A program made the translations under genes and the position numbers. The notes under the pieces were generated by a model. It was not told where the DNA came from. It worked only from the letters and a program-made list of their open reading frames with translations, and searched no databases. A stretch of 64,000 nt of DNA from Octopus vulgaris (lineage: Eukaryota). Below, piece by piece: positions 1 to 64,000 of this stretch; position 1 is the stretch's first letter; every line of letters begins with the position of its first letter. Where the stretch lies: positions 1,364,001-1,428,000 of the forward strand of contig OX597831.1 of the NCBI GenBank assembly GCA_951406725.2, given 5' to 3'.

Positions 1-207
1 GGCCATATCCGGCCAAAAGTATTCTGCCTGTTTTATGTTCAAACTGGCCATATCTGGTCTCTCACACCAACCTTACAATATCTTTTAAAAAATTAACAGC
101 TACCTCATCAAAATCTCATAGTTGCAAGATAATGCATGATCAATTCAAAAGAATGTGGATGAAGAAGCATTAATTTTGGTAGAATAATGCGAACACTAAA
201 GGGTTAA
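1..207. mobile_element. piggyBac-type MITE (left end outside window)
   Basis: Ends in CTAAAGGG-TTAA (196-207). The body is the reverse complement of the copies at 10391 and 56561. Confidence 0.7.
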
Positions 208-594
208 AAGAAGACTGAAAGAGAAAGAAAAACAATTTGACATAATAAACTGACACTGTTATATTGCACACTAACACTCTTACTCAATTACTACTCCATT
301 ACAACTTTCAACCCTTCTACATTTGAGTTCTTGACTCATTCCTGTTTAATTCCAAAGAGATCTTGGACTTGTGGGGGAAGGGTTTTAGCTGCATCTAGAT
401 GTCCCTGTGAAATTTAGTAATAATCATTGAGAAATGGTAACACTGTTTCAGTATAGACAAACATCACCAATTATGTGCACACACATATGCATGATATTTT
501 ATATATACATTTATATAATAAATATATTTAATACACACACACACACACATGTGCGTGTATATGAATACATGTGTGGGTGAGTGTGGTGTAACAG

Positions 595-1330
595 TTTTGT
601 TTACACCAAGATCAGCCCTCATTGAACCTATGACCAATGATTCCAAACCATAATCAAATCCACACACACACAAGACATAATGCATATTATCAAGCATGTC
701 CTTTTTCCATACAGTTACGTATGGCTTAAAGATCTAGCTGCTATTTTTAACAGGTAGGGCAACTACAAAGTGACTCACGATGACTTGTGGAATTTATTAC
801 TACTATTTTACTCCAGGTCAACCACGATTGACCAAACCTAAGCTCTAAGGCATTCCAACCATGATCATCTCATCTGTTTAGGGTTATGTAAAATGAAAGT
901 ATCTAATGTTTTCTGTCCTAATGCAGTGTTCTATTGGCTGCTACTTCTAGCAAATAGAGTGACCACATTAAGGTTCCTTCATTGGCTTGAGGTGTTTATT
1001 GTAATTGTTTAGCTCAGGACAACTCTGACAGAGCAGACTTGTGACCGAAGACAGTCTCATCACGACTATATTACCTGGTGTGTCATTCAATAGTGTAAAG
1101 TGGTGTTGTCTTTTTTTTGTTTAACCCCAGGTCAAACCCAATCGAACAGATCTGTGATTAATGACAATCCAGCCGTGATTATCACATCTTTTAAGGACGA
1201 CTGCATTATCGGATGTTTTCCGTTTTTTTCTTTCTTTTCCGTGTCTTAAGACGTTTTGATGAAGTGCACTCGGTAGTTAGCCCTGGTTCAAGCCTGATGA
1301 CGCAGACCTACGATCTAAGGCGAACCTCGA
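595..1330 (-). repeat. Tandem degenerate copies of a ~210-bp retroposon fragment with (AAC)n tail
   Basis: A CCCAGGTCAACCCTGAT..AGCAGACCTATGATC....CATTCCAGCC-like motif recurs near 605, 815, 1013, 1125 and 1280. The same family recurs throughout the window (e.g. 13040, 14760, 55830-56220). Confidence 0.6.
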
Positions 1331-3378
1331 CGTTGTGTTTATTGTATATAATCTGTAATGGATGTAGTTGTAGTGTGGTGTCGAGGTAAAAAATATATAT
1401 ATATATTGCAGTGTGGCCTCCGAGTCTAGTGTTGTTGTTGTGGTGGAGGTGGTAGTGGGAATAATGTAGTGTTGCTGTTGGAGTGTCAGTAGTAGCAGCA
1501 GCTTCTTGGCTTCACATCTTAAGTCTTCTTTGACCAAAATCAGTTTTGTGGCTGCTCTTACTACTACTACTACTACTACTATTACTACTAGCACGACGAT
1601 GACAACAGCTACAGTGATCAACATCACTACTGTTGTGGTTGTTGTTGTTACAATGGTTTTAGGCGGATACCCAGAGAATAAGGGTTGGAACAAAATGGTC
1701 GAACTGTGTCTCCCCTATAAATTATGATCATGTCAAGGCACAACCTTTGTTTTAATCTCGAATTTCGTCGAAGAACGGCAAAAGAAAAAAAAGTCTTCAG
1801 GAAATGATAGATAATGTAAATAATATAAATTCACGAATTAATAAATAATAACAACAGCAATTAATAATCTTAACTTTTTTACGGGGGTTAATAACAGAAA
1901 TCCAGTTGAACAAATACGATTATATAGAAATAAATAAACAGAGAAATGGGTTGTCATACGATTGTATGGAGAGAATTATAAAATATAAAGCAAAACATGA
2001 TAAGAAAATAAGACGGATGAACCGATATCTATTTAATTGTAACAATATTATATATTAATTATTCATGTAGTCTTCATTTAAAATTGAGATGTAAGAAAAC
2101 AAACAAGATCGATCATCTTCCCTGGTTTACTTCGGGTGAAAGAAAATGGGATGTAGTGTCGTTCATTCTTTTGCCGAGAAAGAAACATATCAACGGACGT
2201 AAATGAATGTAAGAAAGAATAGCTCGAGGCGGGAGTTGCCGGGAGCTTAGAAACTTAAGTCGGCTGCAGTTGTGTTTGATTAAATAAAAGGTAAATAAAG
2301 AAACACTACATCAAACAAACAAACAAATAAATAAACGGCAAGTAAATGTGGATGAATGGATGTTAATGTTTTCACCTCCTTCCACATCCACCTCCAGTAG
2401 CTGAATAAGGATTATCTCACAAGATAAATATATGTAAAGGTACACACACAGACACACACACATACATACATAAACTGACAGATCTACAGATGACGGGTGA
2501 CCACTTTATAAGTTATTGGCAACTGAGAGTTGATCCTCCACTTTGTAACCAAACTATTTACAGTCACGAATCTATATACATATATACACACACACACACA
2601 CATACATACATACGCATACATATATGTATAGTCATATACGTAGACACAACAGACACGCACCACATACATAGGTATAAACATATACACATGCATTTTAATA
2701 AATTATGTTAATGACAAAGTGTCATAAATAAATATTAGATTAATCCTACCTTACAGGCGTGATGAAGAAGAGAAGCGCCAGGTGAAAGAAGACAATGGTC
2801 CAGTGAGGCGCTTCTCAAACGACTGGTTAGACTAGATAAAGACTAGGGTTATTGAGAACAGCGATGTTTTATTAGCTGCCACTTATGGAGTCGGCAGAAG
2901 TTGTGGAAGAACATGGTAAGGGAGCGCATATGGAAACAGTGTGGTAACAGACGATTCAATTTACTTTGATATTTATTCGCTTAAAAAGGAATTTGAATAA
3001 AAAATTTCACTAAGATAGAAAACCGAACATGAACCTCATTAGATATTATTAAACGAAATGTGATGTTAATTCGTTGATAATTTTATATCGGTTTTTCTTT
3101 GAATTAATTTGTCCTACGAAATAATGTTTTCTCCCCGACTAAGTGCGTGAGCCATCTGGTTTGACTTTAGCTGTTGTTTGTGCATAATTAACCTAGAAAC
3201 ACACGAATTGGAAATATGTATTTTTAATGTATTAAAATATGAAATAAATAAGCTAATTATCGAAAGGAACTATTTCTGCTGGCTGTGAATAAAAAGCAAT
3301 ACAGTTGCTATTTAAATGAATTCGTCTCAGAAAAAAAAAAAGTGTTGTAGCTAAGAGGTGGGGAGGGAGGAAAACTAG

Positions 3379-3445
3379 CCGGAAGTTTACTGTTTTTGAA
3401 ACGGAAGTAGCAATCACGTGATACAAACATTAGCCAAAATGGCAG
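3379..3445 (+). promoter_or_regulatory. VPS41 proximal promoter: two ETS boxes, palindromic E-box/CLEAR site, YY1-like site
   Basis: CCGGAAGT at 3379-3386, ACGGAAGT at 3401-3408, ATCACGTGAT at 3413-3422, and CAAAATGGC overlapping the ATG. All lie within a CpG-retaining region. Confidence 0.65.
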
Positions 3446-3471
3446 ACACGGATTCGGGCCAAGTCGAAGAG
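3439..3471 (+). CDS. VPS41: VPS41 coding exon 1 (MADTDSGQVEE)
   Basis: ATG in AAAATGG context directly after a promoter motif cluster, then 11 codons and a GAG|GTAAAG donor (phase 0). The acidic N-terminus resembles the VPS41 N-terminus and joins exon 2 in frame. The assignment relies on the downstream exons. Confidence 0.8.
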
Positions 3472-4261
3472 GTAAAGTAATTTTCAGCTTTAAGCATTGA
3501 ATGTATGGTATAAATTTTTTACCTACCTCAGTCTATTATATCGGCCGTATTGTCATCTATGTAATGAAATATCCAGAGAAGCGTTACAGCATGATGTGGT
3601 TACGCAAAGCAACACTGTAGAAAAACTCATATTTTATGCTAACCTCACCTAAGAAGTGATATGCACAGCTGTTGTTCTGTCTAATGACAAACACTAAAAT
3701 AATGTATTTCTTGCGGTTATATTTGTGGTTGTACCGCTCGTATTTATAAGTTTGTATGATATCATTTTCTTTGTTCTGCACGTCTTCTTGCTATCGATTG
3801 TCTTTCTAGTCTGAATGAATTATTATTAATAGACGTAAAATACATCGATTAAAGTAGGAGGACGCGTTTCATGATCCGCCCATTTAACTTTTCACTAAAC
3901 ATGTTCAATCGACTTTAATAAATTACTTTACATATATATATATATATATAATATTGTGTGTGTTTATATTAGATATATGTGTGTGTGTGTAGAAAACTTA
4001 TAGTAGGAAGCTCTCTTAAAATGAGTATTTCAACTTGTTTTATTTATATGTATTTCGTTCCACTATTTACTTCAATGGAAGACTTGGGGGGAAATTACGT
4101 AGGGACACGGGTACAATTTACTTCACCGTTTTTTTGTTTGCATTAAAATCAACCCTTTATTATATATACACCGGCATGTGGATTTTGTTTATTCTTGTTT
4201 CTGTTGTTATAAATACCCCGGGTAGGTAATGAACTCGGGTATTTATTGTTGTTATTATTAG

Positions 4262-5530
4262 TGGGGCGGTCAGCTGGCAGAATCATTAGCACGTCGAGCC
4301 AAATGCTTAGTGGCATTTTATCCGTGTTTACTTTCTGATTTCAAATGCCACCGAGGTTGACTTTGCCTTTCATCCTTCCAGGGACGATAAAATAAGTAGC
4401 AGTCGAGCACTGGAGTCGATAATACCGACTTACCCCTACCCCTAAAATTATTGGTCTTGTGCCAAAATTTGAAACCATTATTTATAGATGGCGGGGACTT
4501 GCAGAATAGTGGACATCCGTTCTATTTTCGATGAAACGCTGTATTGAATTTGTGTAGAAATCTCGTCCAAATCACTAAGCCTACATTAATATGCTAGGTT
4601 GATTATATCTTCCTCTAACAAATAAAATGAAAACAAACCATTATTACAACTTGAAAGGATAGTAGTCAGAGTCAACCTCGGCGAGATCCGAACTCAGAAC
4701 TTAAGCTGTTGACCTTTACGTCGTGAGTTGATATCTTGTTGAGGTCGACTTTGCCTCTCATCCGTCTAGTGTCGATCAGATAAATACCAGTAATGTACTA
4801 CCTTCGATGAAGTAAGGCATCAATCAAGTATTTAGGGTTCCTATAAAATGACTGCACACGCCCTCACCCGACTCCAAAGAAATAGTTGTTTGCCTTGTGC
4901 TTAAACAAGAAGCAATTGTTAAAGGGTGGTGAATTAGCAAAATCATTATAGCCTCGGACACAATGCCTTAAAGTATTTGTTCCACCTCTAGTTCTTAGTT
5001 AAAATCCTACAAAAGCCAACTTTGCCTTCTTTATCCATTTGGTGTTGATAAAATACAATGTCAATCATGTAATTGGGTCAATGTCATTAATGAGTCCCCT
5101 CTCCAAAATTTCTGGCATTGTGCCTAAGAAGCATTATTATTATTAAGACATGAGCTGGCAGAATTGTTAGCACATCAGAGACAATGCTTAGTGCTTTCTT
5201 CTAGTTCTTTACCTTTTGAGTTCAAATACTGTCAAGATCAACTTCACTTTTCATCCTTTCAGGGTCAATAGAATATAGTACCAATCAAGTCCTGGGATTA
5301 ACATAATCCGTCTTGCTAAAATTGCTAGCATTGTGCCAAAATTTGATACATTATCATTAAGTGATGGATTGGTTGAATCATTAGTGTCAGACAACCTCAT
5401 GTGGTATTTGTCATGGGTCTTTATGCTCTGAGTCCAAATCTCAACAAGATCAGCTTTGCTTTCATTCTTTTAGGGTCAATAAAATAAAGTACCAATCAAG
5501 TTTTGGGATCAATTTGATTTACCCACATCT
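4262..5530 (+). mobile_element. Cluster of tRNA-derived SINEs (family B; GCCTTTCATCCTTTCGGGGTCGATAAA core)
   Basis: About five mostly head-to-tail copies with a GGCAGAATC.TTAGCA head, GAGTTCAAAT B-box and conserved central domain. Confidence 0.75.
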
Positions 5531-5749
5531 AAATTCAATAGTAAAAGTATTAGTGGTTAATTGGGTTCAGGTGGATTGACTGTAATGCTTACTTAAAAAA
5601 TGCAGAGCTCTGTTCCAGTATCGAAAAATGATTGTCATAAGGATATTTTTTTTTTGTCATTTATTTTGATTCTTAAAGTCATAACTAAGATGCTGGATTA
5701 AATGCATTGCTTATAATTTGCTTACATCATTCTCCAGTTTGAATTCCAT

Positions 5750-6180
5750 TTAATTCCATGAAATATTGAGGCCAATGCAAGCTCAAGTGCAAGTAACATT
5801 ATTGCAGTACCTCTCACAGTACTGAGTGGTATTCTTGCTACAAACACAAATATCCTTGAACACATTAAAAAAGTGGCCACTTGGCTGATGTGTTAAATAT
5901 TTTCTCAGTCACTTTCATCGCTATTATAAAGGTTTCTATACCATCAGGCTGTATACCACTTCTGTTCTGTCCCATTTGTTGTATCCATTCTATACCTCTC
6001 ACCAACTTCTATGTTTCATTCACCCCAACTTTATGTCAGATCATGTACAAAACCCAACTGCAACCATCTGGAATTTCATCCCCTGAACTGAACATCAGCC
6101 ACCTTGATCTCACCTGTCTGGAAGTGATGCCTGTGAAAGTCATGAGCATCACCTATCCTTGTTTGTATCTTTTTGAAAGT
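5750..6180 (+). mobile_element. Decayed CR1/L2-type LINE, ORF2 C-terminal relic
   Basis: Frame-broken peptides LEHIKKVATWL, HFHRYYKG and TIWNFIP resemble the LD.IQKRA.RLI / LFYRYY.G / LWNSLP tail of CR1/L2-group RTs. Confidence 0.45.
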
Positions 6181-6739
6181 TGTTACATTTAGGCTACATC
6201 AGTAGCCTAAATGCAACAACTTTCAAGGTATTATAAAATCTGTCCAATTCTCCAATATATGTGGCCTTTGTGCCAGAAATTGACATATAAAATTGTTTTT
6301 TTTCTGTTTTAATCTTGTGACTTTATATTTTATTTATTTTTTGTAAAGAAATGTTTGTTCCATATTTTCTGTTCAGTTTTCATGTTATGTGTTTATTTAT
6401 TTATATATTGTTTTTTTCTTTTGTATTATTATGCCTTTATATTATGTACCAGTCAATGTCACAGTTATGTGTAAGTATGTATGTACCTCCCCACTTTAAT
6501 GTCAGTAATGCCAGTGCATGTGTCTTCAAACAAATTTTGAAATAGAATTTCTTTACTGGACTAAATAACTCATTACATTTAGTTTTTTTTTTCATATGTC
6601 TTAAAGAAAACATGCTAAACCAATGGAATAAGAATACCAGTGGTTGAACCCATCAGCCATACCATCATACCATTCCTTTCATTATAATTGTGACATTTTG
6701 TTAGTGTAAGAGATCGTTATTATTACATTACTACTCTAC

Positions 6740-6974
6740 AAGGCGGCGAACTAGCAGAACCGTTAGCACGCCTGGCGAAATGCGTAGCTGTATTTCGTCT
6801 GCCATTACGCTCTGAGTTCAAACTCCGCCGAGGTCGACTTTGCCTTTCATCCTTTCAGGGTCGATAAATTAAGTACCAGTTATGCACTGGGGTCGATGTA
6901 ATTGACTTAATCCCTTTGTCTGTCCTTGTTTGTCCCCTCTATGTTTAGCCCCTTGTAGGTAATAAAGAAATATG
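6740..6974 (+). mobile_element. Young family-B SINE with a 20-bp target-site duplication
   Basis: TTATTACATTACTACTCTAC occurs at 6720-6739 and 6975-6994, flanking a CpG-rich SINE with A/B boxes. Confidence 0.9.
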
Positions 6975-7735
6975 TTATTACATTACTACTCTACTTCAGC
7001 AGTAATCTCTTTTTTTTTTTTTTGCACTTCTCTTTTCTTCTTTTGTCACAAGTTTCATCATATTCAGCTTTGTATCAGCAATATGTGGAATAATCTTTGA
7101 TCATGAACCTCTTGGATTTGTGCAAGCTATCATTGACAAAAATATCTAAAATGAATTATTAATAAGATAATTTTTTTCACACTGCTGTAAAGTGGTAGGC
7201 AATAGAAAGGGCATCCAGTCATAAAACACAATATACACAGCAACAAAGATTAGCAGTTTTCTAAAATGTGGGTATCAGACAGCAAAGGAATGCAGCAACA
7301 TAAGAGATTATAGTGGATCACATTTGTCCAACCCATGACAGCATAGAAAAACAGATGTAAAATGATGGTGATGATTGACCTTAAAGATTGAAAATTTTCT
7401 AATATTTCCATCTTCACCATATTTTGATGGGATTGATCTGTGATTAATGTATAAATTGAACATCATTGGGGAAACTTTTTATCTGGATAACTAGGCAAAT
7501 TGGAGATAATTTTGATAAGAAATTTCTAAAGAACTAATCAAATCTGTTTGTTGTTGATGTGGTATAAAATCTTTTTAGAATTACTATGTTACCCAAATTA
7601 GTATTTGTTCAATTCAACCTAGAACCATAGAATCTGTAGCAGCACTAGGTAAAATTGATAAACTCAAATGCTACATCTCTGTCAAGAAGGCAAACTCACT
7701 CTGGTCATGTTATTGCTGATTTGAGCTATCTACAT

Positions 7736-7952
7736 CAGTGGTTCTCAACAGGAGTCCATATCAGATTTTGTTGTTAAAATTTGTGTACAATAAACTGGTT
7801 ATACTTCTAAAGTACACAAAATATTTAGATTTTTTTAAATACAAATCCTAATGATATTTAATTCTAAAAATATAATAGGGTTTATAAACATCGAATGGCT
7901 AATTGGATCCACCCAAATAAAATAAAGATCAAAAAATGGTTGAGAACCTCTG
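7736..7952. mobile_element. hAT (Charlie-like) MITE
   Basis: TIRs CAGTGGTTCTCAAC ... GTTGAGAACCTCTG, with 8-bp flanks ATCTACAT and ATGAACAT (6/8 match) consistent with a hAT TSD. Confidence 0.75.
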
Positions 7953-10390
7953 ATGAACATAAAGACAGCTGTTTGCCAAATTCCAAGGTCAATCACCATT
8001 TTTCTGTGACAGTGAGATGGGTGACAAGTGACCTCTAGATCATCTGGAATTTGAATTTAACTGTCAGGTGCATGTGTGGATGTGTGGTTGAGAAGCTTGT
8101 TTCCCAACCATGTGGTCTCAAGTTCAGTCCCACTCTGCAGGACCTTGGGCAAGTGTTTTGTGAAATAGCTCTTGAGTCAACCAAAGCCTAATGAGTGGAT
8201 GAGATAGACAAAAACTGAAGAAGCTCATCATATTTTGAGTTTGAATGATTGTCCATCGATACCTTGCTTGCTGTAAGCGTGTCCACCTATTGTATTATCA
8301 AAGGTATGAAACTTATTGCCTGCATTTAAATCCTGTGTATATTGGTTTCAAATTTTGACACGAGGCCAGCAAGTTCAGGTAAAGGGTAAGCAAATTACAT
8401 CACCTCCAGTGCTCAACTGATATTTATTTTATCGATCCCCAAAGGATGAAGTGCAAAATCAACCTCAGCAGCATTTGAGCTAAGAACATAAAGACTGAGG
8501 AAATGCAACTGAGCATTTTTCCCAGTGTGCCAGCTTACTGCCTTCCAAATCCTGTGTGTATTAAATGAGATATACATATATGTGTGAGTATACCCTTGTC
8601 TTGACATCACATAATAGTTGTAAATGAGCATTGCCATCATACAAACGATGTTGTTCATTTCCAGTCTTACATGAAAATTGTGCCTGGCTATGGGAAAATA
8701 TAACTTTACTTGTAAACAGGTGAGAGTTGGTGACAGGAAGGACACCTGCTTATAAAAAAGCTGTCTTAACAAATACTCTCTGACTCTTACAAGCATGGAA
8801 AAGTGGACATTAGATGATGGTGATTAGCATTACAATCCCTCTAGAGATCAAAGTCATTCAGAGTTGTTGTTGTTGTCTACCCCTGATCAGTGCAGACTGA
8901 GCAACCCTATAGTATGTAAGTAGTCTATTACATTACTAGATGAGATCTGCAAATCCATTGGCCTTGATATATCATTCTTCTGTCAAGTGGAAGACAAAAT
9001 CATTTGTGTTCTAATATGCGGGGATTTGTTGCCTGGAGTATTGTGTGACATTCTTGGTATTTTGCTTTTTTTTTTCCCCCCCCCCCCACTACCCTTAGCA
9101 AAGGTATCAAGATTGACATGATTGCTATGTGATAATTGTTATTCCTCTGCACTCATTATTGATGTTAATTATTCTAGCACAACATTTAAGACTAATTAGT
9201 TTATTAAGGTTCTACTTTTGTGTTTGTTTTACCCAAATGGTAGGCATAGGGTTTCAAAGTTTGTGTTGTGGTTGTGATTGTTACACTTGTTTGTTTAGTT
9301 CCAAGCCAACCTTGATTTAGCATTCCATCCATGGCCATCCCCCTCTTGGGAATATGTAGTATTGCATTATCCAGTGTAACCTTTCTGTTTTTACAAACGT
9401 AAAGGATGATTTGAAGGATAATTGGATGCTGTTTCTAGCAGCTCAAGTGACCATATAGATTGGTCATAGACACCTTTGCAGCCTGCAGGATTTTCTGAAT
9501 GGCACACTAAATGACAAATTACCTGGAAATGTTTTAGTAATGTGGTCCAACTGATGATGAGCCATATCTCATGCAGCCTGCTTTTTGAAATGATTGCCTA
9601 TGCCTGATACAGATGTTCCCTTATTAGCTTACTTGGTATTGTTACAATCTCCTGATGCTCCCTTATTGGCTTACTTGATGTTGTTGTAGTCTTCTGTGGT
9701 GTTTGAAGTTGATTGCATGTGTGTTGATTGGGACTATGGGGATTAACAATTTTTTGCAGCAGTGGTCTTCCACTCAATAGTCTTGTGTTATTGCATAGGT
9801 GGTCAGTTAATGTTGTCTTTGCAATTCACACAATGCTATGAAATTTGCTGGTGGGGGAGTACCATTGGAAGTTGAAATCTTTCACAAATATGTATGAATT
9901 TTACATCTTGGTGAAAAAAGTCTGCAAGAACATATAGTTAAGTGCAGGTGAGTATGTCCATTGTGATGAGCCAGTAAAGTTAAGTTAGTAAGTATAAAGC
10001 TTTCCTGCTAGCAATAAATGTGTGACAAATAATTTGTGATGCAAGTGATGCGTATTTCTGTAGTGGTTGTATAGTTCAGTCATATAGAAGATAAACTTTT
10101 AAAATATCTAAAGCCAGAAAGTGAGATCTGAAGTGTTATACAGTGTAATTAGTGACACATTTGCACTGCAACCATTTGAGACATTTTTAAAGAAATGTCA
10201 GAGGCCTTGTGGTTCTATTTAATCTCAAATTAGTGCTTGTAATATAACATCCAGATGAATGGATGACTGTGGTAAGAAGTTTGCTTCTCAAATACGTGGT
10301 TCCAGGTTAGTCCCACTGCATGGTACCTTGGGCAAGTGCTTTCTACTATAATTTGTTAAGATACAGTCATTTTGTTATCATCATCATCAT

Positions 10391-10617
10391 TTAACCCTTT
10401 AGCATTCAGATTATTCTGTCAAATATAATATTTATTCATCCATATTGTTTTAAGCTAATCATGCATTATTTCGTGGCTTTAAGATTTCCATGATGTTATC
10501 ACCTGTTTTTAGATTGACATTATAGGTTGGTGTGAGATATCAAATCTGGGCAGTTTTAACAGAAAACAGGTAGATTATTTGGGCCAGTTATGGCCGGTTT
10601 AAACACTAAAGGGTTAA
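10391..10617. mobile_element. piggyBac-type MITE with TTAA TSD, nested in an RTE-type tail
   Basis: TTAA-CCCTTTAG...CTAAAGGG-TTAA. Removing it restores CATCATCATTTAATGTCCATTT, the RTE-type tail seen elsewhere in the window. Confidence 0.85.
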
Positions 10618-11507
10618 TGTCCATTTCCCATGCTGGCATTAACTGTAGTATTCATTTAAACACTAGGTACTTACTATATTCTTGACTTTGTTGCAAATTC
10701 CTCCACAGTAAAAATGTGATGCATAATTTCTGCATACCCAATTATATGGTGTTGTCTCCTTAACACATACAATGGAAATGCATTCCCAATCTTCCCATTC
10801 AGTAGCAGACAGTATGTGTATACACCAGATTAATAATGATAAATATATTTTGCTAAAATCTTCATTATTTTCAAAACTAATTTAAACAAAGACGGTGTAT
10901 TTCAACAGAAATGTGGTAACAAAACAGGTTAATACTCAACACTTAACCAAAGGTTGTATAAAGCATTTTCATTTAACCCTTTTTGACTATATTTCTAATG
11001 AGCGAACTGCTTATCTGTTTCAGTTATTTTTCAATATTCTTTTCTCCTGTTAGTTATTTCTGTTTATCAAATCCACTCACAAGATATCAGTCTGGGACTA
11101 TATAGGATGACATTTGCTTAAGGTACCAATCCAGTTTTTGAAGTGGTTTAGTAAAATATTTGCAACTTCATGTATATATTATGTAATATTTATATCAGTC
11201 ATGATACCGTTCACACTATAACAAGATATTCATTTAGATATGAATGATGATGATGATTACTATGGCACAGGTGGAGTGGGACAGATTGTTGCTAAAAGGA
11301 CTAAAGTAGGCTAGATAATAACTAGTATTTGACACTGAAGATATATTTTATCTAGAGGACTTCAAGGGACATGAAAATATTTCTTGGTTCTAAAGAAACA
11401 CTTAAATCTCTCATATAGTTTAGCTATATTGAGAATATAGTGCTTTGTAGTGACATCCATATTTGATTTGTATGTATTCGAAGAGTTTGTGTGTGTATAT
11501 GTATATA

Positions 11508-11548
<41 letters not shown>

Positions 11549-14215
11549 GCATTAGTAATGCACATTCCTTGTATAATAAGAATTTACACAGTTGCAACCA
11601 ATGCACATTTGAAACCTCTTTCACTCTTCTTACACATTCTTCACAATATATATTTTTAATGAACTATCCTTACAAACACAGTCACATTGCATGAGTAATC
11701 ATTTGTTGCACTGTTAGTGCATGTATGTCACCATTTCACCATAATGTGTACATCTGTGATGTTTGTTTGTTGCATTACTGATGTGCATCTGTTGCAAATT
11801 TGAATGAATACCTGGTGTGTATGTGACCAAGACAATTGTTGAACCATATAGGTGCAGCTATACATAATACATAGCCTGTGTAATATCTTCTCTATATATC
11901 TGATACTCTTCAGGATCACTGCTGTACAATTGAAGGTTTAAAACATATCTGGAGACCATTAACTTAATGTGCATCTGTATGTTAACAGTCAGTAAGCATA
12001 TTTTGTGTGTATCAATGCTATTCATTAATTCTATTTGCAACAAGTTTTCGTTGCACATTTAGATCCCCTTGTGTTGTTGTTTTTCCCAAGCTCGGCCCTA
12101 ATCTAACATGCACGTCTCCTAGATATACCTTTAAACTGCATCCAATTGTGGGACCCTGGTTTGGGAGTTCCAGGGTTTTAAGGAGTGTGAAATCTCCTCT
12201 TAGCTGTTCCCAGGTCTACTCTGACCCAGAGCAGTAGCACCTCTCAGGGCCCCAGCTATAGGTTAATTTGCATGTTATAGCATAGAAGAAACTCCAAACA
12301 CAAACCCTCACTACCTTGTGAAAGAAAAAAGCTAGAGAGGTCAACCTTAACAAAAGGTTAGCAATTCAAGGAGTGGAGTCCCCCAGGCAGTCAGGTGCCC
12401 TCTTTGACTCCCTTCTGGCAACTCCAGCATAGGTGAAGCTTTCCAGCCCTGTAAGGCAGTTCACCCCAATGTAAAACTTACAGCATGCTGTTCACTGCAA
12501 CCATCTCAGCATTCTAAGCCACTGTGGTCAGACCTCTAATTTTAAAGAATGATTTTGGATTGCGCAGACTGACTCTCACTTTGAAAATACTGGGTGCAGG
12601 CAGGAGGAAAAGGGATTGCTTTACATAGACACTTGAGGGCATATTACTCTTCTTCATGATCTTCAGACATGAAGAAACTGCCATCACATTACCATGCAAG
12701 CAAGTACCTACCTATTTCTGTGAGAATTGAGGCATACAGTATTGAAGTGTCCTACCTGGAAACATACCATAATGTCTGCTATAGATTTGAACTCACAGCT
12801 CATGAGGTAGTAGCCAATACTTTATTCATTTGACCACAACGCTTCTGCAGATTTCCTTTCCATCAACAAACCCTCTTCATATACAAGTCATGACATTGGC
12901 CTTTATACTAATAAGTATTTCTGTTGTTTTGCTTCCCAGAAGAAAATGCCCCAGTGTGTTGTTAGACTTGGTAATAAGGGCCTACATCAACATGAATATA
13001 ATTGGAAATTAAAACAAAAGTTGTGTGGTTTTGTAGTTTAGCACCAGGTCAACCCACATCAAGCAGATCAACAATCAAACGAATGTCAGCTATGACTGCC
13101 CATTCTACTTCCATTTTTGGCTATATCTTGGATGACATTATCTAATGAATGTCTTTGATTTTGTTAATTGGTGGGCTGAGATTAGAGGGAGACTTAGTTA
13201 TTGTTTCTAGGAGGTCATGTGATCATATAGAGGTCCCCTTGTGTTGTTTTGCCTGAGCTTAGCTTGATGAAATCTAACACATTTCATCAAGATGTTTCAA
13301 TCATGTAGTCATGTTAGGGATTAAGGTAAAAGCTATTATAGAATATTGTGTTGAAATAGACCCTAATGTTTTAGATGGGGCTCTTTACTGTGATGGACCT
13401 TGGTTAAAATGATAGTCTCTCCTTTATGAACCCTTAATTTGAGTTAATAAAGTTTTAGTTTTATTTTAAAGCTGCTATGATGAGGAGAGTCAGTGTCCAT
13501 AATCTTTTTGGGGACTTTCTAGACTGGAGAACAGATACAAGATGAAGTTGACATGAGATTTTTATGTTCATTTTAAAAGCTTTGTGTAATTATTATTATT
13601 AATAAATAGTCCTCGTGACCTTTTTCTTGACAAGCAACTTGTGGTAAGATAGCATGTGTTGTGCATATAGGAAATAGCATGCGACTAGTGTACTTGGCAG
13701 ATTGTGCATTGTCATGGAATGCAGAATATGCATTTTATTCAGGAAATAGATTAATGAATTTGAGAGAGTATGTGGTATGAGGTCAGTTTTGCTCTTCATC
13801 ATTTCAGAGTTGATAACATAAAGTACAAGTACTAGGGTTGATATAATTGATGAACATACTTCCCCACAAATTTCAGGACTTGTAATCTATGCTAGAAACA
13901 ATTATTATTGAGAGTGGTATGTTGGTAAAATCATAAAAGCATTAGACAAAATGTTTTGCAGTGCTTTGTTTTGGTCTTTTAATTTCTGAGTTTAAATTGT
14001 ACTAAGTTTGACTTATTTTTACTGTAAACAATTATATGACCAAAGAGCAAGTCATTGGATTCTCTTGTGCTGCATTGGTGGCAGTAATAATTAATTATTA
14101 GTTCTCAGCCAGGTTTTCCTTCAACTTCTTATAACTGTAGTATTATACCTTAGGGGTGAAAACCAGATGTCTTATTTCTCAGTGACCATTCTGACCCATC
14201 ACAAAAATTTTAATG

Positions 14216-14477
14216 TGGGAAGCCAGAAGGCTGCACCAGGCCCAGTTTGATCTGGCAATGTTTCTACAGCTGGATGCCCTTCCTAACGCCAACCACTCCA
14301 TGAGTGTAGCACCCACTACACTCATGGAGTGGTTGGCATTAGGAAGGGCATCCAGCCGTAGAAACATTGCCAGATCAGACTGGACCTGGTGCAGCCTTCT
14401 GGCTTCCCAGACCCCAGTTGAACCGTCCAACCCATGCTAGCATGGAAAGCGGATGCTAAACGATGATGATGATGATG
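14216..14477 (+). mobile_element. RTE-LINE 3' fragment with an inverted duplication forming a 94-bp hairpin
   Basis: Arms at 14216-14309 and 14316-14409 with a 6-nt loop. The element ends in GCATGGAAAGCGGATGCTAAACG(ATG)n. Confidence 0.9.
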
Positions 14478-16091
14478 TGTCTCTGTGGTCAGTTGTCTCA
14501 GCTGACCACATCTCACCATGACAAATCACAAACATTTGCAATGTGATGAATAATTACTTTGTCACTGCTTTCTTTCTGATTGAGCAAACTTATGTTTAAA
14601 GTAATTCCAGCCAAGACCATCTCTTCTTTTTTTATATCTCAGTCTACTTGCATTAATGTATACTTCAAGTTGGGTAGTGTGTTATTTGAATAAAAATTTG
14701 GCTGCTATTTCTAGCAGGTCATGTTGTTATCTAGAAACTCCCTCGTCGACATTGTTTAGCCTCAGTTCAACCCTGATCCAGCAGACCTAATATCAAAAAC
14801 ATTCCAGCCTATCTCCACATACAAACACACACCTGCAATATGTTTATCTGATGTTTTTAAGATCGTTTATTGTGGATGAGGGAGACTTGAGTGCTATTTC
14901 TCACAAGTTAAGTGGCCATGTAGATGTTTGCTTCATGACTTGTGTGTCTCTCCTTTGAAAGACATGTTTAGATATTTACCATGGTATACTTTGTCAATTG
15001 ATAATCACTCTCTCTCTATCTCTCTTTCAATCTTTCTGTGTTACTATCTTTTGAGTATTATTTCTTTTTCAATTTCTTTTTAGCCAGTCATGATATGGTT
15101 TTACCAGGTATGACTTCTTTTTCAATGTTGTGTATATTATTATTATGTTTATTATCATCAATATTATTATTATTATTATCATTATTATTATTATTATTTC
15201 TTCTGTTCCAATGAGTCTTCAGGACCAATCTCTTCTTCCTACACTACATCCTTTCATTAAATTGCTTCCTGCCATCTAATGTTTGAAAGATTTCATTAAT
15301 CAGAAAGATAAAGGGATAGAGTTATATAGTGTAGTATATATTGTTTACATATATGTATGTATGTATGTATACAAGCACATACATATATGCGTGCGCATGG
15401 CTGAATAGTTAAGAAGTTTACTTTGCAATCATGAGGTCCCTGGTTCCGTCCTGCTGCATGGTATGTTGGGCAAGTCTCTTTTACCAAAGTCTTGGGTTGA
15501 TCCAACATTGGAGAGTAAAACTGGGTAGAGGGGAAACTTTGCAGCAACTTGTTGGATGGATTGTACCTGTAATTGAAAAGTCCAGTCCCATCACACACTG
15601 TGTCACATTAATTCTACCTGAGAATTAAATTAAAGTACAAGTATCTGTGGAATACCCAGCCATCTACATGCTAATTTAATGAGATAGTTCAGTTGATTAA
15701 AAAACTGAATTCTCATCAAAACACCCAATAGATTTTTTTCATTTACGTGTGCATGTATGTGTGTACATATGTACCTAGTTTTACTCGTAAGGGTTGAGTT
15801 AACTCAAAACTATGGTAAAAATCATTCACCCAACATGTAAAGCAGTTGACATTAGGGAGGGCATCCACTAGTAGAAGCCATGCCAAAGCAGATATTTGAG
15901 CATGTCACTGTTCTTAGACCTGTCCACTCCTGTTGAACCATCTAACGTGTGTCAGATTGGAAGATGGATGTGGAAAGATGATGCTGTATGTATATATATA
16001 TATGTATGTATGTATACTATTATGATTTATTAAATACTTATATATATGTATAAATACACATACATACATTTATATGTGTGTGTGTATACAT

Positions 16092-16124
<33 letters not shown>

Positions 16125-18899
16125 TTCATTTATATATCCTTTTTCCATGCCAGCATCGATAAGACAAATATATGGCTTGGGTATTGTTTTGTAGCCTGAT
16201 GCTCTTCCTCCCCACCCCCTGTTGTTAACCTTTACTTGTTTTTTTTTCAAGTAAGGGCTTCCTTGTTCCATATGTCTTTAAAGATGTAGAGCTATTGGAC
16301 AATCCATTGAGAGGGGAAATAACAACGTTACCATCCATATCGGAGTGATTTTTCAGAGAAGTGCAAATGTCAACAAACACAACAGTGCATGCACACACAC
16401 ATACACACATATCTGTATACATCAGCAATGAGCACCTAAGTATACGTGACAGGCCTTCAATTTCCATCTACCAAATTCCATCATTCCTTCACAAGGCATG
16501 TCTTATAATAATAGACACTTACCAAAAGTGTTACTTAGTGGAATTGAACTCAGTCACATGGTTCAGAAATATACGTGTGTGTGTTTACACATGCATACAT
16601 ACAACAGTGCACATTATTATAACTATGACTGTGGGTTGGGGTCCTTTGTCATAACCACCAAAATCGTCTTCCATTCATTGCATCTTCAAACTCTTTTCCA
16701 ATCCAATATACAGTACTCACAAGCAGTGATGGTTTACACTTGGAGTTCCTGTCCAAGTCTGACTACCTTCCAAGGTTACTGAGCCCAGACCACCCCATTT
16801 ATACTACTAATATACTGCCTTCTCCTGGAGATATGCTTTTACAAAAGTTAAGAGTTCTCTCACACCCAGTTGTTTTGCATCACTGTGGACATTTACTCAA
16901 AATTTATGTCTTTGTGCTGTTGCTATATAGTCATTGACCCTATATTGAGTTCAGCCATCCTTTTGACAGGTATTGTTTTTATCCTGGGTTTTTATAACAA
17001 CCTTCTTCACCAGGCAAGACTGATGGTGGAGTTGGTTTAACTCCATACGTCCACTGTCCAAGCTGGCATGGGTTGGACAGTTTAACAGGAGTTCACAAGC
17101 CAGAATATTGCACCAGGCTTCACTGTCTGTTCTGGCATGATTTTTACACTGGATGCCCTTCCTAATGCCAACCACCTTATAGAGTGGACTGAGTGCTTTT
17201 TATATGGCATCAGCACTGGTGAGGTCTGCTTTGGCACAGTTTTTACTGCTGGATATACCCTTCCAAACAGCAACCACTTTACAGTGTGGACTGAATGGTT
17301 TTTACGTGGTACCAGCAGTGGTGAGGTCATCAAGTAACTCATAAGACAAAGATCCTTTGAAAGGTGGGTATTGGAAGAGGTAGCCTTGTGTCGGATGATG
17401 AGAGGTTAGAATGTGACAGAGGGACATATATATATATAGATGTTTGTCCATACATACATGAATAGGTATACATGTGTGTGCGTGTGTCTGCAGAATCAGC
17501 AGAGTGTCAGAGAAAATACTTTGTAATCCACTTTGATTTTCATTCAGCTGAGATATTAGGGTCCATGTAAGTTATTATAATCTAGAAGAAAGTGCTCCTG
17601 CATGGCTACAGTGTAATGACTGAAGCCAGAAAAAAGAATGAATGGATATATATGTATATGCGTAAACATGTATATATTATGTATACATGCACACTCAGAA
17701 GCTTATATTGGTATATGTATGCCTTTATGCATACATGTATTGTTTTGTATGTATATGTATAAATGTACTGCTATATGTATGTGTGTATATGCATACATAT
17801 GTAGGTATGTTTACGTATGTGTCTATATACTTATATGTATAGGTATATGTATGTTTGTAAATGTATACCCGTGTGTGTATGCTTCTATATGCACGCATGT
17901 ATATGGATGCATGTTTTTGCACAAGTGCATGCATGCATATGTATATGTTTGCATGCTTAGGCTTACATATTTATATGTACATTTATATGTATGCACATAT
18001 ATACAAAAGAAAATCAAGATTTCGTGAGCCTCTGGGTCACAGGTACTATGTGGCCTCCTAGTAAAAGAAATTAAATATGTTTTTAAAAGGCTAACAACTA
18101 TTAAAATTCAGACATTTGCTTTTCTTAATTTCTTGGAAACAAATTTCTCCAAAAACATCAGTAAATTGTAAGTTCTTAAGAACATTGTTTTCAATTGCCA
18201 TGAGAGCAAGTCTGTTGAGTCATATTAGTACCATTGTTTGGTCTGTGTTCATTCTTTATATATTTCCTCTCAAACAAACTCTTGTCTCTAATCACATTAT
18301 TTATCATTAAACACAAGTGAATACATAATGCAATTTAAACATTAGGGAATGAAGAAGTTAATTCATTGTTATCTACAGGAGGATATAGTATACTAGAAAC
18401 TTGTAGTGTTTCATACTTGGGCATGAAATTATCAAAGTTTCTTGAAATGAAGCATTTTTGGTATAAATTCATACTCAATGTCATTTAAATAAATCTTTTG
18501 AAACTGTTATTGAAACATCTTTTCCATATCTGAAAATTCAACTAGAAAAGAATCAAACAATCAATAAAACAACCTTATATCCTTCATTGCAATAACAAAG
18601 AACTGAGCATGACTTATCTAAGTTGGTTAGATATGCTTTCACCTTAAACTTTTGACTTCTAATTTGAAGTTTCAGGCACTGAAGAATAACTGACAAACAA
18701 TGAGGTGGATCATAAAAGAAATTATATAAAAATTTTTGTATAAAATCAAAGAATGAAATTGCTCGATTGCAGCAAATGCACAAATCAAATTATGGGACTG
18801 AGCTTTCAACTGTTACTCTCAGTCCAGATGCATTACCATATGGTTACATTGAACATTAACAGCCAGCCACTTGCAATAAATACAGAAGTTTACATCCGT

Positions 18900-21800
18900 A
18901 CTTCATATACTGAAGTTGTAACACTGAAGTTGTAAGCCAAATAAAACAATAAATTCTTAGCAATTGTTTTGTGCCACAATTTATTTAGTTAAACAATAGA
19001 AATAGTCACAAGAGTCACCTTGATTTGATGGCTCTTCATCAGATACAAGCATAGAGTGGATATACTATAAAACTATTTTCCTTTTTTTTTTTTTTTTTTT
19101 TTGCTGGAAACCACACTCGAATGTTGAAGACTCACTTTGTTTACTAATTGCATCACATCTTCAGTCTTCAGCCATATTGCAGATTACATCAGCTACAATA
19201 CTTGAAATATTTCATCTTCATTAAACAGCAGAATACAATGTTTTTTTCAAATTCCAATAGCACCTGCAAAGACATCAACCAGATGATGATATTGAATTCT
19301 ATACAACCTTGTCAGACACTGTAAGTTTCACGTTGTAACTGCTGTTCAATAGCAAGAGGAAAGGGTTAGAGATCTAATTAATTTCCAGGATTCTGATTAT
19401 ATTCCATAAAATCTCTTGGAAAACTCTTCAGTAAATTTATGACTGGCAGTCACCCAGGTTCCTGTTCTAAGAAGCTGCTCAGAAAACCTATAGACGAAGA
19501 TGCCACTTTTGCACTGGCCCTTAACCATGACTTGGACTGGTGCATTTGTCCAGTAAAGAACTTATCACAAATGTAAAAGAGGTTTCAGAAAAAGAACAGC
19601 AAACCTATATAAAGGAAATACACTTGAAAAAGCTACTATCAATGCATATGACTAACAATTATCAATTTCTGTAGTGCCAACAGTTTCATAGATGGGGATG
19701 TTAACAAGAATCTCTCACTCCACATAGCTAAACACTTCCTCCAAATTGGCCATGCAACTCAACTTAATTAGACTGTTTCTTCAGCTTTCTGCATTTCAAA
19801 CATTTCTTTTTTTAAACTTATGAAAAGATGCAGCTTTGGGCTTTTCAGAACTAATGTTCTTTTACAATTCTAGGACATGATTTAAATGATATACCACTGT
19901 TACATTTAAACTTGGAATTTCATTTAAAATGAAAAACACAACAACAAAATCCCTTAGTGTTGCCCGATTTGTTTCTGTGTTGGAAGTGGCCTCTCATATT
20001 TTTTTCACACCTGTAATGTGATTTGAAAACAACTACTTCTGAAAATCACCACATTTTGATGAAATGATATTTTATTGATGGCATTATCCAGCCCTCAGTT
20101 TCCATGACAAGCACAAGCAGTAGAAATAAGAAACCTTAGCAAACAACAGCTTGTTATTGACTATAAATGAATGATAAATTGCTATTGCTTTTTATATGTG
20201 TATCTACTTCTTAACGCTGAAGCTCTCAAGCATTTTATTTCATAGAATAAATTCTACAGGAAACTGAAATATGGAAGCAGCATACCATCAGATTCCACTC
20301 CATACACAAGGATAAGAAATACACTGCATTTCGAGATGATGAAGACATTCTTGTAAATAAGGATACCATTCAGTGTGTCTGTTGCTGTAAACAGTTCTCA
20401 AAGAGTGATGGATGATATAAGTAGCAGCTGCAATATCAAAGATATGTTATTGTTGTTGGCAAAACTATTGAAGAATATGATAAGAAATTTAAATGTGAAA
20501 AATGTTTCCTAAGAAATTTATTTCAGATGCTAAAAGGCTTAACATTCAATTGAACAATGGCAGGCATCTATCCTTGAACAATGGCAGGCATCTGTCCTTG
20601 AACAATGACAGACATCTATCCTTGTTACCAAGGATAGAAAATGGAAAGCAGCTCTTCATGGCTTGATCCAGAAAGTTGAAACCCATTGTTGATTTCATAG
20701 CACCTAACAATACTAAGCAATGGAAGCAGCTTCTATGTTTACATAGTTATTATTCTAAATGGATGTCCCCTGCCTCAGAACTAATTCTGCCCCTATTAAT
20801 TCATACTTTTCTATTGCAAAAAAATTACCCCTAGATGTTTATTCATCTGCTTAAACTTTCATTAGTTAATGCCTTTCTCTCTTACCTAGAGTTCCATTAC
20901 ATGCTGAAACTGATGCTGCTAAAGTAACAGTTACGTGTGTCTTTTCACAATGTAATAAACCTGTCACTCTTATCTCAAGATCTGAATCCATCATCAAATG
21001 AAAAGAGGCTACAGTGATCACAGAAAGTCTCTGGAAATGGCAAACTATTTTACTTGGAGGATAATTCGTGTTACACACTGGTTAACATGTTTAGTTATGA
21101 CAGTAGAGATAAAACAAAACAAAAAAACATAAAATGTTTTCATTGGCACTTCAGATTATTGTTCTACAATTATGACAAGACCTACATGGTAAAGATAATA
21201 CAGATTTGATTGTCTTACAGATGCTTCTCTGTAACATCTCAGGGATTTGCAGATTTACGTAAGTTTTTATATCATTCTTGAATAACCGAACTGGCTTTGC
21301 ATCAGATCTAAGGTTTTTTGGGAAGATGTTAGAAAAGAACTTGTGATGAGTACATTATGTGCTTGGAATTGAAACCACAATCTATCTTCCTCATACCAAA
21401 CTCTACAATAATCAGTTGAGCACTTCAGTGTTCACTTCAAAGGTCCTCTGCCATCATCTAACTCTTAACATGGCTTGTTTGTAGTTACAGATGAATATTT
21501 AAAGTTTTTCCCCTTTGTGTTTGCAACTTTGAATATGGAACATCCTACTGTAATTTAATGCCTTCAAAAGATAATCTTCATATTTGACATTCCAGCTTCA
21601 ATCTATTCAAACCAAAAGTACCAATTTATATTGCAATGTGTTTGTATGTTTTTGCAGAACACTAATAATATTCAAACCAAAAAAACTCTATACCACCCTA
21701 CTGGAAACAGCCAAGTAGAATGTCCTAATAGAACTCTATGAAGAACAAGAAAGCTATGAAACAAATAATGAGGTGATGTTTTAGGGGATGTTTTAATCTT

Positions 21801-22000
21801 TTTGGACTTAACTAACTAGACACTTCATGAAAGCACTTTTGATTATCTGAACCTGGAGAAGTTTTGCTTGGACAATTTAAACTTAAAGAGAAGTCAGTTT
21901 TGTTAATAACATTACACATCATTATACTTACATCAAATAGTCAAATGGACACTGTCTCCACTGAATATATAGCCCCTTCTGGGGGAAAAAATGAGTTTCA
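18900..22000 (+). mobile_element. Heavily decayed Ty3/Gypsy LTR retrotransposon internal region (gag-RT-RNaseH-integrase)
   Basis: Frame-broken motifs occur in Gypsy order: gag LVRHCKF..VTAVQ..EERVRD (~19310), RT AAYHQIPLH..DKKYTAF (20275-20335) and IPFSV..SQRVMDD (~20360-20420), RNase H ETDAA (~20906), integrase FKGPLP (21436), VTDEYLKFFPF (~21485) and YHPTGNSQVE (21691). LTRs not identified; ends approximate. Confidence 0.85.
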
Positions 22001-22399
22001 TGTGAATTTGTTCAAACTCTGATTCCAGTTGTTGGTGATTGCTGTGAAATTGACTTGCAGAAGAATTCAGCACAAACCAGTTCCAGATCTCTTGAAGAAT
22101 GTTTCATTGATATTTGCTTAAATGACATGCTGAAAAATCAGGCTCAACAAGTATGTGAGTTGGAGCAGTTCTCTGTTAATCCATTTATGGAAGAAGCAAT
22201 TATGATTTCACAATTCAGACTCGACAAGGATCCAGAAATCACTGGAAAGACTAAAGCTTTAAACCACCAATAAATGCTCCAAATTGCTATTTTCAATCCA
22301 GATACATTATGGTATATTTTAGCTGAAGGCTGATAGCCAACCATTTACAATAGATATGGACACTTACATTTATGTTTCTTTGAAATTAAATGTTTTAGC

Positions 22400-22830
22400 T
22401 GAGTAAAATGATTGATTCTTGGCAACTGTTTCTTGTCACAATAATGTGCAAGATGATTGATATTCATAATATCTGCTCGAAGCAATTTATAGCATCCTGA
22501 CATGTTTGATTTGTTGTCATAAGACTGTCCTCATAGATTAGCTACATCAATTCCAATTTGTACAAAGAATTTCAAGATGATGTTAGCAAAAGCTTCTCCA
22601 ATCTATCTTGCAATGGGAAAGAGAGAAAGTGAAAAAGCATTCAATCATCTCATATTCCAACATAGCCAATAACTACTGTCAACTGATCAATATGAAATAT
22701 ATCTGGTGTTGAATAAATGCATATTTGGTTTCCTTTATTTCTTTTACAATGGTTTTTAATTGGAAATATTTTACCATCAGCCACTCATGATGCTTCTTAT
22801 TGATGTAGTATGTTTATCACTGATACATAT
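22400..22830 (-). mobile_element. hAT (Tip100/ZMYM1-like) transposase relic
   Basis: The minus strand gives STPDIFHIDQLTVVIGYV (from 22712) and GQSYDNKSNMSGCYK (from 22530), matching the DSTPD.SH.DQL..RYV and GQSYDNA.NMSG catalytic-region motifs. Stops and frameshifts are present. Confidence 0.8.
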
Positions 22831-23241
22831 ACAGTATATTACTTGAGCCCCTTTTTTAATTAGATAACTTAGAATATTTGTGCTTCACAGCCATGTGACT
22901 TGGGGTACAGTCCCAATGCAGGGCAGGTTGGGCAAGTGTTTTCTACTTTTTTCTACTCTGTCCCTGGGCTGACTGAAGCCTTGTGAATGAATTAGATGGA
23001 AACTGTAAAAGAAAGCCATTATATATATATATCCCTCTCTCTCTTCCGGAGAGGCACTGAGCAGCTATACGCACACATACACACAGGGCAGTAACTTCCA
23101 CCTATCGAATTCAATCACAAAGCTTCAGTCGACTCAGGGCTATAACAGAAGACACCTACCCAAAGTGCCACTCAGTGGGACTGAACCTGAAACCATGTAG
23201 CAAGGAAGCAAGCTCTCTAACCACACAGCCATGCCCGCGCC

Positions 23242-23292
<51 letters not shown>

Positions 23293-24636
23293 ATGTATTT
23301 GTGTGTCTCCCTGTCTTTTCATCATCCATAAATTATACACGTTCCAATAGACACTGGAAAAATAATGATAAGAAGCTTGCTTCCCAACCACATGCTGATT
23401 GAGAAAGTGCCATATAATGCATGGCACCTTGGGCTAGTGTCTTCTTCTATAGCCTTGGACCGCTCAAAGCCTTGTCAGTGGATTTGGTAAGACAGAAACT
23501 GAAAGAAGCCCGTCGAGCAAGGCCACAGTCAAATGACTGAATCAAGTAAAAAAAAGAATAAAACTAAGCGCCTTAATGATAACGAAAATATGTAATGGTC
23601 AAAATCTCAAATTCCAGTGGTAATCCCTATGTTAGTCAGCAACAGACAACAACATCACTTTGTCCGGTAGAGAAGGATATGAAGACCTAAAACCATTGAT
23701 GATGGCTTTAAGAAACTTACTGTTTCAAACTGCAAAGAACTCAAAATAAATAAAACTTTGATAAAAGAAAAACATAAACAAGTATACAGTCTTGTTAGTA
23801 CTACATGTTTAAAATAACTTTTTCCTGGAAGTAATATAACCTCTTTATTCTGTCTTAGAAGCAGTACAGACTGGTATTAAATCATTTGCTTTAGAATAAT
23901 TTGTCAGAAAGTAAATAAGAAAAGGTTGAATAAGTAAGTTATAAAGGCAAAATGGCAAGTTATAAAGGCAAAATGAAATGTAAAATAAATATAATAATGG
24001 AGCAGCTATAATTATTCTGACCTCCCACAGCTGTCACAAACCATTTCTATCTTGGTCATTCAGTGTAAATGGAAGCAATTTATGGTCCCATTTTTGCCAT
24101 GATACAACATCAATGTCACCTTAAAAAAAAATAATAAATAAAATAAATCTTACTGTATAGCAAGACAATGTTCGAAGGCTTTATATATATATATATATAT
24201 TTTACATATGACATTTTAAAACTGACTCACCTGTCTCCAACAAGATATCTGAATACATGGCTGGTTTGGTGGAGAGGGGAGGTAATAAGAGGAGGGAGCA
24301 TGTATCTTTTCCTGTCTTTAACTTTTATATAACTTTCACAAATACACACACACGTATGCACACATTCTCTCTCTGTCACTAATGCATATAAAATACATGT
24401 GTTCTAGTTTATGGCCATGTGGTTGAGAAGTTTGTTTCCCAACCACATGATTTCAGGTTCAGTCTGTCTGTGCAGCCAGCACATGGAGCAAGTGTCTTTT
24501 ACTGCAGAAGGCCAAAGTCTTTTGAGTGGATTTGGTTGATGGAAACTGAAAGAAGACCATTGTGTGTGTGTGTGTGTGTTTTTGGTTATATCTGCAATTG
24601 TTTGTGTGAAAGTCTACAAATCATCTAGGTACTTGG

Positions 24637-25038
24637 TACTCTTTACTCTTTTACTTGTTTCAGTCATTTGACTGCGGCCATGCTGGAGCACCGCCTTTAA
24701 TCGAGCAACTCGACCCCGGGACTTATTCTTTGTAAGCCCAGTACTTATTCCATCAGTCTCTTTTGCCGAACCGCTAAGTGATGGGGACATAAACACACCA
24801 GCATCGGTTGTCAAGCAATGCTAGGGGGACAAACACAAACATACATGCACACACATATATACATATATATACATATATACGACAGGCTTCTTTCAGTTTC
24901 CGTCTACCAAATCCACTCACAAGGCTTTGGTCGGCCCGAGGCTATAGCAGAAGACACTTACCCAAGGTGCCACGCAGTGGGACTGAACCCGGAACCATGT
25001 GGTTGGTAAACAAGCTACTTACCACACAGCCACTCCTG
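24637..25038 (-). mobile_element. Full-length tRNA-derived SINE (family A)
   Basis: Reverse complement of the copies at 30934, 35794 and 43823: A/B boxes, CCTTGGGCAAGTG core, internal (TA/TG)n, and ACAAGTAAAAGAG tail. Confidence 0.9.
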
Positions 25039-25630
25039 TACCTTCAAAGCTTTATGAAATAAGTGGTCCATTACTTTAAAAAATTGGTAAAGGCTAGCAA
25101 AGAAGAAGGGCATCCTTCTGTAAACCAATCCTTGAAATAACGTATTCATTCAATCCTTGCAAGCATTGAAAAGCTTGCTTGGGACAAACAAACAAATTTG
25201 CAGGTAAAATGAAAGAGTAACTGGGCATTAAGAAGTATCAACTAATATTTACAGAAAATTATACTGGTGATGGTTGTTGTTGTTGTTTGAGTTTAGCCTT
25301 GATGAATCAGACCTTCAGTCAAAGATGTTCCAGCTGTGACCATCTTTTTCCCAAATTTAGTGCACCCTGGACTGTTATCTAATGTGTCCTTCTTTTGTAG
25401 GAGATTTGATTGCTGTTTCTAGCAGATGAGAGTGACCATATAAAGACTAACTTGTTTGCTTGAGATTCTTTCTTGATGCATGCTGATTGAGAAAGTGCCA
25501 TATAATGCTTATGATAAAGTAAGACCAGGATCAACATGGGGATAAGTGGTTAGGCTAGACATCATGCTATTGGGCCTTACTGAATCCAAGATAAGTGGAG
25601 ATATACCAAACAAAACATAGTAGGTACCCT

Positions 25631-25873
25631 ATATTATTTACATTTGGCAGATATTTGTCCTCATCTTGTTTGTTGTTAACACAACATTTCAGCTGATATA
25701 CTCTCCAGCCTTCATCAGGTGTCTTGGGGAAATTTCAAACCTGGGTTCTCATTTCTATGATATTTTTCGATGTGTTATTATTATTATTCAGGTCACTGCC
25801 TGGAATCGAACATGGAATTTTGGGGTTAGTAGCCTATGCTCTTAACCACTACGCCATATGCCCGTGGGCATAT
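25631..25873 (-). mobile_element. tRNA-headed short retroelement carrying a hammerhead-ribozyme motif
   Basis: 8-bp TSD GGTACCCT (25623-25630 and 25874-25881). On the minus strand: A-box TGGCGTAGTGG (25856-25846), B-box GTTCGATTCC (25811-25802), an (AAT)n linker, then a CTGATGA...GAAA motif. Confidence 0.8.
25678..25723 (-). ncRNA. Minimal type I hammerhead ribozyme motif (probably CpG-decayed)
   Basis: Minus strand reads GACAC-CUGAUGA-A-GGCUG-(10 nt)-CAGCU-GAAA-UG-UU-GUGUU. Stem I is GACAC/GUGUU and stem II is GGCUG/CAGCU, with both core boxes present and no true stem III. Confidence 0.6.
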
Positions 25874-27881
25874 GGTACCCTGTTTTCACTAAGTGCTTTA
25901 AGTGTTTATGTAGTAGATACCCTCTTGATCATCCTACTCTGGACTGGGCGAGACATCAAGGATGTAACTGCTGGAGGGAGAGAGGGATGCACCAGCACTA
26001 GGCTAGTACTCATTTTCAGCTGAATTAACCGGATGTGGGGGCATGAAATGAAGTCCCTTCGGCAAGGCACTTCATTTTATGTGGTAGTATATAATAACCT
26101 AGAGGATAAAATATTACACTATTAATTTATGGGTCACATATTTGTATCAGGCTTATGCCATTTTAAGTAGAGTTTATCCAGTATATCTCAATGGAGAAGA
26201 GGTACCTGTATAAGGAGAGAGTATATCTCAGTGGAGAAGAGGTACTTGTATAAGGAGAGAGAGAGAGAGAGTTGCTTGAGATTCTCTCCAGAAAAGAAAT
26301 TTGATTTGCAACTGTTTAATACTACATAATCTAGGGATTAAGTATATCAGCTTTATAGACCCTATCCCTGTCTTTATAAGTGTTTGTTTACAAATCTATT
26401 ATATAGTGATTATGAAGTTAAGATATTACTAATTTAGCAGATTATGGATTCACACAATTTTTTGAACTTTACCTCAGTTGAGTAGTCAAAGGCTCTTTAT
26501 GATCTGAGTTCTGGTCCTGTTGAAGTTAACTTTGCTTCCCATCTTTCTGGGGCTGATAAAGAATTAGTCAGTCAGGTATTGGTGTCTATACAGTCAGTTA
26601 TGCCCAAATTTGAAGCCTTGTGTGTATGTTAGAAATCAATATTAAAATATGGTGCCCCACTACTAAAGCATTTGTTGCAATCAAGCCAACAGGTAGCCAC
26701 AGCTTGGCTGCTCAATACGAAAATACAAAGCCCCACTGTTCAAGTATATACTAGAACCATATCATCAGTAATTCTTAAGCTGTGGGGGGGGGGGGGATTT
26801 CAAGCTTCTGAAAGTAAAATTTGAAGATTTCAATGAGGAAATTGTTTTAGGAAAAATTCTTTTGTCATTATTTATAAGTTTTACTAGATATATTTTTGCT
26901 AATGTTAAATTAATAATATAAGGCTGTTAATGTTATATAATAAATTGTTCTTTTCATGACTAATACTTTTCTTGTTAGATTTAGAGGGAAAATCAGGAAG
27001 GTGAACTGATAGAGAAATACAAAAGGAAAGGGGTTAAGAAATTTAGACCATCATGGTTGCTAAATGGTAAAATATGGTATTCTCTTCTATTAAAAACACA
27101 TACTGCAACTAAGCCAATGGGATAATCTCTATATTTGGCTCAACCATTCAGAAATAGTGGTCAGTTCTTCCTCTAATCACACCCTACAATCTTTAAAAAG
27201 AAGGATACATTGAAGAACATCTCTGACTGAGATCTGCTCCATCAGGTTCGGTCTAGGTCTAAACAATAACATTAACAACAATATACTGCAACAATTTCCA
27301 ACAAAGAATTATTGAAGATATCTCAAAAGCCTTTGAGCAGATTGTAATTGCCAGTATGTGAGTCTGGTTTTACAGTGTTAAAAGAAGTGGTGTTGAATAA
27401 AGTTCTCCCTTGGATAAGATTCCCAGTCTTACTAGAACTAGCAGACTAAACCCTTACCTGGTTTACTGTTCTAGTTATGAATGGAGGTTTTTATAGTAGT
27501 AGTAGGAGAATGGTTGAGAAGAAACAGCATATATATATGAATTAGTGGTTGGAGTGTTTCTGGCTGTGTGTAACAGGAACACTGTTCCAGATATGTGAGT
27601 TATAACCTTGTGTGAGTAACACTTGAACTTTGTGGAGGGCCTAGCAACTGATCATCATCTTCATCATTTAAAGTTGAGGGAGATTTTCTAGTCAGATGCC
27701 CTACCTGTCACCAACCCTCACCTGTTTCCAAGCAAGATTCCCCATGCTCAGACATGACCCTTTGGAAGATTGGAAACGAAGGACACTGCTTGTATGACAG
27801 TGACACTCATTTGCAACTTTCACATGAAGTCAAGACTGGAAGACAGTGAAACATACATACACAATTGCACTTACACATACA

Positions 27882-27916
<35 letters not shown>

Positions 27917-27917
<1 letters not shown>

Positions 27918-28087
27918 AAAGCACCCACTACACTCATGGAGTGGTTGGCGTTAGGAAGGGCATCCAGCTGTAGAAACTTTGCCAGATAAGACTGGAGCCT
28001 GGTGCAGCCTTCTGGCTTCCCAGATCCCCGGTCGAACCGTCCAACCCATGCTAGCATGGAGAACGGACGTTAAACGATGATGATGAT
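27917..28087 (+). mobile_element. RTE-LINE 3' end fragment
   Basis: Same sequence as the 3' UTR of the RTE at 45072-46590, with an (ATG)n tail. It sits inside an older minus-strand SINE. Confidence 0.8.
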
Positions 28088-30156
28088 ATATATATATATA
28101 TATGACTGGCTTCGTCCAGTTTCCATCCACTAAACCTACTCACAAGGCTTTGGTCATTCTGAAGTCATAGTAGGTACCACACAGTGGGACTGAACCTCAG
28201 ATTATGTGGCTGGGAAGCAAACTGCTTACTACACACCCACACCTGTGCCTCATCAGATCTGAAATATTTTCCAGTTCTAAAGAGGAATCCATTTAATAAA
28301 TAGAAATATTGGTTTCAAATTTTGGTACAAGGGCAGAAATAAAAAGAAATATTAAATACTTGTCAGCACAGGTATGGCTGTGCTGTTAAGAGATTTGCTT
28401 CCCTATCACATGGATTTCAGCTTCAGTCCTACTGCATGGCATCTTGGGCAAGTGTCGTCTTCCAGAGAAGCAGGCCAGCCAAAGCCTTATAAATAAATTT
28501 GGTTGATAGAGACTGGAAGAAGCCCAGTCTATAATGTGTATCCTTGTCTTGACATCATGTGATAGTTGTAAATGAGTGTCGTTTATTTCCAGTATTCTGC
28601 AAAAACATGTCTGTCTATGGGGAAGTATTGCCTTGCTTGCAAACTGGTAAGGGTTGGCATCAGGAAGATCATTCAACCGTTGAAGATCTAACTCAGTAAA
28701 CTCTATCTGATCCATACTTCCATAGAAAAGAGGATGTTAAAATGGTTATAGACTAAAAGCTTTGTTTCATATAATTGACGAATATAATTCTTGTTCACAG
28801 TGCCCCTGCATGGGCCACAGTCAAATGAGTAGTCTACATTTTTTTTAATCAAGTGAAGTGGCAGAAACAGTAGAGAGCTTGCCAAAATGTTTTCAAATAT
28901 TTAGCTTTACCTCAGTGATGCACTGATTTCAATAAGGCAACTCTTGTTGCTCCAGAATTGATAAATTATGCATGGCATAAACTGAGATCGATTTAATTAA
29001 ACACAATTTACCTTTACATATTGTTTAACCCCAAGTCAGCTTAGAACAAACACACATGAACAGCACTCTAGCTACAATTCTCCTGTATTTTATTCAGGCA
29101 TCACGGATCTACAGCTACATTACCCAATGTGTTCTTCCTTTTTTTTTTTTTTTTTTTTTGTAAGACAATACAGTGAAATTTGAGGGAGATTTTTGGCTGC
29201 TATTTTTAACAGGTTGAGCAACTGCCTGTAGACCTCCTTCATTGGCTAGACAAATATAATATATGGTTTTATGTCAATATGTAAAACACTTAACATGTTT
29301 ATAATGTCTTTATGGTTGCAATTTCCACTGTTTTCTCTTTTTTTTTTTTTAAAGAGTAACCTGAAACATGTGAAAGTTTTGCTGGCAACAGATTGCAAGT
29401 AAACTGATCTGACCCACGCTAAAATAATTTGATAATTTTTTTGTTTATGTTTTTAAACTTTTTATCGTGAAGTTTTATTTATTTCAATTTGATGCCATCA
29501 ATTTGTGATTGACTGATAAAAATGGAGTTATTTATAAAAATGACCTTCAGTCTTAGAAGAAATTTTGCTTTACTACTTTCACAATAACAAACACATTTGA
29601 ACTGGAATGACAAAGTAAATAAAATATTAATGGTAAAGTTAATGTTGACATGTTTAATATCTTGGACATAACAGCTTACTGGAATAAAGTATGAATAAAA
29701 TATTAATAACTAAGGAATAATTAATGAAGTATTAATAGTTACATTAGTGTCAACTTATTTAATATATTAGGTATTAAATAGCTAACTACAAGTATGCAAT
29801 GAAAAGAAGAAAAAAAATCTATTTGTGAGTAATATCATTTTCATGTTTTCAGAAATTATATGAGACTTCAGACATGCTTCTGTCTTATTATAGCCTCCTC
29901 CGCAAAAGTACAACCTTCACTGTACTTATGAAAATAGTGATGGAAGAGTTACTTAGTAAATGTATAGTATTATTCATTGGTTGATGTAGGAAAATTGAAT
30001 TGTTTAGAGATTAAGTAACTCAGAGATGTCAGCCATCTACATGAAAACAGTAGTTAAGTTTGTATTTATATAATTAAAGCAGGGAACACTACAAAAACAT
30101 AAAAACGAAAGAAAGAAACTAGCAGTGCGGTAAAGACAGTATTAGTCAATGGATAA

Positions 30157-30325
30157 TCATCATCATCATCATCATTGTTTAACGTCCGCTTTCCATGCTA
30201 GCATGGGTTGGACGATTTGACTGAGGACTGACAAACCAGATGGCTGCACCAGGCTCCAATCTGATCTGGCAGAGTTTCTACAGCTGGATGCCCTTCCTAA
30301 CACCAACCACTCCGAGAGTGTAGTA
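30157..30325 (-). mobile_element. RTE-LINE 3' end fragment
   Basis: (CAT)n followed by GTTTAACGTCCGCTTTCCATGC...GGATGCCCTTCCTAA. Confidence 0.8.
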
Positions 30326-30933
30326 TTAGTGTAGGATAATATTACTTTTATTTAAGCTGGTGAACTGGCAGAATCATTAGCATGCCAGGCAAAATGCTTA
30401 GCAGCATTTCATCCATCTTTATGTTTTGGGTTCAGATTCTGCTGGGGTTGACTTTGCCTTTCATCCTTTCAGGGTCAATGTAATCAACTTATCTCCTCCT
30501 CCCCAAATTGCTGGCCTTGTGTTGACCTTTGAAACCAATATTATCTTCATTGGATAGCAGCAAGCTGGCAGATTCTGTACTACACCAAACAATGCTTAGT
30601 AGTATTTCCTCCAGCTGTTTACATTCTGAGTTCAAATTCTACTGAAGTTGATTTTGCCATCATCCTTTCAGGGTCGATGAAATAAGTACCAGTTTAATTC
30701 TGGAGTTGATGCAATTGACCCACTCACAATCCACTTAAAACTGCTGGCCTTGTGCCAAAATTAGAAAAAATATTAATTTCATTGGGCAAGGACAGTGGAT
30801 TGAGCAGAATCCATAGTGTCAAATTACCTTGTGTTATTTGTTTCTACTCTTTACATTCTAAGTTCAAATCTCACAGATGCCACATTTGCCTTTCATCCTT
30901 CCTGGTTTGGTAAAATAAAGTACAAGTCATGTA

Positions 30934-31095
30934 GGCGCAGGAGTGGCTGTGTGGTAAGTAGCTTGCTAACCAATCACATGGTTCCGGGTTCAGTCCAACT
31001 GCGTGGCATCTTGGGCAAGTGTCTTCTGCTATAGCCTCGGGCCAACCAATGCCTTGTGAGTGGATTTGGTAGACAGAAACTGAAAGAAGCCTGTC

Positions 31096-31139
<44 letters not shown>

Positions 31140-31333
31140 TTGTCCCCCTAGCATTGCTTGACAACCGATGCTGGTGTGTTTACGTCCCCGTCACTTAGCG
31201 GTTCAGCAAAAGAGACCGATAGAAGAAGTACTGGGCTTACAAAGAATAAGTCCCGGGGTCGATTTGCTCGACTAAAGGCGGTGCTCCAGCATGGCCGCAG
31301 TCGAATGACTGAAACAAGTAAAAGAGTAAGAGT
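30934..31333 (+). mobile_element. Full-length family-A SINE
   Basis: GGCGCAGGAGTGGCTGTGTGGTAAG head, GGTTCAGTCC B-box, internal microsatellite and ACAAGTAAAAGAG tail. Confidence 0.9.
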
Positions 31334-32599
31334 AGTAGGTTTGACAGAATTTTTCTTTAATGGTATTCCCTTCCTTAAATTTCTGACCATGTGCTAAGTT
31401 AGAAATTATTATTTTTACTGGATTTATGATCAGACACTCCAGTCTTGACCATCATATCTTTTGTATCTCCAGAAATATATTATCCAAAATGAACTCCTCC
31501 ATGTTTTTTTTATTTATTTTTATGTTTTAAGATTAATCCAACCATGTATAGGACTTGCTGGCTGGTTCAACACAATCTTATTAACTTATGAGTTCAAATG
31601 AAAACTACAGATATTTCATTGTACTTCCATGGGATACATTTAACTCTGTGCACTTTTATTCCTTTAGCTATTAAAAATAGGTGCCAAATGTTCTGGGAAT
31701 ATTCCTAAATTTCTTGAATTGCTTAGGGATAAAACAACAGTAACCACTTCAATATATTCTCTTATAAAAAAAAAAAAAAAGGAAAAGCTGTGTTGATGTT
31801 TCATCTCCGGAATCATTCCAACATTTTCTCTTTAAAAGCAAAAGAACAAATTGCATTGTTGTCCTAAATGATGTTTTATGCATCTGCCAACCAAATTTAG
31901 GCTTTTATTAACACTTTTACCAGATGCTAATGGTTCATGCTAATTTGACTAAATACTAGAACATTTTGACTAAAACCATATGTGATGCTATTAATGGCTC
32001 AGTTGGTGCTATGCCATAAACAGTTGATCTTGTCTTTGACCATTGGATGATAAATAATTATTCTATTCCCGCTAGAGACCTTTGATACTACTTGCTTGAC
32101 TACTAAGACTAGCAACAGTTGCTATATACATATAAATGCTTACAATAATGCTGTCAATATTTGTATTGATTATTTATATCTTAAACAATCCTGCTGCCAT
32201 GTTAAGTAACTTCTAGTGTTGAATCTACTTTGTAACTTGAGCCTTTCATTTTCACAAATGCAACACAATTTTACTGTAAGTCGCCAAATATTTCCTGTCT
32301 CCCTTCAAATATAATTAACAAATTTAGATTCAGACAAGCTGATTAGCCCTAATGTCTGGATAGGATCAACTAGAAATCTGAGTTCTGATAAGATGCTCAG
32401 CTTTAAATCTGAGTTCTGATGGGATGCTCAACTTCAAATCACGATTCACAAACTTTTATATGTGTGTGAGTGTGTGTGTGTTTTTCTATTAACTGGTTGG
32501 ATCTGAAGAAAGAAACTGCTCCCATGGCTTTCCCTGGCCCTGCAAGACCAGTAAGATTGATGTTTGGGTCCTTCATGAATAGTTGAAAAAGGACAGCTG

Positions 32600-33200
32600 C
32601 GGGTAAAACATGAATGAAAAGAGAGAATTCTGAAGGGATGATGTTTTAGAGATTCAGAATTGAGTATGGTGGTTAACGTGGGACCTGGGATGGAGAGAAC
32701 ACAATATGGGTAATAAAAGGAGTAGAGATGAGTAAGTTAGAAGTGCATGAGTGGAGGTGGCAAGATACCAGATAGTTCTGAGTAGCCGAGGCCACTACAG
32801 TATTTGTAGAAAAAAAAGAGATTAGACAGCATATCTGCAGGCCAGAGGTTGGATGGGGTGTGTTGATGAGTGACTGCACACCAATCAGTCTGGTGGCCCT
32901 TTTTGGGTATATGTTGCAGCTATATTTGATAAAGTATAGGGTGTATGTGTGTACCAGCCTAACAGTTGAGTGCTTCATTGCTCATACTCACCATAACAAC
33001 TTGAGTCCTGTTCAACTCACCTTGACACTAGAACACTGCTCTGCTCATGTGAGAAATTCACGCAGAACTTGGTTTTAGTTGGTTTGTCACATGAGTATGG
33101 TTAAGCTTAAGTACCGCTTTGTTCAGCTTCATGCTTGAGCGCAGTTTTGTTTGGCTTGGTAATTGCATGCTGTTCTGCTCCGTTTGACAATATAAGCAGT
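32600..33200 (-). mobile_element. Decayed CR1/L2-type LINE, ORF2 C-terminal relic
   Basis: Minus-strand peptides PKRATRLIG and YKYCSGLGYSELSGILPPP resemble the same LINE tail as 5750-6180. Confidence 0.5.
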
Positions 33201-33954
33201 GTGCTGGAACATACACAAGTTTTCAAAATATTCATTATGAGGGACATATTCCCCTTTAAATCTTTAGCCTTCAGATTTCTCAGTCAAATGTGAGGCATAT
33301 TTATTCACATTGATTTGAATTTGTCATGCATTACCTTATAGTGGTGAGATTTCAATGATGTGATTGTTTATTTTTACAATAATATTGTAGGGTAAGTATG
33401 AGTGGCTAGATCTGGCCAGTTTGAAGATAAAACAGGTAGATGATTTTGGCTGGATATGGCCAGTTTAAGTGCTAAATATTTCCTCACAGGAAATTTTGTG
33501 CTCTACATATTGTGAGACCTGTAATAATAAATATTTCCCAGAAAAAGGACAAAGAATTGAGTAAAAATGTAAAAAATTTAAGTTTTCAGACAAAACATTC
33601 TTTCACAGAAGTAAACAACCACCCACTTTCTTGCTCTTTTCTTTCTCCGTGAAGTAGTGGTAGCTATTTTGAAAGTTTGCCAATCAGAGTTTACACCCTT
33701 CCCATAAGACAGGTGTAATGGTAAAAATTTACCAAATTCTTTATCTAAGAGATTTCTGTGAGGAAAGGCTAATTCTGATGTTTCAAGCAAAGCCATGTTT
33801 CAGAGACTTTGACGGTTAAGAGTCTCGGCCATTAAAGTGTCCTGCTGCAGGTGACAAGATGTGAACCATTAATCCTTTGATTGTTGCACACACATTCTAA
33901 CAACACGTGAAATAAAATAGAATGATTTCTTCATTTGTTATCTCTTATTGGTGA

Positions 33955-34272
33955 AGGTGCATGGCTGAGTGGTTGTGGTATTTGGTTCACAATTGTAAGA
34001 TCGAGAGTTCGATTCCTGGCAGTGTGTTATGTCCTTGAGTAAGATACTTTATTTCACATTGCTCCTGTCCACTCAGCTGGCAAGAATGAGTAGTACCTGT
34101 ATTTCAAAGGGCCAGCCTTGTCACACTCTGTGTCACACTGAATCTCCCTCAGAACTATGTTAATGGTAAATATGTCTGTGGAGTGCTCAGCCACATGCAC
34201 ATTAATTTAATGAGCAGGCTGTTCCATTGATCTGATCAACCGGAACCCTCGTTATCGTAACTGACAGAGTGA
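33955..34272 (+). mobile_element. tRNA-derived SINE (family C)
   Basis: TGGCTGAGTGG A-box, GAGTTCGATTCC B-box and TGTCCTTGAGTAAGATACTT core, with a distinct 3' body. An older copy lies at ~15395-15720. Confidence 0.75.
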
Positions 34273-34692
34273 TCTCCTATTGGTAGGGCACTCACTTACA
34301 GGAGGCAGTTGTGAGATGAGATATTCTAGGATGAGAGTTAGAATTAGAATAGACTTGAAGGTGGTGGTGGTGGGTGGATGTCTTCTTAAATTTCTTTCTG
34401 TCACCTTACCTTGTGTGAATCAATAATGCCGGTCAAAATCAATAATGTTTGCTCTACAATGAATTTGTAATTATTTCAGGTTTTGTTCACGTTTTTGTTT
34501 TCTTTTTTTCTGTTTAATAGCTTTAAAAATACTTGGGTACTGACCCAAGGGGGTGGACTGGCGTAATATTTCTTTTCTTGTTTTTCTTTTTCTTTTCTTA
34601 CTCAATATTGCTCACTCTCTCATGTTCTCACACATTTCTTTTTTTTGCTCACAATTTATATATGATATTCTTTATATATTTCTGACACACTC

Positions 34693-34738
<46 letters not shown>

Positions 34739-35686
34739 CCATCTTCTTCTCTGTCTTATATGTACCATCTATCTATTTGTCTATCTCAATTTCTCTCTTT
34801 TTTTTACCACCCCACTCTCAATTCTGCTTTATTCCCACTCATTATCAATATATTTCGTTCTAGCACTCTTTCCTCCCCCCTCTCTCTCTTTTTCCACCTT
34901 TTGCTCTTTCTTTCTCCCCTCTCTCTCACATACTTTATCTATCCATCATACACACTGAAAATATTCTCTCCTATTCCCTTGTCTTTCTCACTCTTGTATA
35001 TTGTCAATATATTCATCACAGCATTCTTTCTTTTCTTTCTGCACACACTCTCTCCCCCGCACATACACATGAGGATGAGGTTTTTGTGTCTTGGATGCTG
35101 CTGCTGCTACTACTACTACTGTTTTTATTAGCAATTCTTTTTCTGGTAGAATCTTCTTTCTTTCAGTAGGATTTGAACACTGAACTTCAAACTAATGAAA
35201 GACCTGTCAATTATACTGTTCTACTTCACCACTGCCTACTGAAGTTAACAGCGTCTCCCCATCGAATATAATTTACAGCTCATCTGACAGAATAACTCGG
35301 GAATAAATGTCTTTGCCAGGTATAGGCCTGGTAGTGTGGTTAAGATGTGATGTTTGCTTCAAAGTTATGTGATTTCAGGTTAAAACCCATTATATCTCAC
35401 TCTGAGGTAAATGTTGTCAACTAGACATTTGTAAGTTAAATTTGGTAGATGAAAGCTATGGAAGTCCATCAGAGTAACTGTTTATGTACTTGGGTGCTGA
35501 ACTTAATCCTTTAGCATTCAAACCAGCCATATTTGGTCCAAAATTTTCTACTTGTTTTACGTTCAATCTGGCCAGATCTGGCCTCTCACACTTACCTAAC
35601 AATGTCAAAGCATATACAATTACATCATTGATAACGCAAATAAATAAGCATTATCTTTGACAGAATAATCTGAAGGCCGTAGGGCT

Positions 35687-36527
35687 TGTAACAGGATGAG
35701 AGATTCCCACACTGGATGGGTGCTGCTCGCATCCTTTACATTAAATATTAATTGAAGAAAGAGTCAAGATTTTCTGTTAACTTCAACAGCATAGGCGCAG
35801 GAGTGGCTGTGTGGTAAGTAGCTTGTTTACCAACCACATGGTTCCGGGTTCAGTCCCACTGCGTGGCACCTTGGGCAAGTGTCTTCTACTATAGCCTCGG
35901 GCCGACCAAAGCCTTGTGAGTGGATTTGGTAGACGGAAACTGAAAGAAGCCCGTCGTATATATGTATATATATATGCGTGTGTGTGTTTGTGTGTGTGTG
36001 TTTGTCCCTCTAGCATTGCTTGACAACCGATGCTGGTGTGTTTACGTCCCCGTTACTTAGCGGTTTAGCAAGAAGAGACCGATAGAATAAGTACTGGGCT
36101 TACAAAAAGAATAAGTCCCGGGGTCGAGTTGGTTGATTAAAGGCAGTGCTCCAGCATGGCCGCAGTCAAATGACTGAAACAAGTAAATGATAAATGAGTA
36201 TAAATATTTATTCTTTGATTCGCAATATAAACATTTCCTTCTTCTGGGTGAATCAGCAACCTAGGAGCTTAGTGGCAGTAGTCTAGTGGAGTGAGTCAAT
36301 CCTTCCTGTTCAAGCATAGTGGGGATGCGCCACGAGGTAGCAGCTCAAGAGAGCTGCTGGAGACACGTCTGTATCATTCAGCTGCTAGCGTCAAAAGAGA
36401 GAGATACAAGAGAACTTCGCTGCTGCTAGTTTTCTGCGCATGTGCACAAGGGAACTTCCAGCAGGCCTTCCAGAAGATTCCAACCCTGCGCATGCGTACT
36501 GGAGATTTCCAAGGTGGCGTCACTACA
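35687..36527 (-). mobile_element. Probable solo LTR interrupted by a family-A SINE
   Basis: TGTA...TACA termini, 4-bp direct repeat GGCT (35683-35686 and 36528-36531), minus-strand AATAAA near 36210, and a GC-rich body with TGCGCATG motifs. Confidence 0.55.
35794..36199 (+). mobile_element. Full-length young family-A SINE
   Basis: Near-identical to the copies at 24637, 30934 and 43823, with CpGs retained. Confidence 0.9.
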
Positions 36528-37517
36528 GGCTAAACCACTGCCAGTTTAACACCATTGTCTGACTCTTGTGTGCTTTCAGCAGAGTCCATTTTATTTTACT
36601 GAAGCATTTAGGTCAGGTCTCTGGTCTAAGGATAATATTTTCCTTTCTCCCACTGGTCTTGGAAGCCCTGTAAAGGGCCATGGACATTCTCTTTTCTCTC
36701 CTCATTATGAAATAAATAAAATTGCATTTAAATGGACTATCCTTACTCATTTTTTTATCATTAGACTGTGGGGACATTGGGGTTTCCCCCACCCTCACCC
36801 TGCTAGGGTATTGACAATTCCATAGACCCCAGGACTTATTTTGTTGACCTCAGAAGAATGAAACCTAAACAGCTTTAATAAAACCCCACAAGATTATTTT
36901 TCTACTGATTCTCCACTAAGATATGAAATGAACCAAATCAACCTCTCTGTGGTTGCTTAACCGGCTGGAAATAACAGCTATGTCTCTCTTACCTATAATC
37001 TTATAAACAAAAATGAGAGGAAGAGACATTAGGGGAAATACTCCTATATATCCCTAACTAAAAAAACAGGATGGTCACAATGTTTTTTCTCATAGGTTTG
37101 CTCAGTCAAGCTACCCTGAAGATAAACAACCACATCATCAACAGCATCAAGTTTTGTAGCATTACCCCTTCTACTTGTGCACCCCAGTATCCTAACAAGT
37201 CATCTAGTAACTACTTTTTGATTGATATTTTCTCTTCATTGTCTTCCTCTCCACCAGCATTAACCTCACCTTCCTATGATATCCAGGGGTTATTGTATTT
37301 TTACCACCCTTTCCTCTTCCCTGCTTTCTTGGTGAAAATATATTGGTTGATGTTTCCTGCTTGTTTCTTTTATTGTCATAAGTGTAACATTTAATCTGGA
37401 AAAACCCTCTTAGATACATCAGAATAAAAGACAAGTTGATTAAGGCTATTGTGTAATAAGTCTTGTTGCAAATGTAAAAGGACATTCAAGGTCACTTGTC
37501 TTGGTTACTCTCATTGG

Positions 37518-37550
<33 letters not shown>

Positions 37551-39126
37551 CTTGTCAGCTATTGCTATACTGCTACTTCAAGACTGTCAAGCTCAGGCAG
37601 AATAGCTTTAAGGGCTTTACTGCTTCTTCTTTTCCCTCCTCCCCTTGCTTTCACTCTCATCTCTACTTCTTGCCTGCCTTAGCTAGGGTTCAGGTGTGTG
37701 ATGCTAGAGAATAAATAATGTGAAGACGGTTGCATATGAGAGAGAGGAAAGAAAAAAAAAATCCTTGTCAGTTGACAAAAACACATACACAATTACCATC
37801 ACCACCACCACCCTTCACTGCATTTGTTTATATTCCACCTCACTCTCCCCCCCCATATATATATATATATTTGGAAGGAGTTTCTTGTGTTTTTAATGAC
37901 AGTCTTGCTGTTATATGTAACTCCTACGAAATATGTTGAATGCCAATTGCTTTCATTTGTCCACTCATTCCTTTGTATACTCACACACATATAACCATGC
38001 CAGTTTAGATGTACAAATAGGTGAAAAAAGTATGCTGTTCATATTTGTTTGAAGCTGATGATTCGCTTTGACAGTACTCAGAGTATCTTGTTTTTGCACA
38101 TTTGTTCTGTTGACAAAAATATTGTGGCCAGAAAGAATGCGCAAAGGTGAATTATCTACTTTGTGTGTGTGTGTGTATCTTTTTGTCTTTTACTTGTTTT
38201 AGTCATTACACTGCAGCCATGCTGGGGCACTACCTTGATTGGTTTTAATTGAACAAATTGACGCCGGTATTTCCTTCTTTTTTTTTCTTCTTAAGTTTGG
38301 TACTTATTCTATTGGTTTCTTTCACTGAACTACTAAGTCACAAGGATGTAAACAAACCAACACTAGTTGTCAAGCAGAGTAGGGACAAACACGGACTCAA
38401 AGACATGCACAAATGAATATATACACACACAGTGGGCTTCCACACAGTTTCCATCAACAAAATTTACTCACAATTTATTCATTCTACCAATCTATGATGA
38501 TGATGGTGGTGGTGATTGACAACAATTATTATTCTTGTGGAATGGTTGAATGTGGATTCAACCATTCCACAATAGTAATAGTTGCCAGAGTGTTACACAA
38601 AATGCAGTATTCCATTGCCTTTCATCTTTTGGGGGATTGATAAAATAAAGTATCTATATAACTGACCATAAACCTCCCTCAAGTTTGAGGCCTTGTTCTG
38701 AGTTCAAATTCCTCTCAGGTCGATTTTACCTTTCTTCCTTTCAGGGTCAATTAAGTACCAGTTTAGCTCTTTAGTTGACTGGCCCCTTCCTCCAAAATTT
38801 CTGGCCTTGTGCCTATAGTAGAAAGGATTATTATTATTATAGACATCACACAGTATACAATATCATGAGGTGGTTAAAGATATTGTGTTTACCGGCGGTT
38901 TGTACTGTTTGTCAAGTCACAACAAGGACCTTTGACAGACAATACTTTACACAATATGTGTGCAGTTCCAAGTAATGCTGACTTTTGCAATACATCTAGA
39001 TTGTAGGGTATTTCTAAGGTTTTCAGATGTTTTTTTCAGATTGGGTGGTATTGAACCCAATGACAATAGGGATAACCTTTATTATTGACTCTTGTAGCTG
39101 CCACATCTTAGCGATCTCAATTCTCA

Positions 39127-39169
39127 ATTATTATTATTGTTATTATTATTATTACTATTATTATTATTA

Positions 39170-39212
<43 letters not shown>

Positions 39213-39249
39213 CATTGTTATTATTATCATCATTATTATTATTATTATT
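39127..39249. repeat. (TTA)n microsatellite
   Basis: About 40 imperfect TTA/TAT units, directly preceding a SINE array. Confidence 0.95.
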
Positions 39250-40130
39250 GCAGTAAACTGGCAGAATCATTAGCATGTTTAGTGGCATTTCTTCCAACCT
39301 TTTATGTTCTGAATTCAAATTCTGCCAAAATCAACTTTGCCTTTCATCTTTTCAGGTTCCATAAAATAGGTATCAATTGATTTGAGCATCGGAGTCAATA
39401 TAATCGAATATCCCCACTCCCCCTAAAATTGTTGACCTTGTACAAAAAATTAGAACCCATTATTGGAATAATGGATTGGCAGAAGCATTAGAACATTGGA
39501 AATAATGCATTGTGGCATTTGTTACAGTTTTTTTATGTTCTAGATTCAAATTCCACTGAGGTCAACTTTGTCTTTCATTCCTCTGGGGATTGATAAAATT
39601 TAGTATAAATGAAGTACCAGAGTTGATGGTTTCAGCTAACCCTTCCCTTAGAATTGCTGGCATTGTGCCCATGTCAGAAACAGTTAAAAGCATGGATTGA
39701 CAGAAACATTAGAGCATCAGAAATAATGCATTGCCGTATGTGTTTCAGCTCTTTTGAGTTCAAATCCTGCCATGGTCAACTTTGACTTTCATCATTCTAG
39801 GAGTCAATGAAATAAAGTATGAGTCTAGTATTGGAGTCGATAGTTTCAACTATCCCACTCCCTAAAAATTGCTGGCCTTGTACCTAAATCAGAAACAATT
39901 GTTATTAATTTCTTTAAGGCCACAACCTGGCAGAATTGTTAGCATGCCAAACAATGTGCTTAGTGCCATTTCTTCTGGCTCTTTATGTCCTGAGTTCAAA
40001 TTCTGTCAAAGACAATTTTGGTTTTCATCCTTTCAAAGTCATTAAAACAAGTACCAGAACTGAGGTTGCTTACATCAACTGATTCCCTCTCCCTAAAATT
40101 GTTGACTTTGTGCTAAAATTTGAAAAAGTT
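39250..40130 (+). mobile_element. Head-to-tail array of four family-B SINEs
   Basis: Heads (G.CAGAA...TTAG) at ~39260, 39478, 39698 and 39929, with a period of ~220 bp. Confidence 0.75.
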
Positions 40131-40206
40131 TTTATCTTTTAGATTAACACAAGGCTACAAATTTCTGTGGAGGGGAAAGTTTAGTTTATGTCAGCCTTGA
40201 AACTTG

Positions 40207-40663
40207 TCATCATCATCGTTTAACGTCTGTTTTCCATACTAGTATGGGTTGGACGATTTGACCGGGGTCTGGGAAACCAGGAGGCTGCACCAGGCTCCAG
40301 TCTGATCTGGCAGTGTTTCTACAGCTGGATGCCCTTCCTAATGCCAACCATTCCGTGAGTGTAGTGGGTGCAGTTTACGTGCCACCGGCACGGACGCCAG
40401 TCAAGGCGGCGCTGGCATTGGCCACACTCAAATGGTGCTTTTAATGTGCCACCAGCACAGGTATCACAACTACAATTTCCATTTGATTTCTATTTTGATG
40501 TACTTGACTCAATAGATCTCCTCAAGCACAGCAGGTCACCCTACGATCCAAGATAAGCACAGCAGGCAATCCTGCGAGCCATGAACTCACTTCATTTGTC
40601 GGGTCTTCGCAGTCACAGCACATCTCCAGAAGTCTCGGTCTTTCGTCATTGCCTCTGTGAGGC
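40207..40663 (-). mobile_element. RTE-LINE 3' fragment including the ORF end
   Basis: The minus strand encodes LTEAMTKDRDFWRCAVTAKTRQMK*, the RTE-type DR..WR terminus, followed by the 3' UTR and (ATG)n tail. Confidence 0.8.
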
Positions 40664-41454
40664 ATGTTTTTTAATTGACCTCATAAAAATGAAACACAAA
40701 GTCGATCTTGGCAAGATTTGAACTCAGAATGTAAAAGAGCAACAACACAATGTAGTATTTTGTTCACAACACTACCAATTCTATCAAATAATGATAATAA
40801 TAACCCATACAAACATGAAATAAATGGATATGAAAACAAATGATTGAATATATCTATGTTATTGCTATCAACTCTTATTGAACACACTTATGACCAAAGA
40901 CAATCCAGCCATGTCCATCTCCTCATTTTAGCTGTAACTAGTACTATGGTATCCTCTGTGGCCTTTATGTTAGTGGAAGTTTTGTATGATGAAGTCTCGG
41001 CTGCTATTTCTGACAGATTGAATGGCCATGTAGAGATTCCTGAATTTTAGTACATATATATGCATCTGTGTATATATGTATATTTATGTGTATGTATGTG
41101 TGCATTTATGTTTCTTTGTTGTGGTTTTACTTTTGTTTTTCATTTAATCTTTGATGTTTTTTGTTTGTTTTTTTTCCTTTCTTTTTCTATTTTCTCTTTT
41201 GTTTTTCTTTCAAGTTTCAGTTCCAACGGAATAAGTTTCGTTTCAGGTTCTGATATATGGTTTATCATGAAAAATCTATTTCTATTTTATTTCCCCTACT
41301 GCAAAATATACATTATATCATTATATATCTAAAAACAGTCTTGTCTACACCACACCTGCCTCAGTTAGGACTGGCAGTTTATGTAGCCATAAAACTTCCC
41401 AACACCATCACCAAACATGAATTTAAAATAAATATATATATGTATATATATATA

Positions 41455-41488
<34 letters not shown>

Positions 41489-41784
41489 AACCAAAAAACT
41501 AGATACAAAAGTTTACCCCACCCCACTCCATGCCACCAAATGGCTGAATGGCTACAAGTAACTAATGGTTCTTTGGTTGGTTTATTTTATATCACTGGAA
41601 TTGCCAAAAATACAATTGGAATAAAAAAAAAGCAAGAAACTCTCTTTCTGCCTCCTTCCTCCTTGTTCCTGTATTATTTTGTTTCCAGCTATCTTAAATT
41701 GATTTGATAGGAAAGGTGAATAAATATATATACCCATACATGCACACATGTATATAAATACATACTCATATATATCTATACACA

Positions 41785-42112
<328 letters not shown>

Positions 42113-43785
42113 CATATGTATGTAAATATACAAATATACTTGGTGGGTGTACATTTTTTGAGAAGTGGTCTGTAAAGTCTCTCTGCATGCATGCATGTGT
42201 TAACGTGTCTAAGTTTGTACATGTGTGTGCATGCACCTGCTCAAGTATATATGAATGTGTATATGCATCTATATTTCTAAATGCATATGGATGTATGTAC
42301 ATGTATATGAAAACATGTATGATTAGATGTATATATATATGTGTATATATATACACACACGCACATAATGTGTGTGTATACATGTGTGTTTATGCTTTTA
42401 TGTCTATAGCTATATATGTCTATATGTACAGGTATATGTGTTGTGCTTATGTGGATGCATATGTGTCTGTATATGTTTATATAAAATACATATGAATAAA
42501 GTCATGCTCCAGTATGGCCTTAGCTGCGATGCCTAAGAGAAAATGCAGATGTCTCTCCTTCCCTTACAGATTTTGGAGCAAGCACTGCAGTAGTTTCAAG
42601 TTCAGAGAAACACCTCACTTCAGTATCTCTAAAAATCTGTGTGGACACTTGGTTTGTTAGAAATAGAAACTAAATCTCCCTGAAATTATACTTAGCCATC
42701 TTAATAAAGAACTCACTGCATAATGTAATCTAGGATATGCTATGTGCAAACTGGACAGTTTGGTCATGGTGAGAACACTATTGATCAGGCAAACTTCAAG
42801 TTAAACCACAATGTTTCGACATTCAGCTGTTTCAGATCCTGAATGAAATTGCATTATTATAAGAGATGCCAATAATGGCAAAAAATATCAAATGCCCATA
42901 TTCAGCAAGTTCAAAACAAAAGATGCAGTATGGCTGCAGCCCACTGACTGCAACCATTTTCAGAAAAAAACCGTTATCCCATTGTAAATACATGAAGTTC
43001 TTACATGTGTATGTATGCAAAAGTGTGTTTGCACACATATATCTACATGTGTAGCACAAGCGTATTTATGTGTGTACATACATATATAGATAGATGTGTG
43101 TGTTACCCCGCTGCCTGAATGGATCTATGAGCAATTATTTTAACCAGTTACCTCTCTCTCCAGTGGCAAGTTTATAAAGAAAAGAGGAACAAAAAAAAAA
43201 ATGAAAATGAATGAATAAGTAAAATTGATACTGACTTGTTTTTATGAATTAGAGGGTAACATAATCTCTCCAAGAATTCAAGTAGATTTCATATCCTGTT
43301 TTCCCATTGATAGATAATAGGTCTAAAGCTGAAAGTCTATTTTGAGTACTGGATTTGTAAACACCTATTCAATGATCCATTCATGTACAATTTTTTCATG
43401 TATTCTTTTTCTTCTCATGTTACCACATTGACATCTAGTGGACAACAGGCTTTCACAACTGAACATGTTTTGGTGGGATTTTTTTTTTTTTTTGCTATTG
43501 TTATTCTGGTGATCACAAACAACAAAATTAGGTTGCTGTTTTTATCATGTATGTACTACACACACACACACACATATATCATCATCATCAACATTTAATG
43601 TCCATTTTCCATGCTGGCATGGGTTTGACTGGAAGACTGATAAGCTGGAGAACTGCACCAGTTTCCAATCTGATTTGGCATGGTTTCTTCAACTGGATGC
43701 CCTTCCTAACGCCAACCACTCCAAAAATCTAGTAGGTACTTTTTACGAGCCACCAGCATGGGTGCCAGTTGCAAAACACTGGCAT

Positions 43786-43822
<37 letters not shown>

Positions 43823-43823
<1 letters not shown>

Positions 43824-44227
43824 GCGCGGGAGTGGCTGTGTGGTAAGTAGCTCGTTTACCAACCACATGGTTCCGGGTTCAGTCCCACTGTGTGGCACCT
43901 TGGGCAAATGTCTTCTACTATAGCCTCGGGCCAACCAAAGCCTTGTGAGTGGATTTGGTAGAAGGAAACTGAAAGAAGCCCGTCATATATATATGTATAT
44001 ATATATATATATGCGTGTGTGTGTTTGTGCGTCTGTGTTTGTCTCCCTAGCATTGCTTGACAACCGATGCTGGTGTGTTTATATCCCCGTTACTTAGCGG
44101 TTCGGCAAAAGAGACCGATAGAATAAGTACTAGGCTTACAAAAGAATAAGTCGAGTTGCTCGATTAAAGGTTGTGCTCCAGCATGGCCACAGTCAAATGA
44201 CTGAAACAAGTAAAAGAGAGAGAGAGA
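43823..44227 (+). mobile_element. Full-length family-A SINE
   Basis: Same structure as the other family-A copies, inserted after a (TA)n run. Confidence 0.9.
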
Positions 44228-44281
44228 CTTATGTATGCATGTATATACTTACAGGTATATGTATTTATTTATGTACTTAAA

Positions 44282-44326
<45 letters not shown>

Positions 44327-45071
44327 TTAGGTATATGTGTATATGTAGTTGGGGTGTAAGGTAGTTTGCAGAGGCTTGTTGTAGCAGCAGGAAAAGCAGA
44401 GGTGAGTCAGTGGTATTGGTATTTTAGTGATAAATTGTGTTCTAGTTGTAACCATCCCGTTTTTTTTATTCAGCCATAATATATCTTGGACTACATTGTG
44501 CAGTGTGTCCAGTCTTAAGATCGTTGAAAGAAACTTGTTTATTATTTCTAGCAGGTGGTGTGATTCTGTTGAGGCGTCATCATTAGTTTGTTAAACCACT
44601 AGTGTCTAAATTGGAAGACTAAATTTCCAGTAAATCTAGTTGTTACTGAGACTTGAGAGGTGATATAAGAGGTCATAGTTTACAATTGCTTGAAATATTG
44701 TTGGTTCTGTTCAACTGTAGGTTAGCCCTGAACCAACAGACTTGTGATCAAATGCATTCCACCCATGGGCATCCCATCTTCTAAGAGTACATAGGAATAA
44801 AATTACATAATGTATTTTTCTTTTTTTAAGAGGCTAAGATATAATTTGAGAGTCATTTGGCTCTATTTTTAGAAGGTTGAGCAACTATGCGGAGGCTCTC
44901 TTCTTGACTTTTTAATACATTATTGCTTTGTGAAATTCCATGTGGAACTAGGGTTTGAGAGTATAATGATCATGTATTGTGTGTGAAACAGAGAGAGAGA
45001 AAGTGGTGGAAGAGGAGAAGGAAAGACAGGTAAAATGATTTTAAGATATAAATGAAATAATTTTTGTAAAG

Positions 45072-46592
45072 ATCATCATCATCGTCATTTAATGTTTGCT
45101 TTCTATGCTGGCATGAGATGGACAGTTTGACTGATGGCTGGCAAGCCCGAAGGCTGCACCAGACTCCAATCCGATTAGGCAAAGTTTCTACAGCTGGATG
45201 CCTTTCCTAATGCCAACCACTCTGAGAGTGTAATGGGTGCTTTTTACATGCTACCGGCATGAGGACCAGTCAGGTGGTACTGGCATCGACCATGCTTGAA
45301 TGGTACTTTTTGCATGCCACAAGCACGAGAGCCAATCAGACGGCACTGGCAACGAGCATGCTTGAATGGTACTTTTTACATGCCACTAGCACAGGAGCCA
45401 GTCAGGTGGCACTGGCAACGATCATGCTCGAATGGTGCTTTTTACATGCCACTGGCACGGGTACCATTCAGGCAGTACTGTCATCAGCCATGACACCACT
45501 TCACTTACCTCAACAGGTCTTCGCAAGCACAGATTATTCCCCAATGATTGAAGAGTACTCTTAAATGAGTTGGTTATGCTGCACTGGCATAGGCCACAGT
45601 TACGGTCTCACTTGGCTTGCTGGGTCTTCTCAAGTATAGCATATCTCCAAAGGTTTCAGTCACTTGTGATCGCTTCAGTGAGGCCTAACGTTCAAAGGTC
45701 GTGCTTCACCACTTCATCTCAGGTCTTCCTGGGTCTACCTCTTCCACAGATTTCCTCTACTGCTAGGGTGTGACACTTTTTCATGCAGCTGTCCTCATCC
45801 ATATGCAACACATGACCATACCAGCTCAGTCGTCTCTCTTGCCCACCACATCTGATGCTTCTTATGTTCAACTTTTCTCTCAGAGCACTTACACTTTGTT
45901 GTGTATGCACACTGACATTACATATCCAGCAGAGCAAACTAGCTTCATTCCTTGTAAGCTTACACATGTCCTCAGCAGTTATGGTCCATGTTTCACTGCC
46001 ATGTAGCATGGCTGTTTGCACACATGCGTCATACAGTCTACCTTTTACTCTGAGTGAGAGGCCCTTTGTTACCAGCAGAGGTAAGAGCTCTCTGAACTTT
46101 GCCCAGGCTATTCTTATTCTAGCAGCTACACTCTCAGAGCATTCACCACTGCTACTGACCTAGGTAATGGAAGCTATCAACTATTTCTAGTTTTTCTCCC
46201 TGGAATGTGATAGAAGCTGTTTTCTGCACATTTTCAGTGTTTATTGCCCCTGAGTATTTACCACACACAAAAACTATCTTCCCAGAAAGCCTTCCTTTAA
46301 TATTGTTGCACCTTTTATGTGTCCATAACTTACACTGGGTACATCTTATGGAGTTTCTACCTACGTCTTTTCCACAGATCGAGCAGGGCCATCTACCTGA
46401 AGGGATTTGTGGTTTGTCTGCCTTCCTACTTATTAAGACTTTGTTTTTTGCTAGATTGACTCTATGGCCCTTCGATTCTAGACCTTGCTTCCATTCCTGA
46501 AACTTCTCTAGAGCAAGGTCATCAGCATAGAGAAGCTCTCAGGGGCATCCTGTCTTGAATTCCTCTGTTATTGCCTGGAGGACTATGATGAA
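45072..46592 (-). mobile_element. 5'-truncated RTE-clade LINE (RT C-terminal half plus 3' UTR), pseudogenised
   Basis: Minus strand: ELLYADDLAL (RT catalytic motif), GHRVNLAKNKVL, EIVDSFHYLG, AMLHGSETW, RRLSWYGHVLHM, GRGRPRKT. Stops and frameshifts are present, and the (ATG)n tail is at 45072. Confidence 0.93.
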
Positions 46593-46652
46593 TTGGAATT
46601 TTTATCTTGAAATTGGAATTTTTTTATCTTGAAATTGGAATTTTTATCTTGA
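46591..46652. repeat. 3x ~20-bp tandem repeat at the RTE 5' junction
   Basis: AATTGGAATTTTTATCTTGA in three copies (20, 22 and 20 bp). Confidence 0.9.
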
Positions 46653-48011
46653 TATATAGTGTGTGCAGACACACACACTCTATCTATACAGCATGCATAT
46701 ACTCACATACACTGAGAAAAATTGTTTGTACAAACACATATGCACACAGCACAGTGTTGTGTGCTGTTTGAGAGTTGACATGAATTTAGATGGCATCAAT
46801 GCAAGGGTTTGAACTACCGATCTTTCAGCAGTTCTCATGGGATAAACAAAATATTTATTAGATGTTCTGTTCTGCAATACATTATCTGTCTCCACATCCC
46901 ACAACTTTATAGTTTCACAGACAAGCCAATAAAGTAGCCTCTATGTGGTTGCAGAGCCTGCTAGAAATAGCAACCAAATCTCCCTTAAAATATACCTGAG
47001 CATATCAAAAATGTGCACAATGGATGATGCAAACCTCACAACATTATGTCCGAAAATAACTGGAGTACCTTTGATCATGTGTCTACTAAGACACAGCTGA
47101 CCTGAGGTTAAACAGCAACACTATCATAGTGTGTATTTGTGTGAGTCGTTATTTAGCCCAGGTGAGCTTTAACTGTGCAGACATATGATCAAAAGCATTC
47201 CAGTCACGAACTTTTGTCTTTTTCGAGATATCTGTCTGGGATTGTATTGTCCACTGTGGCATCTTTTTTCTTTTTTTTTTTTTTATGAAGATGGTAAGGT
47301 GTAATATGAGGAAATGTGACTGTGATTCTTAGCAAGTTAAATGATTGTATAGAAGCTCACAATTTCTTTGAATTTATCATGGGTGTTTGAGAGAGGGATT
47401 ATGTATAATAATTTGCTATATCAGTGCCAAAAATCAATGCATTTTTTGTGATTGTTTCCTTTTCCTTTTCCTTTCCTTTTTTTTTTTTTTTTTTGCTTCA
47501 TAATTTGAAGTTCATAATGAAACTGAGAGCCCCAGATGTATTTTATAAACTTAAAATATAATGAAATAACGTTTGAGTGGAAAATGCAAATGAAATTTGA
47601 TTAAAAAGAAATGAAAATGTTTATCTATTCAAATTTCTGGTTTGTTGGGGTTTTTAAAAATATTTTTTCTGTTTAATTTCATTTTATATTCATATTATTT
47701 TCTATTTTAGTTTTATAATATATATTTTTTTAACACTTAACTTTCCAATGATTCTATTTTTTACTCTTTTTAACCATATTACCTTCAAATTTTGGGATTT
47801 AATAAAACATCTATAAACATTTGATAGTTTAAATTGAAACCTGGAATTAATAAAGAAAGAAAATTATATCAAAATTAGGGGTTCTGAAACTGTTGCAACA
47901 GCATTCACCCACAAACTTGTGATGGCATTCTAGGCATGTCAATAGTGACACACTATAGGTTTATAAATAATACTTGATGGACTTTGGGAGGGGTAGAAAT
48001 CTCCCAACATT

Positions 48012-48420
48012 ATCATCATCTTCATCATTCTAATAATGTCCACTTTCCCATGCTTGCATGGGTCTGACAATGTTTATTGAGGCAGATTTTTTTACAGCCA
48101 GATGTCCTTCCTGTCACCAGCCCTCACTCTGTTTTCGCACAAGATAAAATTTCCTTTGGCCAGACATGTTTTTGTAGAATTTTGGAAATGAATGACACTG
48201 CTTGTATGACAGTGAAATTTGTTTACAACTGTCCTGTGATGTCAAGACAAGAAGAAACAAACACACACACACCAGATGGGCCTCTTTCAGTTTCTGTCTA
48301 TAAAGCCCATTCACAAAGCTTTGGTCAGCTCAGGGCTATAGTAGAAGACACTTGCCAAAGGTGTCATGCAGTGGAGCCAAACCTGAAACCATATGGTTAG
48401 GAAGCAAACCTCTTAATATC
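48012..48420 (-). mobile_element. SINE with a family-A-like head and an RTE-type (ATG)n tail
   Basis: The head is homologous to family A (48280-48420) and the 3' half ends GCATGGGAAAGTGGACATT...ATGATGAT. Relatives lie at ~28370-28745 and 63675-64000. Confidence 0.7.
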
Positions 48421-49245
48421 ACATAAAAAGCTTATTTATAACCATTTACCTAAAATATAAATACATGTATACATGAATGTATTCTGGTTTGTAGAATTGG
48501 TGTACTGTATCCTTGCAAGTCATAAGAGGTAACTAAATGGGTTGGTATCAGGAAGGGCATCTGGTCTTAAAATACTGCATCAAAATGTCCTCCCTACTTC
48601 ATGCCAGCATAAAAAAGTAGCTGGAAAATGATAGTGACAAGGATGGCATCTAAGTGATATTACAATAACGGGATTATGAAATAAATTTTGACATGCTAAG
48701 CTAAAAAGTTCTCCTTCACTGTCCTGCTTCATAGTTTACCTATTAACAAACAATAGTACAGGCCAAATAAAGGATCCTCTACTGTGATTCAGTCAGCCAA
48801 ATTTCCCTCATACACAACTCACTGCCTTTAAAAGGAAGAGTAGAAAGTCTTAGCTGAAATTACCTTGATTGAAATTAACACAATCAGGGGGCCACAGAGC
48901 TAAACCGCAACAATGCCTCTTTTATCAATTTGTAGCATCCCTACGGTTACATGACTTGCTAGCAATAACAGTTAAATCTTCCTCAAATTACGTTCTACCG
49001 GCTTTGAAAATACAAACACATTTGATAATGTGATATTGACCGCACTGTGCCTGCTAAAAATAATTGTGATGATCACAGCTGGAATGTCCTTGACCATTGG
49101 TCTGCTCGATCAGAGCTGACCTGGGGCTTAAACAGCAACAACAACAGCAGCTTGACTGTTCAAACATCTTTACTACATGTTTAACCATGAAGTATGTTGT
49201 GCTGTGTATCTTTTCAAACCATTTCTTCTTGTTTCTGCGTTTCAG

Positions 49246-49293
49246 ACGGAGAAAGATGAGGAAGGAGGCAAAGAGGAAGAAGAGTCTGAAGAA
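49246..49293 (+). CDS. VPS41: VPS41 coding exon 2 (TEKDEEGGKEEEESEE)
   Basis: Polypyrimidine tract plus TTTCAG acceptor, 48 nt, GAA|GTGAGT donor, phase 0/0. Its EEESEE matches the acidic run preceding EPKLKY in VPS41 orthologs. Confidence 0.85.
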
Positions 49294-51255
49294 GTGAGTA
49301 AATCTTTTTCATTATTTCTGACTTTGAAGATCTTAATTGATGGAGAGGAATCTGTAGAAGTTGTCAGTCTTATCATCATGGTGGCAGCACTGTGAGACAT
49401 AATTACTCTGTCTGGCTGTCAGTCGGTCTGTGTGTTTGTCTCGTGTGTGTGTGTGTTTGTCTCGTGTGTGTGTGTGTACTGTGTTAACGTATCTATAGTG
49501 TGTAGCTATATATTTCTATATGTATGTACTGTGAGAGAGAGGGAGAGAGAGTGTGTGTTTCTACTGTTAGTATATGTATGTGTGTGTACCATTTTTATAT
49601 AGTATGTTTTTATTGTATATACTGTGTGTGTATATCTATACATACGTGTCTGTGTGTGTGTATGTACCATGAATGTATGTGGTTTTTGGCTGTGAATATA
49701 TGAATGTGTGTGTGTACCATTGTTGTACCCTGTTTATAGTATCTACTGTGTGTACTGTGTCTGTGTATGTATATGTATGTATCCTGTGCATGTCTATGTG
49801 TTAGTGCGCATCTACTTTTAGCATCTGTGTGTACCACTTTTGTATTATATGTGTATATTGTATTTACTTTGTTTATCTGTATGTATTCATGTGTATGTCT
49901 ACTGTGTAGCTGTATGTATCAGTGAGTCCGTGTGGATTTGTCTTTATCTCTATATTATGTTTGTGAATTATGTGTATTTCTGTATGACTGTGTATAACTC
50001 TGTCTGTATATGTGTGACTGAGTATCTGTATATGTGTGTGATTATATATCATATCTGCAATTTGTGTATAACATGTATGTGTATGGGTCTACATTTGTGT
50101 ATCATGTATATGTGTGTGACTATCTATATTTTTTTTGTGATTGTCACTGACTTTACACCTGCATATCATGTGGGTGTGTGTGACTCTTGCATGTGTATTA
50201 TATCAGCCAGTATGTATTGTATGTGACTGTGTATCATATCTGTTTTTGTGTGTGACTATATATCTATGCATTTTATCTGTATGTATTTTATATGTCTGTA
50301 GGTGGGTTTTTGTAGGTGTACAATCAATGTGTTATTGTTGAACACCAGGCCAGGCCTAACACAAGAGACCTATGATTATTGATCACAGGCATAGATGTAT
50401 GGTTTAGAAGTTCACTTGAAAGTCATATGGTTCCAGGTTCAATCCTATTGCCCAATACCTGCATCATACACTAGGGATTACCAATGCCTGGTGAGTGAAA
50501 TTTGGTAAACAAAAACAATGCAGTAGCTCATTTTATATCTGCATGTATGTATATAGATATCAACATTGACAAGAAAACTGACAAATTGGTGCATTTGAAC
50601 AAAAATACCTAGTGATATTTACTTCTTCCAAGTTACACAGACACTCCCTTGAAACACTCACCTTTGGAAATGCATTAGAGAATAGCCAATGAAAATTAAT
50701 CATCAGCATCATTTAATGTCTGCTTTCCATGCTGGCATGGGTTAGACTGGAACTGGTAAGCCAGAGGGCTGAACTAGGTTCAGTGTGGTTAAGAAATTTG
50801 GTCTACATTCTTATGGTTTTTGGTTCAGGCCCTCTGTGTTGCACCTTGAGCAAGTGTCTTTTGCCCTAATCCTGGGTCGACCAAAGCCTTGTGAGTAGAC
50901 AGAAACTGAAAATTCACCATGTAAATATGTGTGTGTGTGTGTGTGTGTTCACAATCTCTCTCCTTTTTTCTCCATCTGGGGTAGCCATGTCTTACTTCTA
51001 ATGCACTTTTCTATCCCTCAGTACTACACCATCCCTACTCATATTTAAGGGGTCTTGTCCTGCAAGTTACTTGGTGACCTCACTGCTACTGGTGCCATGT
51101 AAAAAGCACCCTGTACACTCTGTGAAGTGGTTGGCATTAGGAAGGGGATCCAGCTGTCAGAACTTGGTGTAGTCTTCTGAGTTGCCAGTTCCTTACAAAA
51201 ACATACCAGTATGGAAAGTGGATGCTAAATGATGATGATGATATACATATATATA

Positions 51256-51301
<46 letters not shown>

Positions 51302-51443
51302 CCGACAAGATACATCTGCACCAACAGATACTCCTGAACCAGTTGTTGTGTGTCCCACCCAAGAGGAATTGATGCTAGATGTGTTGAAACAATTGTGATC
51401 AATAATAAATTCTCGAATATTCCATCTTCTGTCTTTCATTTGC

Positions 51444-51475
<32 letters not shown>

Positions 51476-51848
51476 CAGGTGTAGGGTTGTGTTCCTCATA
51501 TCACATAATTATAAATGAGTCTCACTCTCCTAAAAGTTGTATCATTCCTTTCCAATCTGATCATGGGAAAATAACACATTGTTTGGATACGAGGCTTGGT
51601 GACAGGAAGGGTTTCATGGGAAGGCTGTGTTTTCATGGAGCTTTACCTTCTATTTGTAGTAGGTTGAGCAACTTCAATGGAGCTCCATTGCTAGCTTGTG
51701 TGTTTGTTTGCAGTGCCAGCATGGATGTGTATATGTGTATGTAGTGTTTGCATATGTGTGTAGAGTTCATATTTGCATATATATATATATGTATGTTTGT
51801 TGTTTGCTTATGCACATAGTGCCTATACATGTGTGTATTTGTAGTTCT

Positions 51849-51888
<40 letters not shown>

Positions 51889-51962
51889 TACTGCAAATTT
51901 AGGGTGAATACTTGATAGGTGTAAGCACCTGTATACGCCAGCTAGTGGCAGGGGTGAGAGGG

Positions 51963-52044
51963 TATATATCAAATAAAATCAAAAACGGAACACAAAGGAT
52001 ACTGCAACATCCTTGTTCTGTTTTTGATTTTATTTGATATATAT
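51963..52044. repeat. Short inverted repeat (hairpin)
   Basis: TATATATCAAATAAAATCAAAAACGGAACA...AGGAT, an 8-nt loop, then ATCCTTGTTCTGTTTTTGATTTTATTTGATATATA. Confidence 0.85.
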
Positions 52045-53282
52045 ATATATATTATATATTTAAAGGGAGTAATTAAAAATTTTTCCCGTATGAGGTTTTT
52101 TCACGCTGACTACTTGATAAATTCTTATAAAGATTTTATCCTATTTTAAAATTTATATTATATAGTACTGGATCGCTTATCCAGTTTCCAGAAATCCCAG
52201 AATATTGTGCAGTATCATACAATATACCACACCCTGTATTGAGTAAACAAACTCTATTTTTGAAGTTGGTTAATTTGCATACGGTGTATTAAAGATAGTT
52301 TTGTTCTTTTTTAAGTGGATTGATAAAGATTAATCATACTCTGCTTTAGAAGAGTATTAATTTGTCCCTCTATCTGTTAAATAAAATGATGCTCTTTACT
52401 TTTCCTCGTTTTATGTTTATCCTATAAATATTATACTGTATACGTGATACAATATGATATATTTTAAGTGGATTAATAAATATCAAATAGACCCGACTTT
52501 AGAAGTGTATTAATTTGAATTTGTTAAATACAATTTAGCTCTTTACTTTTCGTAGTTTATTTTATATTTCAAGTATATATTTAGACTGTCTCCATAAAAT
52601 AGAAAATTCAGAAATCTGGGACACTTCTGATCCCAAGCTTACTAGATAATTGGTCCAGTATTGTATGTGTGTGCATGATTTTATACACACACACATATAG
52701 TGTCTACATCACATGTGTGTTTGTAGTGTCTGAAGATGTGTGTAATATTTACATGTGTATGTATGTTTATGTAGTAATTCTATGTGTTGTGTATAAACAT
52801 ATTATATCCTTATTACTTATGATGCAATCTCTGCTCCACCTTCCATGTTATTACTAGTGTTGTACATTGCTCTTCATCAGAAAACTTCACTCATGTCAAC
52901 ACACGATCCAACAAGCTATGAATTGATGGTACCATGGGGCAGTACAGCACCCTTGGTTGTAAATAACTATCAGGTGTTGTTCACTTAGCTATAGGAAGTT
53001 ACTTTAGGGTGATGTTGTTTATCTAACTGTGAACAGATACTGCATGGAGACATCATTCATTAGTACTGTTATGAAAATAGGTACCACCGTGAAGTTCAGT
53101 TAATCTGTAAATAGATTTTAAAAAGAGTAAAGTAACCCCATCATGGCCAAAGTTATAGTTCACATAGACGCAGGTGTAAATAGGTACCACAGAGAGTTAC
53201 AGATTATGTGGGTACTGCTGGGCAGTAGAATTCATTTTGCTCTCTCTCTTCCTCCTCCCTGTCTCTCTCTCTCTCTCTCTAT

Positions 53283-53472
53283 GTGTGTATATACATACAT
53301 ATATATATATACACACATATATATATATACATATATATATACCCATATATATACATAGCTATATATATACATACCTATATATATATACATACATATATAT
53401 GTATACATACCTATTTATATACATACATATATATATGTATATATACCTATATATATATACATGATGATGATG

Positions 53473-53505
<33 letters not shown>

Positions 53506-53558
53506 CACACACACACACATATATGTATATGTGTATGTATATATAGATATATATATAT
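53283..53558. repeat. (TA)-rich degenerate microsatellite
   Basis: TATA/TACA repeats. Confidence 0.9.
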
Positions 53559-53796
53559 CAAAGTAATATTTGTTGTACCAGAAGTACATGAACACGGGGA
53601 GGCATAATTCACTTTGCACTTTTGATCTGTGATTTATTTCACAACCTGTAGTTTCAATGGGAAGATATCTAATTAATGTTTTGTTGACTTGAAATGCTGA
53701 CCTCCATCAGTGGTAAGGTTTTGACGGGGAGATGACTGTTGTTTTGCTGTCATCTAGAATACATTTCTTGAAAGTGAAGTTGTCACCTTATAAGTC

Positions 53797-54210
53797 AGTG
53801 GTATGGACAGGTGATGGTGGTGGGTGGTAACTACAGTTGAGATGGGTTTTAGTGGTATGAACATGTGATATTAGTGGTATTTGGTAGCTAGAGCTGAGGC
53901 AGGTCATTTTGGTATGGTCATGTAATGTTAGTGGATAGAAGCTTGGATAGAGGTAGGTGGTGATGACAGCATGGACATGTAATGTTAGCGAGCAATAATT
54001 TAATTAAAGATAGGTCAAATGATATGGCTATGTGAGTGATGGTAGTGGATGATAGCTAGAGTCGGGGTCAGTGATGGTGGTATGGATATATGATGGTAGT
54101 GGATGTCAGCCAAAGTAAAGGTAGATGATGGTCATCTGGAGAGTAATGGATGGTGACTAAGGTGGAGGGTTGGTCCTGGCACTGTGGCTATGCGATGGTA
54201 GTGAATGTTA
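53797..54210. repeat. Degenerate ~55-bp G/T-rich minisatellite
   Basis: About 7-8 units anchored by a GGTATGGACATGTGATGGTAGTGG-like motif. Confidence 0.6.
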
Positions 54211-54239
54211 ATTTCAGTAGTGGTAGGTCATCAAGACTG

Positions 54240-54794
54240 TCGTAGTCCACTGCTCTTAGTGCCACTGGAATCTTTACTACTAAAGTTACTACCACTGCTG
54301 TGCCTGGTCCTACTCCTGCTGCTCCTCTTAGTATTACAACCATTGCTGGTTCTTGGTGTTGCTACCACTTCTGCTCTCCGTCTTAATTCTTGCTACTCTC
54401 ACTGTATCTACCACTGCTGCTGGTGTTACTACCACTGATACTAGTTTTACTACAACTGTTCTCCTTTGTATCTACTGCCGGTGTTGATGCTACTACTACT
54501 ACCACTTCTGCTGCTGCTGTTTGTTACTACCACTGCTGCTGCGGCTGTTACTACCGCTGCTGTTCTTACTGCATCTACAGCTGCTGCCCCTGTTACTGCT
54601 GCTGCTGCTGCCAGTGTTACTATTACTGCACCATCTTCCCCAATATTCTCCATCAACAGACACTAATACACACACACACACACCATTTCACACCCACACA
54701 CATTATTTCACACACACAATCAATAGGTTTTCTTTTGTTTCCTGTAAACAGCTTTTCTGATACAACTCCTTTGAGGGTTTTTCCCTCTGTCACT

Positions 54795-54833
<39 letters not shown>

Positions 54834-55290
54834 CTCTCTCTCTCTCTCTCCTCTACAGCTGTCACACAATCTCTCCACTATCATACAAACGCACACACAC
54901 ACTCTCTCTCTCACACTCTCTATTATCACACCCTCTCTCCTCTATTACACACACACACTCTTTACTATCATGTACTCTCTCTGTCTCTTTCTCCCTCTCT
55001 CTTTACTATCACACTATATCTTTCTATCTCTCCACTCTCACATTATCTCTCCCACCCCACACATACACTCCTTCTGTCTATCTCTCTCTCCTTCTCTCTC
55101 TCTCTCTCTCTCTCACAGACACACACACTCTCTCTTTATTATTGTATACTCTCTCTCTCTCATATCTCACTGTATATCTTTTCAATTTTCTCCTCTTTCC
55201 ACTTTATTACACACACCCACACTTCCTTTCTCTTCGTCTCTCTTTTTCTCTTCCTCTCCCCTGCTCCATAGTCTCAGTCTATCTCTCTTA
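54240..55290. repeat. Low-complexity (CTG/CTA)n followed by a (CT)/(CA)-rich tract
   Basis: Simple repeats that account for the 293-aa pseudo-ORF. Confidence 0.85.
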
Positions 55291-56560
55291 GCATCCATTC
55301 TCTTATTAACTAATTATCTCTTATTGATATATTAACACCGTCACATGTTCATACTTTAATGAAAGTGTTCCTAGCTCCACAGGATGGAGGTACTGAAGTT
55401 TATGTAGGTTAGGCTGAATGAAGGGATTAGCAAGTCTGTGGTAGATCCTTATCAAAAATCACAATTTTTAAAATTATTTTATTTCAAATGGTTTTGTCTG
55501 GGGAGAAAGAACAAGACATGGCCCTTTTTCCTGGGCTCCTGGGACTGGAGGGAGGAGAGGACTGTTGGAAGTTAACCTTCAGGTAGGGACCCATCCTTGC
55601 ATACTTGTCGGTGGACCCTGCTAAAGACATCCAAAAGACAGAAGATGCTATTAAACTAGACACAATGGATTACGTCTGTGGGGCCCCAAAACAGAAATGT
55701 GTGGGTGGAGGCAGAAGGTCCCTCTGGCTGTCTTCTACACACTTTTAGTCTGCTGTTTCCACTTTATGGTAGAAGACACTGGCTCAGTGTCATAAAGGGA
55801 TTAGACTTAAAATATACTCAACATGAAAGCCTCTATGCGGTTGCTAGAATTAGCAGCCAAAAATCTCCCTCAAAATTGACCTTACCATCTTAAACAAGGG
55901 GGAATCTGTTGAATCATGTTCTATCTTCACACAAAATGAAAGGGTGATCACGACTGGTTTGTGATAGGTTTGTTCTGTCAAGATTAACCTGGGGCTAAAC
56001 AACAGCAATAATGATCTCAGTCTAATGTTACACTTGAGGAGTGGAGTCAAGCAATAATAGCTTAATATTCTTTAAATCACACTCTGCAGTCTTATAAAAG
56101 GAAGGACACATTGGATGATGTAGTTGTAGATACATTGCATATACAAAACAGGATGGACATGAGAGGAATGTCTTTGATCATTAAAATTTATGATTATAGT
56201 TGACCTGGAGTTAAACGGCAATAGTGTTGTCAACACAAGGGAACTGAATATATGTGCATGCTTCTACATGCTCACTCGATTTACTTGAAATAGCAGCTAT
56301 ATTGTATCTGATGTCTCAAAAAAATAGAAGGCCACATTGATTGATGTAGTTCTAGATAAAACTACTTGAAATATAGGTACAACATTGATTTTACAGAACC
56401 TTTGATTTCAAAGAATTTCTGTATTACTGATTTTTCTGAACCAGGTGTGGCCACCTTAGACAATACATTAAATTAAACAAATATAAACATTTACTGAAAT
56501 TAATAAAATACAGATACTTGTACATTAGTACAAATGATACAAATTTATTAATATTGTACT

Positions 56561-56789
56561 TTAACCCTTTAGTGTTCACATTATTCTGCCAAAATTAATG
56601 CTTCTTCATCCACATTGTTTTGAATTAATCATGCATTATCTTGTAGCTATGAGATTTTGATGAGGTAGCTGTTAATTTTTAAAACGATATTGTAGGGCTG
56701 GTGTGAGAGACCAGATATGGCTAGTTTGAACATAAAACAGGTAGAATATTTTTGGCCGGATATGGCCAGTTTAAATACTAAAGGGTTAA
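56561..56789. mobile_element. piggyBac-type MITE with TTAA TSD
   Basis: TTAA-CCCTTTAGT...ACTAAAGGG-TTAA, homologous to 10391-10617. Degenerate copies lie at ~33260-33475 and ~35503-35686. Confidence 0.85.
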
Positions 56790-57339
56790 ACTAGTCTGGC
56801 ATCCACTGGAATTTGAAGATCATGCTCAAGTGTTAGTGTAAATTATAAGAGATTCTGGATTATCAGTTTCAGGAAAGTTTGTGTTCTACCTATGATACAA
56901 GTTTGGTAAGGATGGAATCGATGTTATCATAGGTCTTAATGCTTAAGGCAGCTTAGGGCTAAACAAATACAAAAACATTGCTGACACTTTTTACAGCTAA
57001 TCAAGGAAGCCTCTGTGCAATAACTTGGTCTGCTAGAAATAATAGCCAAATCTGTCTCTCACAAATTATATTCTTGTTGTCCAAAATGTGTAAAATAATA
57101 GGATAGTCATGACTAGAATGCTTTTGATCATAACTCTGCTTGATCAAGGTTAAACAATAACACCATTGCCAACATTTTTCATAAATAATCTAACCCTTTG
57201 TCATGGCCTCTCATGACTGTGATAATATTGTAGTAGAAATGTATCTGTTGTTCATGGTTGTTGAGTGCTGTCACATCTAGATACATATTAGATATGTATG
57301 TGTATGTATATATTACTTTTATTAATCAAGATCATTTCA

Positions 57340-59100
57340 ATAATTAGTGGAATAGTAAAAAGTTTAGAAATTTCTTCAAAAACTTAGGATTGTCTATTAT
57401 GTTGAGAAATAACTGTAAGGTAGCAAATTTTCTGGATGTCCCACTGGAACGTAATACCTTCATCAATTATAAGCCCAATAAAAAACTGCAATATATGAAC
57501 AGAAATTCCAACCATCCTAGAGCAGTAATTAAGTCCATTATTAGGGGTAGTTCATCTAGAATATCCAAACTTTCTGCTCATGAAGAAATTCTCTCAAAAT
57601 ACAGACTATTATAATACAGCATTAGCTAGAAGCAGGTATACTGAAAAGATCTAGTATATCTGTTGACAGTGTTGTGAAAATACCAAAAGATATTTGGGTT
57701 GCATTCACAAGAGTATAGATTTAGTGATACATCTTATCTAGGAAATGTTAATTGTTATAATAACATGCATGAGTGTAAAAATACTAGTAATCACAAGGTT
57801 AACCTGTACGAACTTCTCATAATAAACAGTTGAAAATTAAATAGGGAAATGATAATTCCCATAGATAGAAACAAGATGTTGTTAATGAGGCAAACTGTCA
57901 ACAAAGCTCTGGAAGTTCCCCTAAACTGATTTTGAGTATCTTGGGAAACAGGCCTTCATCAAATTGAAGTAGAAAGATTACATATGACAAGTTTTACTCC
58001 ATGAAATTAGGTGAGTGAATAAATCTAGAATTAACCACACCACTCTCAACAGCAATAAAACTGGTAAAAATAGATTACACAAGAAAAATTCTGCATTGTT
58101 TAAATCCCCTTTCAGAATTAATGTAGCCTTGGATATCCTTGAAATTTTCTTTCGGCTTTGGAGAAGCATTCCCCACTCTAGTAAGTATAGTAACAGTTTT
58201 AGTGGGCATAGTGTGGAATTCTACCATGTCTAATTTAATTGATAATATAACATATTAACAACAAGAAATTAAACAGAATTCATCATCATCATCATTGTTG
58301 TCATTTAATGTCCGCTTTCCATGCTTGCATGGGTTGGATGGTTTGACTGTGGGCTGGCGAACCAGCACCAGGCTCTAGTCTTGATCTGGCAGAGTTTCTA
58401 CAGCTGAATGCCCTTCCTAACGCCAACCACTCCGAGAGTGTAGTGGGTGCTTTTACATGCCACTGGCACGGGGGCCAGTCAGGTGGTACTGGCAACGACC
58501 TCGCTCGAATTTTTTTACACATGCCAATGGCACAAGTGCCAGTAAGGTGATGCTGGTAACGATCCCGCACGAATGTTGCCTCCTACATGCCACCGGCAGT
58601 AATATGAAACCTGCTTTTAATTATTCATATAGTAAATACAACTGTAGGTCTTCTGTATATTTGTCTCTATTTTGTATAAATAACACTAGTACTTTGGAGT
58701 TCCCTCCCAGCAATAACAATTATGCTAATACAATATATAATGTTTCTTCAGATAATAAACCTAACAGTATGTGAACTGTTGGAATCAATATAAGTTGTCT
58801 TTAATTATCTAGAAAGAATTTAGTATATAAGTATTCTGTTTTAAAAAATGCCCAATACAATACATTATTATGTAAGTGAATTTAAATTCAAATTTAGATT
58901 GCACAATCATATACATTCCTATAATAACAAATGGAAAAATCTTAGAACTTCACTAGCTAAATTCATCTGGGATCTCAAATAGTGGAAGATAGCTGTAATT
59001 TGTATTCTTTGGAAGCACCAGAAATTCTCAGGTGCAAGTCTGGTCTAATTAATTAACATTATAAATTATTGATCCATGGTTCTCACCAGTTCAATTGAAC
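57340..59100 (+). mobile_element. Decayed Penelope-like element (RT thumb, linker, GIY-YIG endonuclease)
   Basis: KVANFLDV.L...YKPNKKLQYMNRNSNHP..VIKSI...SRISKLS..EEI (57415-57600), linker LFKSPFRINV (~58096), and endonuclease-region NLVYK (~58818), FKFRLHNH (~58886) and TSLAKFIWDLK (~58947). Interrupted by an RTE fragment. Confidence 0.8.
58280..58598 (-). mobile_element. RTE-LINE 3' fragment nested in the Penelope relic
   Basis: (CAT)n tail plus 3' UTR with ~2 copies of the ~66-bp internal repeat. Confidence 0.85.
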
Positions 59101-60078
59101 ATTCTTAGAAATTTCATTTAGCTTACTTACTTGATTTGAATAGAGTTAATAATAGATTTCTTATTTATTATGTTAGTCTAGCTTTATCACAGGTGATTCT
59201 GTTTAAAATGTCCTCTACATCTTACTATTTCCTGCTTAAATTATTTCTTATATAACTTATCATTTATTTCTTAACTAATGAATTTATTTAGTTTCATCTG
59301 TAAATGATCCATTAATATCTTGCTATAATTCTTGTGGTAGTCTTTATTCTAGTTCCTTGTCTTTTCAAGTCTTTATCTTGATTTTCTCTTTATATTTCTC
59401 TTTTTCCTATTATTTAACACTTCTAAGAATATAGTAATAAACTATCTTCTTTGAACATTTCCATTTTATCCCTTTGTCTTCTTATCTCTCCACAAGTATA
59501 TAAGAATGCAATAAGTCTTTCAGTTTCCCTGGGTCTATCAGTGTTTGTTGCCTTAGCTGTTTACGATACATTTAATGAATGGAAACTAGTAAGGCACTTT
59601 TGTCTTCATAGTCCCTCTCCATGGGTGTTTCTCTGATAGTGCAACAACTTTGCTGTTTAATTTATTACTTTGATCTTCTATGCCCTTCTCTCTCTCTCTA
59701 ATTTTATCTATTTAACTTAATTCAGTTGTGTACATACCCCTGCTGGTAGTATTTTTATGGCATATGTGAAGAGATATTTGGCAGAACTTTTCATTTAATA
59801 TTTTATGGTATTACATCATTTCTTTTTATTTATATTGCCCAGCATGTAAATTGATGTAACAATTCCACTAATTATCAAAACGATAGCAACTGATTGATAA
59901 ATGTATATCATTATCTTCAAGCACCAACCTAATAATCAATACAGTTCTCTGGGTTTACAGTTTCTAGAGAACAGTTTTATTGGATTAACGGAATACTAAT
60001 TCTAATTTTCCTTCCTATACATTTCGTATAGAGTACTGACTGAGGTACTTGCCAAGACTTCATAAATCCTTATCCTTT

Positions 60079-60135
<57 letters not shown>

Positions 60136-60851
60136 GCATGCATGCATGTGCGTGCGTGCACACACACTCACACACAATCATTCAGTCATTTTTTTCAGCT
60201 CAGATGGGAAGTAATTATGGCAGTTTTTTTTTTACTACTTGGTGCTCATCCTGCTGCCGATCCTTACATATTTTTCAAGTAGAAAACATTTCTTTTTTCA
60301 TATTTTGGAGGAATATTGGTAGTGCAGAGTTAACAAATGAATTGTTGTCAATAAAATGTCAACAAACATCACCAGTTGTAGCCCAGTCACAAACAGTGAT
60401 ATCGACATCTATAGCTGAGCTATAAATAGTGGCATCACCATTAGCCATATTTCAGCATAGACTGTAGATACACACTCATACACACATACAGACGCATGCA
60501 CACACGAACACACATTAATGTACTGAAGCACCTATGGCAGTGAGCTGGCAGAATCATTAGCACACTGGACAAAATGCTTAGCAGCATTTTGTCCATTTTT
60601 ACATTCTGGTTCAAATTCCACTGAGGTCAACTTTACCTTTCATCCTTTTGATGTAATCAAACTTACTCCAACCCTCAAACTTGCTAACCATGAAACCAAT
60701 ATACTACAAGTTTGGCTCCGGTTACTTCATTTTATTTTTATACTTATCTACTTTCTGAAATCAATTTGAAATTTTATTCAATAACAGCATTTCTTCCTCT
60801 TAAACAGAAAATACTGAAATTAAAAAGCAAATCATTCTGCTTTCATTGCAG

Positions 60852-60947
60852 GAAGCTGAGCCTAAGTTAAAATATGAACGCTTGGTTAATGATTTAACTA
60901 AGATTCTCAACAAAGATGCTGCAAGTTGTATGGCAGTTCACTCCAAA
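60852..60947 (+). CDS. VPS41: VPS41 coding exon 3 (EAEPKLKYERLVNDLTKILNKDAASCMAVHSK)
   Basis: TTGCAG acceptor and AAA|GTAAGT donor. The translation closely matches the VPS41 signature EPKLKYERL...KDAASCM.VH.K at the start of the WD40 propeller. Confidence 0.96.
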
Positions 60948-61399
60948 GTAAGTTTGTTTTGCTTGTTTCTATGTTTTATTATTTTATAAATATTGATTGG
61001 TTTGTTTAAGATGGTTGGTACCCTTCACTTTCATAGTCACTTTCAAATTCTGACTGAAGATACACTCTAGTTTCACTCTACAAGTCTAAACTGCAATTAA
61101 CTCTTTTATGTTTAGACTGTTTTCGTGATGTTCTCCTCTACTCTCCCAAGTTGACTACCTGCTCCATTTTAGTTTCCATGACTAGTTTATTTTTAGTGGT
61201 GTTGTATCACTAAAGACTGTGTTTTAGAATTTCTTTGTTTCACATTCCAAGTAATGAATTCTGATTGGCAAATTGACCAATCACTGTTGATACCTTTCTC
61301 ACCTCCAAATCCAACCTTTGTCCTATCCTTGCTACCTTTGATTCCATTTAATCATCTGATGACTGCTTAATCAACGCTCTTTATCTCACCTCACATGTT

Positions 61400-61640
61400 C
61401 AGGCTAGATAAAAAAAATTTTGCTCCTTAACACTGGCGCATCAAATCAGGGCTTAATCAATTCTATCCTGTTGACTACCATCATATTGCCCGCACATCAA
61501 ACATCTCAAAGGTGATGGAAACAGCTATAAACAACCACCTCCTTTATTACCTTCCCTTGCTTTCCATTATCGGTGGCCACTACTACAGCAGTTTTCCAAG
61601 AGCCAGATCTACCTTTTCTTTTCTCTTTTGTCACGCATTA
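61400..61640 (+). mobile_element. CR1/L2-type LINE RT N-terminal relic
   Basis: PVDYHHIARTSNISKVMETAINNHLLYYL...RARST matches the NYRPI.LTS..SKVME.IIN..L..YL...RST RT motif. Confidence 0.65.
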
Positions 61641-63077
61641 GTTTATTAACAGAACTATTAGAGCATCAGACAAAATGCTTTGCAGTATTTGTTCTGGCTG
61701 GGTTCTGAAATTACATCCTGCAAGGATCACTTTTTCTTTTCATCCTTCCAGGGTTAATAAATATGTACCAATCTGGAGTGGCTTACTGGTGAAGATTTTA
61801 GAGCATGGAACTGAATGCTTTGCAGTATTTGTTTCAGCTGTTTGCATTTTGAGTTGAAATACTACTGTTGGTTATTTGAGTGGTAGACTCAATTCATGGC
61901 CCACTTTAATTCCACAACCTGGTCCTTGGGTGTCTTTGGTAGTATTCACTCAGCTGCAAGCATTTGGGCCAGATCTCTGGTTTGATGATACCTTCTTTTT
62001 CTTTTTTTTTTCCACCTGTCTGTGAGGCTCTAAAAAGGGTCATGGGGGCTGTCTGTTCTCTTGGTAAAATGATGAAAATTCTAAAAAAAAAATTGTAAAA
62101 AAACTATACAGATGTGTCCTTTTGTAGTGGAATTTGGGAAAAACAAACTTGTTACCCTTTGTCTGGCGTATAATGACCATATTTATTAAGGAAACAGTCT
62201 TACTAAACTACATTCCTCACTACACCAGAACAACACACAACTTGGACCCTTTATTGTCATTACAAACATGAGGCTTCTCAAGCTCTGGTAATTTCACACT
62301 ATAACATCACATGTTATTTAACAGAAACTGAAGGACAAAGACTTAGGGTGCTACTAATCATCAGAAAATACCTGAACCCTCAATAGTTATCCCCTTCCAA
62401 AGGCCACTTTGGGTTAATGTTCACATACCTGAAATTGTACTGATGACAGACAAACATCCAAGACATCATTCAATGGTAGCTCTTCTGAACTACCCCATAC
62501 ACTCTGTAAAGTGGTTGGCATAGGAAGAGCATCCAGCTGTAAAAATTTTGGCAAAACTAAGGTACTGGAGCAAGAGGATTTCCACCAACCTATAGTATCT
62601 TGTTAGACCACTCAAACCATGCAAACAAGGAAAGCAGATGTAAAATGCCTGCTTAGGTCTGAAGATTGATGTTTTACAAACTTGTCCAGTTCAAACCAGT
62701 ATAACAAGACAGATGGAAGTTTCATTCTAGTCACTAGTTTGCAGAAATAACAGCTAAATTTTCCTAAAATTACATTCTACTGGCTCAAAAAAGGAAGGAC
62801 ACATTGTTCTAGATATACAACTGTGCAATGATCATAACTAGAATACTTTTGATCAGAGATCTGCTCAGTTGTGACTAACTCAAGGTAAAAAAAAAAACAA
62901 CAACTGACAAACTGGTAGTAGTGGTGGCAACAGGCAGAGCTGGGTTTTTTCTTTCTTTTTATTAGCCTTGTACTATTTTGTTCAGATTATCTCTATCTTC
63001 AAATAAATTGCAATTTATTAGTTATTAAACCAACTGTATTTTCTCTTTTTTTATTATTATTTTTTACTTTCTTGCAG

Positions 63078-63155
63078 TTCTTGGCTCTTGGCACTCATAA
63101 TGGTGCAATCCACATATTAGATCATGCCGGATACAACATCAAAGACATTCAGGCG
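63078..63155 (+). CDS. VPS41: VPS41 coding exon 4 (FLALGTHNGAIHILDHAGYNIKDIQA); gene continues beyond the window
   Basis: Long polypyrimidine tract plus TTGCAG, and a GCG|GTAAGT donor. FLALGTH.G...LD..G directly follows VH.K in VPS41 orthologs. Confidence 0.95.
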
Positions 63156-63848
63156 GTAAGTTGTTTATTTAATTCTTTATCGTAAGATCCTGATTTCAGC
63201 ATTTATCTTCCATTGGGTTCACAACTGTATGAGCCTACACTAACTATCCAATTGTGGGATGGACCAGAGCAAGAACCAGATGAAGGTTGTTGTTATGGAT
63301 ATGTCAATGTAATCTGAAACTGTGCATAGACTAACACAGGGTACTCCTTGAGGTTGTTACCCCCCAATTTGGAGATCCTTTCTTATTGTTGTTTGGTTCT
63401 ATATGTTATTATTGTTATTTATTGATGTGTATTCTTAATTGTTTTGGTGGCCTTGCCCTTTTATTCATCGTAAATCCCCACCCCGTAGTTCCTGCTTGTT
63501 GTTTCCTTTTGGAATTCATGTTTGTAGTTTAGTTGTGTTTGATGTTGAAACAGTCGAAAGGTTTGAGAACAGAGCCGTTCTTCCCAGGTCAAGCCCTTAT
63601 CAACTTTTTCAAGCACTAACTTGAAAAGGAAGGTGAAGGAAGAGAGGGAGAGAGTAAATTTTATGAAAGGAGCAGGCATGAATGTGTGGTTGGGTAGTTC
63701 TCTCTCAACCACATGGTTTCTTGTTCAATCTCATTGCCTGGCCAATGGAACTGAACTTCTTTTACAGCCTTAGTCCAACCAAAACCTTGGGAGTAGATTA
63801 ATTAAACAGAAGCCTATTGTGTGTGTCTGTGTGTGTGTGTGTGTGTGT

Positions 63849-63885
<37 letters not shown>

Positions 63886-64000
63886 TCCTGACCTCATGTA
63901 ATGATTGTAAGTAAGTGTCACTATCAAACATTTATTACCAGTCTTCCATGAAAATATGTTTGGCCAACGGGAAATATCAACTTACTCAGAAACAAAAAAT

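What the first reader, a model, noticed from the sequence alone, without database searches (positions are those of the whole stretch)
25623..25881. TSD-flanked Pol III retroelement joining a tRNA-like head to a hammerhead ribozyme
Seen: a 243-bp insertion between exact 8-bp repeats (GGTACCCT). On the minus strand it carries A and B boxes, an (AAT)n linker, and GACAC-CUGAUGA-A-GGCUG...CAGCU-GAAA-UG-UU-GUGUU. Known: minimal type I hammerheads lacking stem III are typical of Penelope-like element (PLE) terminal repeats and of retrozymes, and schistosome SMalpha repeats carry hammerheads. Inferred: this is a SINE/retrozyme hybrid transcribed by Pol III and probably mobilised by a PLE, and a PLE relic occurs in the same gene at 57340-59100. 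The two departures from an ideal motif (CAGCU for CAGCC, and UG for CG, which would give the palindrome ACGU) are both CpG-type transitions. This copy may therefore be inactive while the family consensus is active. I cannot tell whether the family is already described.
Basis: partly seen in the sequence, partly recalled or inferred. Interest (0 to 1): 0.75.

Follow-up and report, generated by a model that had tools for sequence, protein, structure and literature searches.

The report
Penelope end-repeat with tRNA-type promoter
This 243-base insertion is not a separate SINE but a decayed, stand-alone copy of the end repeat of a common protein-coding jumping gene (a Penelope-type retrotransposon); what is unusual is that the repeat begins with a tRNA-like head, so the element may be read by RNA polymerase III.

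Summary
The anatomy is real: 8-bp direct repeat, tRNA-like A/B boxes, (AAT)n, minimal type I hammerhead. The reading changes. The unit is the pseudo-LTR (pLTR) of an autonomous Penelope/Poseidon element. It follows the GIY-YIG end in 29 of 30 loci and runs on into the ORF start in 10 of 30. The ORF's ATG lies inside the 'SINE', and the hammerhead sits in codons 10-25 of an 835-aa frame. Inverted upstream arms, a one-sided 30-35-nt tail (36 of 40 pairs) and 10-13-bp TSDs are textbook Penelope traits. The relic at 57.3 kb is another PLE clade, not the partner. No SINE-specific lineage was found. What I did not find in print is the tRNA-like head. 25 of 30 sampled copies start at it, and the 2.8-kb unit has no TTTT on its sense strand, whereas other PLE ORFs have 5-9. 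This suggests Pol III transcription, which is untested. The scan noted this reading before on other DNA of this genome (e1-8669850). New variant of a known kind; this copy is dead.

The parts
25874..25881 (.). Target-site duplication, 5' side of the element (8 bp; the last two bases also fit the element's palindromic end)
25864..25873 (-). Short palindromic leader: remnant of an inverted arm plus the 2-nt centre; differs from the leader of ORF-attached copies
25791..25863 (-). tRNA-like head; family majority aligns over its length to a genomic tRNA-Arg(TCG), 49 of 71 aligned bases
25846..25856 (-). A box
   Evidence: colinear with the tRNA D-arm
25802..25811 (-). B box
   Evidence: colinear with the tRNA T-arm
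25773..25788 (-). (AAT)n linker, length variable between copies, upstream of the ATG
25633..25752 (-). First 40 codons of the Penelope/Poseidon ORF (ATG at 25752-25750); this copy has a stop at codon 6
25678..25723 (-). Minimal type I hammerhead; core 25718-25712 and 25690-25687; predicted cut between 25683 and 25682; C-to-T changes at 25691 (position 11.1) and 25686 (position 15.2)
25631..25640 (-). 3' end at the family's proximal end site; the optional 30-35-nt tail is absent in this copy
25623..25630 (.). Target-site duplication, 3' side of the element

Best explanation
The insertion is a solo, decayed pseudo-LTR of an autonomous Penelope/Poseidon retrotransposon whose repeat starts with a tRNA-like head, and it was likely made when the family's own RT/GIY-YIG protein copied the first 270 or so bases of an RNA that probably starts at that head under RNA polymerase III. 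Shown: the unit flanks an 835-aa RT + GIY-YIG frame on both sides, holds that frame's ATG and a minimal hammerhead, and most copies begin at the head. Inferred steps: (1) The A/B boxes set the start about 6-10 nt upstream of the head. (2) As in the anole element, reverse transcription starts inside the RNA at one of two sites, about 122 and 154 nt into the ORF, so any head-started transcript yields a short head-to-site cDNA. This is why solo repeats outnumber ORF-bearing copies. (3) The enzyme cuts both target strands 10-13 bp apart and primes from both ends, one at each site. The two cDNAs meet at the near-palindromic RNA start, giving head-to-head pairs with a tail on one arm only; here the second arm is reduced to about 10 bp. 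(4) The hammerhead would cut weakly, as a dimer or with protein help, 70 nt into the ORF. This copy has lost the G10.1-C11.1 pair, the ACGU palindrome, the frame and the tail, and is probably inert. Odds: pLTR identity about 0.95; head as a working Pol III promoter about 0.5; two-ended priming about 0.6.
For: pLTR identity: upstream of the head in L030 and L005 lies the ORF end. 29 of 30 endonuclease loci have the unit downstream (one is the query locus, two are duplicates). 10 of 30 N-terminal loci show the unit running past the tail into the ORF. The column majority of 48 long copies has one 835-codon frame from the ATG in the unit, with YVDD at 536, GIY-YIG motifs at 726-742, and the stop 29 nt before the head. 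Protein relatives carry RVT_1 and include an Anolis protein at 41%. PLE marks: inverted arm in 20 of 30 unselected and 24 of 30 best-hit loci; TSD of 10 bp or more in 21 of 53 units against 0.07% for mismatched flanks; tail on exactly one arm in 36 of 40 pairs, 19 left and 17 right. Arms of a pair share 14.5% of non-CpG variants against 5.1% for random pairs. Start at the head: 25 of 30 unselected copies start between about 11 nt before and 8 nt inside the head, 3 start further in, and 2 carry the ORF-side leader. Pol III hint: 0 TTTT in 2817 nt, against 2.9 expected with synonymous shuffles (P 0.027) and 4.9 with base shuffles (P 0.005); 9 ORFs of three other PLE families with equal T content have 5-9.
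Against: No direct evidence of Pol III use. RNA reads from a related organism are unstranded and show no pile-up of starts or ends at the head or at the cut site. GGGG is also absent from the sense strand (base-shuffle P 0.03; synonymous-shuffle P 0.27), so part of the run shortage may be compositional. No second Penelope/Poseidon family was found as a like-for-like control (30 of 30 loci were this family). ORF-attached copies have a -9.6 kcal/mol hairpin at the same point, which could stop the RT on a longer read-through RNA and give the same pile-up without a promoter. An uncapped Pol III RNA would be poorly translated (established knowledge). The paper on Adineta elements explains such palindromes by self-priming instead (PMC3846280, passage). 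No covariation in the hammerhead stems within the family (4 two-sided changes over 11 pairs).
Confidence: 0.8

Rival explanations
1. Same pLTR, but the tRNA-like head is a passive passenger. The element is read by Pol II from upstream host or tandem sequence, and solo copies pile up at the head because the RT stalls or folds back at the hairpin just before it.
For: The hairpin in the ORF-side leader is stable. [quoted passage not shown] A capped RNA solves translation. No start pile-up in RNA reads.
Against: It does not explain intact, correctly spaced A and B boxes or the lack of TTTT over 2.8 kb. The palindromic junctions have the register expected from an RNA end 6-7 nt before the head and lack the extra bases of the ORF-side leader. 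An RT stalled by a hairpin would be expected to stop at its 3' foot (inference).
Confidence: 0.35
2. One reading: solo repeats have become a true SINE. They are transcribed from their own A/B boxes and re-mobilised in trans by the PLE protein, forming their own lineage.
For: Solo copies dominate (28 of 30 unselected heads lack the ORF-side leader) and carry the promoter boxes and the ribozyme. pLTRs sufficed for mobilisation in trans in Adineta (PMC3846280, passage). Changes just before the tail are somewhat commoner outside ORF-attached copies (14 of 24 against 2 of 10).
Against: Among 141 arms the common variants occur at similar rates in ORF-attached and solo copies, with no clear solo-only diagnostic change apart from that tail-junction difference. 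Divergence is alike (3.7% against 3.1% non-CpG). The anole enzyme needed ORF sequence about 55 nt beyond its start sites (PMC11167929), which solo copies lack by analogy.
Confidence: 0.15
3. A non-LTR retrozyme that spreads as head-to-tail repeats through circular RNA.
For: Type I hammerhead and a unit of about 270 nt; one tandem locus in the unselected sample (L186/L187).
Against: The unit is part of a protein-coding element. Copies are single or inverted rather than head-to-tail. Copy ends fall at the head and at the two 3' sites, not at the ribozyme cut.
Confidence: 0.03

Closest known systems
Penelope/Poseidon PLEs: Poseidon_Ac of the green anole (PMC11167929, parts 1-2 of 4 read) and Adineta Pen2/Pen2a/Pen3a (PMC3846280, passages)
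   Same: Single ORF of about 835 aa with RT and C-terminal GIY-YIG; pLTR made of 5' UTR plus ORF start; hammerhead overlapping the ORF start; optional 30-40-nt tail on one arm; inverted 5'-truncated pLTR; palindrome at the 5' end; 8-13-bp TSD; solo pLTRs; 3' ends about 120-155 nt into the ORF (111-118 in the anole).
   Different: The pLTR starts with a tRNA-like head with A and B boxes. The described promoters are TATA/Inr-like or TATA-less LINE-like. The ATG lies 35 nt before the core rather than within it. The sense strand lacks TTTT.
Minimal hammerheads of animal PLE pLTRs (PMC4209133, parts 1-2 of 4 read)
   Same: Short stem I, extra base between positions 9 and 10.1, G10.1-C11.1, palindromic 15.2-16.2, no stem III.
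   Different: Nothing in the family majority; this copy has lost two of these features.
Schistosome Sm-alpha / Sj-alpha (PMC2770079 and PMC6765202, passages; primary paper not held)
   Same: tRNA-derived repeat with a hammerhead, apparently transcribed by Pol III, more than 10,000 copies. The pairing of a tRNA head with a hammerhead is therefore already in print.
   Different: Those are non-coding, often tandem elements with canonical hammerheads. Here the unit is the end repeat of a protein-coding element.
Animal non-LTR retrozymes (PMC7229834, passages; bioRxiv 10.64898/2026.07.22.740005, part 1 of 5 and passages)
   Same: Short hammerhead-bearing repeats tied to PLE pLTRs.
   Different: Retrozymes are defined by head-to-tail units and encode no protein; this family is autonomous and mostly single or inverted.
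Helenus/Ajax and Cassandra (PMC10886601, start of abstract and a figure legend)
   Same: Small-RNA-gene sequence placed inside the terminal repeat of a retroelement.
   Different: Those are non-autonomous LTR elements; this is an autonomous PLE.
Octopus tRNA-derived SINEs OK, OR1, OR2 (Ohshima and Okada 1994; not held, seen only as a citation)
   Different: OR2 is a CORE SINE (PMC4758252, passage). Sequences of OK and OR1 could not be compared, so identity with one of them is not excluded.

Membership tests
Penelope/Poseidon PLE (family) | Single ORF with RT followed by C-terminal GIY-YIG endonuclease | tested here: met
   835-aa majority frame; natural pieces; RVT_1 on relatives
Penelope/Poseidon PLE (family) | No Zn-finger-like linker between RT and EN (unlike Neptune, Nematis) | tested here: met
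   Translations compared by eye with those; criterion from PMC8557442
Penelope/Poseidon PLE (family) | Phylogenetic placement of the RT with reference elements | not tested
   No tree built. Similarity only: 28% to the genome's Neptune-type ORF, 41% to an Anolis protein. The clade names are my reading of motifs.
PLE pLTR | Direct repeat flanking the ORF that contains the ORF start | tested here: met
   (L232, L241)
PLE pLTR | Inverted 5'-truncated arm and optional tail on one end; short TSD | tested here: met
Minimal type I hammerhead | Core, stems I and II, G10.1-C11.1, palindromic 15.2-16.2 in the family | tested here: met
   33 of 102 arms keep core and ACGU, 18 of 102 also the stems
Minimal type I hammerhead | The same features intact in this copy | tested here: not met
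   C-to-T at 25691 and 25686; dimer helix +2.6 against -1.7 kcal/mol
Minimal type I hammerhead | Covariation in stems | tested here: inconclusive
   4 two-sided changes over 11 pairs in 121 arms; copies decay after insertion
Minimal type I hammerhead | Self-cleavage | not testable with these tools
   No end pile-up in fragmented RNA-seq
tRNA-derived SINE | tRNA-related head with A and B boxes | tested here: met
   (best of 35 distinct tRNA sequences of 7 isotypes; z 8.6; isotype tentative). Not called by ARAGORN or Rfam
tRNA-derived SINE | Non-autonomous, non-coding element distinct from its partner except at the 3' end | tested here: not met
   The entire unit is part of the autonomous element and holds its ATG
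tRNA-derived SINE | Own lineage with diagnostic changes | tested here: inconclusive
   None clear among 141 arms; a weak difference at the tail junction
tRNA-derived SINE | Transcription by Pol III | not testable with these tools
   Indirect only:
Non-LTR retrozyme | Head-to-tail repeats each with a hammerhead, no ORF | tested here: not met

The most novel reading that the evidence does not exclude
An autonomous, protein-coding Penelope retrotransposon has taken a tRNA gene as its internal promoter and is transcribed end to end (2.8 kb) by RNA polymerase III, purging every TTTT from its coding strand. Internal initiation of reverse transcription then sheds thousands of SINE-like solo repeats, a route to SINE-like elements that needs no separate partner. 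The strict one-tail rule records two-ended priming by a dimeric enzyme.
Probability: 0.4. Interest if true: 0.72.

Novelty: new variant of a known kind. Interest (0 to 1): 0.5.

Why it matters
Described Penelope promoters are Pol II-type. A tRNA-headed pLTR on a coding element would be a rare case of Pol III making a long ORF-bearing RNA, and would raise the question of how it is translated. It also shows how a PLE can fill a genome with repeats that look like tRNA SINEs and would be annotated as such. The family gives a large natural data set on the still unresolved PLE integration step: the 36-of-40 one-tail rule makes a two-ended priming model directly testable with the in vitro system already published. 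This single copy has no evident function.

Tried and rejected
Relic at 57.3 kb as partner: its relatives (30 loci) and 20 longer PLE regions share only AAT repeats or one 30-bp piece of another repeat with the element; rejected. Neptune-type GIY-YIG families as partner: 30 loci, no similarity beyond AAT runs and one 13-mer; rejected. Rfam: no tRNA or hammerhead hit on the window region or on six loci; the RAGATH-30 and microRNA hits are chance or simple hairpins. ARAGORN found nothing, also at a lowered threshold on the majority head. Reads from three raw runs of one study in a related organism: family present, fold joint at the head in 175-259 reads per run, unstranded, no starts or ends. Host gene: no exon joints or unique coverage over 19.5-30.5 kb in two runs, so 'same gene' is untested. 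Like-for-like control for T runs: no second Penelope/Poseidon family found. First majority builds had scaffold frameshifts and were replaced. One search was mis-oriented and is unused. Look-up of earlier findings by sequence gave nothing. Papers not held: Ohshima and Okada 1994, Lunse 2017, Ferbeyre 1998. Repbase and Dfam were not searchable. Supplements (for example PLE libraries of PMC8557442) were not read and may list this family.

Full report
Observation. The 8-bp direct repeat stands at 25623-25630 and 25874-25881, with 243 bp between. The minus strand shows the A box, B box, AAT run and hammerhead strands as described, and the 51-nt stretch folds into stems I and II (z -2.3). The element belongs to a large family in the 2.8-Gb genome: 40 of 4679 candidates were scored, at 88-92% identity, and a 26-mer of the head has 4238 exact matches. 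The window copy differs from the family majority at 16 of 231 bases, 8 of them CpG-type.

What the unit is part of. I tested this. Two best-hit loci share sequence upstream of the head that encodes the end of an RT/GIY-YIG protein. Searching with that piece, 29 of 30 loci have the unit downstream of the endonuclease (one locus is the query, two are duplicates). Walking to the N-terminus, 21 of 30 loci hold part of the unit, and in 10 it runs through the tail straight into the ORF. The column majority of 48 long copies has one 835-codon frame. It starts at an ATG inside the unit (window 25752), has YVDD at 536 and GIY-YIG motifs at 726-742, and stops 29 nt before the next head. The unit is therefore the pLTR: 5' UTR plus ORF start, with the hammerhead core 35 nt after the ATG. 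Protein relatives carry RVT_1 and include an Anolis protein at 41%. I place the family in Penelope/Poseidon from motifs, without a tree. The relic at 57357-57657 matches a different family with a cysteine-rich linker at 49% and has no DNA match to the element; the window holds no other piece of this family.

Insertion anatomy. An inverted arm sits directly upstream in 24 of 30 best hits and 20 of 30 unselected copies (the unselected set is the first 30 pattern matches on one contig and includes two near-duplicate pairs). After leaving out 7 ORF-attached or tandem units, 25 of 53 have end matches of 8 bp or more and 21 of 53 of 10 bp or more, against 1.3% and 0.07% for mismatched flanks. The 3' ends cluster at two sites about 30 nt apart. 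Of 40 pairs with both arms reaching this region, 36 have the tail on exactly one arm (19 left, 17 right), 3 on neither and 1 on both. Arms of a pair share more non-CpG variants than random arms (14.5% against 5.1%). These traits are described for PLEs (PMC8557442, passages; PMC3846280, passages), and the tail has been tied to two internal RT start sites (PMC11167929). A tail on the left arm with none on the right is hard to get by folding back a finished first strand. I infer priming from both target ends, one at each site, with the cDNA ends annealing at the palindrome (predicted self-duplex -10 to -13 kcal/mol against -0.6 to -2.1 for self-folding). This is inference; the Adineta paper prefers self-priming.

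The head. It aligns over its length to this genome's tRNAs, best to tRNA-Arg(TCG) (49 of 71 aligned bases, z 8.6). Only 35 distinct tRNA sequences of 7 isotypes were sampled and others reach z 5-8, so the isotype is tentative. ARAGORN and Rfam do not recognise it. Of 30 unselected copies, 25 begin within about 11 nt before to 8 nt inside the head, 3 begin further in, and 2 carry the ORF-side leader. Genome-wide, the exact ORF-side junction occurs 614 times and the palindromic junction 872 times, some counted twice. The 2817-nt majority has no run of four T on the sense strand (expected 2.9 with synonymous shuffles, P 0.027; 4.9 with base shuffles, P 0.005), while 9 ORFs from three other PLE families with the same T content have 5-9. 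Against this: G runs of four are also absent; no family of the same clade was available as control; a stable hairpin lies at the same point in ORF-attached copies; and RNA reads from a related organism show no starts or ends there. Pol III use is plausible, not shown.

SINE or by-product. Among 141 arms (26 ORF-attached, 64 solo, 51 truncated), the frequent non-CpG variants occur in all classes at similar rates and non-CpG divergence is similar. One weak difference remains at the tail junction (14 of 24 against 2 of 10). The simplest reading is that solo repeats are direct products of autonomous templates: internal initiation near the start of a head-initiated RNA gives exactly this fragment. 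An independent SINE lineage is not excluded.

The ribozyme. The family motif meets the published description of minimal PLE hammerheads (PMC4209133). 33 of 102 arms keep the core and the ACGU palindrome, and 18 also keep the stems. The only common non-CpG change in the core is at the free position 7 (22 of 118). There is no covariation within the family. Such motifs cleave weakly or need protein (same papers). This copy has lost G10.1-C11.1 and the palindrome, has a stop at codon 6 and lacks the tail, so it is probably inert.

Novelty. A tRNA-derived repeat with a hammerhead is in print for schistosome Sm-alpha, and all structural traits except the head are standard for Penelope. A tRNA-headed pLTR on an autonomous PLE was not found in nine literature searches. 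Repbase, Dfam, the 1994 octopus SINE paper and supplementary libraries could not be checked. The scan has noted the same reading on other DNA of this genome. Verdict: new variant of a known kind, interest 0.5.

Noticed in passing
L091, L092, L108 (G000 C16, C16, C5): A young Neptune-type PLE family with many uninterrupted 781-aa frames and a short tandem repeat array downstream of the ORF; possibly still active.
   Followed up: partly
window 57357-57657; L041, L054, L104: The relic belongs to a very abundant PLE family with RT, a cysteine-rich linker and C-terminal GIY-YIG (Nematis-like by recalled motifs); many near-identical young copies, and no Pfam match for the L041 and L054 frames.
   Followed up: partly
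window 45719-46538, minus strand: Broken non-LTR retrotransposon frames with a PHD-like finger inside the RT region (Pfam PHD E 7e-6).
   Followed up: no
window about 63075-63180, plus strand: Short match to the Vps41 beta-propeller (E 3e-4, below the cut-off); probably an exon of a host gene.
   Followed up: no
window about 24640-25040 and 30140-30500: Very high-copy short repeats that draw far more RNA reads than this element.
   Followed up: no
L008:1243-1748: An inverted pair of repeats sits inside the 3' end of a copy of the same PLE family, about 40 nt before where the head would be; possible insertion into its own kind.
   Followed up: partly
L207 (sixth tRNA locus): Cluster of seven tRNA-Cys-like genes within 3 kb.
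   Followed up: no
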